From NCBI GenBank assembly GCA_021613535.1, contig CP075497.1, positions 3,534,001 through 3,598,000 of the forward strand: a stretch of DNA of 64,000 nt, read 5' to 3'. The stretch comes from Adineta vaga. Its lineage: Eukaryota > Animalia > Rotifera. Both the position numbers and the translations under genes were made by a program. The notes beneath the pieces are model-generated. The model did not search any database, was not told the DNA's origin, and was given only the letters and a program-made list of their open reading frames with translations. Below, in pieces: positions 1 to 64,000 of the stretch. Positions within the stretch are counted from its first letter, which is position 1; the number at the start of each line of letters is the position of its first letter.

Positions 1-831
1 ACATCCGTTTTTATCTAGTATGTTTTTATTCTTTCTCTTCATCTTTCTACTAAAACTGATTGATTCATGACAGAAATGTCACTGTTACCTCAACAGTTGT
101 GTAATTCAACTAATGTTCACTCATGAACCTGAACAAGAAATTTGATAGCTTATAAACAGTAGTATTTCGAATATTTTACGTAATGCAACGAACTAAAATA
201 CTATTTTTATTCATAAAAATTCATCGGTAGCAATGACTATGGACTTTTGAACTGATAAAATACATTCTCATTTCAATTCGTGTCTCAAAACTATTCGTTT
301 CCGTTTGTTCAATCTTTATCATAGTATAGGTAAATCATTGTGCATGAAAAATTCTATTTGACTATAAATATAAAAAGACATTTTTTCTTGAAAAGAAGTA
401 TGCTTAAAACCCGCATATCCTTTAACAATAGCCGTGTGAAATAAACACGTCTAAACGATAATATTTTGCTTGTCATCACACATGAAAGATTTCTTTGTAT
501 CCATCTTGATAAATCTCCTTGCATTAACTGAAATCTTTTTCGGTACTTCTTTCTTCCACCAGAATAAGAACGATTCACTACACTTAATACATTAATGAAA
601 GATTTAAATGAGATCTTGGCATGATAGTTAATACTGTAGTGGTGTTAATGAAAGATTATGTGATTTGTACATCGGATATCCGTATGTGAAAGAAACTTCT
701 TAGTGCGCAAAAATAAAACTGTGCGTACATTAACACTTCTTTCTTTCTTTCCTTTCTTTCTTTTTTTGGAAAGTATAAAAGAGTTTGTTACTTGGCCATT
801 GTATTCAATTTAGTAGGTAATCTTGTACAAA

Positions 832-3528
832 ATGTTTTACGGTATTATATTGGAAAGTGCACGTGATGGTGTGATTCTTTTTCATGGTGAAACTGTTTGG
901 AAACGTATTGTTCATGAACTTAAACTACCATCTGAAACATTTACTTTATTCGCACGATATGATCAGAAAATCTTATTCGACATTTGTGATTGTAAGTCTC
1001 ATCAAGCAGTGGGTCATATGATATTCATTGAAGTATCGATAATTATAGGTATGCCACATGTTTTACATGAAGGAACACCCGAATCATTTCTGGAATTCTT
1101 TGGTGAAGATTTCGTTCGTTATTTTGTCAATTTTGGTTTTGATAAAATTCTTCGAGTAGCTGGACGAACGTTACGTGATTTTCTTTTCGCTATTGACCAA
1201 TTGCATGATTCAAATCGATTTACTTTTCCACAAATGGATCAACCGTTATTTCACGTTACGGAAGAAAACGAGTCAGGTGCCACATTAGTTTACAAGTGAG
1301 TTTCTTTTTGCCTAAGCTTTTTCTTATGAACAAGAATGAAAATGATTTTTATCTATGTTCTTCGAATTTAGAAGTGTTCGTCATGGATTTGCTCGATATG
1401 CAATAGGAGGTTTGTCCGCTGCAGCTAAAACACTCTTTCAAGAACATATCAAAATGGATATTTTGCATGATTGGTCAACGAAAGAATGTAAGTTACAAAC
1501 AATAATATCACTTCATTATCAATTGATGGATATAATGATTAGATGCTCATATTGCTTTCTGGGTAGAATTTAAAAATACAGGATTTCATCAGAAACGAAT
1601 ATCGCACTTTCCATCATTGCCAGAGCTTAATGGAGTAACATTCTTTCGAGTAAGAACATGATTTTTCTCTCATTTGTAAAATAATAGAATATAAATATGA
1701 ATTCAGGTATTTCCTTTTTCGATTCTCATGGATTCAACATTACGTATTCATTGTATGGGAGAAAAAATTATGGCTGTGTTTCCAGAAGAAACTCCTCTAA
1801 TTGGACGACCACTTGATCAAGTCTTTCGACTTATTCGACCTGATATTCTTATTGAATGGGACAAAGTATATCAACATACTTTTTTCCTTAAACGCTGTTT
1901 TCTCTTCACTTCTCTCAATCGTAGGTACTTTCCTATGGTCGACATATTGTCTTTTTGATGGAAAATCGATTACAATTACGTGTTGGTCCAACAGGAAAAA
2001 TTCAACTCAAAGGACAAATGAAATACATAGAAAACAGGAATATGCTATGGTTTTTATGTCATCCAGTGTGAGTTTGATGATATTTCGTGGATGAAATAGA
2101 ATAGATGATGATTGCAGTTTAGGAAGTGCTGATGATATGATATCAGCTGGTTTACATTTGACAGATTTGAATCTGTTTGACAGTACAAGTGATCTTCTTA
2201 TAACTGGTATTCATCAAGAACGCGCTATCGAATTAGCTATTGCAAAAGTAAATCTATTACACTTTGATCACTTAAACTTACTCTATTTATTTTTAGCAAC
2301 ATATTTGGTCTATAAAATTACGAGAATCAAAAAACAAATTAATCGAATGGCGTAAGACAAGTGAACGCTTATTATATTCAATTTTACCAAAACATATTGC
2401 TATATTACTCCAATCAGGTGTTCAACCAAATTGTATTTGTGAAGTATATTCTTTCAATTGTTTTAATTTTGAAATGATTGTAAAATATAAACTATTTCTA
2501 GTCTCATCCACTTGTCACTGTTCTATTTGCATATTTAATTGATTTTAAAGCGTTAAGTCTTCAACTTGATCCAGCCAATACGATTCATTATCTTAATGAA
2601 ATAATTAATACATTCGATAAAATAGAAGACAATTATGATGTATTCAAAGTAGAAACAAAAGCAGATGCTAGTTATATGGTTGTAACTGGTCTCAGTGATC
2701 GATCACATTTAACTTCAATAAAACGAGAATCATCAACAGTACTGATAGTGTCGATTTCTTATCATTTGAATTCTTATTTGTTCGTATAGATATCTTCAGT
2801 CAATGATGATAATGCTGAGGAAGAAGATGAAGGTACAACAGCTCGAAAGAATCCATTAGGTTTTCATCAAACAGAAATCACGGCATATCTAGCAATGGAT
2901 CTTCTTGAAGCAAGTGCAAAGATTATCAATCCATTAACTGAACAACCGTTTAAAGTAAAATTCGGTAAAAATATCAAATCATTGAAATATTGATATATTT
3001 ACTCGTTAATTTCTCTAATAAAACTCTAGGTTTTCATTCTGGCACTGCAGTAGGTGGTATCGTCGGTAAGAAAAACATTCAATATTGTCTTTTCGGTGAT
3101 ACAGTTAATATGGTAAGTTATCTTCTTTGGAATAAAAATACAATTTCTCATCTAATAATGATCATTTAATTGAAGGCTAGTCGAATAACAACTAGTGGCG
3201 AAGTAAAAAATAATTATAAAATTTATATCCGAAGTTAATCGTTATGTTTCAGATTGGTCGAATACATCTCAGTGATTCATCTTTTAAATATTTATCAGTC
3301 GATAATCGTTTTGCAATTGAATATCGAGGTGAAATTGAAATGAAAGTAAGTTATCATTAGTTGCATTCTCGATAATATCATGAACTATTCTAGGGTAAAG
3401 GATCACATCCTACATATTGGCTAAAAGGTCTAGCAAAGAAACCATCTCATAATGTTATTAACAAGAGTACAACTGAGTTACGTTGTCCTTTTACAGGCAA
3501 ATCTATGGTTGACTCTAAAAATCATTGA
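832..3528 (+). CDS. Atypical soluble guanylate cyclase subunit (H-NOX/HNOB, PAS/HNOBA, coiled coil, cyclase), multi-exon
   Basis: Spliced translation MFYGIILES..., proximal His in DQLHDS (1204-1206), YxSxR motif (YKSVR across intron 1296-1371), LKGQM, cyclase motifs KVET and YCLFGDTVNMASR, GKG..TYWL; stop TGA 3526-3528; GT-AG introns. Confidence 0.92.
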
Positions 3529-4181
3529 GGAATGTCTGTTAAATATTTTATTATTGTCATATTTAGTCGATGTGTTCAATGATCTTGAAATATATTTATT
3601 TAAAAAGAAATTCATTGTATCTTCTTTTGATTTTCACAGAAGTGATGACAAATACATGTCCAGTGTGTATCTTTTTATACGATATAATGACTCTCATCTC
3701 AATATCCTATACCTTCTTTTCTACTTGTTACAATCAAAGTCAAAGAATGCTCTCAAGAAGAAACAAATGATATGAGAAAGATATTTCACAAAATACCTCA
3801 ATGAATCTGTTCTCGAAACCATTCCTTTCTCTTACTCAATGTACCATACGAATGAAAAGCAAAGATAAAATGAAAGTTTACATTAGTTTTAACATGTTTT
3901 ATTCTATCATAATTGAATTAGACTAAATCCTATTCTTTCATGACATGCTTTTATCAATCTTCCTTCCTATGCTAGCTGTTATATATCTCACGATAATACA
4001 GATACTATCCGACGGATGGCATCTCCTTAGAATGAAACGAAATTGATAAAAAATAAAGATGATGTTACTTATCTTAGTTTGTTTAAACCAATGAAATTGT
4101 CTTCCACACTATACCCTCTTTCTCTATTTTCGTTATCAATTCAGTTGGTTTTGCAAATAGTTAAAGTTTTGTTGAAATATC

Positions 4182-6928
4182 ATGACAAATCTGAATGTTA
4201 TTGAAGCTGTCCGATTTTACATCAATCGAATGATCGAAGATTGTGGTCAAAGTATTAAGGGACTCGTCATGGATAAAGAAACAGTTAAGAATACGAGAAC
4301 TGAATTTTTAGCAAATCTCGTTTTTCTTTTTCTTTTTATTCAAGTCATCGATTGTCAGTATGGTTTATGCTCAATCCGAAATTCTTCAGAAAGAAGTATT
4401 TCTTTTCGAACGTATTGATGTTGCTGGACAGAGATCATTGAAACATCTTACTGCTATATGTTTTCTAAGGCCAACAGAAGAAAATATTCAAGCATTAATA
4501 CGTGAATTACAAGAACCAAAATATGGCAGTTATTTCATTTGTAAGTTTTATATTTTGCAAATTTATTAGAGGAATATTTCTTTTTCAGATTTCACAAATT
4601 TTGTTGAATTGAATGATATCAAAAGTTTAGCAGAAGCAGATGAATATGAATGTGTACGTGTTATACAAGAATTTTATGCTGATTATTTGGCAATAAATCC
4701 ACATTTATATTCACTTAACATTCCAATGACTTATCAAGTAAAACTGATAGATCAGTGAGAAAAAAAAACGATCTATATAACGTTACTTTCTTCTATTGAT
4801 CAGAAAAATTATGAATGGAATGATAATCTTCTTCGTCGAACAGTACAAGGACTTGTTTCATTATTATTATCATTACGAAAGAAAAGTGCGACAATTCGAT
4901 ATCAGAAATCATCATATATGTCAGGAATGCTTGCCGAGAAATTAGCAGTAAATAAACTAAAACACTCTTTGATAAATAATACTATTTATCTATTAATAGA
5001 ATACTCTTCGACGTCAACTTGATTTTAACGCATCAAATATTAATGAAACAAGTCAAACGGTCGTTTTAATTGTTGATCGACGTGAAGATGCTATAACTCC
5101 ATTACTTAATCAAGTTAAATTGATTTTTATTTGCCAAATTTCTTACTGTTCTTCTCATTGTTTTAGTGGACATATCAAGCGATGGTTCATGAATTAATTG
5201 GTATAAAAAATAATCGTGTTAATCTTAGTCAAGTACCAGGAGTTACAAAAGAACTTGAAGAAGTTGTTATGAATGCTGAATATGATGAATTCTACGCTGA
5301 TGTAAAGAAGATTATCTTAGTAAAATCTAATTCATTTTGTTTTTCTTCTTTTTATCGCTATTAGAATCTCTACAATAGTTTTGGTGAGATAGCAACGAAT
5401 ATCAAAAGTTTAATGGAACATTTTCAAGAAAAACATAAAAGTCAGTCGAAAATTGAATCAATTACTGACATGAAGGTATGAACATTTATTTGTATTAAAG
5501 ATGACAATATTATTCTGCATAATAATTTTTGTTGATTTAATTCGCCATTTTTCATTGAAATAAGAAAGATTATTAGTTCCTACGGATGAGTTCTTAATCG
5601 ATGATTAATTGACTTAGTAGTTTATCCAAACTTCATAAATCGATCGATCGATCGATCGATGGAGACTATTTACGATCGGAAAGTTGCGAGAATGAGCATT
5701 TGAATTGATGATTTATTATACTATTTCATTCTATCATATGCATGTATTTTATGAATCTTCGTTGATGAAAATCTAAACTTAGTAATGAAACTTTCCGAAA
5801 GAAAAATTGTAATTCACAAGGGAATTTCAATGTATTTTTCTGATCCAATCGAAATATTTTTCGCCAAATTGAATTTCATCATCACTCTATATAATATAAT
5901 TTTAGACTTTTGTTGAAAGTTATCCACAATTTAAAAAACTTTCCGGTACTGTTTCAAAACACGTTACAATTGTTAGTGAATTATCACGTCTTATTGGTCT
6001 TCATCATCTTCTTGAAACTAGTGAAACCGAACAAAATCTTGTCTGTCAAAGTGACCATAATGAAATTGTTCAAGTAGATATTTACATAGGATATTCACTT
6101 AAAATCTCTTCTGATTTTTTCTCGATCAACTAGAAAATAAAACAATTAATTAAAGATAATAATATTCGTGATGAAGATATTCTTCGATTAATCTGTTTAT
6201 ATGCATTACGTTACGAACGTCGTAATGGTAATGAAATCAATTCATTAAAACAAGAAGTACAAAAATACCGTCAGTTCTCGAATAAATATCTTCAAGTAAT
6301 GAATTGTATACACTCATGTCAAATCAAATATTTATTACTTTTTCTTAGTTTATGCAAACTATTCTTCATTATGGTGGAGAAAAATTTCGACAAGCTGATT
6401 TATTCAATACACAAACATCAATGGCTATTACACGAAATTTCATTCGAGGATTGAAAGTATGAAATGAATTTTAAAATAGTCTCTCGAGAGATATTAATCA
6501 TCTATCTTATTCAGGGTGTAGACAATGTCTATGCACAACATATTCCATTGATAAAAGATTTACTTGAACAATTATTACGTGGTAAACTCAAGGACACATT
6601 ATATCCGAGTGTTAGTTCAAAAGATCAAATCAATTCAACTAGTCATTATACAACAAGTCAACAGAATCAATTTCAACAACAAGGACAACTAATCAAGTAA
6701 AGTTATTCGTCTATCATTGTACGGACATAGAAAAGATTGTAATTTCCGTTCGAATTTTCTAGGCCAAGTGAAATTATTGTTTTTGTCATTGGTGGAATTA
6801 CATATGAAGAATCATATCATATTCATATGATGAATAAACAAGGTGCACGAATTATATTGGGTGGATCGTATATACATAATTTTTCATCATTCATCGATGA
6901 AGTACTTGCTGGAGTATCTATGAGTTAA
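4182..6928 (+). CDS. VPS45: Vacuolar protein sorting 45 (Sec1/Munc18 family), multi-exon
   Basis: [122 protein letters not shown]; stop TAA 6926-6928. Confidence 0.95.
5638..5660. repeat. (GATC)n tetranucleotide microsatellite in the long VPS45 intron
   Basis: aatcgatcgatcgatcgatcgat seen directly. Confidence 0.85.
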
Positions 6929-7251
6929 TCTTCAATATCGAATAATTGGCTTTTATAAAAATAATATTCATCTATATTCATTGAAATAAATAAATATATA
7001 TATATATATACATGTGCGTGTGTGGGTGTTTAATAATGATTTATTCATGGAGAGAAAAACAATATCAGATCTATGGATAAAGTGACAGTTCATTGATCAT
7101 GAACAGATAGATATGTTGACGATGAATGAAGAATAAAAGACAAGTTCTTTCTTTTCTTTTTTATTTGATATTTAGCGAAAGATGAGGAGAGAGAATAGCA
7201 CAGAAGAAAAAAAGAAGTTATGAATGTAGCAAATTCGACATTTTCACTCTG

Positions 7252-7441
7252 ATGATTGAACGTTTGTCATCGTTGCCGCCGTCGCCGTCTTTTCATGCCA
7301 TAATAGAGCAGAAAAACGACACCGATCAGTCGACAATAGATCAAACAATATTAAGTAAGTATCGATGATGTATATTCATTTGATAGTAGTATTTAAACCT
7401 TGAATATTTTACGACAGGTTTATTATCAAAGAAAAGTGAAA
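7252..7441 (+). CDS. Candidate variable N-terminal module V1 of the orphan membrane-protein gene (exons 7252-7354 and 7418-7441)
   Basis: ATG ORF MIERLSSLPPSPSFHAIIEQKNDTDQSTIDQTIL, phase-1 GTAAGT donor, 63-nt intron ending ACAG, 24-nt exon SLLSKKSE, phase-1 GTAAAT donor in frame with the common exon at 13727. Confidence 0.55.
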
Positions 7442-8105
7442 GTAAATACATTTTTTCTCTTATATTTTCTGTCGTATCATATATTTATGGATACTTAAGT
7501 TTGTCTCTCTCTGTCTGTCTCTGATTCTCCCCTTCCACTTCCTTATTTTCAGTAAAACTAACAGTCTTCAATGAATATGTTAGCAAGAGACGAAAGACTG
7601 TGTTGTAATGATTAACAATGGCAGTAAGCAAGCATCAAGAACGTGGAGACGAAGAGAAAAGAGCGTTTCATAAACGCGTGTGCTTAATGAGATGCTGTTC
7701 TTGCGTTCTTTTTTTGCAAATATATATATATACGTTGCTAGCTGACGGCAGGCACAAACATAAAACCGCTTCTATTGAAATTGCCTATTGCCAAGCATCC
7801 GAACCATAGCACGATCAGTTGATGACGTAGAAAAAGAAAATCTTTTTTTCTCGTTTTTTTCTTCTATATGTGTGTCTTCATCCGTCTTTCTTCTCTTGTT
7901 CTTCTTCTCGCTCGTTGATTTCTATCAAGCTTCTATGTCTTTAACGTCTAGAAAATAGATAAACAAGATAGAATAGAAGACCTTGTTATTGCTATTTCTC
8001 TTCATATTTTCTGGCTTGAGCTGATTTCTCACTTGTTGATATTTTGCCGATAACCATGTGTTTCGTAATTACTTACACCAATCAACACTGTTATTGGGAA
8101 TAGCA

Positions 8106-8681
8106 ATGCAATTATCGGCGGTTTCGCCGATATCGAAAACATATTCACGAACAATGAAAACGACTCATCTATTGATTCAAGTAGGTATTTTAACTAGAAT
8201 GGATGATAAACGTTTTTATTCATTGTTCTATGTATCTTTATGTACATACAAGTCTCGATGTCTAATGACCTTTAGCTGGAAATCGTATATGTAATTTACT
8301 ATTGTGACAGTTAAAAGATTTACATATCCTTCATGATACTTATTCAATTCATTGTCTTCTTCTTCTTCCTCTTCTTCGTTTTCAAGGAAATGATAATTAC
8401 GTAAATGAGAGAAGTGATGTTAAGATGAAAAGATTAAGAGTTCTACTTCCTTCTCTTGTTCTTTCATTTGACAAGAGAAACGATTGTTATTCATTGTATC
8501 TTTTACTAACTATGAAGATTTGATTCATTTATTTTTTGTTAGGTAGTATCCAGTGAGACATTAACACGATTAATAAACCGTGAACGGTTCATTGTACTAC
8601 AGCCACAATGTGTAATGCGTGCATTTCAAATATGTATTTATCTGCCACCATTATATGACGATCCGTGGCTTATATTCAAAG
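8106..8681 (+). CDS. Candidate variable N-terminal module V2 (exons 8106-8180 and 8543-8681)
   Basis: MQLSAVSPISKTYSRTMKTTHLLIQ|GTAGGT (phase 0); TTAG|VVSSETLTRLINRERFIVLQPQCVMRAFQICIYLPPLYDDPWLIFK-g|GTAAAT (phase 1); open throughout. Confidence 0.5.
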
Positions 8682-9733
8682 GTAAATTGATCTAACATAT
8701 CATGTATGCTTCCCTATTAATGTCAAATAAAAAGAAACGTTAGAAGAGAGTTGAAGTATATTGTTTGCTTTTAAATAATAAATAAGTTATAATAGAGTTT
8801 CTTATTAAATATTCTTACGTTAGAAAACTATGGTATCCTATCAACAACACATCAATTTCACTTTCTCGAATGATTTGATTGCATAAGAATCGAATAGATC
8901 TTTCAACGTTAAATCAATATTCTTTCTCACTCTATCAAAATATCGTAGTAGTTTTAACAGAAAATGATAGATAGATGAATGATATATAGATAATAATGAT
9001 TAACCGCCTACATCAGTTTCTCTTCTATATATGTTTCCAATTCAGATGATAATCTCACCATGCATATATAACCTTAGTTCGTCTACTATGATTTTTCTAT
9101 GATTCTGCTAGCAATTAGTGCTTGCTGTCGTTTTGTGACACATCTTTATTACTAGTTTTGTTGATTAACGATAGAAATAGTCTTTGGAATTATGTTTATT
9201 TGTTTGTTTATTAATCTTTAATAGTCGCCGATCATCCCTTGTTACTATTTATTATCTTGTCTAGATAGTTTAGTTTGTTATTATAGTTCAGATGGAACGA
9301 CAGACGTCAAGAAAAGAAATAAAAGAAAACACTTGTCGTTTGTCGCCTAAAGACGATGGTGTTATCATATCATAATTCATGAGGTATTGATTAATCTATT
9401 GGGCAGAGAAAGTCGATCAATCTATCGAAAAAACATTGGTATATATACTGTTATTTCTATCTATGGAGAAAAAACAAAAAACAAAGAAATAAGAGATAGC
9501 CGGATAACGCCTATATTCTTCTTCGTTAAGCTTTCATCATTAAATCAAGAAGAGGCAGATGTTGTAAGTGATAACGAGACGAAGAAGGAGGAAATATTTG
9601 TCAGTCTATCACAGATATTCAATCCTCATTTCGGCAAGTGTTTCTTTGTATACATATATATATATATACAAAAGATTTATACAATGTTAGTATCAATGTA
9701 TTGACAAATATATCAATTAATTCGCATATATTT

Positions 9734-9824
9734 ATGATTATGATCGGTACGATAAAACAAAAGTGGAATCGTATAACAAAACTTTTCTTAACAATATGTA
9801 TTATACATGCTATTATTGAATATG
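9734..9824 (+). CDS. Candidate variable first exon V3
   Basis: MIMIGTIKQKWNRITKLFLTICIIHAIIEY-g|GTAAGT; 91 nt, phase 1. Confidence 0.5.
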
Positions 9825-10789
9825 GTAAGTTAACAAAAAAAGAAAAAACTGAATTTGTCTATTGGAAATTAGGAGAACATGTTATTATGTTTGATTCTTC
9901 TGTCTACTTAATTATGGACAGATAATTTCGTTTAGATTTGTTTTCAAGGTTATGTTAATAAATCTACATAAGGAAAGAGATATTTCTCGAGAGAATTAAC
10001 GATTTTCCTAGGAAATTCATCAGTCTATACAAATCGAACGGATGTATAGATTGTGCAATGCTCACAGAACAAACAATTCTATATGTCACATATGAATCTT
10101 TATTATAATAAAATGATTCTTAATAGATATTTCTTCAATAGAATTTTCGGAACAATTAATAATATATAAACAAGAATGACATTCTCTGTACATTATCATA
10201 ACTAATTATGATCAATTTTCCGTTTTCTTACTCTCTTTAGAACAAACGAAATGATAGAGTCTAGACTAGCTAAATGTAGATGTTTTCTAATGTTCACTTA
10301 GGATCGTTACTATGATGTAAGATCTGATATAGATTATCTCTTAGCCTCGAACTTTTGTCATTGACATTTGCTTCTGTATCCCGTATGACTAGAAGAAATG
10401 AATCAATCTGTTAAGTCATATTGTTTATATCTCTATTTTATTGATCTTTAGATCTCCTAAACAGAAATTCATCTTTTCTCTTTTAATCCATTCAATTTGT
10501 CTATAGTATTCTTTAGTTATTTGATTTATCACTAATAAAACTGTATTGACTATACAGATTATTTTTATGTACGACTAACTACAGTATGATGTGTTTGTTT
10601 GCGTACTGAAAGAGAGAAAAAAAATGGATGCACACGTCATCAGAAGATATGTGTTCGATACAACTATACGTATATGTGCGCATGATCGAGAAAACGTTTA
10701 TTTGATGACATCATAAATCGTAGTGTCCACAGTTGCAGAAAGCAGAATTGCCGGACGGGCGTTTTATACCTCATTAATCGTTCTCGCTT

Positions 10790-10925
10790 ATGTTGAGCTT
10801 CAGTGTTTTATCATTTTTGTTCATCATACCCATTTCTTTGACGAATATTGTTGTTAAAGAAACGGATGATTATGTTGATATGACAATTGGAATTTTACAT
10901 GATTCATCTGAAGAAGATTTAACTG
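10790..10925 (+). CDS. Candidate variable first exon V4 (signal-peptide-like)
   Basis: MLSFSVLSFLFIIPISLTNIVVKETDDYVDMTIGILHDSSEEDLT-g|GTAAGT; 136 nt, phase 1. Confidence 0.55.
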
Positions 10926-13041
10926 GTAAGTTTCATATCTTTATGTTTTTCTTTTCCTTCGATCGTTGAACAGTATTTGAAACGACTTTTTGCAATAATC
11001 ATTATGCGAATCAATCATTTCTAATTGTTTTACCAATGACACAAAAAAAACAGAAACTATTTTTGTTATTCTTCTTCTTCTTATCGATGATATAAAGATA
11101 TTTGAATTCAATATTATGTTTAAAACACGAGAGAACAGAAGAATAAATATAAATATTATTTACATAAATAACAAACAGGTGTGTTTATTATCATCATCAA
11201 AGAGTGATGATGAATGTAAAACAAATATGAAAAAGAAATCGTGTTTTGTTTTTTGTCAGAAATCAAATTAAATAAAAATATGTAATCGATAGTCTTGAGA
11301 AGAAGATGAAATTATAATAATTCTATTTGACAGCTGACTGTCAAGATTCCCCTAAGAGATAATAGTTGAAGAAAATGAACACATTTATATAATTATCTTG
11401 GAAAGTTCGGTTCGTTTTTTCTTTTTTTCGAATGAAAGATAAATGTATTGATTATGTAGAAGTTGAAGTTTGAATAAGAAAAGAAAAGACATATGTAAGT
11501 TAAATCCCAGATAGTAATGATATTATGATATTAATCTGATTTGATTAAGACGATTATGTTCGAAAAAAGATTATTGTAAACTTCGAGAAATATACAGAAT
11601 GAAAGATCACAAGTTTTTATTAGAGAAATAGGGAAAACCAATGTGGTTTTTGATCATATACTAAATATAGAGAAAAGCGAGGTTTTTTTTAGAAGTACAT
11701 GGTAAGATAATATTAAACAAAAGAAGATTTATTTGTGTAATATGATAATCTTTGAAACACAATCATTTCTGTCTTTACTTCGTCTTCTATTAGTTCTATT
11801 ATGAACACATTCTTCTTTTTGCAAATTCAATAATCTCTTCTCATTTGAAACAGATAGAAATCTAAATGGATATCCAGACGAAAAAAATATAGCAGAACAA
11901 AATAGTTTATCTATCTATGATTGCTTTCGATTTGTTTTCTTTTCATTAACACGCGAAATCGAAAATAATGATCGAGTATAACTGGAAATAATCGCTATAT
12001 AATGATAGAAAATCAAACTTGGCTTGTTTTTCATCACTTGATGATTGACTTGACGTTTTCTCACCATACTGTCAGTTAGTTGTTCTTTTGGATTTAACTT
12101 TACTCATACTCATGTGTGAACGAAAAAGAAAACGGTGAACATTATATACATGTTTACATAATGTTTCGCAATGAGTTATGTTTTTTAATTCAGTTTATGT
12201 CAATAGATGATGAGCAAATGATATTTTTTGCTTTCGTCAAATAACTAATGTAAACGTTTTTCACTTGTTTGAAAAAGAAAAGAAATATTCAAAACAATTA
12301 TGCATAATACTCGATCAATAGCATTCGAAAGTGTGATATAAATATGAATTTCGTGTGAAAAGTTGAAATATTGACCTTTTAACATTGATTTCAATCTGAC
12401 AGGAGAAGCACGTTCATGTTCATCTCTATCCACTACTTGTGTTATAATATTAATTAATCGAGTATGCGCATACAATATGTATTGTATTAATTGCTCAATT
12501 CTATTTATCGATTACTTGTCGAGCAAGAAAAGGTCGTCGTCTCTCTTTCGATCAAATATGTTCATCATCTGGAAGAATTTGATGACGACTTATTTTCCTA
12601 GATGATTGTAATCACAACAAAAAAACATTCTTTTTGATAATGTCTGGATGTGCTCACGCGAAGACATGGGATATTAAGGGTCATTTCTATGTACATCTAT
12701 ACATATCATAAACATTGCTATAGATTCACTCATCTTGAATTCATCGATAAGTTTGATTCGCTTTTCTTCTTCTTCTTCATTTTTTTTTCGTTTTCTTTTT
12801 CTTCTCTCAACACATACGACATACGTTCGTCCAAAAAGAGAAGGAGAGAGAGAGAGAGCACTCTGTTGTATATATGTATCTCTATCAAAACACATGTGTA
12901 CACTAAAAGTAGAAGAATCGACCGAGAGAGAGAGAGAGAAGAGAGTGCGCGCGTTGTTTCTCATTTATACATACGTATATAAATATATACATTGAGAAAA
13001 GAGAGCAGAAGTAATTCAGTAATCAGATCGATTTAATCGTC

Positions 13042-13222
13042 ATGACTTCAAGTATTAATTATGTTCGTAAATCAACATTATGGAAATTAATTACGAGTGA
13101 ACCGTTTTATATTCTTATACCTAATCTATTCATTCTTCGTCCAGCAAGATTTTTATTAAATTATTATATTAAGCCCGCAAAATTTCTAGTCATTGTACTT
13201 CCACGAAACATTTGGCAAAAAG
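13042..13222 (+). CDS. Candidate variable first exon V5 (basic/hydrophobic)
   Basis: MTSSINYVRKSTLWKLITSEPFYILIPNLFILRPARFLLNYYIKPAKFLVIVLPRNIWQK-g|GTAATC; 181 nt, phase 1; preceded by a GA-rich tract at about 12838-12945. Confidence 0.6.
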
Positions 13223-13726
13223 GTAATCAATCTGCTTACATTATGCGCACCAGTTGTTTAAGATTCGATATTGATGAATGTTCCATATGTCGCAGATCTT
13301 TTTTCTTTTGTTATTTGGCCAATCATTCAGGTGTAGCTAATACTGACGAGAATATAAAGATCAAGATCGTTTTTTGATACATTGAAGAAAACGATCCTAT
13401 CCTTGGAATCAATAATCATGAGAAAGTTAATTAGATAATAGAGAGAAGATTTAGCATGATGCATTATTCATTGATCATTTATAAACATGCGTTCAGTCTT
13501 TTGATTTCTTTCTCTCTTGGCCTGTCTACATGCTAAATAGATGCAATGATCATTTATCATTTGAGCTCTTGTCATCTTCAATATACATATCTATAAATAT
13601 GAATATCTACAGGGAGAAAAAGAAGAAAGAGCAGATGTATGAAAATAAAACTTGTTATTTATATGAGAATTATGCAATGTGAAAAGAATAGATCCGATAC
13701 CAGATTTACATTTGAAATTATTTTAG

Positions 13727-15342
13727 TTCGTCGAAATGAGACAATATGTTGTCTAATTGGATTTGGTATTGGTGTGGGTTGTTGTATACTTTATCGTCTT
13801 ATATCAAATTTTCTTGCTCCTACTTCAACTTCATCATCATCATCAACAACAACATCTATCTCAGCTAATACTTTATCGTCTTTGTCAAACAATAAACGTG
13901 ATGTAAGCAACAACTCTCATTTACCGCTTCTAATGAATCTAGAACATGTTTGAAAAGAAAAAAGGTCAACTAATAGTTTCATGCTTTTTTTCTTTTCTAT
14001 TTCGAATAGGCAAAAGCAGCACATATGGGTCAAGAACATTCATCATTTTCTTCCAATGGAAATGAAATAACTGTTACATATACAAAACGACCACGTTCAT
14101 CAACAAGTTCAAAACCAACTCTACCTGTAACTCATCACAATGCAACAGCAATCAATCGATCGCAACATCAATCCTATGCGAATGATTCAGATCGTGAACC
14201 ATTACTTGGTTTACCAATTGATAAACATCATGATTATATTCCAAATAAAACTTTTACTACCAGTCATTTATCTGATGAAATGACATGGTCAGAAATGTCT
14301 TCATCGTTAGGAACAGTTGGTTTATTACAAGACTCTTATCATTCCAATTCATTAACGGGTGATTCTGGTGTTGATTGTCAAGAAATTTCAACAATACGAT
14401 CATCTCGTAATCAACAACGTCTTCATGATCTAACGACAACATCAATAACAGCAGCAGCAGAAACTAATCCAATATCAATTATTGATGATGATGATGATGA
14501 TGACGATGAATCGATGATTAATTATTCAACTAATGAAACTAATACATTATATTCAGGTTCAAGAAGATATGATTCAGATACGGCGCTTAGCCGTGGTGTC
14601 ATACTGCAAGATACACGTAAATAAGTTTTAATTAATAAATCATTCATCTAATTAACAATCGTTTGTTTTTTAAATTTTGATTCTTTAGAAACAGCTACAG
14701 AATCACATGTGATGTCATATATGTCGACAGAGAAAGGTTTAGAGCGAGCATTAGAACAAACAAGTCGATTCTATTCTGATCTTGAACATATAGCTACTGA
14801 TTTAAGTACTCTATCCAAACGATATTCTCAATCTCAAATGTCCATTTCACCATCATTATCGAAATATTATCATCAACACAATCGACCAGTATTTAATACA
14901 ATCGATGCACTTGATTGGGATTGGCATGATATTCATTCACCACCTCTAATGCAATCACCAAAATTATTTCAACGAAAACAGTATTCATCATCTTCATTAC
15001 CACGTTTAAATCAAATGTCGATGAAAAACAAAGTTCGAAGAAAATTAAATCAGACAACTAATCAAACAGAATATCATGAATCAGATTTAGAAATGCGTAC
15101 AACACATTCATATGATTGTACAAGTTCGCCATTAAAACGAAGTAAATTGAAAAGAATATTTCTTTAAAAAAAAAGGAATTTATTATTCTCGTCATTTTCT
15201 AGGACCAAGTTCAGTTTATTTTGACTCAACAGATAATACAAGTGGTGATGAAAATTTCGGAGATGAAACACTTCAAATTCCTTCCTCGCCAACGGTGCTA
15301 CCTTCCTCAAGAACGACCGAATTTTTTTCGACTACTAAATAA
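13727..15342 (+). CDS. Common exons of an orphan single-pass membrane protein (TM segment, Ser/Thr-rich disordered region, short coiled coil, LIR-like and FFAT-like motifs)
   Basis: Exons 13727-13902, 14010-14616, 14689-15141 and 15203-15342 join in frame via GT-AG introns; TM ICCLIGFGIGVGCCILYRLI. The 3' end is uncertain because of a possible extra intron at about 15295-15370. Confidence 0.75.
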
Positions 15343-17152
15343 AATCTCGTTTCTTTTTTATTTTACATAGTTTTTCATTTCCGGTGGATGATGGAATGAA
15401 GAGCCTTACGAAACAAACACACTTTAAAAAAACCCACTCTTCAGTTATTTCTATGTAACTTCATCATTTTTCTTGGTGATACAGTGAGATCTATCCCTTT
15501 CTCGGTGTGTCAGATTCTGTGTATGTATTTGTTCATGACATCTTCTCTTTTCCTTTATGTGTACATGTCATTCTTCTCTCTCTTTGTTTGACAAATGTCT
15601 CTTGTTCTTTTCGTTTATTCTTATGATTGTTTTCCTCATTTTTTTGTTCAAATTGCATTTGATTACTACACGTATAGATCGATGAATAATCCCTTGTTCT
15701 TTATATGGAAAGATGATGATAATGATTGTTGACAGACACAAAAAAGTATTTAGTTTGATTTAAATGTCTGTCTAGCATATATTCTCTCACACCATACCTT
15801 TTTCTTTTGTTTATTTTCATTCTTATATACTGGCCATTGTTCTTCTTGGCATATATCACATACGAGATATACATATGTACTTCAAAATAAATACGAACAG
15901 CTAGATTTGCTGATAGATATCTAGATTCTAATTAAAATTTCTTTCTTTTCAAAACAAAAAAGATCCTTGAAACGAATACGATGACTAATTATTATTTTCA
16001 TTATTTTATGTCTAAAGAAATTTACAGAACAAACATTTTCAATCTTCAAATGTAAATTTACTTAGAGTCTGTAGATGTTTGTTTCTTTCTTTGATTAAAT
16101 ATGACTGAGTGTTATTTTTGCAAACAAAAATAGATAAATAAGAATTGTCAATGACAATTGTTAATTTCATCGATTCGTTATTATTCATTGCCATACCTCG
16201 AACAATTTCTAATCTCAACTGCATGACAATACGAGTTGTTTTTCTTCGAAAGTAAAACTACAATATTTCTCCTGAGATTTTCATTTGATCAAATATTAAG
16301 AAGAATAAGATTAAATCTGATGTATGTTTTCATTTCTTAGTAAGAAAAACTCAGCAGTTGATTTCTTTGAGTTAAGAAGATGATTATCTTCGCAGTGTAT
16401 GATCTTATTCAAAACTGACATGATTAATACCTTCTAAAGTCATGTTTTCATTCAAAGTAGACCTTTTTTGATGAAAATGTCAAAATCTGAATGAGGAATA
16501 GTAGTTTTTGAAGTTTAATAATCTGATGTATTTAACATTTGTCATATGACAAGAAATATGAAATAACGTAATAATAAATATCACACGTATTCATCTTATC
16601 TTTACGATAATATCATGTAAAGTAACAGAATGGAAAGAAATTCTTTGTGTAACCTTCTTATGATTTAACACAGAATGACTTTAGTTGCCTAGACAAAACT
16701 AATCTTCTAGGGCAAAATGAACAAAAGTACACGAGACAAAATCAATCTCTTCAGAATGTATTAACATCGAGTGAAGTTTTTTGAATATTTCAAATTCATT
16801 CGATCACATTTGCAATGTACTCGAACAAAAATTGATCAGAGATAATGTTTAGTAGTTGTTGTACTTTATTAGAAAAAGACAAATAAAAGGTTTTTTTAAA
16901 ATACAATGAAATATATGTCACATACACATACAATAGTATCACAAAAGTCAATAGACAATACAGATCTCATCTTTTCTCTTTTACTTTCTTTCTTTCTTCC
17001 TTTTTGTACATATACATTCAAAAAAAAACCTGAAAAATATCAACAAGAATATGAAGAGAAATCTGCATGAGTATATACATGAATCAAAACATCAGTTGCA
17101 TATTGTAGTGCATGATATTGTGCAAAATCTTTGTTTAGCTTCAATCGAATAA

Positions 17153-17754
17153 TTACCAATCATCATCATTGTTGTTTTTTGAATGTGGAATGAATTTGAG
17201 AAGTAGTGCAGCATCGACATTAGTAGAACAATGTGGACATGTTAAACTTTTTTCTAACCATTTATCGATACAACTTGGATGAAAAATATGTCCACCATCG
17301 CATGGTAATTGTCGTACTTGTTCGTCAGGAAGAAAATCCATTAGACATATATCACATCTACGAAGAAAAACAAATTAGATTGATGAAAATTTTCAATTCA
17401 AAAACACTTTACTCGGTTTGTTTGACTGTTTTTTCATTGTAACTTATCAATGGTAGATGTTCAACAAGATTTCGACTTTGAGCTGCTTTAATTGCATCCA
17501 AATCAGCAGATGAACGATTTAATATGACTAACTAGAAATAATAATTTACAAATAGAATTCTAGTTACATTTTATTACTATGCATACTTTTGGCATGTGTT
17601 GATTTGATAGTGTTGAATTTGGATGAGTGAAAGTTAAATAACCATTTGAAGAAGGAAGTGTTGATGAAGTAGGCATTGAAGCAAAAGGAGTGACAGGCAC
17701 ATGAAGTAGACCAGAGTGATCTTCAGGCATACGCCAACAGTTACCCATACCCAT
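17153..17754 (-). CDS. RNF11: RING-H2 E3 ligase, RNF11-like (3 coding exons)
   Basis: N-terminal MGNC...SGLLH acylation/di-leucine motif, RNLVEHLP, RING CDIC..LPCDGGHIFHPSCIDKWL..TCPHC, C-terminal VDAALL as in RNF11. Confidence 0.8.
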
Positions 17755-18153
17755 GGAGATGCAATATATATTAGTGAATGTCTGTAGGAAAATGCGAGAA
17801 AATCTAATGATAAAAAGTATAAGGTACGTGTTTATATATATATATATACGTATCTATAGATAATTGAAGAGCGATGGAGAGCGTACGAAAAGATCAGCTG
17901 GGATCACCTTCTTCTCTTCTCTCTTGCTCTTCTTCATCTCAATGCAATTGAGTACAAGTGACTCAATCTTAATCATATGGATATGAACCAATCTGAACAA
18001 GTTTTCTATTTTTTATTTTAAATTGAAAATCTTTCAATTTCAATTAAATATCTTCAGATTAATTTTTAAATAAATTTTTTCTAAAAAAAACAGATGTCAC
18101 TAATTATTTTCAATAAAACTCTCTTCGTTGGAGATGCACATGAGCACTCGTCT

Positions 18154-18162
18154 AAAATGGCG
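18154..18162 (+). promoter_or_regulatory. YY1/PHO-like site (AAAATGGCG) in the RNF11/Rab5 divergent promoter region
   Basis: Match to the AANATGGCG consensus just upstream of the Rab5 5'UTR intron (about 18179-18263). Confidence 0.35.
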
Positions 18163-18354
18163 CTGTCTTCTCGTCGTCGTATGATTTCTTTTCTTCTTTC
18201 GCTGAGCGTGTGATTGATAAGTCATGACATATATTTATATTTGAATTTCGTTCTCTCTTTCAGATACATTATTCCCAATCCCTTCATTTTGTGTTTTCCC
18301 GAAAATTGAAAAACTAGAACCGTCTTCGTTTTTTTTCATCTTCAAATATTGACA

Positions 18355-19111
18355 ATGACTAGCAATAATCGTTCAACAACTAATGCACCTGCAAATCGAT
18401 CAACAGCAAATGGTCAAGGAACACGAACCTGTCAGTTTAAAATGGTTCTATTAGGTGAATCAGCAGTTGGAAAATCTTCATTAGTACTTCGATTTGTCAA
18501 AGGACAATTTCATGAATACCAAGAATCAACTATTGGTGCAGCTTTTCTTACACAAACTGTCTCTGTTGATGATACAACAGTCAAACTTGAATTATGGGAT
18601 ACTGCTGGACAAGAAAGGTATAGTTATTGTTTTGAAAGATTTTGTCTTTTTTTTTCTATCGAAAGTTTCCTATTTATACAGATATCATTCATTAGCACCG
18701 ATGTATTATCGTGGTGCACAAGCAGCTATTGTTGTTTATGATATAACAAATGCGGATACATTTAGTCGAGCTAAAGTATGGGTTAAAGAATTACAACGTC
18801 AAGCAGCACCAAATATTGTTATTGCCTTAGCTGGAAATAAAGCTGATTTAGCGGCGAAACGTCAAATTGAAGTTGTTGATGCTCAAGCATATGCTGAAGA
18901 AAATGGCTTAATATTTATGGAAACATCCGCTAAAACAGCAATGAATGTAAATGATATATTTATGGCAATCGCGAAGAAATTACCGAAAAATCAAGATTCA
19001 TCTACGGCAGGTGGAAAACCTGCCGGTGGTAATTCGATAACTGTAGATCGACCAGCAAATTCTGGCGCAGCCGGAAATGATGGAGGATGTTGTGGTAGTA
19101 GCACCAAGTGA
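18355..19111 (+). CDS. RAB5: Rab5 small GTPase (one coding intron, about 18618-18681)
   Basis: [31 protein letters not shown]|[26 protein letters not shown]-terminal GGCC prenylation motif. Confidence 0.97.
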
Positions 19112-19976
19112 AAGAATCTTTCTATATTTCTTTTTTTCTTTTTCTTTTTCTTTCTCTCATCTTCTCCTTCTTACTTTGGAAAAAAACTGATCTTCAGACG
19201 CTCTTCACGAACAAAATCGATTCGTCAAAAAAGAAAGAAGAGACTTATTCAACTAAACTCAAAATATTCAACCATACGTCGTCAAATCTTTTGTTTTTCT
19301 TCATTGTAAATAACATGTATTAATATTCTTTTGTTCATTTTCTCTTTCTATCACAGTGATATCAGTTAGATCGGCTAAAAGAAAAACAAGATTAATAAGC
19401 AGATCATTCGTTTACATACACTCAAGCATATACATTTTATTTATCTATTTAAATGCGTTGCGTCTCTTGATTTGAAGTTTTTTCTTCTTCTTCATTCTTT
19501 ATTCAATCTCTCGTGTCTTGTATCTCTGTAAATCTTTTTTGTTGTCTTTTATTTGCTTGTGTTTTTTCTTCATTTCTTCTTTTTTTTGCGTATTTACAAA
19601 ACAACTAAACTTCTATATATGCATATATCCAATCTATTCGATCTTTTCAATCAGGTAATTATTTCAATTTCGAATTTATATACTTACAATCATAGATAAA
19701 GATAATCACACCGAAGGATTATATAACTTTCGTCTCATATAACAAATCTATTATCTCTAATGTTTAAAAATTAGTACTTGTTATTCTTTCAGCAGCATGT
19801 ATTCTCTACTGCTGATGTATTTGTTTTATATTTAAAAAAAAAGAAAACATCCAGAGAAATCAAGTCGTCTATATGCAGTAACAAAAAAAAAGATAACCTT
19901 AAAAAAAACTGAGCACAACAACAATGAACATGACGAACAAAGAAAAAAAAGAAGGTTCTTATTGATGAAAACATAG

Positions 19977-22695
19977 TTAGGAATTGTTTGTTGATGTCGA
20001 ATGAGTATGAGTTGGAAGAGCAACAAAGGATTTATTCGATGTTAAATGACCAAAATTTTCTTTCAATAGAATTTGAAGTCGATGACGATTACCTATGAGA
20101 TAAAACAAAAAATCACATCAATAAGAATAAGAAAGACAAAATCATTTCATACCATCAAGTAAATCTAAATAGAATTTCAATTGAAATGAATGTGCTGGTT
20201 GGGATTTGCCAAATAGATTAACAAACTATTGACGAAAAAGATGAAAATTAAAAATTTGAAAAAATAAGGAGACAATGAACGAACTAGATTGAAATTTTTG
20301 AAAGCTTTTTCGACATCATGGGTAATTGCATAGATAGCAGCAATGTTATAATAAATAATTGCTTGTCCAACACGCGCATCACGTGGTGACCAATTGATAA
20401 AATCAGCTAAAAAACGAATACAATCTTCGAAAATTTGATTCATTTTTTTCTTCTTCTTCTATTACCTTTTGGAACCGTTGGTGTTGTCTCTGGCGTATCA
20501 GATTTCTCTTCTACAAAGAACAAAAACAAACAAACAGATGAAAGAATACCAAAATAAGCAGACATGTTTCTTCTACCTTTATCAACTGTTGTAATAGGCA
20601 TTTTAAATGAAAGATCATTTTCATTTTTCACTGTATCTGCATCAAGTTGATTAAGTGCTAATTCGATTTTATTCATTGCTAAGAAACTTTCGGATAAATA
20701 TAATCGTGCAAGATATCTATTGAAAAAAAAATATATACAAAGAGAAAAAAAGAAGAAAGATCTATAACAAACTTATGTCCAGATGCTGCTCGAGGTTCAT
20801 TTAATAAGTTTGTTGCATAGGTTTTTGCTGAAACAAAATCATTTAAACATAAAGAAACATAAGCAGCTGCTGTTAAAATTGAACATTTTAACGAAAATAT
20901 ATCACCGATTCTCATCGGATTTCCTGGTGGTGCGGAATACAATTTTGTTTCTTCTTTTCTACAAAAATAAAAACGTGATTTTATCAAAAAATAAAACCAA
21001 TATCTTACTGTAAATCCACATCAGTAATCACTGGTAAAGATGTTAACGCATTTTTCAAACAAATCATCGCAAATTCCATTGAACAATTTTCATTATGATT
21101 TGTCGTTGATTTTTTTCTTGATATTGATGTATTACAATTGCCAAGAATTAATTTATGATGAAAACCTGTTCCAATCGATTGTAAAACACATTTCAATTTT
21201 TCTTCTAATTTAAATATATCGTCATTTGATGAGCGATATACCATAATACAACATTCAGCTAAACGTAACCATAAACGAATATTATTCGAATAAATATGTA
21301 TAACTTCAATTAAACATTCAAATGCTGCTAATGGTTGATTTTTAAACAATAATTGAATTCCTAGATTATAAAGAATTTCATATTTACGATTAATTTGATG
21401 AATAATTAATTGTTTATCATTCGAATTTAATTGTTCAACTAATAAACGATTGTTTTCAGTTAATGCACGACGCATATAGAATAATGCAAAAGCTGATTTA
21501 TGTAAATGAAAATGTATACATGAAAGATTATTATAAAAACAATGAGATGAATGGTTTGATAAGGAAATGGATGATGAATTGTTTTGTTGATTATTCGTAA
21601 GAATTTTTAATGCTCGAATATGATTTTCTTTTAAATATTCGAAATTTGCACGAGCATAAGTTAACGTTGTTGATGACTAAAGAAAAATATCGAATGAATC
21701 GAAATTCGTTTTTGAAATAAAATCTTCAATTTACTAGATTAGTGTTTTGAAGTTGTTTTAATTCTTTTTTACATGTTCGTAATGATTTTAACATGAGTAA
21801 ACAACGAATTTTATACTGAAAATATGAAATATAGATGGAAAGAAACAAAAGAAAGGAAACGAACCAAACTAATTTTTGATTTGAGAATTTCAAAATTATC
21901 GTTCAACATATTTGGACTATGAGATACACCATTGGATGATGGACTAGTTCGTTCAGTAAGTAATTTTTCGAGATGTACAACTGCTCCAAATGCCTTTTCC
22001 GGCTAGAAAAAACAAAACATGATGATTATATTTTGAAGACAGAAAAAAGCTTCTCTTACTTGAAATGTACATAAATCAAGTTCGGATAGAAGAAGACAAA
22101 TTTTCCATGAAAGCGTCTCATCTAAAACACGTTAAAAGATAAAATAAAAGATCTTGAAATCAAATGTACCCAGTTGTCCGATTAATCGAAAGAGTTTTTC
22201 AACAATTATCAATGCTGTTTGATATTGACGCATATGATAGAGAAGAACAGCCATGTTATAGAATAATGTACATTGATCGGGTTCTTCCAATGTTGTAACA
22301 TTGTCTAATGCACAATTAAGCTAAGAATCAAACAAGTAAAAGTAAGAAATATACGAAACAAGATGATGAACATTACCTTTTCGGCGATTTTATTCAGTTG
22401 ACTTTTGAATATTTCAGTTTTTTGAAAACTTGACATAGCATATTCAGTTAGTGCAATATTGAACAACACTTTAGGATCATCGGGATATGTTTCTGAAAGT
22501 TTTTGTAATGTTTTCAGACAAACTAAATTAAATCGAGTTTTATTTTTCGTATAAAAAAAAGTTTTATTACATACCATCGAATTGTCCTCCTTCATATTCT
22601 TGTTTTGCTTTCAAAGCTAATTCTTTATCTTGTTCAGAAAATACTGAACTTGTTTCAATATTATTAGTTAAAGTTGTATTATTATCTTCACTCAT
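19977..22695 (-). CDS. CNOT10: CCR4-NOT complex subunit 10 (TPR protein), multi-exon
   Basis: DPKVLFNIA, YNMAVLLYHMRQY, YARANFEYL, FYNNLSCIHF, YEILYNLGIQLL, AFECL, RLWLRLAECCI, AAYVSLCLND, YLARLYLSE; all exons spliced in frame to stop TAA. Confidence 0.9.
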
Positions 22696-22754
22696 AGTTA
22701 ATCAAGAAGAAAGAATAGAAAAAAGAATTATCTGAAAAAGATAAGAATTTTCAA

Positions 22755-24121
22755 TTAGGAATGATGACGTTTCTTTTTTCTCGTTGAACGATCTTTCGAT
22801 CGAGATCGTTTATGTTTTCGAGAAGATTTTAATGAAGGATTTCGAAAGACATGTAAATAATTACAACGACGACCTTTCGGACATTTACCAAGTTCAGATA
22901 AACCTTTAAGAAAAAAAATGAATAAATTATCACTCAATGAATGTATTTTTACCACAAATTGCTGTTGACCAACTAGGAATATTTACAAATTGACATTGAA
23001 CCATTCGACCAGCATAGTACCGAGTATTTAATGCTTGATATGCTAGCATTGCTTGATAATCTCTGTAAGAAATCGAATGAAGATGAGAAAACATCATCAT
23101 AAGAAGAAGAAGAATACTTACGTTTCATATTGAACATAAACATTACCACGTAAATGTATTTCAGAATTTAAACAAACTTTAAATGTTGTTACACGACCAA
23201 ACCGTTCGAATTCAGGTAAAACATCAAAATAAAAATCTTTAAAATTTTCATATCGTTCTGATTCTTCAAATTCTAAACCAATATCTAAATAAATCATGAA
23301 AGTTTATATCTACATTTCACATTCGATTCAATTTTTTTCTACCAAGATCATATTCTTCGTCCAATCCATATTGCATTTCGAAATTTGAATACATATTTAC
23401 AGCTAATAAAGTATTGGTAATATCTGATTTTGGATGTGTTCGACGGCAACTATAATGTGTAATAACAACGGCCTTTTAAAATGAAATCTATAAAATAGAT
23501 CGAACAAACCGTTCACCATATCGACAAACACCTGTTTTTAAGTAGAATAAACATGAAGGACGTTCAATACTTGGATTGTTCGTTACTTGAATGGGTGGAA
23601 ATGGATTATGTATTGGAACTGTAATTGATGGTACTTTTTGTTTCTCTTCGTATTCTTTTCGTTTAATTTCTCTTTGTTCACGTATTCTTCGACTTTTTTC
23701 ACTAGATAAAATCTGAAAATAGATGTTAATTCTTCTTTCTCAACATACTGTTCTTCTTCTTCATCAATTTCTCTTTGTTTTCGAAGATTTTCTCGATGAA
23801 TAATCCATGCTTGATACAATGGATCATTTTCTCTTTGGATTTCTTCTAAACGAAGTTTTTCATCACGTTCTTTGCCATTCTTTTGTCGAATGATTTGTCG
23901 ACGAAGTTTTTTAATCAATAATCGATAAATCTTATGACTTAAATATTGATAAAAAAAGAAAAAGTCAAGGAGAATAAATATGAATATTATATAGAGAAAA
24001 AAAAACTTTCAATTCGAGAAAAAAAAGGATATTTGTTATACTTGAAGACACTTGTTGGATATTTGTCTTTGAATTGTTTGATTTTATTGAATTTCAATTG
24101 TTGAAATACTTCATTATCCAT
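22755..24121 (-). CDS. ZRSR2: U2AF35-related protein ZRSR2/Urp (CCCH-UHM-CCCH-short RS)
   Basis: HKIYRLLIKKLRR N-terminal helix, CLFYLKTGVCRYGERCRRTHP, FKDFYFDVLPEFERFG..HLRGNVYVQY, ICGL..CPKGRRCNYLHVFRNP, RSRS tail. Confidence 0.92.
23938..24032 (-). other. Candidate U12-type (minor spliceosome) intron, AT-AG, overlapping a U2 GT-AG intron (24041-23938)
   Basis: Minus-strand 5' splice site ATATCCTTTT at 24032; branch site TTCTCCTTGAC with branch A at 23965; phase-2 in-frame acceptor AG ending at 23938. Confidence 0.7.
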
Positions 24122-24481
24122 TCGAATGTCTATTTCAAATAAATCTTCCTGATTTTCATTTGTGATCCATAGTTTATTCGATTCCATTCAATGAACCAAT
24201 GAAATTCAAGTACATATGTGTCGACATATTCGGAAAATAAAAACAAGCACATGATTTTTTTTCTCTCATCGATAATCATGATAATTTCTATTGTTGAACA
24301 AATGATTTGTTAGCTTTTTTTCATATGTTTTGGAATATAGTCACATTTTGATGTTTACTTGGTGGTATAAATGACCTTGACAAATAATGTCACTAGCACG
24401 ATAATCAATCAAGGAAAAACTGATTGTGTTTGTGTGTATGTTTAACTATTGATTTCTTCTTTTTTAGAGTAGATTTTCAAC

Positions 24482-27400
24482 ATGCAACCAGGCGGGCAAA
24501 GTCTCGTTGATCGACTTTTAGCAGCGAAAAATACCATCGCTGGACAAGCTTTAGCAAAAGTTGTTTGTAAAGCAACAACGGAAGAAATTATGGGTCCAAA
24601 ACGAAAACATTTGGATTGTAAGCAATTTGAATTTGTTGATCGTTGAAATCTTATTGATTTTGTTTTCTTTATTTTTAGTTCTTTTACAAGCAACTAATGA
24701 GATGAATGTTTCAATTCCTCAATTAGCTGATTTATTGATTGAACGTACACAAAATTCATCATGGGTGGTTTCTTACAAGGCATTAATTACAATTCATCAT
24801 TTAATGTGTTTTGGAAACGAAGTAAAATTATCTTTTGAAACTGATTGTAAATTAAAATTTGATATTTTAGCGTTTTGAAGCTTATATGGCTTCACATAAT
24901 CATCGTCTACAACCGGCTGCTTACTTAGATCGAATGGGAATGCCAGGTGGTGATATGTCAAGTTATGTTCGACGTTACGCAAATTATTTAAATGAAAAAC
25001 GAGATGCATATAAATTGACAGGTTTTGATTTTTGTAAAATTAAACGAGGGTTAGTTTTCTTTGGATTAACTTTAATCTACCATGTTTCTCATTAATTTCT
25101 TTTTTTCTAGAAAAGATGATGGTGTTCTTCGAACAATGCCAACAGACAAGGTTTGAATTAAATTTTATAGAATTTAAAATCAAATTTATTCGATATTTTA
25201 GTTGCTGAAAGCATTACCGATTCTTCAAAAACAATTAGATGCTTTATTGGAATTTGAAGTAAGGAGATTGTGACTTTTATTTTATAGTCTAAATACAAAA
25301 ACAAAAGAAAACTTTAGGATAAAAAATTGAAATCTTCTGTAAGTTCAATTTGAAGTGGATTAAGACATTTTGAATATTAGCATGGGAATATGCATGAGAA
25401 TTAGTTCTTCTTTTCAAAAAAAATTCACACTTTGTCTTCTTTTCTCTAGGTGACACCAAATGAACTAACAAATGGTGTTATCAATAGTTGTTTCTTTCTT
25501 TTAATTAAAGATCTTATTCGTTTATATGCAGCTTTCAATGATGGAATGATTAATTTGCTTGGTAAACATTTCGTTACTGAAGAATAGAACTTTTCTCTTA
25601 ATTGATTTTTATTTTTTTAGAAAAATATTTCGATATGAATAAAAAACAATGCCGTGAAGGATTGGATATTTATAAGAGATTCCTTGAACGAACAGATAAA
25701 GTTTCCAGTTTCCTCAAAGTCGCCGAGGTAAGTGTCATTTCATTGAATCTTTTGAGACAATTTTCGATAAATAAAAACCGATAAAAATAAAACTTAGCGG
25801 TACAAACAATTATTCGACCGAGGGTTTCTGAGACAGGTAATGATGAATTTCGATCGCAATTAAGAATGATATACCTTCTTGATCACACTTTTAACTTTTG
25901 TTTTTTTTCACGAATCTAATCAAGTTTGTTTTGTATCTCTAGCAACTTTCAGTTTATGTTTATCGGGTTTGTCTTGCTCGACAGAAACGAATTCATTTTA
26001 ACTAAATCATGGCTTAGTTTTCTTTGCTTTTACTAGTTTGCGAGATACTAACATTAAGAAGAAAAGAAAACAAATGAAGAATTTTTGAAAATTCAATATT
26101 AATTCTTGTTTTTAGACATCGGGTATGGATCGAAGTGAAATTCCGGATTTATCACGAGTAAGTAATGATTATCATATGAGAAATAATGATTGTTTTCATG
26201 AGAATTCGTATACATCTATATAGAGAATTGATGACAATAGAGTAAGTGCGAGGGGAAATGGAGATAAAACTTGCATGATCATTTTTTTTTGACTAAATTA
26301 GAGATTATGAATGATTTTTTTTCGTATTAGAAAAATGATCTTGTATGAAATTTGATTTTTAGGCACCGAGTAGCCTTTTAGAAGCTTTGGAAAATCATTT
26401 GGCACATATGGAAGGTAAAAAGATTCCAGCTCAGGCATCGATTTCACGGTATTGAAAAAGGGAAATCTTTATGATGTTATAATTGATCGAATCTATTTTT
26501 CTAGACAACAAACTGAACAAGATTTGAAAAGTTTTTCACGCGATTTAATACTTAATGATAGTGATGATCCACAAAAGATTCTTGAAGAAGAGGCTAAAGC
26601 ACTAGCACAATTTAATAAAGTTCGTACATCAAACAAAACTATCATATTCATATTTGAAATATTGGATATTTATTTTTGTTTAGAATAAAGATTCATCATC
26701 ACCATCTGCATTTTCTTCAAATGCTCCGACAACAACATCGAGTGGAAATGGTTTTGGTGATACAGATTTCTTTTCTCAACACCAATCATCATCATCGAAT
26801 GGTCAATATTCAACACCGAATACTACTGTTCAACAGCAACAATTATTAACTGATGATCTTTTCTCATTTGCATCACCACCAGCACAAGCTGCTACAAATA
26901 CGTTCTTCAATAACAATCAAAACAGTTTTCCGGCATTTCAGCAACAACCATTCCAAAATGTACTCGATACATCAGTACCTAAAAGTAAGTACATAGATTT
27001 GTTATTGATTTATTTTCTCTGTAAATCGTTGAATGATAAACATTAATCTATATATAATTTTTTTTCCCTTAAAAAAGCGGAAGAAGCTCCGCATTATGAA
27101 ACATCGACATTATCAAATCTAAATGAAGGTAGTTTTCTAAATATTGTCGCATGTTCTACATTGTTTTGATCGCACGTAGAGACGTTTATTGTATTTATTG
27201 TTGTACAAATTCAACTCATTGATATATTTTAATGAATTGCAATATATTCGTATTTTAGCAAACTTTTTCGATGATATTCTTCAACCAACATCACTTTCAT
27301 CAGGCAAAAATGCATCAGCAGCACCATTATTTTCAAATAATCAAAACATTCCAACGACTACGAAACCACTTCAATCAGGTGATCTGAATTCATCATTAAA

Positions 27401-29810
27401 TCAATTACTTGAAAATCTCGATATTAAAAATCGATCAATGATTGGGTAAAGATTTTTGCTATCGAATGAATTGTATATGATTAATAAGTGATCTCGTTTT
27501 CTCTTGTATTCAGAAAAACTCATCAGTGGACACCAGATGATGGGAAAAATCAACAAAAAATTGGTGTGGGAAGTGGTAATCTGAATAGTCCTGGTTCAAC
27601 ATGGCCCAGTCAACCCGCAGCAGCTGGACCTTTTGGTGGCGTAAGTAGATTTAAACATTTTATCAAATAAAAATTGAATGATTTTCATATTAATCTCCTT
27701 TATCTGTTTAGATGGGTAGCGTTCAACAAAATACAGTATGGCAACAACCACCGCCTCAAGCATCATCAACCAATCCCTTCGCTGCGCCTACTGGCTCATC
27801 GGTATGTAATTTTCTTTTGTTTTTTCTTCTTTCTCTCTCTTTCACAATCAGCTGCTCGTATTCGTCGACATCATCGAGTCTCTTTTTTTGCCCACACATA
27901 TTTACAAAGTATTTTTTTCTTGCTCTTTTCTTATCTTTGTGCTTCAATTATGCAAGCACATTCACGCATTTATTTTTTTTTTCTTCTCTCCCTTTTTGCT
28001 CATTCGCTCGTTACACACACTAGTTAGATATGATTTATTTGCATTTGCTTGCATTTTCTTCAGTTGACTATGTTTTTTCTCTCGACTCACTACAGCAGCA
28101 AGCAATGATACCCCTTTTTCAAACATCTCTTTTGACGAATAAAAAAACCGACAAACGAGCGAGTCATTTGCCTATCTAACTTTCATTATTCGCTTCGTCT
28201 CTTTCACTCTCTCTCTCTCTCCCTCTCTTTTATGCATGCACATGTGCTTTACTAGCAACTCAATGTGCACATTTTAACTGAAAAAGAGACAAGCAAGCAG
28301 CAACAACCAAACATAAAACACAAGTTGCATTAACGTTTTGTGCACACAGGCACATTGAGTTTAGTTGTAGTGATGTCTCTCTCTGCTGTGTATGTGTGTG
28401 TATGTGCGGGCGCACAAACACGAGTCTCCTTCTTTTTCCCCCTGTCCCTCTCTCATTTTTCTTGCATTAACGACAAGCAGTCATTTGATTTTACGTATGT
28501 AATGATAGAAGCAGCAGTATTATCAAGAAAAAATATGCTTTTATACGAGCTTTTTTCTCGATTCGTCTTCGATGTATTTTAACATGAAGAAAAATACGTT
28601 GGAAATTTGATTTGAGCTGAGTAAAACTAGTAAGTACTTATACAATTTATTCCCAATAACTTTCCTATTTTAACCCCTATATTCACACACACACACATAC
28701 ACACATGCAGAGAAAGAGATCTGTTGCATTACTCAATAATGTCTATATCTACTGAAAAAGTTTACATGTAGTCTTGAGAAATTTCGAGTCATCATCGAAT
28801 TACTGATGTTGCTAGCTAGATGTCAGGTTATATCAAATAAAAATAAATGATTCTTAAAGATTCTATTGCGATATTGAAATTAAATAATAGATCAATAAAA
28901 GAAATATATCATGACATATTCATTAAATCACATCTATAATAGATGAATAATCAAAAGTATGGTTGATTACTCTCTTGAGGAAGATCATTTGAAATAATGA
29001 CAAAGAAAGTAATGAAGATTGATTATATTCTATGTTGAATTTGTTATTCAGTATTATGTCGTTCTATTCATTCAAACATCAGATATAAAGAGATGATTCA
29101 TTGTCTATTATTCTCAATAAACCTTCGGACACTTCAATATTGAGTAATTATACAATTACGATGCTTGCTTTGATTGAGTTTTCGAGAAAATGAAATCTTG
29201 TAGATTAGAAACGTAATTATCTCTAGAAGTATTCTTTCGTACGCTAAATAAATTCGATCTGAATGATTAACTTATGCTATATTATTTTGCATTTAAATAG
29301 ATGTACATGACGAATGTAATGCGTCCATATTATCCTGTGGTAATAAAATAAACCTTCTTTCTCATATGTGTATTTGTGGGATTTGAGAAAATAACTAAAT
29401 GAATGATTAATTTATCCAATCTATCATTCGCATTAATTGCTATGTTAATTATTATAGCTAATCTATCTAGTTGCAAAGCTTTGATGCATAATATGCTTTT
29501 GCTTGGGAAAGTTTTGGTGAATAGATTATTTTTTAATTGAAAGATTCTAACACAAGCTTTGATACGTAACAAGGCATATTCTAATAAAAGTATTGCATGA
29601 GTTTACCAAATCGTTTCGTTTTTGTTATTTATACAGATCATATTGATTGTAAATTTATTTTAGCAAACGGGCTTTGGTGGTCAAGGTGCACGACCTACAG
29701 GGGCAAATACGAATCCATTTGCTGCTCCGCAACCATTTGGTGCAGCATCATTTGGTCAACCAGCAAAAACAAATCAATCGCAGGTTAATGATCCATTTGG
29801 TGATCTTTAA
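24482..29810 (+). CDS. PICALM: Clathrin assembly protein PICALM/AP180 (ANTH domain plus NPF/DPF tail; lap/unc-11 family)
   Basis: [80 protein letters not shown]|[16 protein letters not shown] motifs; stop TAA 29808-29810. Confidence 0.95.
25318..25338 (+). CDS. Candidate PICALM microexon (DKKLKSS)
   Basis: TTTAG|21 nt|GTAAGT, phase 0, inside a 193-nt intron; TGCATG downstream. Confidence 0.55.
25798..25836 (+). CDS. Candidate PICALM cassette exon ([13 protein letters not shown])
   Basis: CTTAG|39 nt|GTAATG, phase 0; weak A-rich acceptor. Confidence 0.4.
26224..26241 (+). CDS. Candidate PICALM microexon (RIDDNR)
   Basis: TATAG|18 nt|GTAAGT, phase 0; TGCATG about 30 nt downstream. Confidence 0.55.
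27078..27128 (+). CDS. Candidate PICALM cassette exon ([17 protein letters not shown])
   Basis: AAAAG|51 nt|GTAGTT, symmetrical phase 1 matching the flanking exons. Confidence 0.6.
28478..28498 (+). CDS. Candidate PICALM microexon (QSFDFTY)
   Basis: TTGCATTAACGACAAG|21 nt|GTAATG, phase 0; NAGNAG acceptor allows an 18-nt variant. Confidence 0.4.
29301..29339 (+). CDS. Candidate PICALM small exon ([13 protein letters not shown])
   Basis: TTGCATTTAAATAG|39 nt|GTAATA, phase 0; resembles the vertebrate PICALM IYSQPVMRP segment. Confidence 0.7.
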
Positions 29811-31023
29811 ATCTTCGATCAATACCAGCAACATAAAAAGACTTTTAAAAAACTCAAGAGACAGAGAGAAAATCCAATCATTTCCCTTTTGTCTTGTGCA
29901 ATGCTTTATTTAATTTAATTGTCTTCGTCAAAACATCCTTATTATAATCAAAACGTAGTCGATCCATGAACATTCCACCCAACAATTTATTATCACCTTC
30001 TTCGATTTATCTCTAGTCACCTGATCCAAAGAAATACAAAGAAGAAAAAAAAACATTCAAAAAAAGACTCCATTCGACGTTGTACCTGTTAGATCTGATA
30101 GACTGCGCTACTTCTCCTCCTCCTGATCTCTGCAAGTACGCATGTTTTCTTTTCTTAATCTCTCTTATTCTTAATATCAACATTTCCTAAATTTAATGTT
30201 TTCACTTATGTAATTTGTATCCTAAGCCAAAAGCCAAAAACAAAAAAAACGAAAAACGAAAAAAAAAACTTATTTTTCTATATCTTGTGAGTGTGCGTGT
30301 TTGATTAAATTTCTGTTTTCTCTTTTTCAAATTACTAGCACTGTTGCCTTCTTTCTTAAACTTCTTCCTTTACTTATCCTACCATCCTTATTTATTGTCA
30401 TAATTGATTATTCGTGTCTGTACAATCTCTTTTCTTCTCTCATATATACCACCGGTTTCTCATCGTGTAGATTGAAATTATCTCTAATTTCTTCTTTTTT
30501 TTCGTCTCATCAAACAAATATGTGTGTTTGTTGTTGGTGATTTTACCTTTTTTTCTCCTCTCACAATTTTTTTTTCTTCATAAAAAGAAATTTTCATTAA
30601 ATAGTGTCATAAAACGAAATCATTGTCTTTTATTCCTTTGCATGAGAGATTTCATAATCGATGTTTTGAGATTTCAATTGTTCAATGAAAAGTAATGTAT
30701 TTCGATGATTTCTCTGTTTTAATGATATATTTCATCTATATTTATTTCTCTTTTCCAGGATGAATTTCTTAGATGGATGTTGATCTTAACAATGAAAGAT
30801 GGGTGGTGAGTGATTCTAATCTAAATAATTTCTTTAATCGACAATAGTCGTCGCTACTTCCCAGTCAGTTGTCTTTTTCTATTCATAACTTATCGACGTC
30901 GGCAAGCGACATTGCGCGACCGTGCTATTCACATATATACTTCATCTAGTGAAAACAAAAGTGGATGATGAAGGCGTCGCTATCGTCCGTTCGGTAGAAA
31001 AGAGGTCTCGAGTATGTCATAGT

Positions 31024-31033
31024 CAAGATGGCG
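31024..31033 (+). promoter_or_regulatory. YY1/PHO-like site (CAAGATGGCG) upstream of the CHD1 ATG
   Basis: Consensus match in the CpG-richer stretch 5' of the gene. Confidence 0.35.
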
Positions 31034-31152
31034 ATGTAATCGTGAAAGAAAAAAGAAAATCGAAAATAAAACAACATACATACATATATCTAGATCCCAT
31101 GTGTTGAGTGTATGTGCTCATCGTATGATATTGTTATACTTTATTACAATCA

Positions 31153-34100
31153 ATGTTCAGGTAATGAAAATAAATAGGATTACGAAGATATGATTAGAAA
31201 GTTCCGCTGTTGAAGTGCAGAAAAACTTGGTGAAAATATTTGTTTATGTTATTTACATTCGACGAAAAAATGTTCATTTAGCGTTTTTTAAGCGAATTTT
31301 TTCAGTTTTTAGTCGATGAAAAGGATTAAATGATAGATGAGAATCATCTCATGTATAGTTTCTTGTTTTTGAGAAGACCTTGGCTAAAAAGGAAATTTCC
31401 TGAAGTGTTAAAATACGAATATATTTTTTAGAAAAACTGGACATTTTTGAATTTCCTAGTGAAGTACTCATTAGAATAAACAAAATTATATATAAAAAAG
31501 TTTATAAAATTATCGATAAATAAAGTACGATTTAGAAATTCCCAGTTTAGACGGTTGTTTTTCTCTCGGACGAGTTTGAGAAAAGTTCGATATAAGAAAG
31601 TATTTGCGGTTTTTTTGACAGATGGTCACATGTCAATGAATATAAATGAATTTTCTTTTCGATTTTCTTTTCATAGCAATTCCAATACTCAACATCAGTT
31701 AAACAGTGATTATCGAACAACACTTGATCATCATCAGTTGAATGACGATGATGAATCGAATCCTATTGAGCAAAATTCTAGTTTATCACATTTTATAACA
31801 TCAGCAAAAAGATTAGATGACGATGAAGAAGATGAACCTCTTCTGTCACGACAACGGCAAAGTCAAAAACAAACAACAACAGTAACGAATACAAATGTGC
31901 TGCATAGTTCAGATGAATCTGAACAACATCAAGAAAGGTTAAGTGATAGTGATGAAGATGCTGAAGCAAGTGAAGAAGAAGGAGATGATAATGATGATGA
32001 TGATGATGATGCTGCTGAAGAAGAAGAGGACGATGATGAAGATGAAGACGCAAGTGAAGATGATGAAGATGATAATGACGATGATGATGATGATGACGAT
32101 TTTGATGATAAAAGAAGATCAAAAGGAAAATCGAAACGAGGTTTTGGTCAAGCCAAAGCTAAATCCATAAAACAAGTAAATATTTCTTTTCATACACAAT
32201 ATTCATACGAAAAACTATCTTCAATGGCCGAAAAAGATCCTTTTCAACTTAATACGAGATGTAGTTATATCATTATCAATTAGATTAATAACTTTGCGAT
32301 AAATTCATAGTGATGATGGGTTATTTCCTACATATCACAACGATAGAGATCTTCGATAGCCAACGTCGCTATTCACTATGAGAATGTTTAACAGCTAAAA
32401 TAAATATGATCAACTACAGATTGCATATTAAATATAACGAAAAAACATATTCTATATAATTCTTTATTCAGACTAAACGTTCCAAGAGTGCTACGACGAA
32501 TGCATCATCTACGCGTAAGCGTCAACGAACATCATCATCAACCAGTTTTGCATCTGCATCGAAAAAGCCTCGTCGCCAACCATCAACAGGTGGTGGAAAT
32601 TCGTCGACTTCATTAAATAAACGAAAAAATCGTCGAACAGCTGCAGCAAATCCAATCAATTATCATGAACAATCCGATGATGATGATATGAATGATCAAG
32701 CGCGACGTAAAGCGAAAAAACAACAACGTCATTTATCATCAAATTCCGATTCAGATGATGATCAAAATAGCAATAATGATGATGAATCCAATTCAAATGA
32801 ATATCATCAACAAACCAAATCCAATCTTGTCACTGATCTTGAAATCAATACTGCTAAACGACAAACAAAAGTTCGAACATCCGATAATTTATCATCATCC
32901 GGTGAAGGAATAACATTAGTAACAGATGAACCATCATCCGAAATTATTGAAAAAGTTTTAAAAGTACGTTTTGGTCGTAGAGATGCGACGGGTCCATCGA
33001 CTACTATATATAATATTGATGAATTCGGTGATCCAAATGCGAATTATAACGGTGATGATGAAAGTCAATTGGATGGTGAACAACAGTTTTTAATCAAATG
33101 GAAAAATTGGTCACATTTACATAATACATGGGAAAGTCGATCAAGTTTACATCAATCACATGTGAAAAATTCACGTATTTTAGAAAATTTTCTTAAACAA
33201 CATGAACAAACACGTTTATGGCGTCGTGAAAATTTAAATATGGATGAAATTGAATTATTTGAATGTCAGCAAGAATTAAGTGATACAGCATTAGCTGGTT
33301 ATCAACAAGTTGAACGTATAGTTGCACATGAAAAAAATCGTGAACTAGACAATACATATGATTACCTATGTAAATGGGATGGTTTACAATATAGTGAATG
33401 TACATGGGAAGATGGAAATCTAATTGGTAAAAGATTTCAAGATAAAATTGATGAATATAATGTAAGACAGACTCAACAAGGAGAAGATTTACTATTACAA
33501 CAACAACAACAAGCAAATAGTGGAAGTGGAAGAAAGAAAACAGCGATAATTCGACCGCGATTTTCACCGATTACAGTTCAACCATTGTATTTAGCTCCGG
33601 AAGAAACTGAGTTTAAATTACGAGATTATCAATTAGAAGGCTTAAATTGGTTAGCACACTCATGGTGTAAACAAAATTCCGTGATATTAGCCGATGAAAT
33701 GGGACTTGGTAACGTTTTTTTTATTTATGAAAAGAAATTCATCTTTATTTCTTGTTTTTGAAATTTTAGGTAAAACTATTCAAACAATATCGTTTCTTTC
33801 CTATGTATTCGAAGAACATCATGTTCATGGTCCATTTCTTATAGCTGTACCTCTATCAACGATTCAAGGTTGGCAACAAGAATTTCATCGTTGGGCACCA
33901 CAGATGAATACTATTATCTATATTGGTGATATGGTTTCACGTGAAAAAATCCGTCATTTTGAAATGTATCAATCTGGCAATAAAAAACAACTGAAATTCC
34001 ATGCTTTATTAACAACATATGATTTTCTCTTAAAAGATAGTAAATATTTATCATCAATCAATTGGAGTGTTATACTTGTTGATGAAGCTCATCGTTTAAA

Positions 34101-37100
34101 AAATGATGATTCAATGCTTTATCGAACATTAATTCAATTTGAGTCGCAACATCGAATATTAATTACAGGTACACCATTACAAAATTCTTTAAAAGAATTA
34201 TGGTCATTGTTACATTTTATAATGCCAAATTATTTTGATGATTGGAATCATTTTGATTCCAAATATTCCTCATTATTAACATCCAATGATACAAGTTCAG
34301 TAAAACGTTCAAGTGATTTACATAAAGAATTAGAACCATTTCTATTACGACGTATAAAACGTGATGTAGAAAAATCTTTACCAGCAAAAGTTGAACAAAT
34401 TCTTCGTGTTGAAATGACACGTTTACAAAAACAATATTATAAATGGATATTAACAAGAAATTATCGAGCATTAACCAATGAACGTGGAGGAAGTTTACCA
34501 TCATTTATTAATATTATGATGGAATTAAAAAAATGTGCTAATCATGCTTTTTTTGTTAAACGTGATGATGAAAATAATGCGACACTTGATGTAAGAAAAT
34601 CATATTAGAATACTTTGAAATGAACTTTTTTCTTCAATTGTTTTATTTAGGAAATAATCAAAGGCAGTGGGAAGTTATTATTATTGGATAAATTGTTATT
34701 AAAATTACGTGCAAGCAATCATCGAGTTCTAATCTTTTCTCAAATGGTTAAGATGCTCAATATATTAGCAGAATATTGTAAATTAAGACGATTTCCATTC
34801 CAGGTAAAATTTCATCTTTGAATTCAGATGTTTTGTTTTTGCATGAAAACAAATCGCTCTTTTTTTTTAGAGACTTGATGGTTCTATGAAAGGTGAAATA
34901 CGTCGTCAAGCATTGAATAGTTTTAATCGTGAAGCATCGGAAGATTTTATTTTTCTTCTTTCAACACGTGCTGGTGGTTTAGGTATTAATTTAGCTACTG
35001 CTGATACCGTTATTATTTACGATAGTGATTGGAATCCTCAAAATGATCTTCAAGCTCAAGCACGTGCACATCGTATTGGACAAACGAAACAAGTCAATAT
35101 TTATCGTCTTGTCGCTAAACAATCCGTTGAAGAAACAATTATTGAACGTGCAAAACAAAAAATGGTTTTAGATCATTTAGTTATTCAACGTATGGATACG
35201 ACAGGTCGTAATGCATTTCAAAATTTAAATAATACATCATCATCATCAACAACAACTGATAATCGTCCATTGACAAAAGAAGAATTGAATACAATCATTA
35301 AATTCGGTGCTGAAGATTTATTTAAAGAAAATTCGACAAATGACGAAGGTTCAGTCGAAGAAGAATCTCAAAAAATTGATATCGATGAAATTCTTCGTCG
35401 AGCTGAAACACGACAAGATGATGATTCATCATTAAGAAGCAGTAGTGAAGATCTTCTTTCTCAATTTAAAATTGCAAATATTCAAACAATGGAAGATGAT
35501 GTAATTGAACCAACAGCAATTGTGAATAGAAATAAAAGTTGGAAAGATATTATTCCCGAATCTGAACGGCAAAAATTCGATGATGAATGTCTAGCTGAAT
35601 TAACAACTCCTCTACCGCCACGTAGTCGAAAACGTGTGGAATTATTTAATGCAACATCAGAATTAGATAATAATAATAATACAAATCGTCGTTCACATAT
35701 TGATATTATCTTGAATGAATTTACGGCCAACGAAATTCGACGATTTATCAAAAGTTTCAAAAAATTTCCTGATCCACTTCAACGTCTTGATGCCATTACA
35801 ATGGATGCTGAATTAGAAGATAAATCTCGACAAGATATTGAAGAATTAGCTAAACATTTGTATAATGAATGTTTAACAGCTGTTGAACAACATACAAATG
35901 AATTAAGTCCAACAACAAATACTCAATCATCTTTATCACCAAAAGATGACCAAACAAATCAACGTGATAAAATACCGACAATTCGTTTACATAATGTAAC
36001 AATCAATGCTTTACAATTAATCAATTCTATACGAGATTTTGAACCATTGAAAAAATTTTGTCATTCAAATAATGAACAACGAAAATCGAATTCATTTCCA
36101 TCGGGAATGAAAATTAAACCAGTACATTGGTCATGTACATGGTCATTAGATGATGATAAAGCACTTTTACGTGGTATAAATGAATATGGATATTCAAATT
36201 GGGAGCAAATAAAAATGGAACCTGAATTAGGTCTTTCATCGAAAATTCTTCTTGGTGATAAACAATTAAAACCACAAGCAAATCATTTACAAACACGAGC
36301 AGATTATCTTCTACGTTTATTAAAACAATACTATGAAAATCCATCGAATAAAAAGAAAGATATTGGAAAGAAAAAATCATCTACAACACAACTAGCAACT
36401 AAAAAGACGAAATTCTCTGCCGATGATAATGGTAATGGATCGAATTCAATGAAACGACAACGACGTACAAATGGGCCAACAAATAGTTCGAATGATAAAC
36501 AACCAAAATCAAAAGAAATTATTGAAAATTCAAGTGGAGATGAAGATTTAATAGCGAATAAATCGACGAAAAAGAAACTCACAAATCATTCCAATACTAA
36601 ACACATCGACGAAAAAGTACATCTAAATTTATATGAACTTAAATCATGTACAATATTCTATATTTTAGGTAACGAAACAACCATTGAAAAAAGAAGAAGA
36701 AAATGTTTCGAATGATATGTTTCAACAGGTAAATATCAGATTGATAAATCGAATTCATTTATAAATACGTTTGTTTTTCTTTCATTAGTGTAAAGAATTA
36801 CTTCGACCAGTTAAAAAATGGTTTAGCCGACTCGATGCTCCCGAAGATGCATTTGATTCTCAAGATGATTATACTCGAGAATTTGAAAAATGTTTATTAA
36901 AAATTGGTGATCAAATTGAAGCTGTTCTTCGAACTAAAACCGATGATGATTATCAAACATATCGTCATAATCTTTGGTCATTTGTTTCGAAATTTACAAC
37001 AAAATTAACTGATACTCAGTTGAAGAAATCTTATCGAACATTTGTGAAAAAACGAAATGAAGAAAGTGTTACATCGAATCAAACACAAAAACCTTCACAA

Positions 37101-38144
37101 TATCATCAACATAATTCCTATCCTCAATCGAATACGAAAAGTCGTCCTTCAGAACAAGATGAAACATATCGAAAAGCTGGTTGGGGATCATCTTCTCAAT
37201 CAAATACAACTAATAGTACGAATTTAAACTCGAATAGTAATCGAAATATGAAAGATTCACGACTGAAACATTCATCGACTATGCCATTAACTAAATCATC
37301 AAGATCTGAACAGATGAATAATACCATTGGTTCAACAAATACTGGTACAACTTCTTCAGATTATGATGCACATCATCATCAACAGCATCATAATTCCTAT
37401 GATCGTACTCGACATCATACCAGTGGAAGTAATACTAATACTAATGCTAACAATAATAATCGAAGATCTTATCATGATTCTACCGGTGATACCTCATCAG
37501 ATTATCGTAATAATTATCATCGAGATCGAGATCGTGAACGTGAACGTGATCGAGATCGAGACAAGTAAGAAGTCAATTGAATATTTTTTCTATATATCTA
37601 TGTATGAAAAATGCTTTTTTGTTCGAATAGTTCATCTCGTGGACCAAGACGTTATGATTCGATGCCATCACGTTATGACCAATCTTCTTATAACAATCGT
37701 TCATCATTTCAAAGTAATTTTTCGCAACCGCCTCCACCCTATGATGAATCTCGATCGTCATTATCATCCAATCGTTCAGGTGGAAACAACAATAATAAAA
37801 ATCGATCCTCGCAAAATGTTCCGCAACCACCTTCAGCACCTCCTCCTCTACCACCACCGCCACCACCTCTTCTACCTCCACCACCAACAATGCCTGGATC
37901 GGACATATTTCAATCGATTTATTTACAGTACTATGATATGTATATGCAACAAGCTACTGGGCTTTCTTCTTCTTCCCAACCATCGACAACAAATTCCATG
38001 TAAGGAATAATCTTTGAAAAGAATTAGAATTGTAAGAAACACTGATTTCTATGATTTAGTTCTCCGAACAGCTATGCTGAAATGGCTGCTGACTATGCTC
38101 GTCAACAAACTCAGTCATCAGCATCTCAATCATCAAAACAATGA
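31153..38144 (+). CDS. CHD1: Chromodomain-helicase-DNA-binding protein 1/2
   Basis: Tandem chromodomains ([16 protein letters not shown]; [16 protein letters not shown]), ILADEMGLG|[26 protein letters not shown] ([15 protein letters not shown]), C-terminal CHCT-like helix; first exon 31153-31160; stop TGA 38142-38144. Confidence 0.95.
31938..32110 (+). repeat. Coding (GAT/GAA)n low-complexity tract encoding poly-Asp/Glu in the CHD1 N-terminus
   Basis: Imperfect GAT repeats seen directly. Confidence 0.85.
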
Positions 38145-39134
38145 TTTCCTTTTTGTTTCCATCTCTTCTTATTTAGCTCTTTTTTGATGTGATACTCTTG
38201 TCTCGATTGACCTATGTTCTCTCTCTTTTTCTGTTTGGCATGATTTTTAGTTCTACTACCTGGTTCATTTGTCTCTATCTCCTTTCTTCATATATGGAGC
38301 TGTTCTCAGATGTGTGTAGACAAAACAAAACAAAAAACTTATTTTCTAGGTGTGCTCGACGTGTACGTATATATTTCTTGTTGCGTACTTCGGATTTCTT
38401 CATATATATACACTCTGTTTTCTTTTTTCTCTCTCTCTCTTGATTCTGCGTTTTTTCTTCTGGTGTTTTCTTCTTCTGTCTTGTGTGCTGATCCATCAGT
38501 CGAGATTTTTTTGTCAACGCACGAAAAGATTTAACAAAAAAATAAAACAGTTATTAAAACTATTTCCTTTATCTTCTACATATTGAATGAATTCGTTATT
38601 TCAACATTAATAATTACAATGCACAAGAAGAAATCTAAAGAGGTAAACAGTTTCTTCGTGACATAGAAACGATCGTGCCATAAACAAATGTACTTTACCA
38701 ATCAGATCGAGCATGAATTTTTAAATACGTATTTTCAACAATGATCAGATATAGTTTTTCTTAACGTAAAATGTACAAAAAAGATTACCGTACATTTAAA
38801 TTATGATTCTTTGATTCGAAAAAAGAAAAGTTTTTCATTTGTAATTACAATATTAAATTTGTTTAAATTTACACATTGATATATGAAATTTGAGTCTTCA
38901 TAAGTACATTCATGAATAGTTGTTAACGACGAGAATATTTTCTACGATCATGTACTGCCATCTGGAAGAAAAAAAATAAATGACGCCGCTGCTTACCATT
39001 ACAAGAAATGGATTCTCTCATTTGTCCATTCATATTTCATGCAAAATAATAGAAGAAGAAGATTGAATATATATATATATATATCAATCAAATCAATTCT
39101 TATATAATCTTTTCTATCTCTTCGATTTATTATT

Positions 39135-40609
39135 ATGGTATTTCAAGATGAATTGACGATGATTGTTGAACCAATAAATTCAAATAAATTTTCTACATTA
39201 GAAATAAAATCTTCATCACCAATTCAACAATGTTTTCATCCTTCATGTTCACATTGTGATGTAAATTATCTAAAAACAATTACTTCTGAAATCAATCAAT
39301 TAACAAATGAAACGGATTTTTTCAAATCATCATTAACTAATTCTTCATCGATTCCATTTGAAACTCAACGTTTGAATTTCTATACAATAATTGATGAATG
39401 GAAATCGGATCGTATTGAACATATCGCATTTATTTATCAAAAGAAAAAGAATCAAATTGATTTGATTTGTTCTCAAATATCTCATGAATATGAAATCTAT
39501 CGAATTGAACAAAAAAATTTCTTAAATGAAAAACTTTCAAACAATTCAAAACTTTTCTATCCAACAGTAATTTCTAATGAAATCGACGAATTAAATCAAA
39601 AATTATCTCTCACTCGTCATTTACTCGATTATTTTATTCAACCAAAATTAAATCATTTGAAAACATTTTCAAATAAACAAGATCATCATGATGATGAATA
39701 TGTTAACTATGAAGATGTTTTTAAACAAAAACCAATTTATGAATATTCGTTATCTACAGATAATCTCGCTATGGCATCATCAAATTCTCATATTTTATTA
39801 CGTGATGGAGCATATTTATCTTTATATAATGAAAAAGAAAAACTTCATCAATTAGAAATCAAAGTTCAACATCCTGGAGATTTTATTCGTGATATATGTT
39901 GGTGTGAAACATTAGGATATTATCTTGTATTAACACAATATCTTCTATTTATTTACGATCCAGAAAATTATACATTGAAATTAATTGATAAAATCAAACC
40001 AGTTGAACGAAAGAAATTCTCTTCATTAACTTGTTCAGATAATATTATGTTTTTAGTTAATAAAAATGGAGAATGCATTGAACGATGGTCAATTGCTAAA
40101 AGTTTTAATTGGAAATTAATTAAACGTAAAAAGAATTTGAAGACAAAAAACTTTTCAAGAAAATTATTTTTCTTCTTTAGGTTGGCAAGCAGAAGAATTT
40201 TGTGGAGAAAATTTTCGATTAACAGCACGAATACGAGCCAATCATTTGATGTTAGGTTAGTTTGTAATAACAAAACATATGAATTATATCGATTCCTTTT
40301 TCTATCCTAGCGATTAATATATGTGATTTGAATTTTGGTTATCGTATTTGTTTATATGATTATCAAATGAGATTTCTTCGTCGAATCAATTCGGATTATA
40401 ATTTACATTTATTATCTTATATGAATGGAAATCAATGGATAGCAACGGATTACAAAGAACGTTTTTATATATTTAATGATGATGATGATAGTATTAAAAC
40501 AGTTATTGATTATAATGGTCAGGGAGATTTAATTCGAAATATTTGTCGATTAAATACGAATTATATTATTGTAAAAATGAAAAATCGTTTACAAATTTAT
40601 CAAATCTGA
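39135..40609 (+). CDS. Hypothetical protein (CxxxxCxxC, coiled coil, beta-propeller-like C-terminus), 3 exons
   Basis: Exons 39135-40125, 40181-40254 and 40311-40609 splice in frame; repeated beta-strand units (IRDICWC..YYLVLT, FSSLTCS, IRNICRL). Confidence 0.75.
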
Positions 40610-41469
40610 TTCGAAATCCGTGTGTTTAATAGAATTTTGATTTTGTTTTCTTTTGCAAATCTTTATCACGGTGTTGCTATTTTCATTTGTCTCCTTTACA
40701 ATATCCTTCATGTTTGTTTTCCGTTGTTACCTTTCGAAAAAAAAAGGAATTTTTCTCTTTTGGATAGAACAAATAAATGCGTGTGCTCGCTATGCAAGCG
40801 AAATAAACACTTCATGTCGATACATATACATACAAAAGAATTTGCAAGACTAATATTAATAACAACTGTTGGCAACAGTCAGTCACTACGTGAGTAGAGA
40901 CAAACAACAGCAGCAACAGTTTTTTTTCTCCATCTGATTGAGACTTGTCGACAAGTAAAAAGAAAGAAGAAGAGAAAAAAATTCGATTGATTCTACTATT
41001 CACCTGTAGTTCATACTCTTGAAAAAAAAGGAGAAAGAAAGAAGTTAATAAGAGACGAGAACAGTGAAAGAAATCGGTGTTGATGGAAACACAAACAGAA
41101 CTGGTCTTTATTCTCCTTTTTTTTCTCTTCTTTTAAACAACAAAATTCAACTTTGCAACTAAGCAATCAAGAAAGAGAGAAAGACAGAGACAGAGAAAAG
41201 GGAGTTTCGCACTTAAAATATTGAAAATTCAAATAGGTAGAAACAAAAGAAGTAACGAGACGTTTCGAGTTTGTTTCTGTGACTATTCTATTTGATGATA
41301 TAATCAACATTCGAATTCATTTAGTGCATACTTTCTTTTAGAATTCATATATATTCGATTTTCTCAGCATTGGATATCATCTATTGGTAACAGTAACGTT
41401 TATTTCATTTCAAAGTAATTTAATATCGAATAGATTATTAAAATGAATTGAAATTTTCTTTTTATACAG

Positions 41470-58860
<17,391 letters not shown>

Positions 58861-59231
58861 TCAACAAGAACGAATCGATATATTTTACTTTACTGTTTTG
58901 TTATCAAGCAAGCAATAGGGAGCTTTATTCACTTATGAAATAGTTTTGCTCCATCGTTTGTGTGTGTGTATTATATTTATATTTTTCTTGTGTTTAAAAA
59001 AATGAATAATAAAAAGCAAGGACTTTAATCATTAAAAGATATTTTAAATTCTACCGCAATTATAGGGCCTAATTGATTTTATTAGAAAAACAGAGTAAAA
59101 TAACCGAAACTATATGAAGAAAAAAATCATTTTGATAGGATAATTATAAATTAGTACGATTCAATTGATAATATAAATCACATTTTAATCAAGATTTAAA
59201 AAGGAAGGAATTTTTTTGTGTCTTTTATCAT

Positions 59232-62200
59232 TCATTTGTGCGAATGATCTTCATTCAATGTTGACATACGAACAAAATTACGTCGATCATTTCTCAATGG
59301 TCTTGCATTGACTGTTAACAAACTTTCATTATCCGAAGAATTGATGACATAATCATTCCTATAACCATATCGTCTTTGATCAATTGTACGATCACTAGTA
59401 CTTCGTTGTAATGGACGTTTTGTGTATGTATCTGAATAAATTCGACTAACTGGTTCTCTCCATTGAACTGTTGATCGATTAAATATTGTATTTTCTAAAG
59501 TTTCTCTTGCTTTATTTGTATATCCACCTGGTATTTCTTGAGTATCGAGTTCAAAATGTCGATGTAGGAGTGCTAGAAGTGCACGTTTATAACTTCCAAT
59601 TACTTGCAACTAAGAAAAAGAAATTTGAAGAAATAGAAAGAAAGATTTTTTTTGTTTCTTAAACAAACTAGAATACGATCATGAAGTTTATGTTTTGTAA
59701 TATTTTCATATTCATTTTTAATTTGTCCTATATCCACTTCACAACGAGAAACTATAATGCGATTTAAATCATCTTCTTTTGTTATAACATCCTAGACATA
59801 AGAGAAATGTATTAAGAAATTTTTCATTTATAAAAGTTTACTTGAAGACATTTTTCTAATTCATATGCAAAATATTTTGAACGATCACGAATTATTCGAA
59901 CTAAAAATCAGAAAATAAAAATAAAATATATCGAAAGAGATATTTTCTTTTATTAAAAATCCTACTGATTGATATAAGAGTATGATAAAGTTTTCCTTCG
60001 ATATTTTTTTCAATGGTTTCTTCAATATCCACATGACTATACTGTTGATAAGCAGTGAAGATATGTTTTAATTGTGTGTTGCTTTAAAGAATAAGAACAA
60101 AAAAGGTTTTAATCTATCGAAAATATGAATAGAAACCTTCGTGTACATAAAAGTCGAACTATTGTTGATCCATCAAGTCGCCATTTGGATTCTGTTTCGA
60201 ATAATTCTCGTGCATCTCGAATAATTTCTTGATCATTAACATTACTATCTTCTGAACGATTTGATTGAAGTATAGTCATAAATAATTGTTTAGAATGATC
60301 ATTTCGATCACTTCGAATATCTTCTTCAATTGTACTTTTGAATACTAAAATGAAAGGAAAACAATGCATAAGTGAAGTCATTGATTGATATTCATACGTT
60401 TCAAATAAGTATTTCGAACATTTTGAATATGTTTATTTGAACGATTAAACAGTATATCAATAAAAATATTTACATCAATTGTTCCTCGTTTACATGTACG
60501 CCGTAATTCAAAGCAATCATGTTCAACCATTGATAGTAATAATATTCTTAATAATTTACTTAAACTTCCATTAGTTATCTTCTCTATAGCATCGCCAAGA
60601 TTCTAAAATCGAACAAATCATTCAATGATAAACAAAATTCTTCTCTATTTTTAACAACCTGATTGAACATGTCTTTATATCTATCACGAATTAGTAAACG
60701 TTGTGCAAGAGTTCGATTACAGATTATTCGTATAATACCTAATTCATCAATAGGAGAATCATTCACTAATCTATGCAATATTCGACAATCTAAATAAACA
60801 GAAACAAACTCATTCATATTTATATCAATTTGATTTACAAACCGTGTTCAACAGAACTGTTTCTTGTTAAGTTTGCGTCCTATCAGAAAAGAAAAAACAA
60901 GATCAAGATTACTTCAATCAAAAGATAAATCGACATACAGTATCACTTCGTTTTATTGCTGGACGTTCCAAATATCGTGCAGGTGATATCGATCGGATAG
61001 GACGAAATGGTATTGGATCATTGGGATAACGGGATATGTCTTGTAACGACGACCGATACGATGATGTTTGTCTTGGAGAATTGATAGATGAAAAGGATAA
61101 GTCTCCTTCATGAAAAGTAATTCGTTTATGTGAATGTTTGGAATAACGATCTAATCGTTCACGATAATTTTCAATTTGTTGTTTAAGTGCTTTTCGAATG
61201 CGTAATATTTCATTAAGTTGTCTTTCACGTTCTTGAATGGATTGATTCAATTTTGTTAAATATCGTTCTCGTTCTGATAATCCATGTTGACCAGTTTTAT
61301 CCGAATTCATTCGTTGTTCTATATTGTTAATTTTCGAAGAAAGTTCATTGATATTTCCACGTACAATATTGATCTGTATATAAACATCTTTTCTTGCATT
61401 TTGATATTCTTCTAATGTAGCTTCGTGTTCTTTTGAAACTTTTGGTGTTGAACGAGTTATATCCATTTTATAACGATAGAATTCTAATTCAAAATTTCGA
61501 TGTAATTCTTCTCGACGAACTTCAATCTTCTTTTCATAATCATCACGTATACGTTGAAGTTCTTGTTTTAATTGATCTGAATAATAATTTGGTGGTTGAA
61601 AACCAGCTATTTGATAGATATCAATGGATTTACGAATATCATCAAGAGCTGTTATTTGAATATCTTGTTTAGTTATTTTTTCATCTTCTAAAATTTTCAA
61701 TTCAGTTTGTAAAGCTTGTCGAGCAAATCTTTCTTCGTCTAATTCATAACGTAAACGAATTTTTCGAGCATCTAACGCTTGATTTTTCAATAGATAAAAT
61801 TTACTTTCATCATCTAAATTTCGTATTCGACGTTGAATAAATTGACATTCAGCACTATTTTGTGCAATTTGACGTTCATAATCAAATATAACTTTACTAA
61901 TTTGATCTCGTTTTGATAATATTTGTTGATATTGTTTATCATTTGTCGATGTCTCCTTCAGTGCACTATTAAATTTCGTTTCTAATGCTGGTTTTGTTTG
62001 CGAAGTTTGATATTGCAATTTCTTGGCGTTTTCAATTTGATTTCGAAAGAGTTTTTCAATAATTGAAGAATTTTCATAACCTTGTTTTTCAAGCCATTCA
62101 ATTTGTAATTCTTGTGCACGATTATGTGTATCTAAATGGCAACATTTCAGTATTGTTGTACAAAGTATTTCAGTAAGCTTGGATAATTCACGATATTCAT

Positions 62201-62501
62201 CAATAATACGTTCACCATCAATACTATGCAATGATGGAATCGTTGCAAATCTTGAAGGTTGAATCAATGTAGCTAGACCAAGATCAGTTGTTGTAGTAGG
62301 CGGACGATTAGAACCAACTTTAGCCCATGCTATACCACGAAAAGGACCTTGAAACGTATCAGAAGGATTCGATACAATCACACGTGGTCGAATGTATTGT
62401 ATAACTGGTGAATCATATTTGGATGATGGCGATTTTGCTCGATGATATTCACTAGATTTATATTTCGTATCATCAAATTTTACAACACTGTTCGAAGGCA
62501 T
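59232..62501 (-). CDS. Intermediate-filament-rod / annexin fusion protein (9 exons)
   Basis: Exon 1 (62501-60939) encodes an IF-like rod; a 37-nt linker exon (60879-60843) follows; then four annexin repeats (DCRILHRL..DELGIIRIICNRT; DCFELRR; DARELF; IIVSRCEVD..GSYKRALLALL) and a tail of about 110 aa; all joins are GT-AG and in frame. Confidence 0.82.
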
Positions 62502-63242
62502 CTTTTTTTTGTCAAATAAACAGATTCGAAATTACAGTTACTCGACAATTTTCCCTTTTATCAAAAAATTGATAACGATAGACCGATCCTTTTTGTTTTA
62601 GTTTTAATGGTAAATGAAATACCGCAGATAAGTTTATTTTTATTTTAAATATTAAATTGTCTTTTCTTGCGTTTTTATTTGGTCTACTATCAACTCACTT
62701 TACTACGAAGATAATATTCTGTTTGACTTGTATTTGCAAACTTGAAAAGAAAAAAAGATATTTTGACGAGTAATGTTTCGGTGTTACTTAAGATTCTTCT
62801 ACGTTTTCTGATATTATCTACATTAAAGTATTGATAAAAATATTTATTCCGAAGTAAAGATATCATTTAACGTATAATCGATCATCTCAGATGAAGTTCT
62901 TGATATTTAAGGACATCGTACAATAATCTGTTGTCATCAAATAGCAACAGACATAGTTGATAACCTTCAATAGATCTTTCCATAACATTTTGTAGAAAAC
63001 TGCATGATCTTAGGGATTCTTTGACATTCTGATTCTCATTTTGTTCACTTGATAAAAAATTTTGAAAATAAATAGCTCGAATAAGAAAAATGAAGTGTTA
63101 ACAAAACAAAATTCCTTTCGAGTTAATAAAGAAAAAAAAATTGCCTACAAAAAACAGAACAAAGAAACTGTTTCTAGTACTACTAGAAAAACACACACAC
63201 GCACACGCATTCAAGCTGAGATAAGGCATATTTTGTAGAAGA

Positions 63243-64000
63243 TCAATTAGATATATCGTCAAAAAAACGACATTGAGGTAACGAATCAATGCTGAGAAAT
63301 TGTTTAGCTAGAAAACATTACGATCAGAAATATTATCACCAATGAAAATATCTTACATTTCGGTAGTTGTTTTGCTGCAATATGTAATTTTTCTACAAAA
63401 TTTGGAATACCTAAACAAAAGTAAACAATAAAATTCCTGATTTATCTACGAAGAACAAATGTAATATTACCACTCTGTGCTAAATATGAATAAGTCGATG
63501 TCGGCATGGAAGCTTTAGCATCTTCATGATATGTTAATAAAAATTTTATTCCTTTCTAGAAGAAAACAAGAAAAAAAAGAAATGAAATAGTAAAAACATA
63601 ATCTTGTCTGTTCCTACTTCATCAAGTTTGGTTTTTGATTGAATTATCATTGATGATTCATATTTATTCACTCGAACACATTTTTTATCATCATGAACAT
63701 TCGGATGATTAATTGAATGACATTTAATAACAATTTTTGGTGGAATATTCGTTGATGTATCGAAACAATAACGTCGAACATAGAGATAATCACGATGATT
63801 AAATGGAAATGGAAATTTTTGTATCCAATGAACAATATCACTTTGAGTACTTTCATTCGCATCAACTACCGATAATCTTAATGCATGATCATCCCAATTC
63901 ATTCGATAATCAAGATCAAGCTATTCATAGAAATGAAAAACAAATGATTCATTTCAAGAAATTTTACTTACTTGTACTTGAAAAAATACTAATGCAGATA
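63243..64000 (-). CDS. STARD7: START-domain lipid transfer protein, STARD7/PCTP-like (3' part only; 5' end outside the window)
   Basis: LDLDYRMNWD..IVHWIQKFPFPFNHRDYLYVRR, FLLTYHED, SGIPNFVEKLHIAA; predicted stop TGA at 63245-63243. Confidence 0.8.

What the first reader, a model, noticed from the sequence alone, without database searches (positions are those of the whole stretch)
7252..13902. Array of at least five alternative N-terminal modules spliced to one common transmembrane exon
Seen: the apparently empty 6.5 kb between VPS45 and exon 13727 holds five ATG-initiated open modules (7252-7354+7418-7441; 8106-8180+8543-8681; 9734-9824; 10790-10925; 13042-13222; a weaker sixth at 7608-7623). 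Each ends in a GTAA-type donor in phase 1, the phase required by the acceptor at 13726. The N-termini differ sharply: hydrophilic (V1), Ser/Thr/basic presequence-like (V2), basic plus hydrophobic (V3), signal-peptide-like (V4) and long basic/hydrophobic (V5). Known analogy: variable-first-exon loci such as plectin, UGT1A and clustered protocadherins. Inference: promoter choice could direct one cytosolic tail to different organelles or topologies. Caveat: I searched for phase-compatible exons, so there is selection bias.
Basis: partly seen in the sequence, partly recalled or inferred. Interest (0 to 1): 0.8.

Follow-up and report, generated by a model that had tools for sequence, protein, structure and literature searches.

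The report
Four alternative first exons, one membrane gene
An uncharacterised rotifer membrane-protein gene (Adineta vaga) starts from at least four different first exons, each giving the same protein a different short front end, and this layout is conserved across bdelloid rotifers and in both duplicated copies of the gene.

Summary
The window is Adineta vaga chromosome 6. The gene is I4U23_028364, annotated with one start only. Modules V2 (8106-8180 + 8543-8681), V3 (9734-9824), V4 (10790-10925) and V5 (13042-13222) are real alternative coding first exons. All end in phase 1 and all use the single acceptor at 13726/13727.

- **V2 and V4:** RNA contigs from A. vaga carry the exact joints 8180>8543, 8681>13727 and 10925>13727.
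- **V5:** it is transcribed in A. vaga, but its joint was not seen there.
- **V3:** it was not covered in the four runs laid.
- **Conservation:** all four modules keep ATG, open frame and phase-1 GT donor, in the same order, in A. steineri and Rotaria. The A. vaga chromosome-3 ohnolog keeps V2-V4 and only a broken V5 remnant.
- **Spliced mRNAs elsewhere:** intron-free environmental mRNA contigs carry V2-, V3-, V4- and V5-type starts. One V2-type and one V5-type contig are 100% identical downstream of the joint.

V1 is unproven and V6 is rejected. V1's first piece is intact only in Adineta, its mini-exon is not conserved, and no V1-type mRNA was found.

The idea that the front ends send one tail to different membranes or topologies fits their conserved composition, but it was not tested. 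This is a new member of a known kind (a variable-first-exon locus) in a bdelloid-restricted family without Pfam domains.

The parts
7252..7354 (+). V1 first piece: candidate fifth first exon, unproven
   Evidence: It has an ATG, 103 nt (phase 1) and a GTAAGT donor. The frame is intact with an in-frame 15-nt deletion in A. steineri. A 1-nt deletion gives stops in Rotaria. It is absent from the B-type loci. No V1-type protein or mRNA was found. This stretch was not covered by the reads call.
7418..7441 (+).
   Evidence: The homologous stretch in A. steineri and Rotaria changes phase or carries stops.
7560..7830 (.). Conserved non-coding block upstream of the V2 transcript. It includes the rejected V6 (7608-7623).
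   Evidence: Column identity is 82% across three genera, and the indels are not in threes. The ATG and donor of V6 are lost in A. steineri. There is no Rfam match. A promoter or enhancer role is inferred.
7919..8105 (+). 5' UTR of V2 transcripts
   Evidence: A. vaga RNA contigs begin at 7925 and 7994. The V2-type mRNA L015 aligns from 7919. The stretch contains a short upstream ORF.
8106..8180 (+). V2 exon 1 (ATG, phase 0, GTAGGT donor)
   Evidence: Joint 8180>8543 is seen in runs X1 and X2. The exon is conserved in L012, L013, L008 and on C3. dN/dS is 0.05.
8543..8681 (+). V2 exon 2 (ends in phase 1, GTAAAT donor)
   Evidence: Joint 8681>13727 is seen in X1 and X2. mRNA L015 breaks at the same positions. 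dN/dS is 0.06-0.07.
9734..9824 (+). V3 first exon (basic start, then a strongly hydrophobic 15-mer; phase 1, GTAAGT)
   Evidence: It is intact with a G|GTAAG donor in A. steineri A, Rotaria A, A. vaga B and A. steineri B. V3-type spliced mRNAs L018-L020 align to 9737-9824 and then to 13726 onward. It had no cover in the four A. vaga runs laid.
10648..10789 (+). 5' UTR of V4 transcripts, with a conserved element of about 70 nt
   Evidence: RNA contigs start at 10648 and 10659. The element is conserved in both ohnologs and in three genera.
10790..10925 (+). V4 first exon (signal-peptide-like; the only start annotated in A. vaga)
   Evidence: Joint 10925>13727 is seen in X1, X2 and X6, from two studies. 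It equals residues 1-45 of P0017. It is conserved in all loci examined.
11116..11215 (+). Extra phase-1 ATG-to-GTAA ORF: chance
   Evidence: It was found by the mechanical count. It has no protein-level match at the homologous place in L012 or L013.
13042..13222 (+). V5 first exon (60 codons, basic and hydrophobic; phase 1, GTAATC)
   Evidence: An A. vaga RNA contig covers 13014-13198, but no joint was seen. V5-type spliced mRNAs L017 and L021 align to 13017-13215 and then to 13725 onward. The exon is 65-77% identical in A. steineri and Rotaria, with dN/dS 0.31-0.36. A V5-like exon is present in Didymodactylos.
13639..13726 (+). Open frame with ATG running into the acceptor (a rival start)
   Evidence: The upstream peptide and its ATG are not conserved between loci. 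Conservation with the ohnolog starts at 13721. An unspliced contig covers 13635-13785 in run X5, whose RNA nature is unknown.
13727..13902 (+). Common exon: RRNET plus a transmembrane helix plus a Ser/Thr-rich linker. It is entered in phase 1.
   Evidence: It is the acceptor of all the joints. Fifteen of its first 34 residues are invariant across the 16 aligned proteins.
14010..14611 (+). Constant exon 2 of the tail
   Evidence: tblastn of P0017 and alignment of the mRNAs.
14689..15141 (+). Constant exon 3 (predicted helical region and a W-acidic-like motif)
15203..15342 (+). Last coding exon with the stop codon (FFAT-like motif)

Best explanation
SHOWN. The gene I4U23_028364 of Adineta vaga is a variable-first-exon locus.
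- At least four mutually exclusive coding first exons (V2 in two pieces, V3, V4, V5) lie in a row over about 5 kb.
- Each has its own 5' UTR.
- Each ends in phase 1 with a GT donor, and no upstream exon is seen joined to it.
- All are joined to the one acceptor at 13726/13727, so the junction codon is Val followed by RRNET and a transmembrane helix.
- The row V2-V3-V4-V5-common is conserved in Adineta and Rotaria. V2-V4 are also intact in the A. vaga chromosome-3 ohnolog. A V5-like exon is present in Didymodactylos.

INFERRED.
- Each module has its own promoter, and the cap-proximal donor wins the single acceptor.
- The choice of start changes how the common helix sits in a membrane, and which membrane it sits in.
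  - V4 looks like a cleavable signal peptide with a short acidic stub. That stub carries a conserved N-glycosylation sequon in five of the six V4 sequences examined (three A-type, three B-type); the A. vaga A-type copy is the one that lacks it.
  - V3 adds a second hydrophobic helix, giving a hairpin.
  - V2 is presequence-like: net +4 to +6 over the module, and no acidic residue in the first 20-29 residues.
  - V5 is a conserved basic and hydrophobic 46-62-residue piece of unknown mode.
- The shared, largely low-complexity tail of roughly 280-430 residues carries invariant short motifs. It probably acts as an adaptor on the cytosolic side.
For: - **Phase and donors:**
- **Excess of phase-1 modules over chance:**
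- **GT..AG joints:** 8180>8543 and 8681>13727 (X1, X2), and 10925>13727 (X1, X2, X6; two studies).
- **Rough contig word depths:** V4 13-15, V2 5-8 and V5 3 add up to roughly the common exon's 26.
- **A. vaga ohnolog:** collinear V2 (two exons), V3 and V4 with ATG, open frame and G|GTAAG donors.
- **A. steineri B-type locus:** the same, plus V5.
- **A-type loci of A. steineri and Rotaria:** all modules in order.
- **dN/dS:** 0.05-0.07 for V2, 0.31-0.36 for V5, 0.43-0.46 for V3 and 0.52-0.61 for V4.
- **Census of 49 family proteins:** V2-, V3-, V4- and V5-type starts in front of the same RRNET exon.
- **Intron-free mRNA contigs of each type:**. They break at the window's predicted splice sites.
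- **One gene, two starts:** L021 (V5-type) and L032 (V2-type) are 100% identical over 1,590 nt downstream of the joint and unrelated upstream.
- **Composition of the modules across species:**
Against: - V3 had no cover in the four A. vaga runs laid, and the V5 joint itself was not seen in A. vaga.
- Contigs cannot show transcription starts, so separate promoters are inferred from where contigs and mRNAs begin, and from conserved upstream blocks.
- V3-V5 have only moderate dN/dS on very short alignments.
- No targeting predictor or experiment was available. The tail has many N-x-S/T sequons and a Ser/Thr-rich stalk, so a luminal or extracellular tail in isoforms without a signal peptide is not excluded.
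- The A. vaga A-type V4 lacks the sequon kept elsewhere.
Confidence: 0.88

Rival explanations
1. The gene has one start, and the other modules are chance ORFs picked because they fit the phase.
For: About 1.9 such modules per phase are expected by chance, and at least one (11116-11215) is a chance ORF. Only the V4 start is annotated in A. vaga.
Against: Two different modules are joined to 13727 in A. vaga RNA. Four modules are conserved with ATG, frame and donor across genera and ohnologs. mRNAs of all four types exist.
Confidence: 0.02
2. The first exons are real, but their main purpose is regulatory: several promoters for stage- or tissue-specific expression. The short peptides matter little for localisation.
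For: dN/dS of V3, V4 and V5 is only 0.3-0.6. Conserved non-coding blocks lie in front of each module. The modules are short. B-type V4 and V5 differ strongly from the A-type ones.
Against: Class features of each module are kept across genera and ohnologs while the sequence drifts: hydrophobic start in V4, basic start plus helix in V3, no early acidic residues in V2, high net positive charge in V5. V2 is under strong purifying selection, 0.05-0.07. ATG, frame and phase are kept everywhere. A purely regulatory first exon need not be coding.
Confidence: 0.15
3. A fifth start, V1 (7252-7354), is joined directly to 13727 and is used in Adineta only.
For: ATG, 103 nt (phase 1) and a GTAAGT donor are conserved. 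The frame is intact in A. steineri despite a 15-nt deletion. dN/dS is 0.45, like V3 and V4.
Against: The frame is broken in Rotaria. The surrounding non-coding DNA is about equally conserved, 67-73%. V1 is absent from the B-type loci. No V1-type protein or mRNA appeared in the census or in a pattern scan of metagenome contigs. V2 mRNAs do not contain it. Little depth is left over at the common exon.
Confidence: 0.25
4. A proximal start inside the last intron (ATG 13639, read straight into the common exon) gives an isoform with no spliced N-terminal module.
For: The frame is open from 13639. An unspliced contig covers 13635-13785 in X5. Several database models start a few codons before RRNET.
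Against: The upstream peptide and its ATG are not conserved, and many loci have no ATG there. Similarity to the ohnolog begins at 13721. The one mRNA-like example (L046) is a V5-type transcript with its short intron retained. X5 may be DNA.
Confidence: 0.1

Closest known systems
Plectin (PLEC) alternative first exons
   Same: A row of alternative first exons encodes short, differing N-terminal pieces on one constant protein. The review PMC8468861, read, says that these short N-terminal domains 'dictate their expression profile'. That plectin isoforms go to different cellular sites is my own recollection and was not checked here.
   Different: Here the constant part starts with a transmembrane helix. 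The variable pieces look like membrane-insertion or targeting signals. The gene belongs to a small family found here only in bdelloid rotifers. Four modules are shown, not a dozen.
Clustered protocadherins and UGT1A (variable exon arrays)
   Same: The splicing logic is the same. Each variable exon has a start and a donor, no upstream exon is seen spliced onto it, and all join one constant acceptor. Choice is presumably made by the promoter. This comparison rests on my own knowledge and was not checked in papers here.
   Different: Their variable exons are long paralogous copies that encode whole domains. Here the modules are 30-71 codons, and no significant similarity between them was found. 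One weak V2/V5 local similarity is not confirmed by hhalign. No promoter element shared between modules was found: the conserved element in the V4 5' UTR matches nowhere else in the window.
D-AKAP1 (AKAP1) N-terminal splice variants
   Same: An N-terminal anchor is changed by an alternative 5' piece, which switches one adaptor between membranes (mitochondria versus ER). This is from my own knowledge and was not checked here.
   Different: There is no sequence relation. Here there are four variants, and the localisation is untested.
Tail-bearing cargo adaptors with W-acidic motifs (calsyntenin-1, SKIP, vaccinia A36)
   Same: The architecture is a single N-terminal membrane anchor with a long tail, probably disordered. 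An invariant Leu-Asp-Trp-Asp stretch fits the 'tryptophan flanked by acidic residues' rule given in PMC6214655. The Orthopox A36R cluster is among the nearest ESM Atlas neighbours, but at 0.76, below the useful range.
   Different: There is no homology and no binding test. Motif matches of this length are common by chance.

Membership tests
Variable-first-exon (alternative promoter) locus | Two or more alternative 5' exons, each with its own start codon | tested here: met
   V2, V3, V4 and V5 each start with a conserved ATG.
Variable-first-exon (alternative promoter) locus | All variable exons join the same constant acceptor, and mRNAs carry one of them only | tested here: met
   Joints 8681>13727 and 10925>13727 are seen in A. 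vaga. mRNAs of each type carry a single module. L021 and L032 share an identical downstream part.
Variable-first-exon (alternative promoter) locus | Each variable exon has its own transcription start or promoter | tested here: inconclusive
   Contigs and mRNAs begin 28-190 nt upstream of each ATG and never contain an upstream module. Conserved blocks precede each module. Contigs cannot prove a start.
Variable-first-exon (alternative promoter) locus | The arrangement is conserved in relatives | tested here: met
   The order is the same in the A. steineri A and B loci, the Rotaria A locus and the A. vaga chromosome-3 ohnolog. A V5-like exon is present in Didymodactylos.
Protocadherin/UGT1A-type array | The variable exons are paralogous tandem copies | tested here: not met
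   Pairwise scores equal shuffled scores except V2/V5 (z 4.5) and V1/V3 (z 3.8). The profile comparison of V2 against V5 gives E 0.38.
Cleavable signal peptide (V4) | An N-terminal hydrophobic core, followed by a polar region on the luminal side | tested here: inconclusive
   The best 15-residue Kyte-Doolittle window scores 2.05-2.63 and starts at residues 1-6. An N-x-S/T sequon sits at residue 37-38 in 5 of 6 sequences. No signal-peptide predictor was available.
Mitochondrial presequence (V2) | A positively charged, Ser/Thr-rich N-terminus without acidic residues, able to form an amphipathic helix | tested here: inconclusive
   Net charge is +4 to +6. The first acidic residue is at position 21-30. 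Ser plus Thr make up 24-32% of the first 25 residues. The maximum hydrophobic moment is 0.53-0.63. No TargetP-type predictor or experiment was available.
W-acidic kinesin light chain-binding adaptors | Trp flanked by Asp or Glu in a disordered cytosolic stretch, which binds the KLC TPR domain | not testable with these tools
   The motif is invariant in 15 aligned proteins. The rule is taken from PMC6214655. Binding was not tested.
FFAT-motif VAP-binding proteins | A core like E-F-F-D-A-x-E with acidic or phosphorylatable flanks, which binds the VAP MSP domain | not testable with these tools
   An invariant Ser-Ser-Val-Tyr-Phe stretch, followed by near-invariant Ser and Asp, lies near the C-terminus. 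The consensus is recalled from memory and was not scored.
Any Pfam or PDB family (whole protein) | A significant profile match | tested here: not met
   Pfam gives nothing above its cut-offs, exon by exon and for five full-length relatives. The family profile has no PDB match at E up to 1. Only 16 representatives were found in 1.84 billion proteins. Every hit that carries an organism name in the related search is a bdelloid.

The most novel reading that the evidence does not exclude
By promoter choice, one bdelloid-specific gene places the same adaptor tail on several different membranes or in different topologies. The anchors would be a signal-peptide type I form, a two-helix hairpin, a presequence-bearing form and a basic/hydrophobic form. 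The tail carries W-acidic-like, FFAT-like and Trp-x-x-Ile/Met motifs. The gene would then act as a general organelle-to-motor or organelle-to-ER linker, with its cargo set by the first exon. The layout has been kept since before the bdelloid genome duplication.
Probability: 0.2. Interest if true: 0.7.

Novelty: new member of a known kind. Interest (0 to 1): 0.5.

Why it matters
- **Annotation.** Bdelloid reference annotations give this gene one start per species, and a different one in different species. They therefore hide a conserved four-way N-terminal choice. The locus shows that the intergenic-looking 6.5 kb after the Sec1-family (VPS45-like) gene is coding and regulatory.
- **Test case.** It is a compact case (30-71-codon modules, one acceptor) for asking how promoter choice and cap-proximal donor selection work in a bdelloid.
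- **Selection.** The array survives in both ohnologs, which argues for selection on the alternatives themselves.
- **Cell biology.** If the front ends do set membrane or topology, this would be a clear case of one tail being distributed over several compartments from a single gene.

Tried and rejected
- **V6 (7608-7623):** rejected, because its ATG and donor are not conserved.
- **V1 mini-exon (7418-7441):** rejected as a conserved coding piece.
- **Extra candidate 11116-11215:** a chance ORF.
- **Proximal ATG 13639 as the true start:** not conserved. The database models of this kind are intron read-through, and L046 is a V5-type transcript with a retained intron.
- **V2/V5 paralogy:** single-sequence z is 4.5, but hhalign gives E 0.38.
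- **Non-coding RNA in 7560-7830:** no Rfam match and no covariation support with three sequences.
- **mir-320-like hit at 12787-12855:** E 0.13, far below the gathering score, so chance.
- **Pfam, PDB profile and ESM Atlas:** no family found.
- **Pattern scan of metagenome contigs for the conserved 3' end of V1:** no hit. This is weak evidence, since the pattern had to match exactly.
- **Papers on bdelloids and alternative first exons:** nothing relevant.
- **Structure prediction** was not run. The modules are short membrane pieces with shallow alignments, and the tail is low-complexity and looks largely disordered.


Full report
**Where we are.** The window is contig 6 (3,534,001-3,598,000) of a 100.8-Mb, six-contig assembly. 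The protein search names the gene I4U23_028364 of Adineta vaga. This is P0017, 503 aa, on a 13.9-Mb contig. Its chromosome-3 ohnolog is I4U23_014456, P0035. P0017 maps to 10790-10924, 13727-13902, 14010-14611, 14689-15141 and 15203-15339, with the stop at 15340-15342. The reference annotation therefore knows only the V4 start.

**The observation.** Every listed module is present, starts with ATG, has a length of 1 mod 3 and is followed by GT. The common exon is entered in phase 1 and encodes RRNET, a transmembrane helix and a Ser/Thr-rich linker.

- Six are in phase 1 on the + strand, against 0 and 2 in the other phases and 1, 1 and 0 on the - strand.
- About 1.9 per phase are expected in shuffles (P about 0.012).
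- The six are V1's first piece, an internal-ATG version of V2 exon 2, V3, V4, V5 and one extra ORF (11116-11215).

**RNA in A. vaga.** Only one reads call was allowed, with at most 6,000 bases. I laid 7901-13900, which leaves V1 out. I used four runs from three studies.
- All records are Logan contigs. The GT..AG joints show that they derive from RNA.
- The joints are 8180>8543 and 8681>13727 in X1 and X2, and 10925>13727 in X1, X2 and X6.
- V2 contigs begin at 7925 and 7994. V4 contigs begin at 10648 and 10659.
- A 185-nt contig covers 13014-13198 (V5) without reaching the donor.
- V3 has no cover.
- Contig word depths are a rough measure only: V4 13-15, V2 5-8, V5 3 and the common exon about 26.
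- The cut of the common-exon contigs at 13808 coincides with the simple Ser-codon repeat. It looks like the tool's repeat skipping, but 13808 is not among the repeat-cut places the output names.

**The ohnolog.** The chromosome-3 locus is collinear from the Sec1 gene to the tail. Outside the exons only short blocks align. Inside it I found three modules:
- a two-exon V2 with the same exon 1 / exon 2 break and a G|GTAAAT end;
- V3 with G|GTAAGA;
- V4 with G|GTAAGT.

All three have an ATG and an open frame, and they stand in the same order. Similarity to the window starts 6 nt before the acceptor. A V5 remnant there has an in-frame stop.

**Other species.** I searched with exon 3, by reference, and then with the A. 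ricciae protein that this search returned. The two searches gave 49 family proteins, and every one that carries an organism name is a bdelloid.
- In front of the same RRNET exon their N-termini fall into V4-type, V5-type, V2-type and V3-type groups.
- There are also read-through artefacts and models that begin at an internal Met.
- Genomic loci of A. steineri (A and B type) and of Rotaria sp. Silwood1 (A type) keep the order Sec1 - V2 - V3 - V4 - V5 - common (V1 is dealt with below). ATG, frame and phase-1 donor are intact for V2-V5.
- dN/dS against A. steineri and Rotaria is 0.05-0.07 for V2, 0.31-0.36 for V5, 0.43-0.46 for V3 and 0.52-0.61 for V4. It is 0.18-0.22 for the common exon.
- These are short alignments, and A-type non-coding DNA also aligns at 67-73%. 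The ohnolog and B-type comparisons are therefore the more telling ones.
- Didymodactylos has a V5-like exon 1.1 kb upstream of its annotated start, and a weaker V2-like hit.

**Spliced mRNAs of every type.**
- Intron-free contigs from JGI metatranscriptomes and from Logan encode full proteins with V2 (L015, L016), V5 (L017, L021), V3 (L018-L020) and V4 (L026, L023) starts.
- Aligned to the window, they break at 8180/8543, 8681/13725, 9824/13726 and 13215/13725.
- L021 (V5-type) and L032 (the same JGI contig as L015; V2-type) are 100% identical over 1,590 nt from the joint onward and unrelated before it. This is one gene with two first exons in one organism.
- The V2 mRNA's 5' UTR is collinear with 7919-8105 and contains no V1.

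**V1, V6 and the proximal ATG.**
- V1's first piece keeps its ATG and GTAAGT donor in three genera. It is intact in A. steineri, but a 1-nt deletion gives stops in Rotaria.
- The mini-exon is not conserved as coding.
- No V1-type product was seen. I give V1 about one chance in four.
- V6 is rejected.
- The open frame from ATG 13639 into the acceptor is not conserved. The database models of that kind are read-through, and L046 is a V5-type transcript with a retained short intron.

**What the modules look like.**
- V4 has a hydrophobic 15-mer at the very start, then an acidic stub. An N-x-S/T sequon sits at residue 37-38 in five of six sequences, but not in the A. vaga A copy.
- V3 has a basic start and then a strongly hydrophobic 15-mer. 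With the common helix and a five-residue loop this would form a hairpin.
- V2 has net charge +4 to +6, no acidic residue before position 21-30, and is Ser/Thr-rich.
- V5 has net charge +5 to +8 and is moderately hydrophobic and proline-rich.

These class features persist while the sequences drift. That is the basis for inferring different insertion or targeting. No predictor or experiment was available.

**The tail.**
- It has no Pfam or PDB relative.
- The alignment of 15 proteins shows several invariant short stretches. These include a Thr-Trp-Ser-Glu stretch followed by serines, Ser-Tyr-His-Ser-Asn-Ser followed by Asp-Ser-Gly, and a helical stretch.
- A Leu-Asp-Trp-Asp stretch fits the W-acidic rule of PMC6214655. 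A Ser-Ser-Val-Tyr-Phe stretch followed by Ser and Asp resembles an FFAT core.
- These motifs are leads only.

**Comparison with known systems and method note.**
- The splicing logic is that of variable-first-exon loci. Plectin is the nearest in kind, with short N-terminal pieces from alternative first exons (PMC8468861).
- The locus is not a protocadherin- or UGT1A-type array of paralogous exons.
- Database searches were made exon by exon, by reference, or with database proteins.
- I did not submit a joined model of the window's gene to any search or folding tool.
- Inside local scripts, exons were joined to check phase and composition. Joined V1 and V2 peptides were among the local tblastn queries.

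**Verdict.** This is a real and well-conserved feature that the A. vaga reference under-annotates. It is a new member of a known kind. Four modules are proven or strongly supported, not five. The functional meaning is open.

Noticed in passing
window 7560-7830: A non-coding block is 82% identical between A. vaga, A. steineri and Rotaria. This is higher than the coding V3 and V4 modules. Its indels are not in threes. It lies just upstream of the V2 5' UTR, so it may be a promoter or enhancer. It has no Rfam match and no covariation support.
   Followed up: partly
window about 10690-10760: An element of about 70 nt inside the V4 5' UTR is conserved in both ohnologs, in three genera and in an environmental mRNA. 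It is read in different frames in different gene models, so it is conserved as DNA or RNA and not as protein.
   Followed up: partly
window 14025-14042: An internal Met followed by Gly-Gln-Glu-His-Ser is kept, with conservative changes (Asp for Glu, Gln for His), in all A-type proteins seen, including Didymodactylos. It fits the N-myristoylation pattern as I recall it. Several database gene models start there. An isoform without the transmembrane exon is conceivable but untested.
   Followed up: no
window 11101-11500: Run X1 shows contig cover here, with loose ends of 255 letters at 11235 and 11411 that match nothing in the laid stretch. There is no GT..AG at these points. This may be a repeat or a foreign transcript sharing a piece.
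   Followed up: no
G000 C3:11538946-11539036 (L007:8946-9036): The chromosome-3 ohnolog has a V5-like remnant (ATG and a GTAATA donor) with an in-frame stop. V5 therefore seems to have been lost from the A. vaga B copy, while A. steineri B keeps a short intact V5.
   Followed up: partly
window 13635-13785: Run X5 (another organism label, another study) holds a 151-nt contig that runs unspliced across the acceptor. It may be pre-mRNA, DNA in the run, or a proximal start.
   Followed up: no
window 14010-14270 versus C3: The B-type (ohnolog) proteins lack about 100-150 residues that the A type has after the transmembrane exon. The missing part includes the internal Met motif and a Glu-Pro-Leu-Leu stretch that resembles an acidic dileucine signal.
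   Followed up: no
L042 (metagenome contig Ga0209617_10059823): This is a more distant relative of the transmembrane exon (59% identity, starting Lys-Arg-Asn-Glu-Ala). It may come from a non-bdelloid, and could show whether the family extends beyond Bdelloidea.
   Followed up: no

What the first reader, a model, noticed from the sequence alone, without database searches (positions are those of the whole stretch)
59232..62501. Intermediate-filament rod fused to an annexin core: candidate filament-to-membrane anchor
Seen: exon 1 (521 codons) splices in frame via a 37-nt linker exon into four annexin repeats, with no stop or intergenic gap. Known-family comparison: exon 1 tracks protostome cytoplasmic IF/lamin-type rods (ELSKLTEIL..HNRAQ as coil 1a; IEKLFRNQIENAKKL; AECQFIQRRIRNLDDE; LRYELDEERFARQALQTELKILEDE as long coil 1b; YYSDQLKQELQRIRDDYE as L12/coil 2; LKQQIENYRERLD resembling the LDAEIAIYRKMLE terminator). 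The annexin core sits where such proteins usually carry a lamin-tail Ig domain. I do not know this architecture as a described family. Inference: it may co-polymerise with IF networks and tether them to membranes, for example in the IF-like intracytoplasmic lamina of the rotifer syncytial integument, possibly relevant to membrane stability or repair during desiccation.
Basis: partly seen in the sequence, partly recalled or inferred. Interest (0 to 1): 0.9.

Follow-up and report, generated by a model that had tools for sequence, protein, structure and literature searches.

The report
Intermediate-filament–annexin fusion protein gene
A bdelloid rotifer gene really does make one messenger RNA that joins a cytoskeletal intermediate-filament rod to a complete annexin domain, but that annexin has lost all its usual calcium-binding loops, so the proposed calcium-driven membrane anchoring is unlikely and its function is untested.

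Summary
On the minus strand, 62501-59232 is one nine-exon gene with a single 939-codon frame and eight GT..AG introns of 50-65 nt. One 2979-nt contig runs from the start codon into the 3' UTR. A DNA run shows no joints.

Exon 1 is a divergent intermediate-filament (IF) protein:
- Pfam Filament scores 43.5 bits against a cut-off of 40.
- It aligns almost without gaps to a canonical Adineta vaga IF (E 6e-29).
- The rod has lamin length.

Exons 3-9 encode a four-repeat annexin core, followed by a disordered tail.

The fusion is conserved across Adineta and Rotaria in two old subfamilies. One of these is the ohnologue on chromosome 3 of this genome; an earlier scan note on another piece of this genome (s1-489561) describes the same kind of fusion. 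The nearest Didymodactylos relative has no annexin.

All four canonical Ca2+ loops (GxGT) are gone family-wide, whereas sister bdelloid annexins keep six. The gene is real and I found no paper describing it, although databases hold it as unnamed predictions. I rate it a new variant of a known kind, of moderate to high interest.

The parts
62502..62595 (-). 5' UTR (minimum extent); an in-frame TAA lies 10 codons upstream of the ATG
   Evidence: X12 record 10 reaches 62595; sequence read
62199..62501 (-). Exon 1, codons 1-101: disordered head rich in S/T/P/G
   Evidence: AF2 pLDDT <50 for residues 1-93; S+T+P+G fraction 0.37
61137..62198 (-). Exon 1, codons 102-455: IF rod of about 354 residues. 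Coil 1 is about 102-285, linker L12 about 286-305, coil 2 about 306-455. The 2B end motif is QIENYRERLD
   Evidence: Pfam Filament 43.5 bits; BLASTP E 6e-29 to a canonical A. vaga IF; AF2 helices 102-273, 281-285, 306-348 and 357-455; heptad periodicity z 4.55 with a register shift near 402-418
60939..61136 (-). Exon 1, codons 456-521: disordered post-rod tail/linker
   Evidence: AF2 pLDDT <50 for residues 457-521
60880..60938 (-). Intron 1 (59 nt, GTATGT..TAG), containing the in-frame TGA at 60918-60920 that would end an unspliced product
60843..60879 (-). Exon 2, the 37-nt linker exon (DANLTRNSSVEH)
   Evidence: joints on both sides in X1, X10 and X12; frame check
60790..60842 (-). Intron 2 (53 nt). 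It holds an ATG at 60817 in frame with exon 3; the ohnologue has TTG at the matching ORF start
60659..60789 (-). Exon 3: annexin repeat 1 (AB loop reads NDSPIDE instead of KGxGTDE)
   Evidence: Pfam Annexin 29.3 bits, profile 5-44; alignment A1
60398..60602 (-). Exon 4: end of repeat 1 and first part of repeat 2 (loop reads KRGTIDV)
   Evidence: Pfam Annexin 29.7 bits
60137..60344 (-). Exon 5: end of repeat 2, inter-lobe linker and start of repeat 3 (loop reads KWRLDGS; the Trp is invariant in the family)
   Evidence: Pfam Annexin 17.7 bits, profile 1-27
59966..60081 (-). Exon 6: second part of repeat 3
   Evidence: Pfam Annexin 26.9 bits, profile 29-66
59842..59900 (-). Exon 7: start of repeat 4
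   Evidence: joints; alignment A1
59669..59791 (-). Exon 8: repeat 4 (loop reads QDVITKED)
   Evidence: Pfam Annexin 32.7 bits
59232..59609 (-). Exon 9: last helix of repeat 4, then a disordered tail of about 110 residues and the stop codon (59232-59234)
   Evidence: in the A. ricciae orthologue the tail has pLDDT about 30
59448..59468 (-). Conserved tail motif VQWREPV (the W is invariant and the V nearly invariant across 17 family members)
   Evidence: alignments A1 and A3
59067..59231 (-). 3' UTR (extent taken from contigs)
   Evidence: X1 record 2 reaches 59067 and X10 record 6 reaches 59074

Best explanation
This is one bdelloid-rotifer (Adineta vaga, chromosome 6) gene. It encodes a 939-residue chimeric protein with these parts: a disordered head, a lamin-length intermediate-filament coiled-coil rod, a disordered linker, a complete four-repeat annexin core, and a disordered C-terminal tail carrying a conserved VQW(R/K)xP motif.

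Shown here:
- It is made as a single spliced mRNA.
- The rod is homologous to canonical IF rods.
- The annexin half has the annexin fold.
- The fusion is old and conserved in two ohnologous subfamilies across Adineta and Rotaria.
- All four canonical type II Ca2+ loops are lost family-wide, while the rest of the core stays conserved.

Inferred:
- The rod forms parallel coiled-coil dimers, and possibly higher IF-like polymers, so annexin cores are displayed in pairs at the rod's C-terminal end, where lamins and protostome IFs carry an Ig-like tail.
- The Ca2+-blind annexin core acts as a constitutive docking module, not a Ca2+-switched one. It would bind either acidic lipid or a protein partner.

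My odds: fusion protein real, about 0.95. Structural or cytoskeletal linker role of some kind, about 0.6. Direct membrane binding, about 0.3.
For: One mRNA:
- All eight joints appear in RNA-like contigs from three studies, one contig spans the whole CDS, and a DNA run has none.
- There is a single 939-codon frame.
- In the chromosome 3 ohnologue, the same exon that encodes the rod runs on into the annexin N-terminal segment (..EGTITRFTDFDVEQ). The fusion there does not depend on a splice.

IF rod:
- Pfam Filament scores 43.5 bits against a cut-off of 40, over profile positions 2-307 of 313.
- It is 28% identical over 276 residues, with 15 gaps, to a canonical A. vaga IF that scores 129 bits on Filament (E 6e-29).
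- A profile of the family retrieves only bona fide Filament and Filament+LTD proteins, aligned along the whole rod.
- AF2 predicts helices of the expected lengths.
- Heptad periodicity gives z 4.55, with a +4 register shift about 45 residues before the rod end, as for the IF stutter.

Annexin:
- E 1e-55 to 1e-60 against solved annexins A4, A5 and A2.
- All four repeats are seen exon by exon.
- The AF2 core of the A. ricciae orthologue has block-mean pLDDT mostly above 90. Foldseek gives target-normalised TM 0.87 and rmsd 2.7 A to annexin A4.

Loss of Ca2+ loops:
- 17 of 18 family members have no GxG[TS] motif, against 6 in each of 10 other long annexins: 8 bdelloid, 1 mollusc and gecko A6.
- Residue-level alignments agree.

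Conservation:
- The fused rods form a clade (100/99 support) with subfamilies A and B, each holding both Adineta and Rotaria members.
- Annexin exons follow the rod exon in every family locus I examined.
- Between runs there are 13 synonymous and 15 non-synonymous differences, with no stops or frameshifts.
Against: - There is no protein-level evidence. Contigs cannot show isoform ratios, so an intron-1-retaining, IF-only product ending at the TGA at 60918 is not excluded.
- The run types 'RNA?' and '?' are the tool's guesses. Their RNA nature is inferred from the joints and the intergenic gaps.
- The rod is a weak Filament match. Several orthologues fall below the Pfam cut-off (17-37 bits).
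- A family profile finds no solved IF chain at E<=0.01.
- The coil 1A LNDR motif is not conserved.
- Dimer prediction gave no verdict.
- Nothing here shows binding to filaments, membranes or any partner.
- Loss of GxGT makes classical membrane binding unlikely, but it does not define what replaces it.
Confidence: 0.7

Rival explanations
1. The protein co-polymerises with ordinary IFs and tethers them to membranes through classical Ca2+-dependent annexin-phospholipid binding, for example in the intracytoplasmic lamina of the syncytial integument. It would have a role in membrane stability or repair during desiccation.
For: - The architecture places a domain of a membrane-binding family at the end of an IF rod.
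- The interfacial Trp of the repeat 3 loop is invariant in the family.
- A. vaga has many other IF genes that could be partners.
Against: - All four GxGT loops are lost in this gene and in 17 of 18 relatives, while sister annexins keep six.
- The coil 1A LNDR motif, used in IF assembly, has diverged.
- There are no localisation or expression data. Literature searches found nothing linking annexins or this protein to the rotifer lamina or to desiccation.
Confidence: 0.12
2. The rod no longer builds 10-nm filaments. It serves only as a dimerising or tetramerising stalk that makes the annexin core bivalent. That would be a built-in equivalent of the annexin A2-S100A10 heterotetramer, cross-linking two surfaces or partners.
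For: - The rod is much more divergent than canonical IFs: 17-44 bits on Filament against 88-214 bits for canonical ones.
- The LNDR motif is lost.
- Against A. ricciae, the annexin exons (53-79% identical) are on the whole at least as conserved as the rod (54-58%).
Against: - Rod length, linker positions and the 2B end motif are all kept after a long period of divergence. This is more constraint than a mere dimerisation stalk needs.
- I ran no assembly test.
Confidence: 0.22
3. These are two functionally separate genes, and the fused mRNA is a read-through or conjoined by-product. The real products would be an IF ending at the intronic TGA (60918) and an annexin started from the ATG at 60817 or from a trans-spliced acceptor.
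For: - An in-frame TGA lies 18 nt into intron 1.
- An ATG in intron 2 is in frame with exon 3.
- Bdelloids use SL trans-splicing (background knowledge).
- Other notes of this scan propose operons in this genome.
Against: - The only forms assembled in three studies are the spliced, in-frame ones.
- The ohnologue has no ATG at the equivalent place, and one exon there encodes both the rod and the start of the annexin.
- Adjacency and frame are conserved in every family locus examined and across genera.
Confidence: 0.04
4. The protein is a nuclear-lamina component. Rotifer lamins lack the CaaX membrane anchor, and a lamin-length IF carrying an annexin could provide the link to the envelope.
For: - All rotifer lamins examined lack CaaX (PMC10125929, read).
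- The rod has lamin length.
- A conserved dibasic KR sits about 12 residues after the rod end (A2 consensus). It reads TTKRKS in the ohnologue, roughly where lamins carry their NLS.
Against: - The window copy has no clear NLS (KHSHKR).
- There is no lamin-tail domain.
- In the tree the family groups away from the LTD-bearing sequence.
- The idea is purely positional speculation.
Confidence: 0.04

Closest known systems
Protostome cytoplasmic intermediate filaments and lamins (Pfam PF00038 Filament, usually with a PF00932 lamin-tail domain)
   Same: - Disordered head, a rod of about 354 residues with the long (lamin-type) coil 1B, an L12 linker, and a coil 2 with a stutter-like register shift.
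- A YRxxL(D/E) motif at the rod end.
- Co-linear, nearly gap-free alignment to canonical A. vaga IFs.
   Different: - There is no lamin-tail Ig domain, no CaaX and no clear NLS. The tail is replaced by an annexin core.
- Coil 1A LNDR is replaced by LSKLTEIL, with conserved cysteines.
- The Filament score is marginal: 43.5 bits here and below the cut-off in several orthologues.
Vertebrate-type annexins (A4, A5, A2, A6; Pfam PF00191)
   Same: - Four repeats, a full-length core match at E 1e-55 to 1e-60, and the annexin fold at target-normalised TM 0.87.
- The ohnologue keeps the typical core start, GT(I/V)xxFxxFdxxxD(A/C).
   Different: - The N-terminal 'variable region' is a head, IF rod and linker of about 530 residues, rather than a short peptide.
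- All type II Ca2+ loops (GxGT) are lost.
- 'DA' at the helix A start is replaced by 'DC', and several cysteines are conserved.
- There is an extra disordered C-terminal tail of about 110 residues.
Annexins A9 and A10 (vertebrate annexins with degenerate type II sites); background knowledge, not tested here
   Same: An annexin core that is kept under constraint although the canonical Ca2+ loops are lost.
   Different: - They are stand-alone proteins of about 320-345 aa.
- Their loss of sites is independent.
- They are not specifically related by sequence to this core; the best solved matches were A6, A4 and A5.
Other lineage-specific IF domain swaps, such as the copepod lamin-like proteins with a PDZ domain reported by Kollmar 2015 (PMC4448529), and the Pomphorhynchus laevis Filament protein with a weak C2 hit found here (P0073)
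   Same: An IF rod combined with a non-IF globular domain.
   Different: - The partner domain and its position differ.
- None of them carries an annexin.
- The copepod proteins were later disputed as lamins (PMC10125929).
Didymodactylos carnosus IF protein P0055 (674 aa), the nearest non-fused relative
   Same: - Head end and whole rod are 30% identical (E 3e-56).
- It is sister to the fusion clade with 100/100 support.
   Different: - It is a single-exon gene with a Pfam-blank tail of about 200 aa.
- No annexin exon lies in the 8 kb downstream.
- It keeps a more canonical coil 1A (YVQKVRFLE).

Membership tests
Intermediate filament proteins (PF00038) | Profile match to the IF rod at or above the curated cut-off | tested here: met
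   Exon 1 scores 43.5 bits against a cut-off of 40, E 4.2e-11, residues 102-450 on profile positions 2-307 of 313. The match is marginal: orthologues score 17-37 bits.
Intermediate filament proteins (PF00038) | Homology to undisputed IF proteins along the whole rod | tested here: met
   BLASTP E 6e-29 to an A. vaga IF that scores 129 bits on Filament. The family profile retrieves Filament and Filament+LTD proteins over profile positions about 98-460. No solved IF chain was found at E<=0.01; only weak lamin coil 2B-end hits at E about 0.1.
Intermediate filament proteins (PF00038) | Head, rod and tail layout with coil 1, L12 and coil 2 of canonical lengths (long coil 1B in lamins and protostome IFs) | tested here: met
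   AF2 gives disorder at 1-101, helices at 102-273, 281-285, 306-348 and 357-455, then disorder. The Filament match spans 349 residues on 306 profile positions, like the canonical A. vaga IFs at 352 on 312.
Intermediate filament proteins (PF00038) | Heptad periodicity with a stutter in coil 2B | tested here: inconclusive
   Hydrophobic a/d periodicity gives z 4.55 against shuffles. The register shifts by +4 between segments 353-418 and 402-466. The method is home-made and crude.
Intermediate filament proteins (PF00038) | Consensus motifs at the rod ends (coil 1A LNDR; coil 2B EIATYRKLLEGEE) | tested here: inconclusive
   The 2B end is recognisable: QIENYRERLD aligns with EIRRYRLLLEG of an A. 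vaga IF. The 1A motif is not kept: ELSKLTEIL against QLNDKFAQY.
Intermediate filament proteins (PF00038) | Self-assembly into coiled-coil dimers and 10-nm filaments | not testable with these tools
   Complex prediction on two copies of residues 95-460 gave no verdict. This needs in vitro assembly and EM.
Lamins | NLS, lamin-tail Ig domain (PF00932) and CaaX box | tested here: not met
   Neither the exons nor the orthologues give an LTD hit. The C-terminus reads ..EDHSHK. I saw no clear NLS.
Annexins (PF00191) | Four annexin repeats of about 70 residues | tested here: met
   Exon by exon: repeat 1 (29.3 bits), repeat 2 (29.7), repeat 3 (17.7 + 26.9) and repeat 4 (32.7). Orthologues show four stretches at 134-182 bits.
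Annexins (PF00191) | Annexin core fold (four five-helix bundles) | tested here: met
   Tested on the A. ricciae orthologue, which is 53-79% identical to the window's annexin-core exons. AF2 block-mean pLDDT is mostly above 90 for residues 11-317. Foldseek gives target-normalised TM 0.87 and rmsd 2.7 A to annexin A4. The window's own joined protein was not folded.
Annexins (PF00191) | Type II Ca2+ site: GxGT loop plus an acidic residue about 38 positions downstream | tested here: not met
   The window exons and 17 of 18 family members have no GxG[TS], against six in each comparison annexin. The alignment to annexin A6 shows G>K/N, G>K, GT>RR and G>S/T>C in the four loops.
Annexins (PF00191) | Ca2+-dependent binding to acidic phospholipid | not testable with these tools
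   This needs liposome co-sedimentation with and without Ca2+.

The most novel reading that the evidence does not exclude
Bdelloid rotifers have an IF-family polymer whose tail domain is an annexin core re-tooled to work without Ca2+. It would couple a filament lattice directly and constitutively to a membrane. Candidate sites are the plasma-membrane face of the syncytial integument's intracytoplasmic lamina, or, since rotifer lamins lack CaaX, the nuclear envelope. That would be a filament-membrane link built into one polypeptide, with no plakin- or farnesyl-type adaptor.
Probability: 0.2. Interest if true: 0.8.

Novelty: new variant of a known kind. Interest (0 to 1): 0.62.

Why it matters
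IF proteins and annexins are two of the best-studied structural families in animals. IF tails and annexin N-termini are the parts that give each family its specificity. Here a whole IF head and rod serves as the annexin's N-terminal region. Seen the other way, a whole annexin serves as the IF's tail.

The combination has been kept in two ohnologous lineages across at least two bdelloid families. It therefore does something useful.

Three points make it worth testing:
- It offers a natural experiment on what an annexin core does once every canonical Ca2+ loop is gone.
- It is a candidate direct link between a filament system and a membrane or cortical partner.
- It may bear on the still poorly defined molecular make-up of the rotifer syncytial integument.

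It is also a concrete target. The protein is about 110 kDa, and its exon-junction peptides can be looked for in existing bdelloid proteomes.

Tried and rejected
- A rod family profile (A2) against solved structures gave no hit at E<=0.01. The single sequence gave only E about 0.1 hits to lamin A and keratin 5 coil 2B-end fragments, mixed with chance hits. This is not usable as evidence on its own.
- Complex prediction on two copies of rod residues 95-460 scored 0.00. That is no verdict, neither for nor against dimerisation.
- Five literature searches found no description of an IF-annexin protein. Reading the two lamin-evolution papers that treat Adineta found no mention of annexin either. Subscription-only papers are not covered.
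- The operon or two-gene reading is rejected on the splice joints and the ohnologue's exon structure.
- A retrocopy as the source of the intron-less contigs is rejected. The genome holds only one 100% locus, which has introns. The DNA run shows no joints.
- A. steineri model P0048 (1356 aa, Filament+Annexin+LRR) is taken to be an annotation merge with a neighbouring LRR gene, because sister models of 977 aa lack the LRRs.
Database work used exon references or stored orthologues. The joined CDS was built only inside scripts, to count frame and stops and to classify SNPs.
Full report
**Where and what**

The window is G000:C6:3534001-3598000, from a 100.8-Mb genome in six contigs. The ohnologue on contig 3 translates identically (zero branch length in the tree) to stored protein P0220, named 'hypothetical protein I4U23_014466 [Adineta vaga]'. 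That protein sits on a contig of 20,354,754 bp, which is exactly the length of G000:C3. The organism is therefore the bdelloid rotifer Adineta vaga. The local GC of about 0.23-0.35 and the 50-65-nt introns fit this.

**Checking the observation**

There is an in-frame TAA ten codons upstream of the ATG. A GTATGT donor follows codon 521 at 60938. The 59-nt intron contains the TGA at 60920-60918.

A 37-nt exon (60879-60843) and a 53-nt intron lead into exon 3 at 60789. With the six further introns, the nine exons add up to 2820 nt. That is 939 codons plus the stop, with no internal stop, and every intron is GT..AG.

I laid four public runs on 58800-63000. Three come from three different studies (X1, X10, X12). 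The tool labels them only as 'RNA?' or '?'. They carry contigs with all eight joints at exactly these positions. Record 6 of X10 (2979 nt) runs from 59074 in the 3' UTR to the ATG at 62501, across all of them.

These three runs have no depth in the intergenic bin 62607-62747. They hold the neighbouring genes as separate contigs. The fourth run, X8, behaves as genomic DNA: even depth of about 130-285, introns covered without a break, and no joint.

The genome holds only one 100% copy, and it has introns. The intron-less contigs are therefore transcripts, not a retrocopy. The predicted junctions 60939>60879 and 60843>60789 are confirmed.

Contigs cannot give isoform proportions. A minor intron-1-retaining form remains possible.

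**The N-terminal half is a real but divergent IF**

- Pfam Filament matches residues 102-450 to profile positions 2-307 of 313, at 43.5 bits against a cut-off of 40. That is marginal, and orthologues score only 17-37 bits, so I looked for independent support.
- A. vaga has some twenty loci with strong Filament matches. Against one of them (L009:3271-4557, 129 bits on Filament), exon 1 aligns at 28% identity over 276 residues with only 15 gaps (E 6e-29). The alignment runs from the end of the head through coil 1A, the long coil 1B, L12 and into coil 2.
- Against another A. vaga IF, the alignment reaches the rod end. There KALKQQIENYR lies on TTLEEEIRRYR, which is followed by LLLEG.
- A profile of 35 family rods was searched against 1.84 billion representative proteins. 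After the family itself, it returns proteins that Pfam calls Filament at 113-214 bits, many with a lamin-tail domain. They match co-linearly over profile positions about 98-460.
- AlphaFold2 on the family alignment gives a disordered head (1-101), helices at 102-273, 281-285, 306-348 and 357-455, and a disordered tail. That is a rod of about 354 residues, the lamin/protostome length.
- A simple heptad scan shows a/d hydrophobic periodicity well above shuffles (z 4.55). It also shows a +4 register shift about 45 residues before the rod end, where IFs have their stutter.

Some points count against easy membership. The coil 1A LNDR motif reads LSKLTEIL, with conserved cysteines nearby. The family profile finds no solved IF chain at E<=0.01. 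A dimer prediction gave no verdict.

**The C-terminal half is a complete annexin without Ca2+ loops**

- Scanned exon by exon, the window gives Annexin hits that cover repeats 1 to 4.
- The orthologues' cores match annexins A4, A5 and A2 at E 1e-55 to 1e-60 over the full four repeats, and each half of annexin A6 at E 1e-49 to 1e-55.
- The AlphaFold2 model of the A. ricciae orthologue's core has block-mean pLDDT mostly above 90. It superposes on annexin A4 at target-normalised TM 0.87 and rmsd 2.7 A.
- The roughly 100 residues after the core are predicted disordered. They contain one invariant Trp, in a conserved VQW(R/K)xP motif.

The type II Ca2+ loop (K-G-x-G-T) is destroyed in every repeat:

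| Repeat | Window reads | Canonical loop |
|---|---|---|
| 1 | NDSPIDE | KGxGTDE |
| 2 | KRGTIDV | GxGT lost |
| 3 | KWRLDGS | KWGTDE |
| 4 | QDVITKED | KGxGTDD |

Across 18 family members, 17 have no GxG[TS] at all and one has a single motif. Each of the ten other long annexins the same search returned has six. Those are eight bdelloid double-core annexins, one from a mollusc, and gecko A6.

The loss is therefore specific to the fusion family, old and complete. Meanwhile the rest of the core is conserved: 53-79% identity between A. vaga and A. ricciae exons, with 52 invariant columns across 17 sequences.

**History**

- The exon 1 search found predictions of about 890-920 aa with annexin in A. 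ricciae, A. steineri, Rotaria socialis, R. sordida and two unnamed Rotaria species, plus a partial one in R. magnacalcarata. It also found many metagenome ORFs that are simply exon 1 called by a prokaryotic gene finder.
- In every family locus I fetched, annexin exons follow the rod exon on the same strand. These loci are the chromosome 3 ohnologue and three divergent metagenome contigs. One of them keeps the convergent dynein gene seen in this window.
- In the chromosome 3 copy, the rod exon itself runs into the start of the annexin core (..EGTITRFTDFDVEQ; compare the usual annexin start G-T/S-x-x-x-F-x-x-F-D/N, recalled from memory). No mini-exon is involved there.
- A maximum-likelihood tree of rods puts all fused proteins in one clade (100/99 support). 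It splits into subfamily A (this gene) and subfamily B (the chromosome 3 gene), each with Adineta and Rotaria members. Subfamily B is well supported (100/99). Subfamily A is only moderately supported (89/88).
- The duplication therefore predates the split of those genera, as expected for the bdelloid ancient tetraploidy. The tree is midpoint-rooted, for drawing only.
- The sister branch is a Didymodactylos carnosus protein of 674 aa. It is a single-exon gene with a Pfam-blank tail and no annexin within 8 kb downstream. Either the fusion arose after that lineage branched off, or it was lost there. I cannot tell which.
- No Filament+Annexin protein from outside bdelloids appeared in either the word-indexed or the exhaustive search.
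- Differences between sequencing runs in the coding sequence are 13 synonymous and 15 non-synonymous, with no stop or frameshift. That fits moderate purifying selection on a live gene.

**How it most likely works**

Shown: one mRNA, one frame, an IF-homologous rod, an annexin fold, loss of the Ca2+ loops, and long conservation.

Inferred from what IF rods do: parallel coiled-coil dimers, and perhaps higher-order polymers. These would present annexin cores in pairs at the rod's C-terminal end, on a flexible linker of about 80 residues.

Inferred from the loop loss together with the conservation: the core is a constitutive docking surface rather than a Ca2+ switch. It could bind acidic lipid without Ca2+ (the repeat 3 Trp is invariant) or bind a protein.

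I put about 0.6 on a structural linker role of some kind, and about 0.3 on direct membrane binding. The main rival, at about 0.22, is that the rod is now only an oligomerising stalk that makes the annexin bivalent. A two-gene or read-through reading gets about 0.04, and a nuclear-envelope role about 0.04.

**Known or new**

Databases already hold these proteins as unnamed predictions, some automatically called 'Annexin' or carrying both Pfam domains.

I found no paper that describes an IF-annexin protein. Two surveys of lamin and IF evolution that cover Adineta do not mention annexin. The search covers open-access text only.

I class it as a new variant of known kinds. It is an IF with an unprecedented tail domain, and equally an annexin with an unprecedented N-terminal region and no canonical Ca2+ sites.

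**Limits**

Exon references and stored orthologues stood in for it. The fold of the annexin half is that of the A. ricciae orthologue.
- The run types are the tool's guesses.
- I have no protein-level, localisation or expression-level evidence.

Noticed in passing
window 57530-58717 (+): This is the C-terminal end of a dynein heavy chain (AAA_lid_11 and Dynein_C, 167 and 68 bits), convergent with the fusion gene. Its transcript contigs end near 59021 and the fusion gene's near 59067, so the two 3' ends lie about 45 nt apart. The same neighbour is kept in metagenome locus L026.
   Followed up: partly
window 63546-63902 (-): An ORF with a START lipid-transfer domain match (33.8 bits) lies upstream of the fusion gene. 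A separately transcribed gene starts near 62842-62860, according to the RNA-like contigs.
   Followed up: no
P0073 (Pomphorhynchus laevis, 859 aa): An acanthocephalan protein has a strong Filament rod (165 bits) and a marginal C2-domain hit in its tail (22.7-23.5 bits against a cut-off of 22). It may be a second case in Syndermata of an IF rod joined to a Ca2+/lipid-binding module. The hit is weak and the gene model is unchecked.
   Followed up: partly
window 60817 (-), inside intron 2: An ATG is in frame with annexin exon 3 and could start an annexin-only product from an internal transcript. The ohnologue has TTG at the matching ORF start, and no such transcript was seen in the contigs.
   Followed up: partly
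G000:C5:12173317-12181062 and G000:C2:5508869-5519517: There are tandem clusters of canonical IF genes on two chromosomes, presumably ohnologous. PF00038 gives 59 matches over roughly twenty loci in this genome, so the IF repertoire is expanded.
   Followed up: no
P0209-P0217 (Didymodactylos, Rotaria; 1031-1342 aa): Bdelloid annexins with two cores (six GxGT motifs each) and long N-terminal extensions are the closest non-fused relatives of the fusion's annexin half. A similar protein exists in the mussel Potamilus streckersoni (P0219).
   Followed up: no
window 62501-62504: A 3-nt deletion just upstream of the ATG, in the 5' UTR (it removes the C and two T of the T-run on the plus strand), is present in runs X12 and X8 but not in the window. 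The ATG is kept.
   Followed up: no
P0048 (Adineta steineri, 1356 aa): This deposited gene model joins the IF-annexin gene to a downstream leucine-rich-repeat gene. Sister models of 977 aa lack the LRRs, so it is probably an annotation merge.
   Followed up: partly
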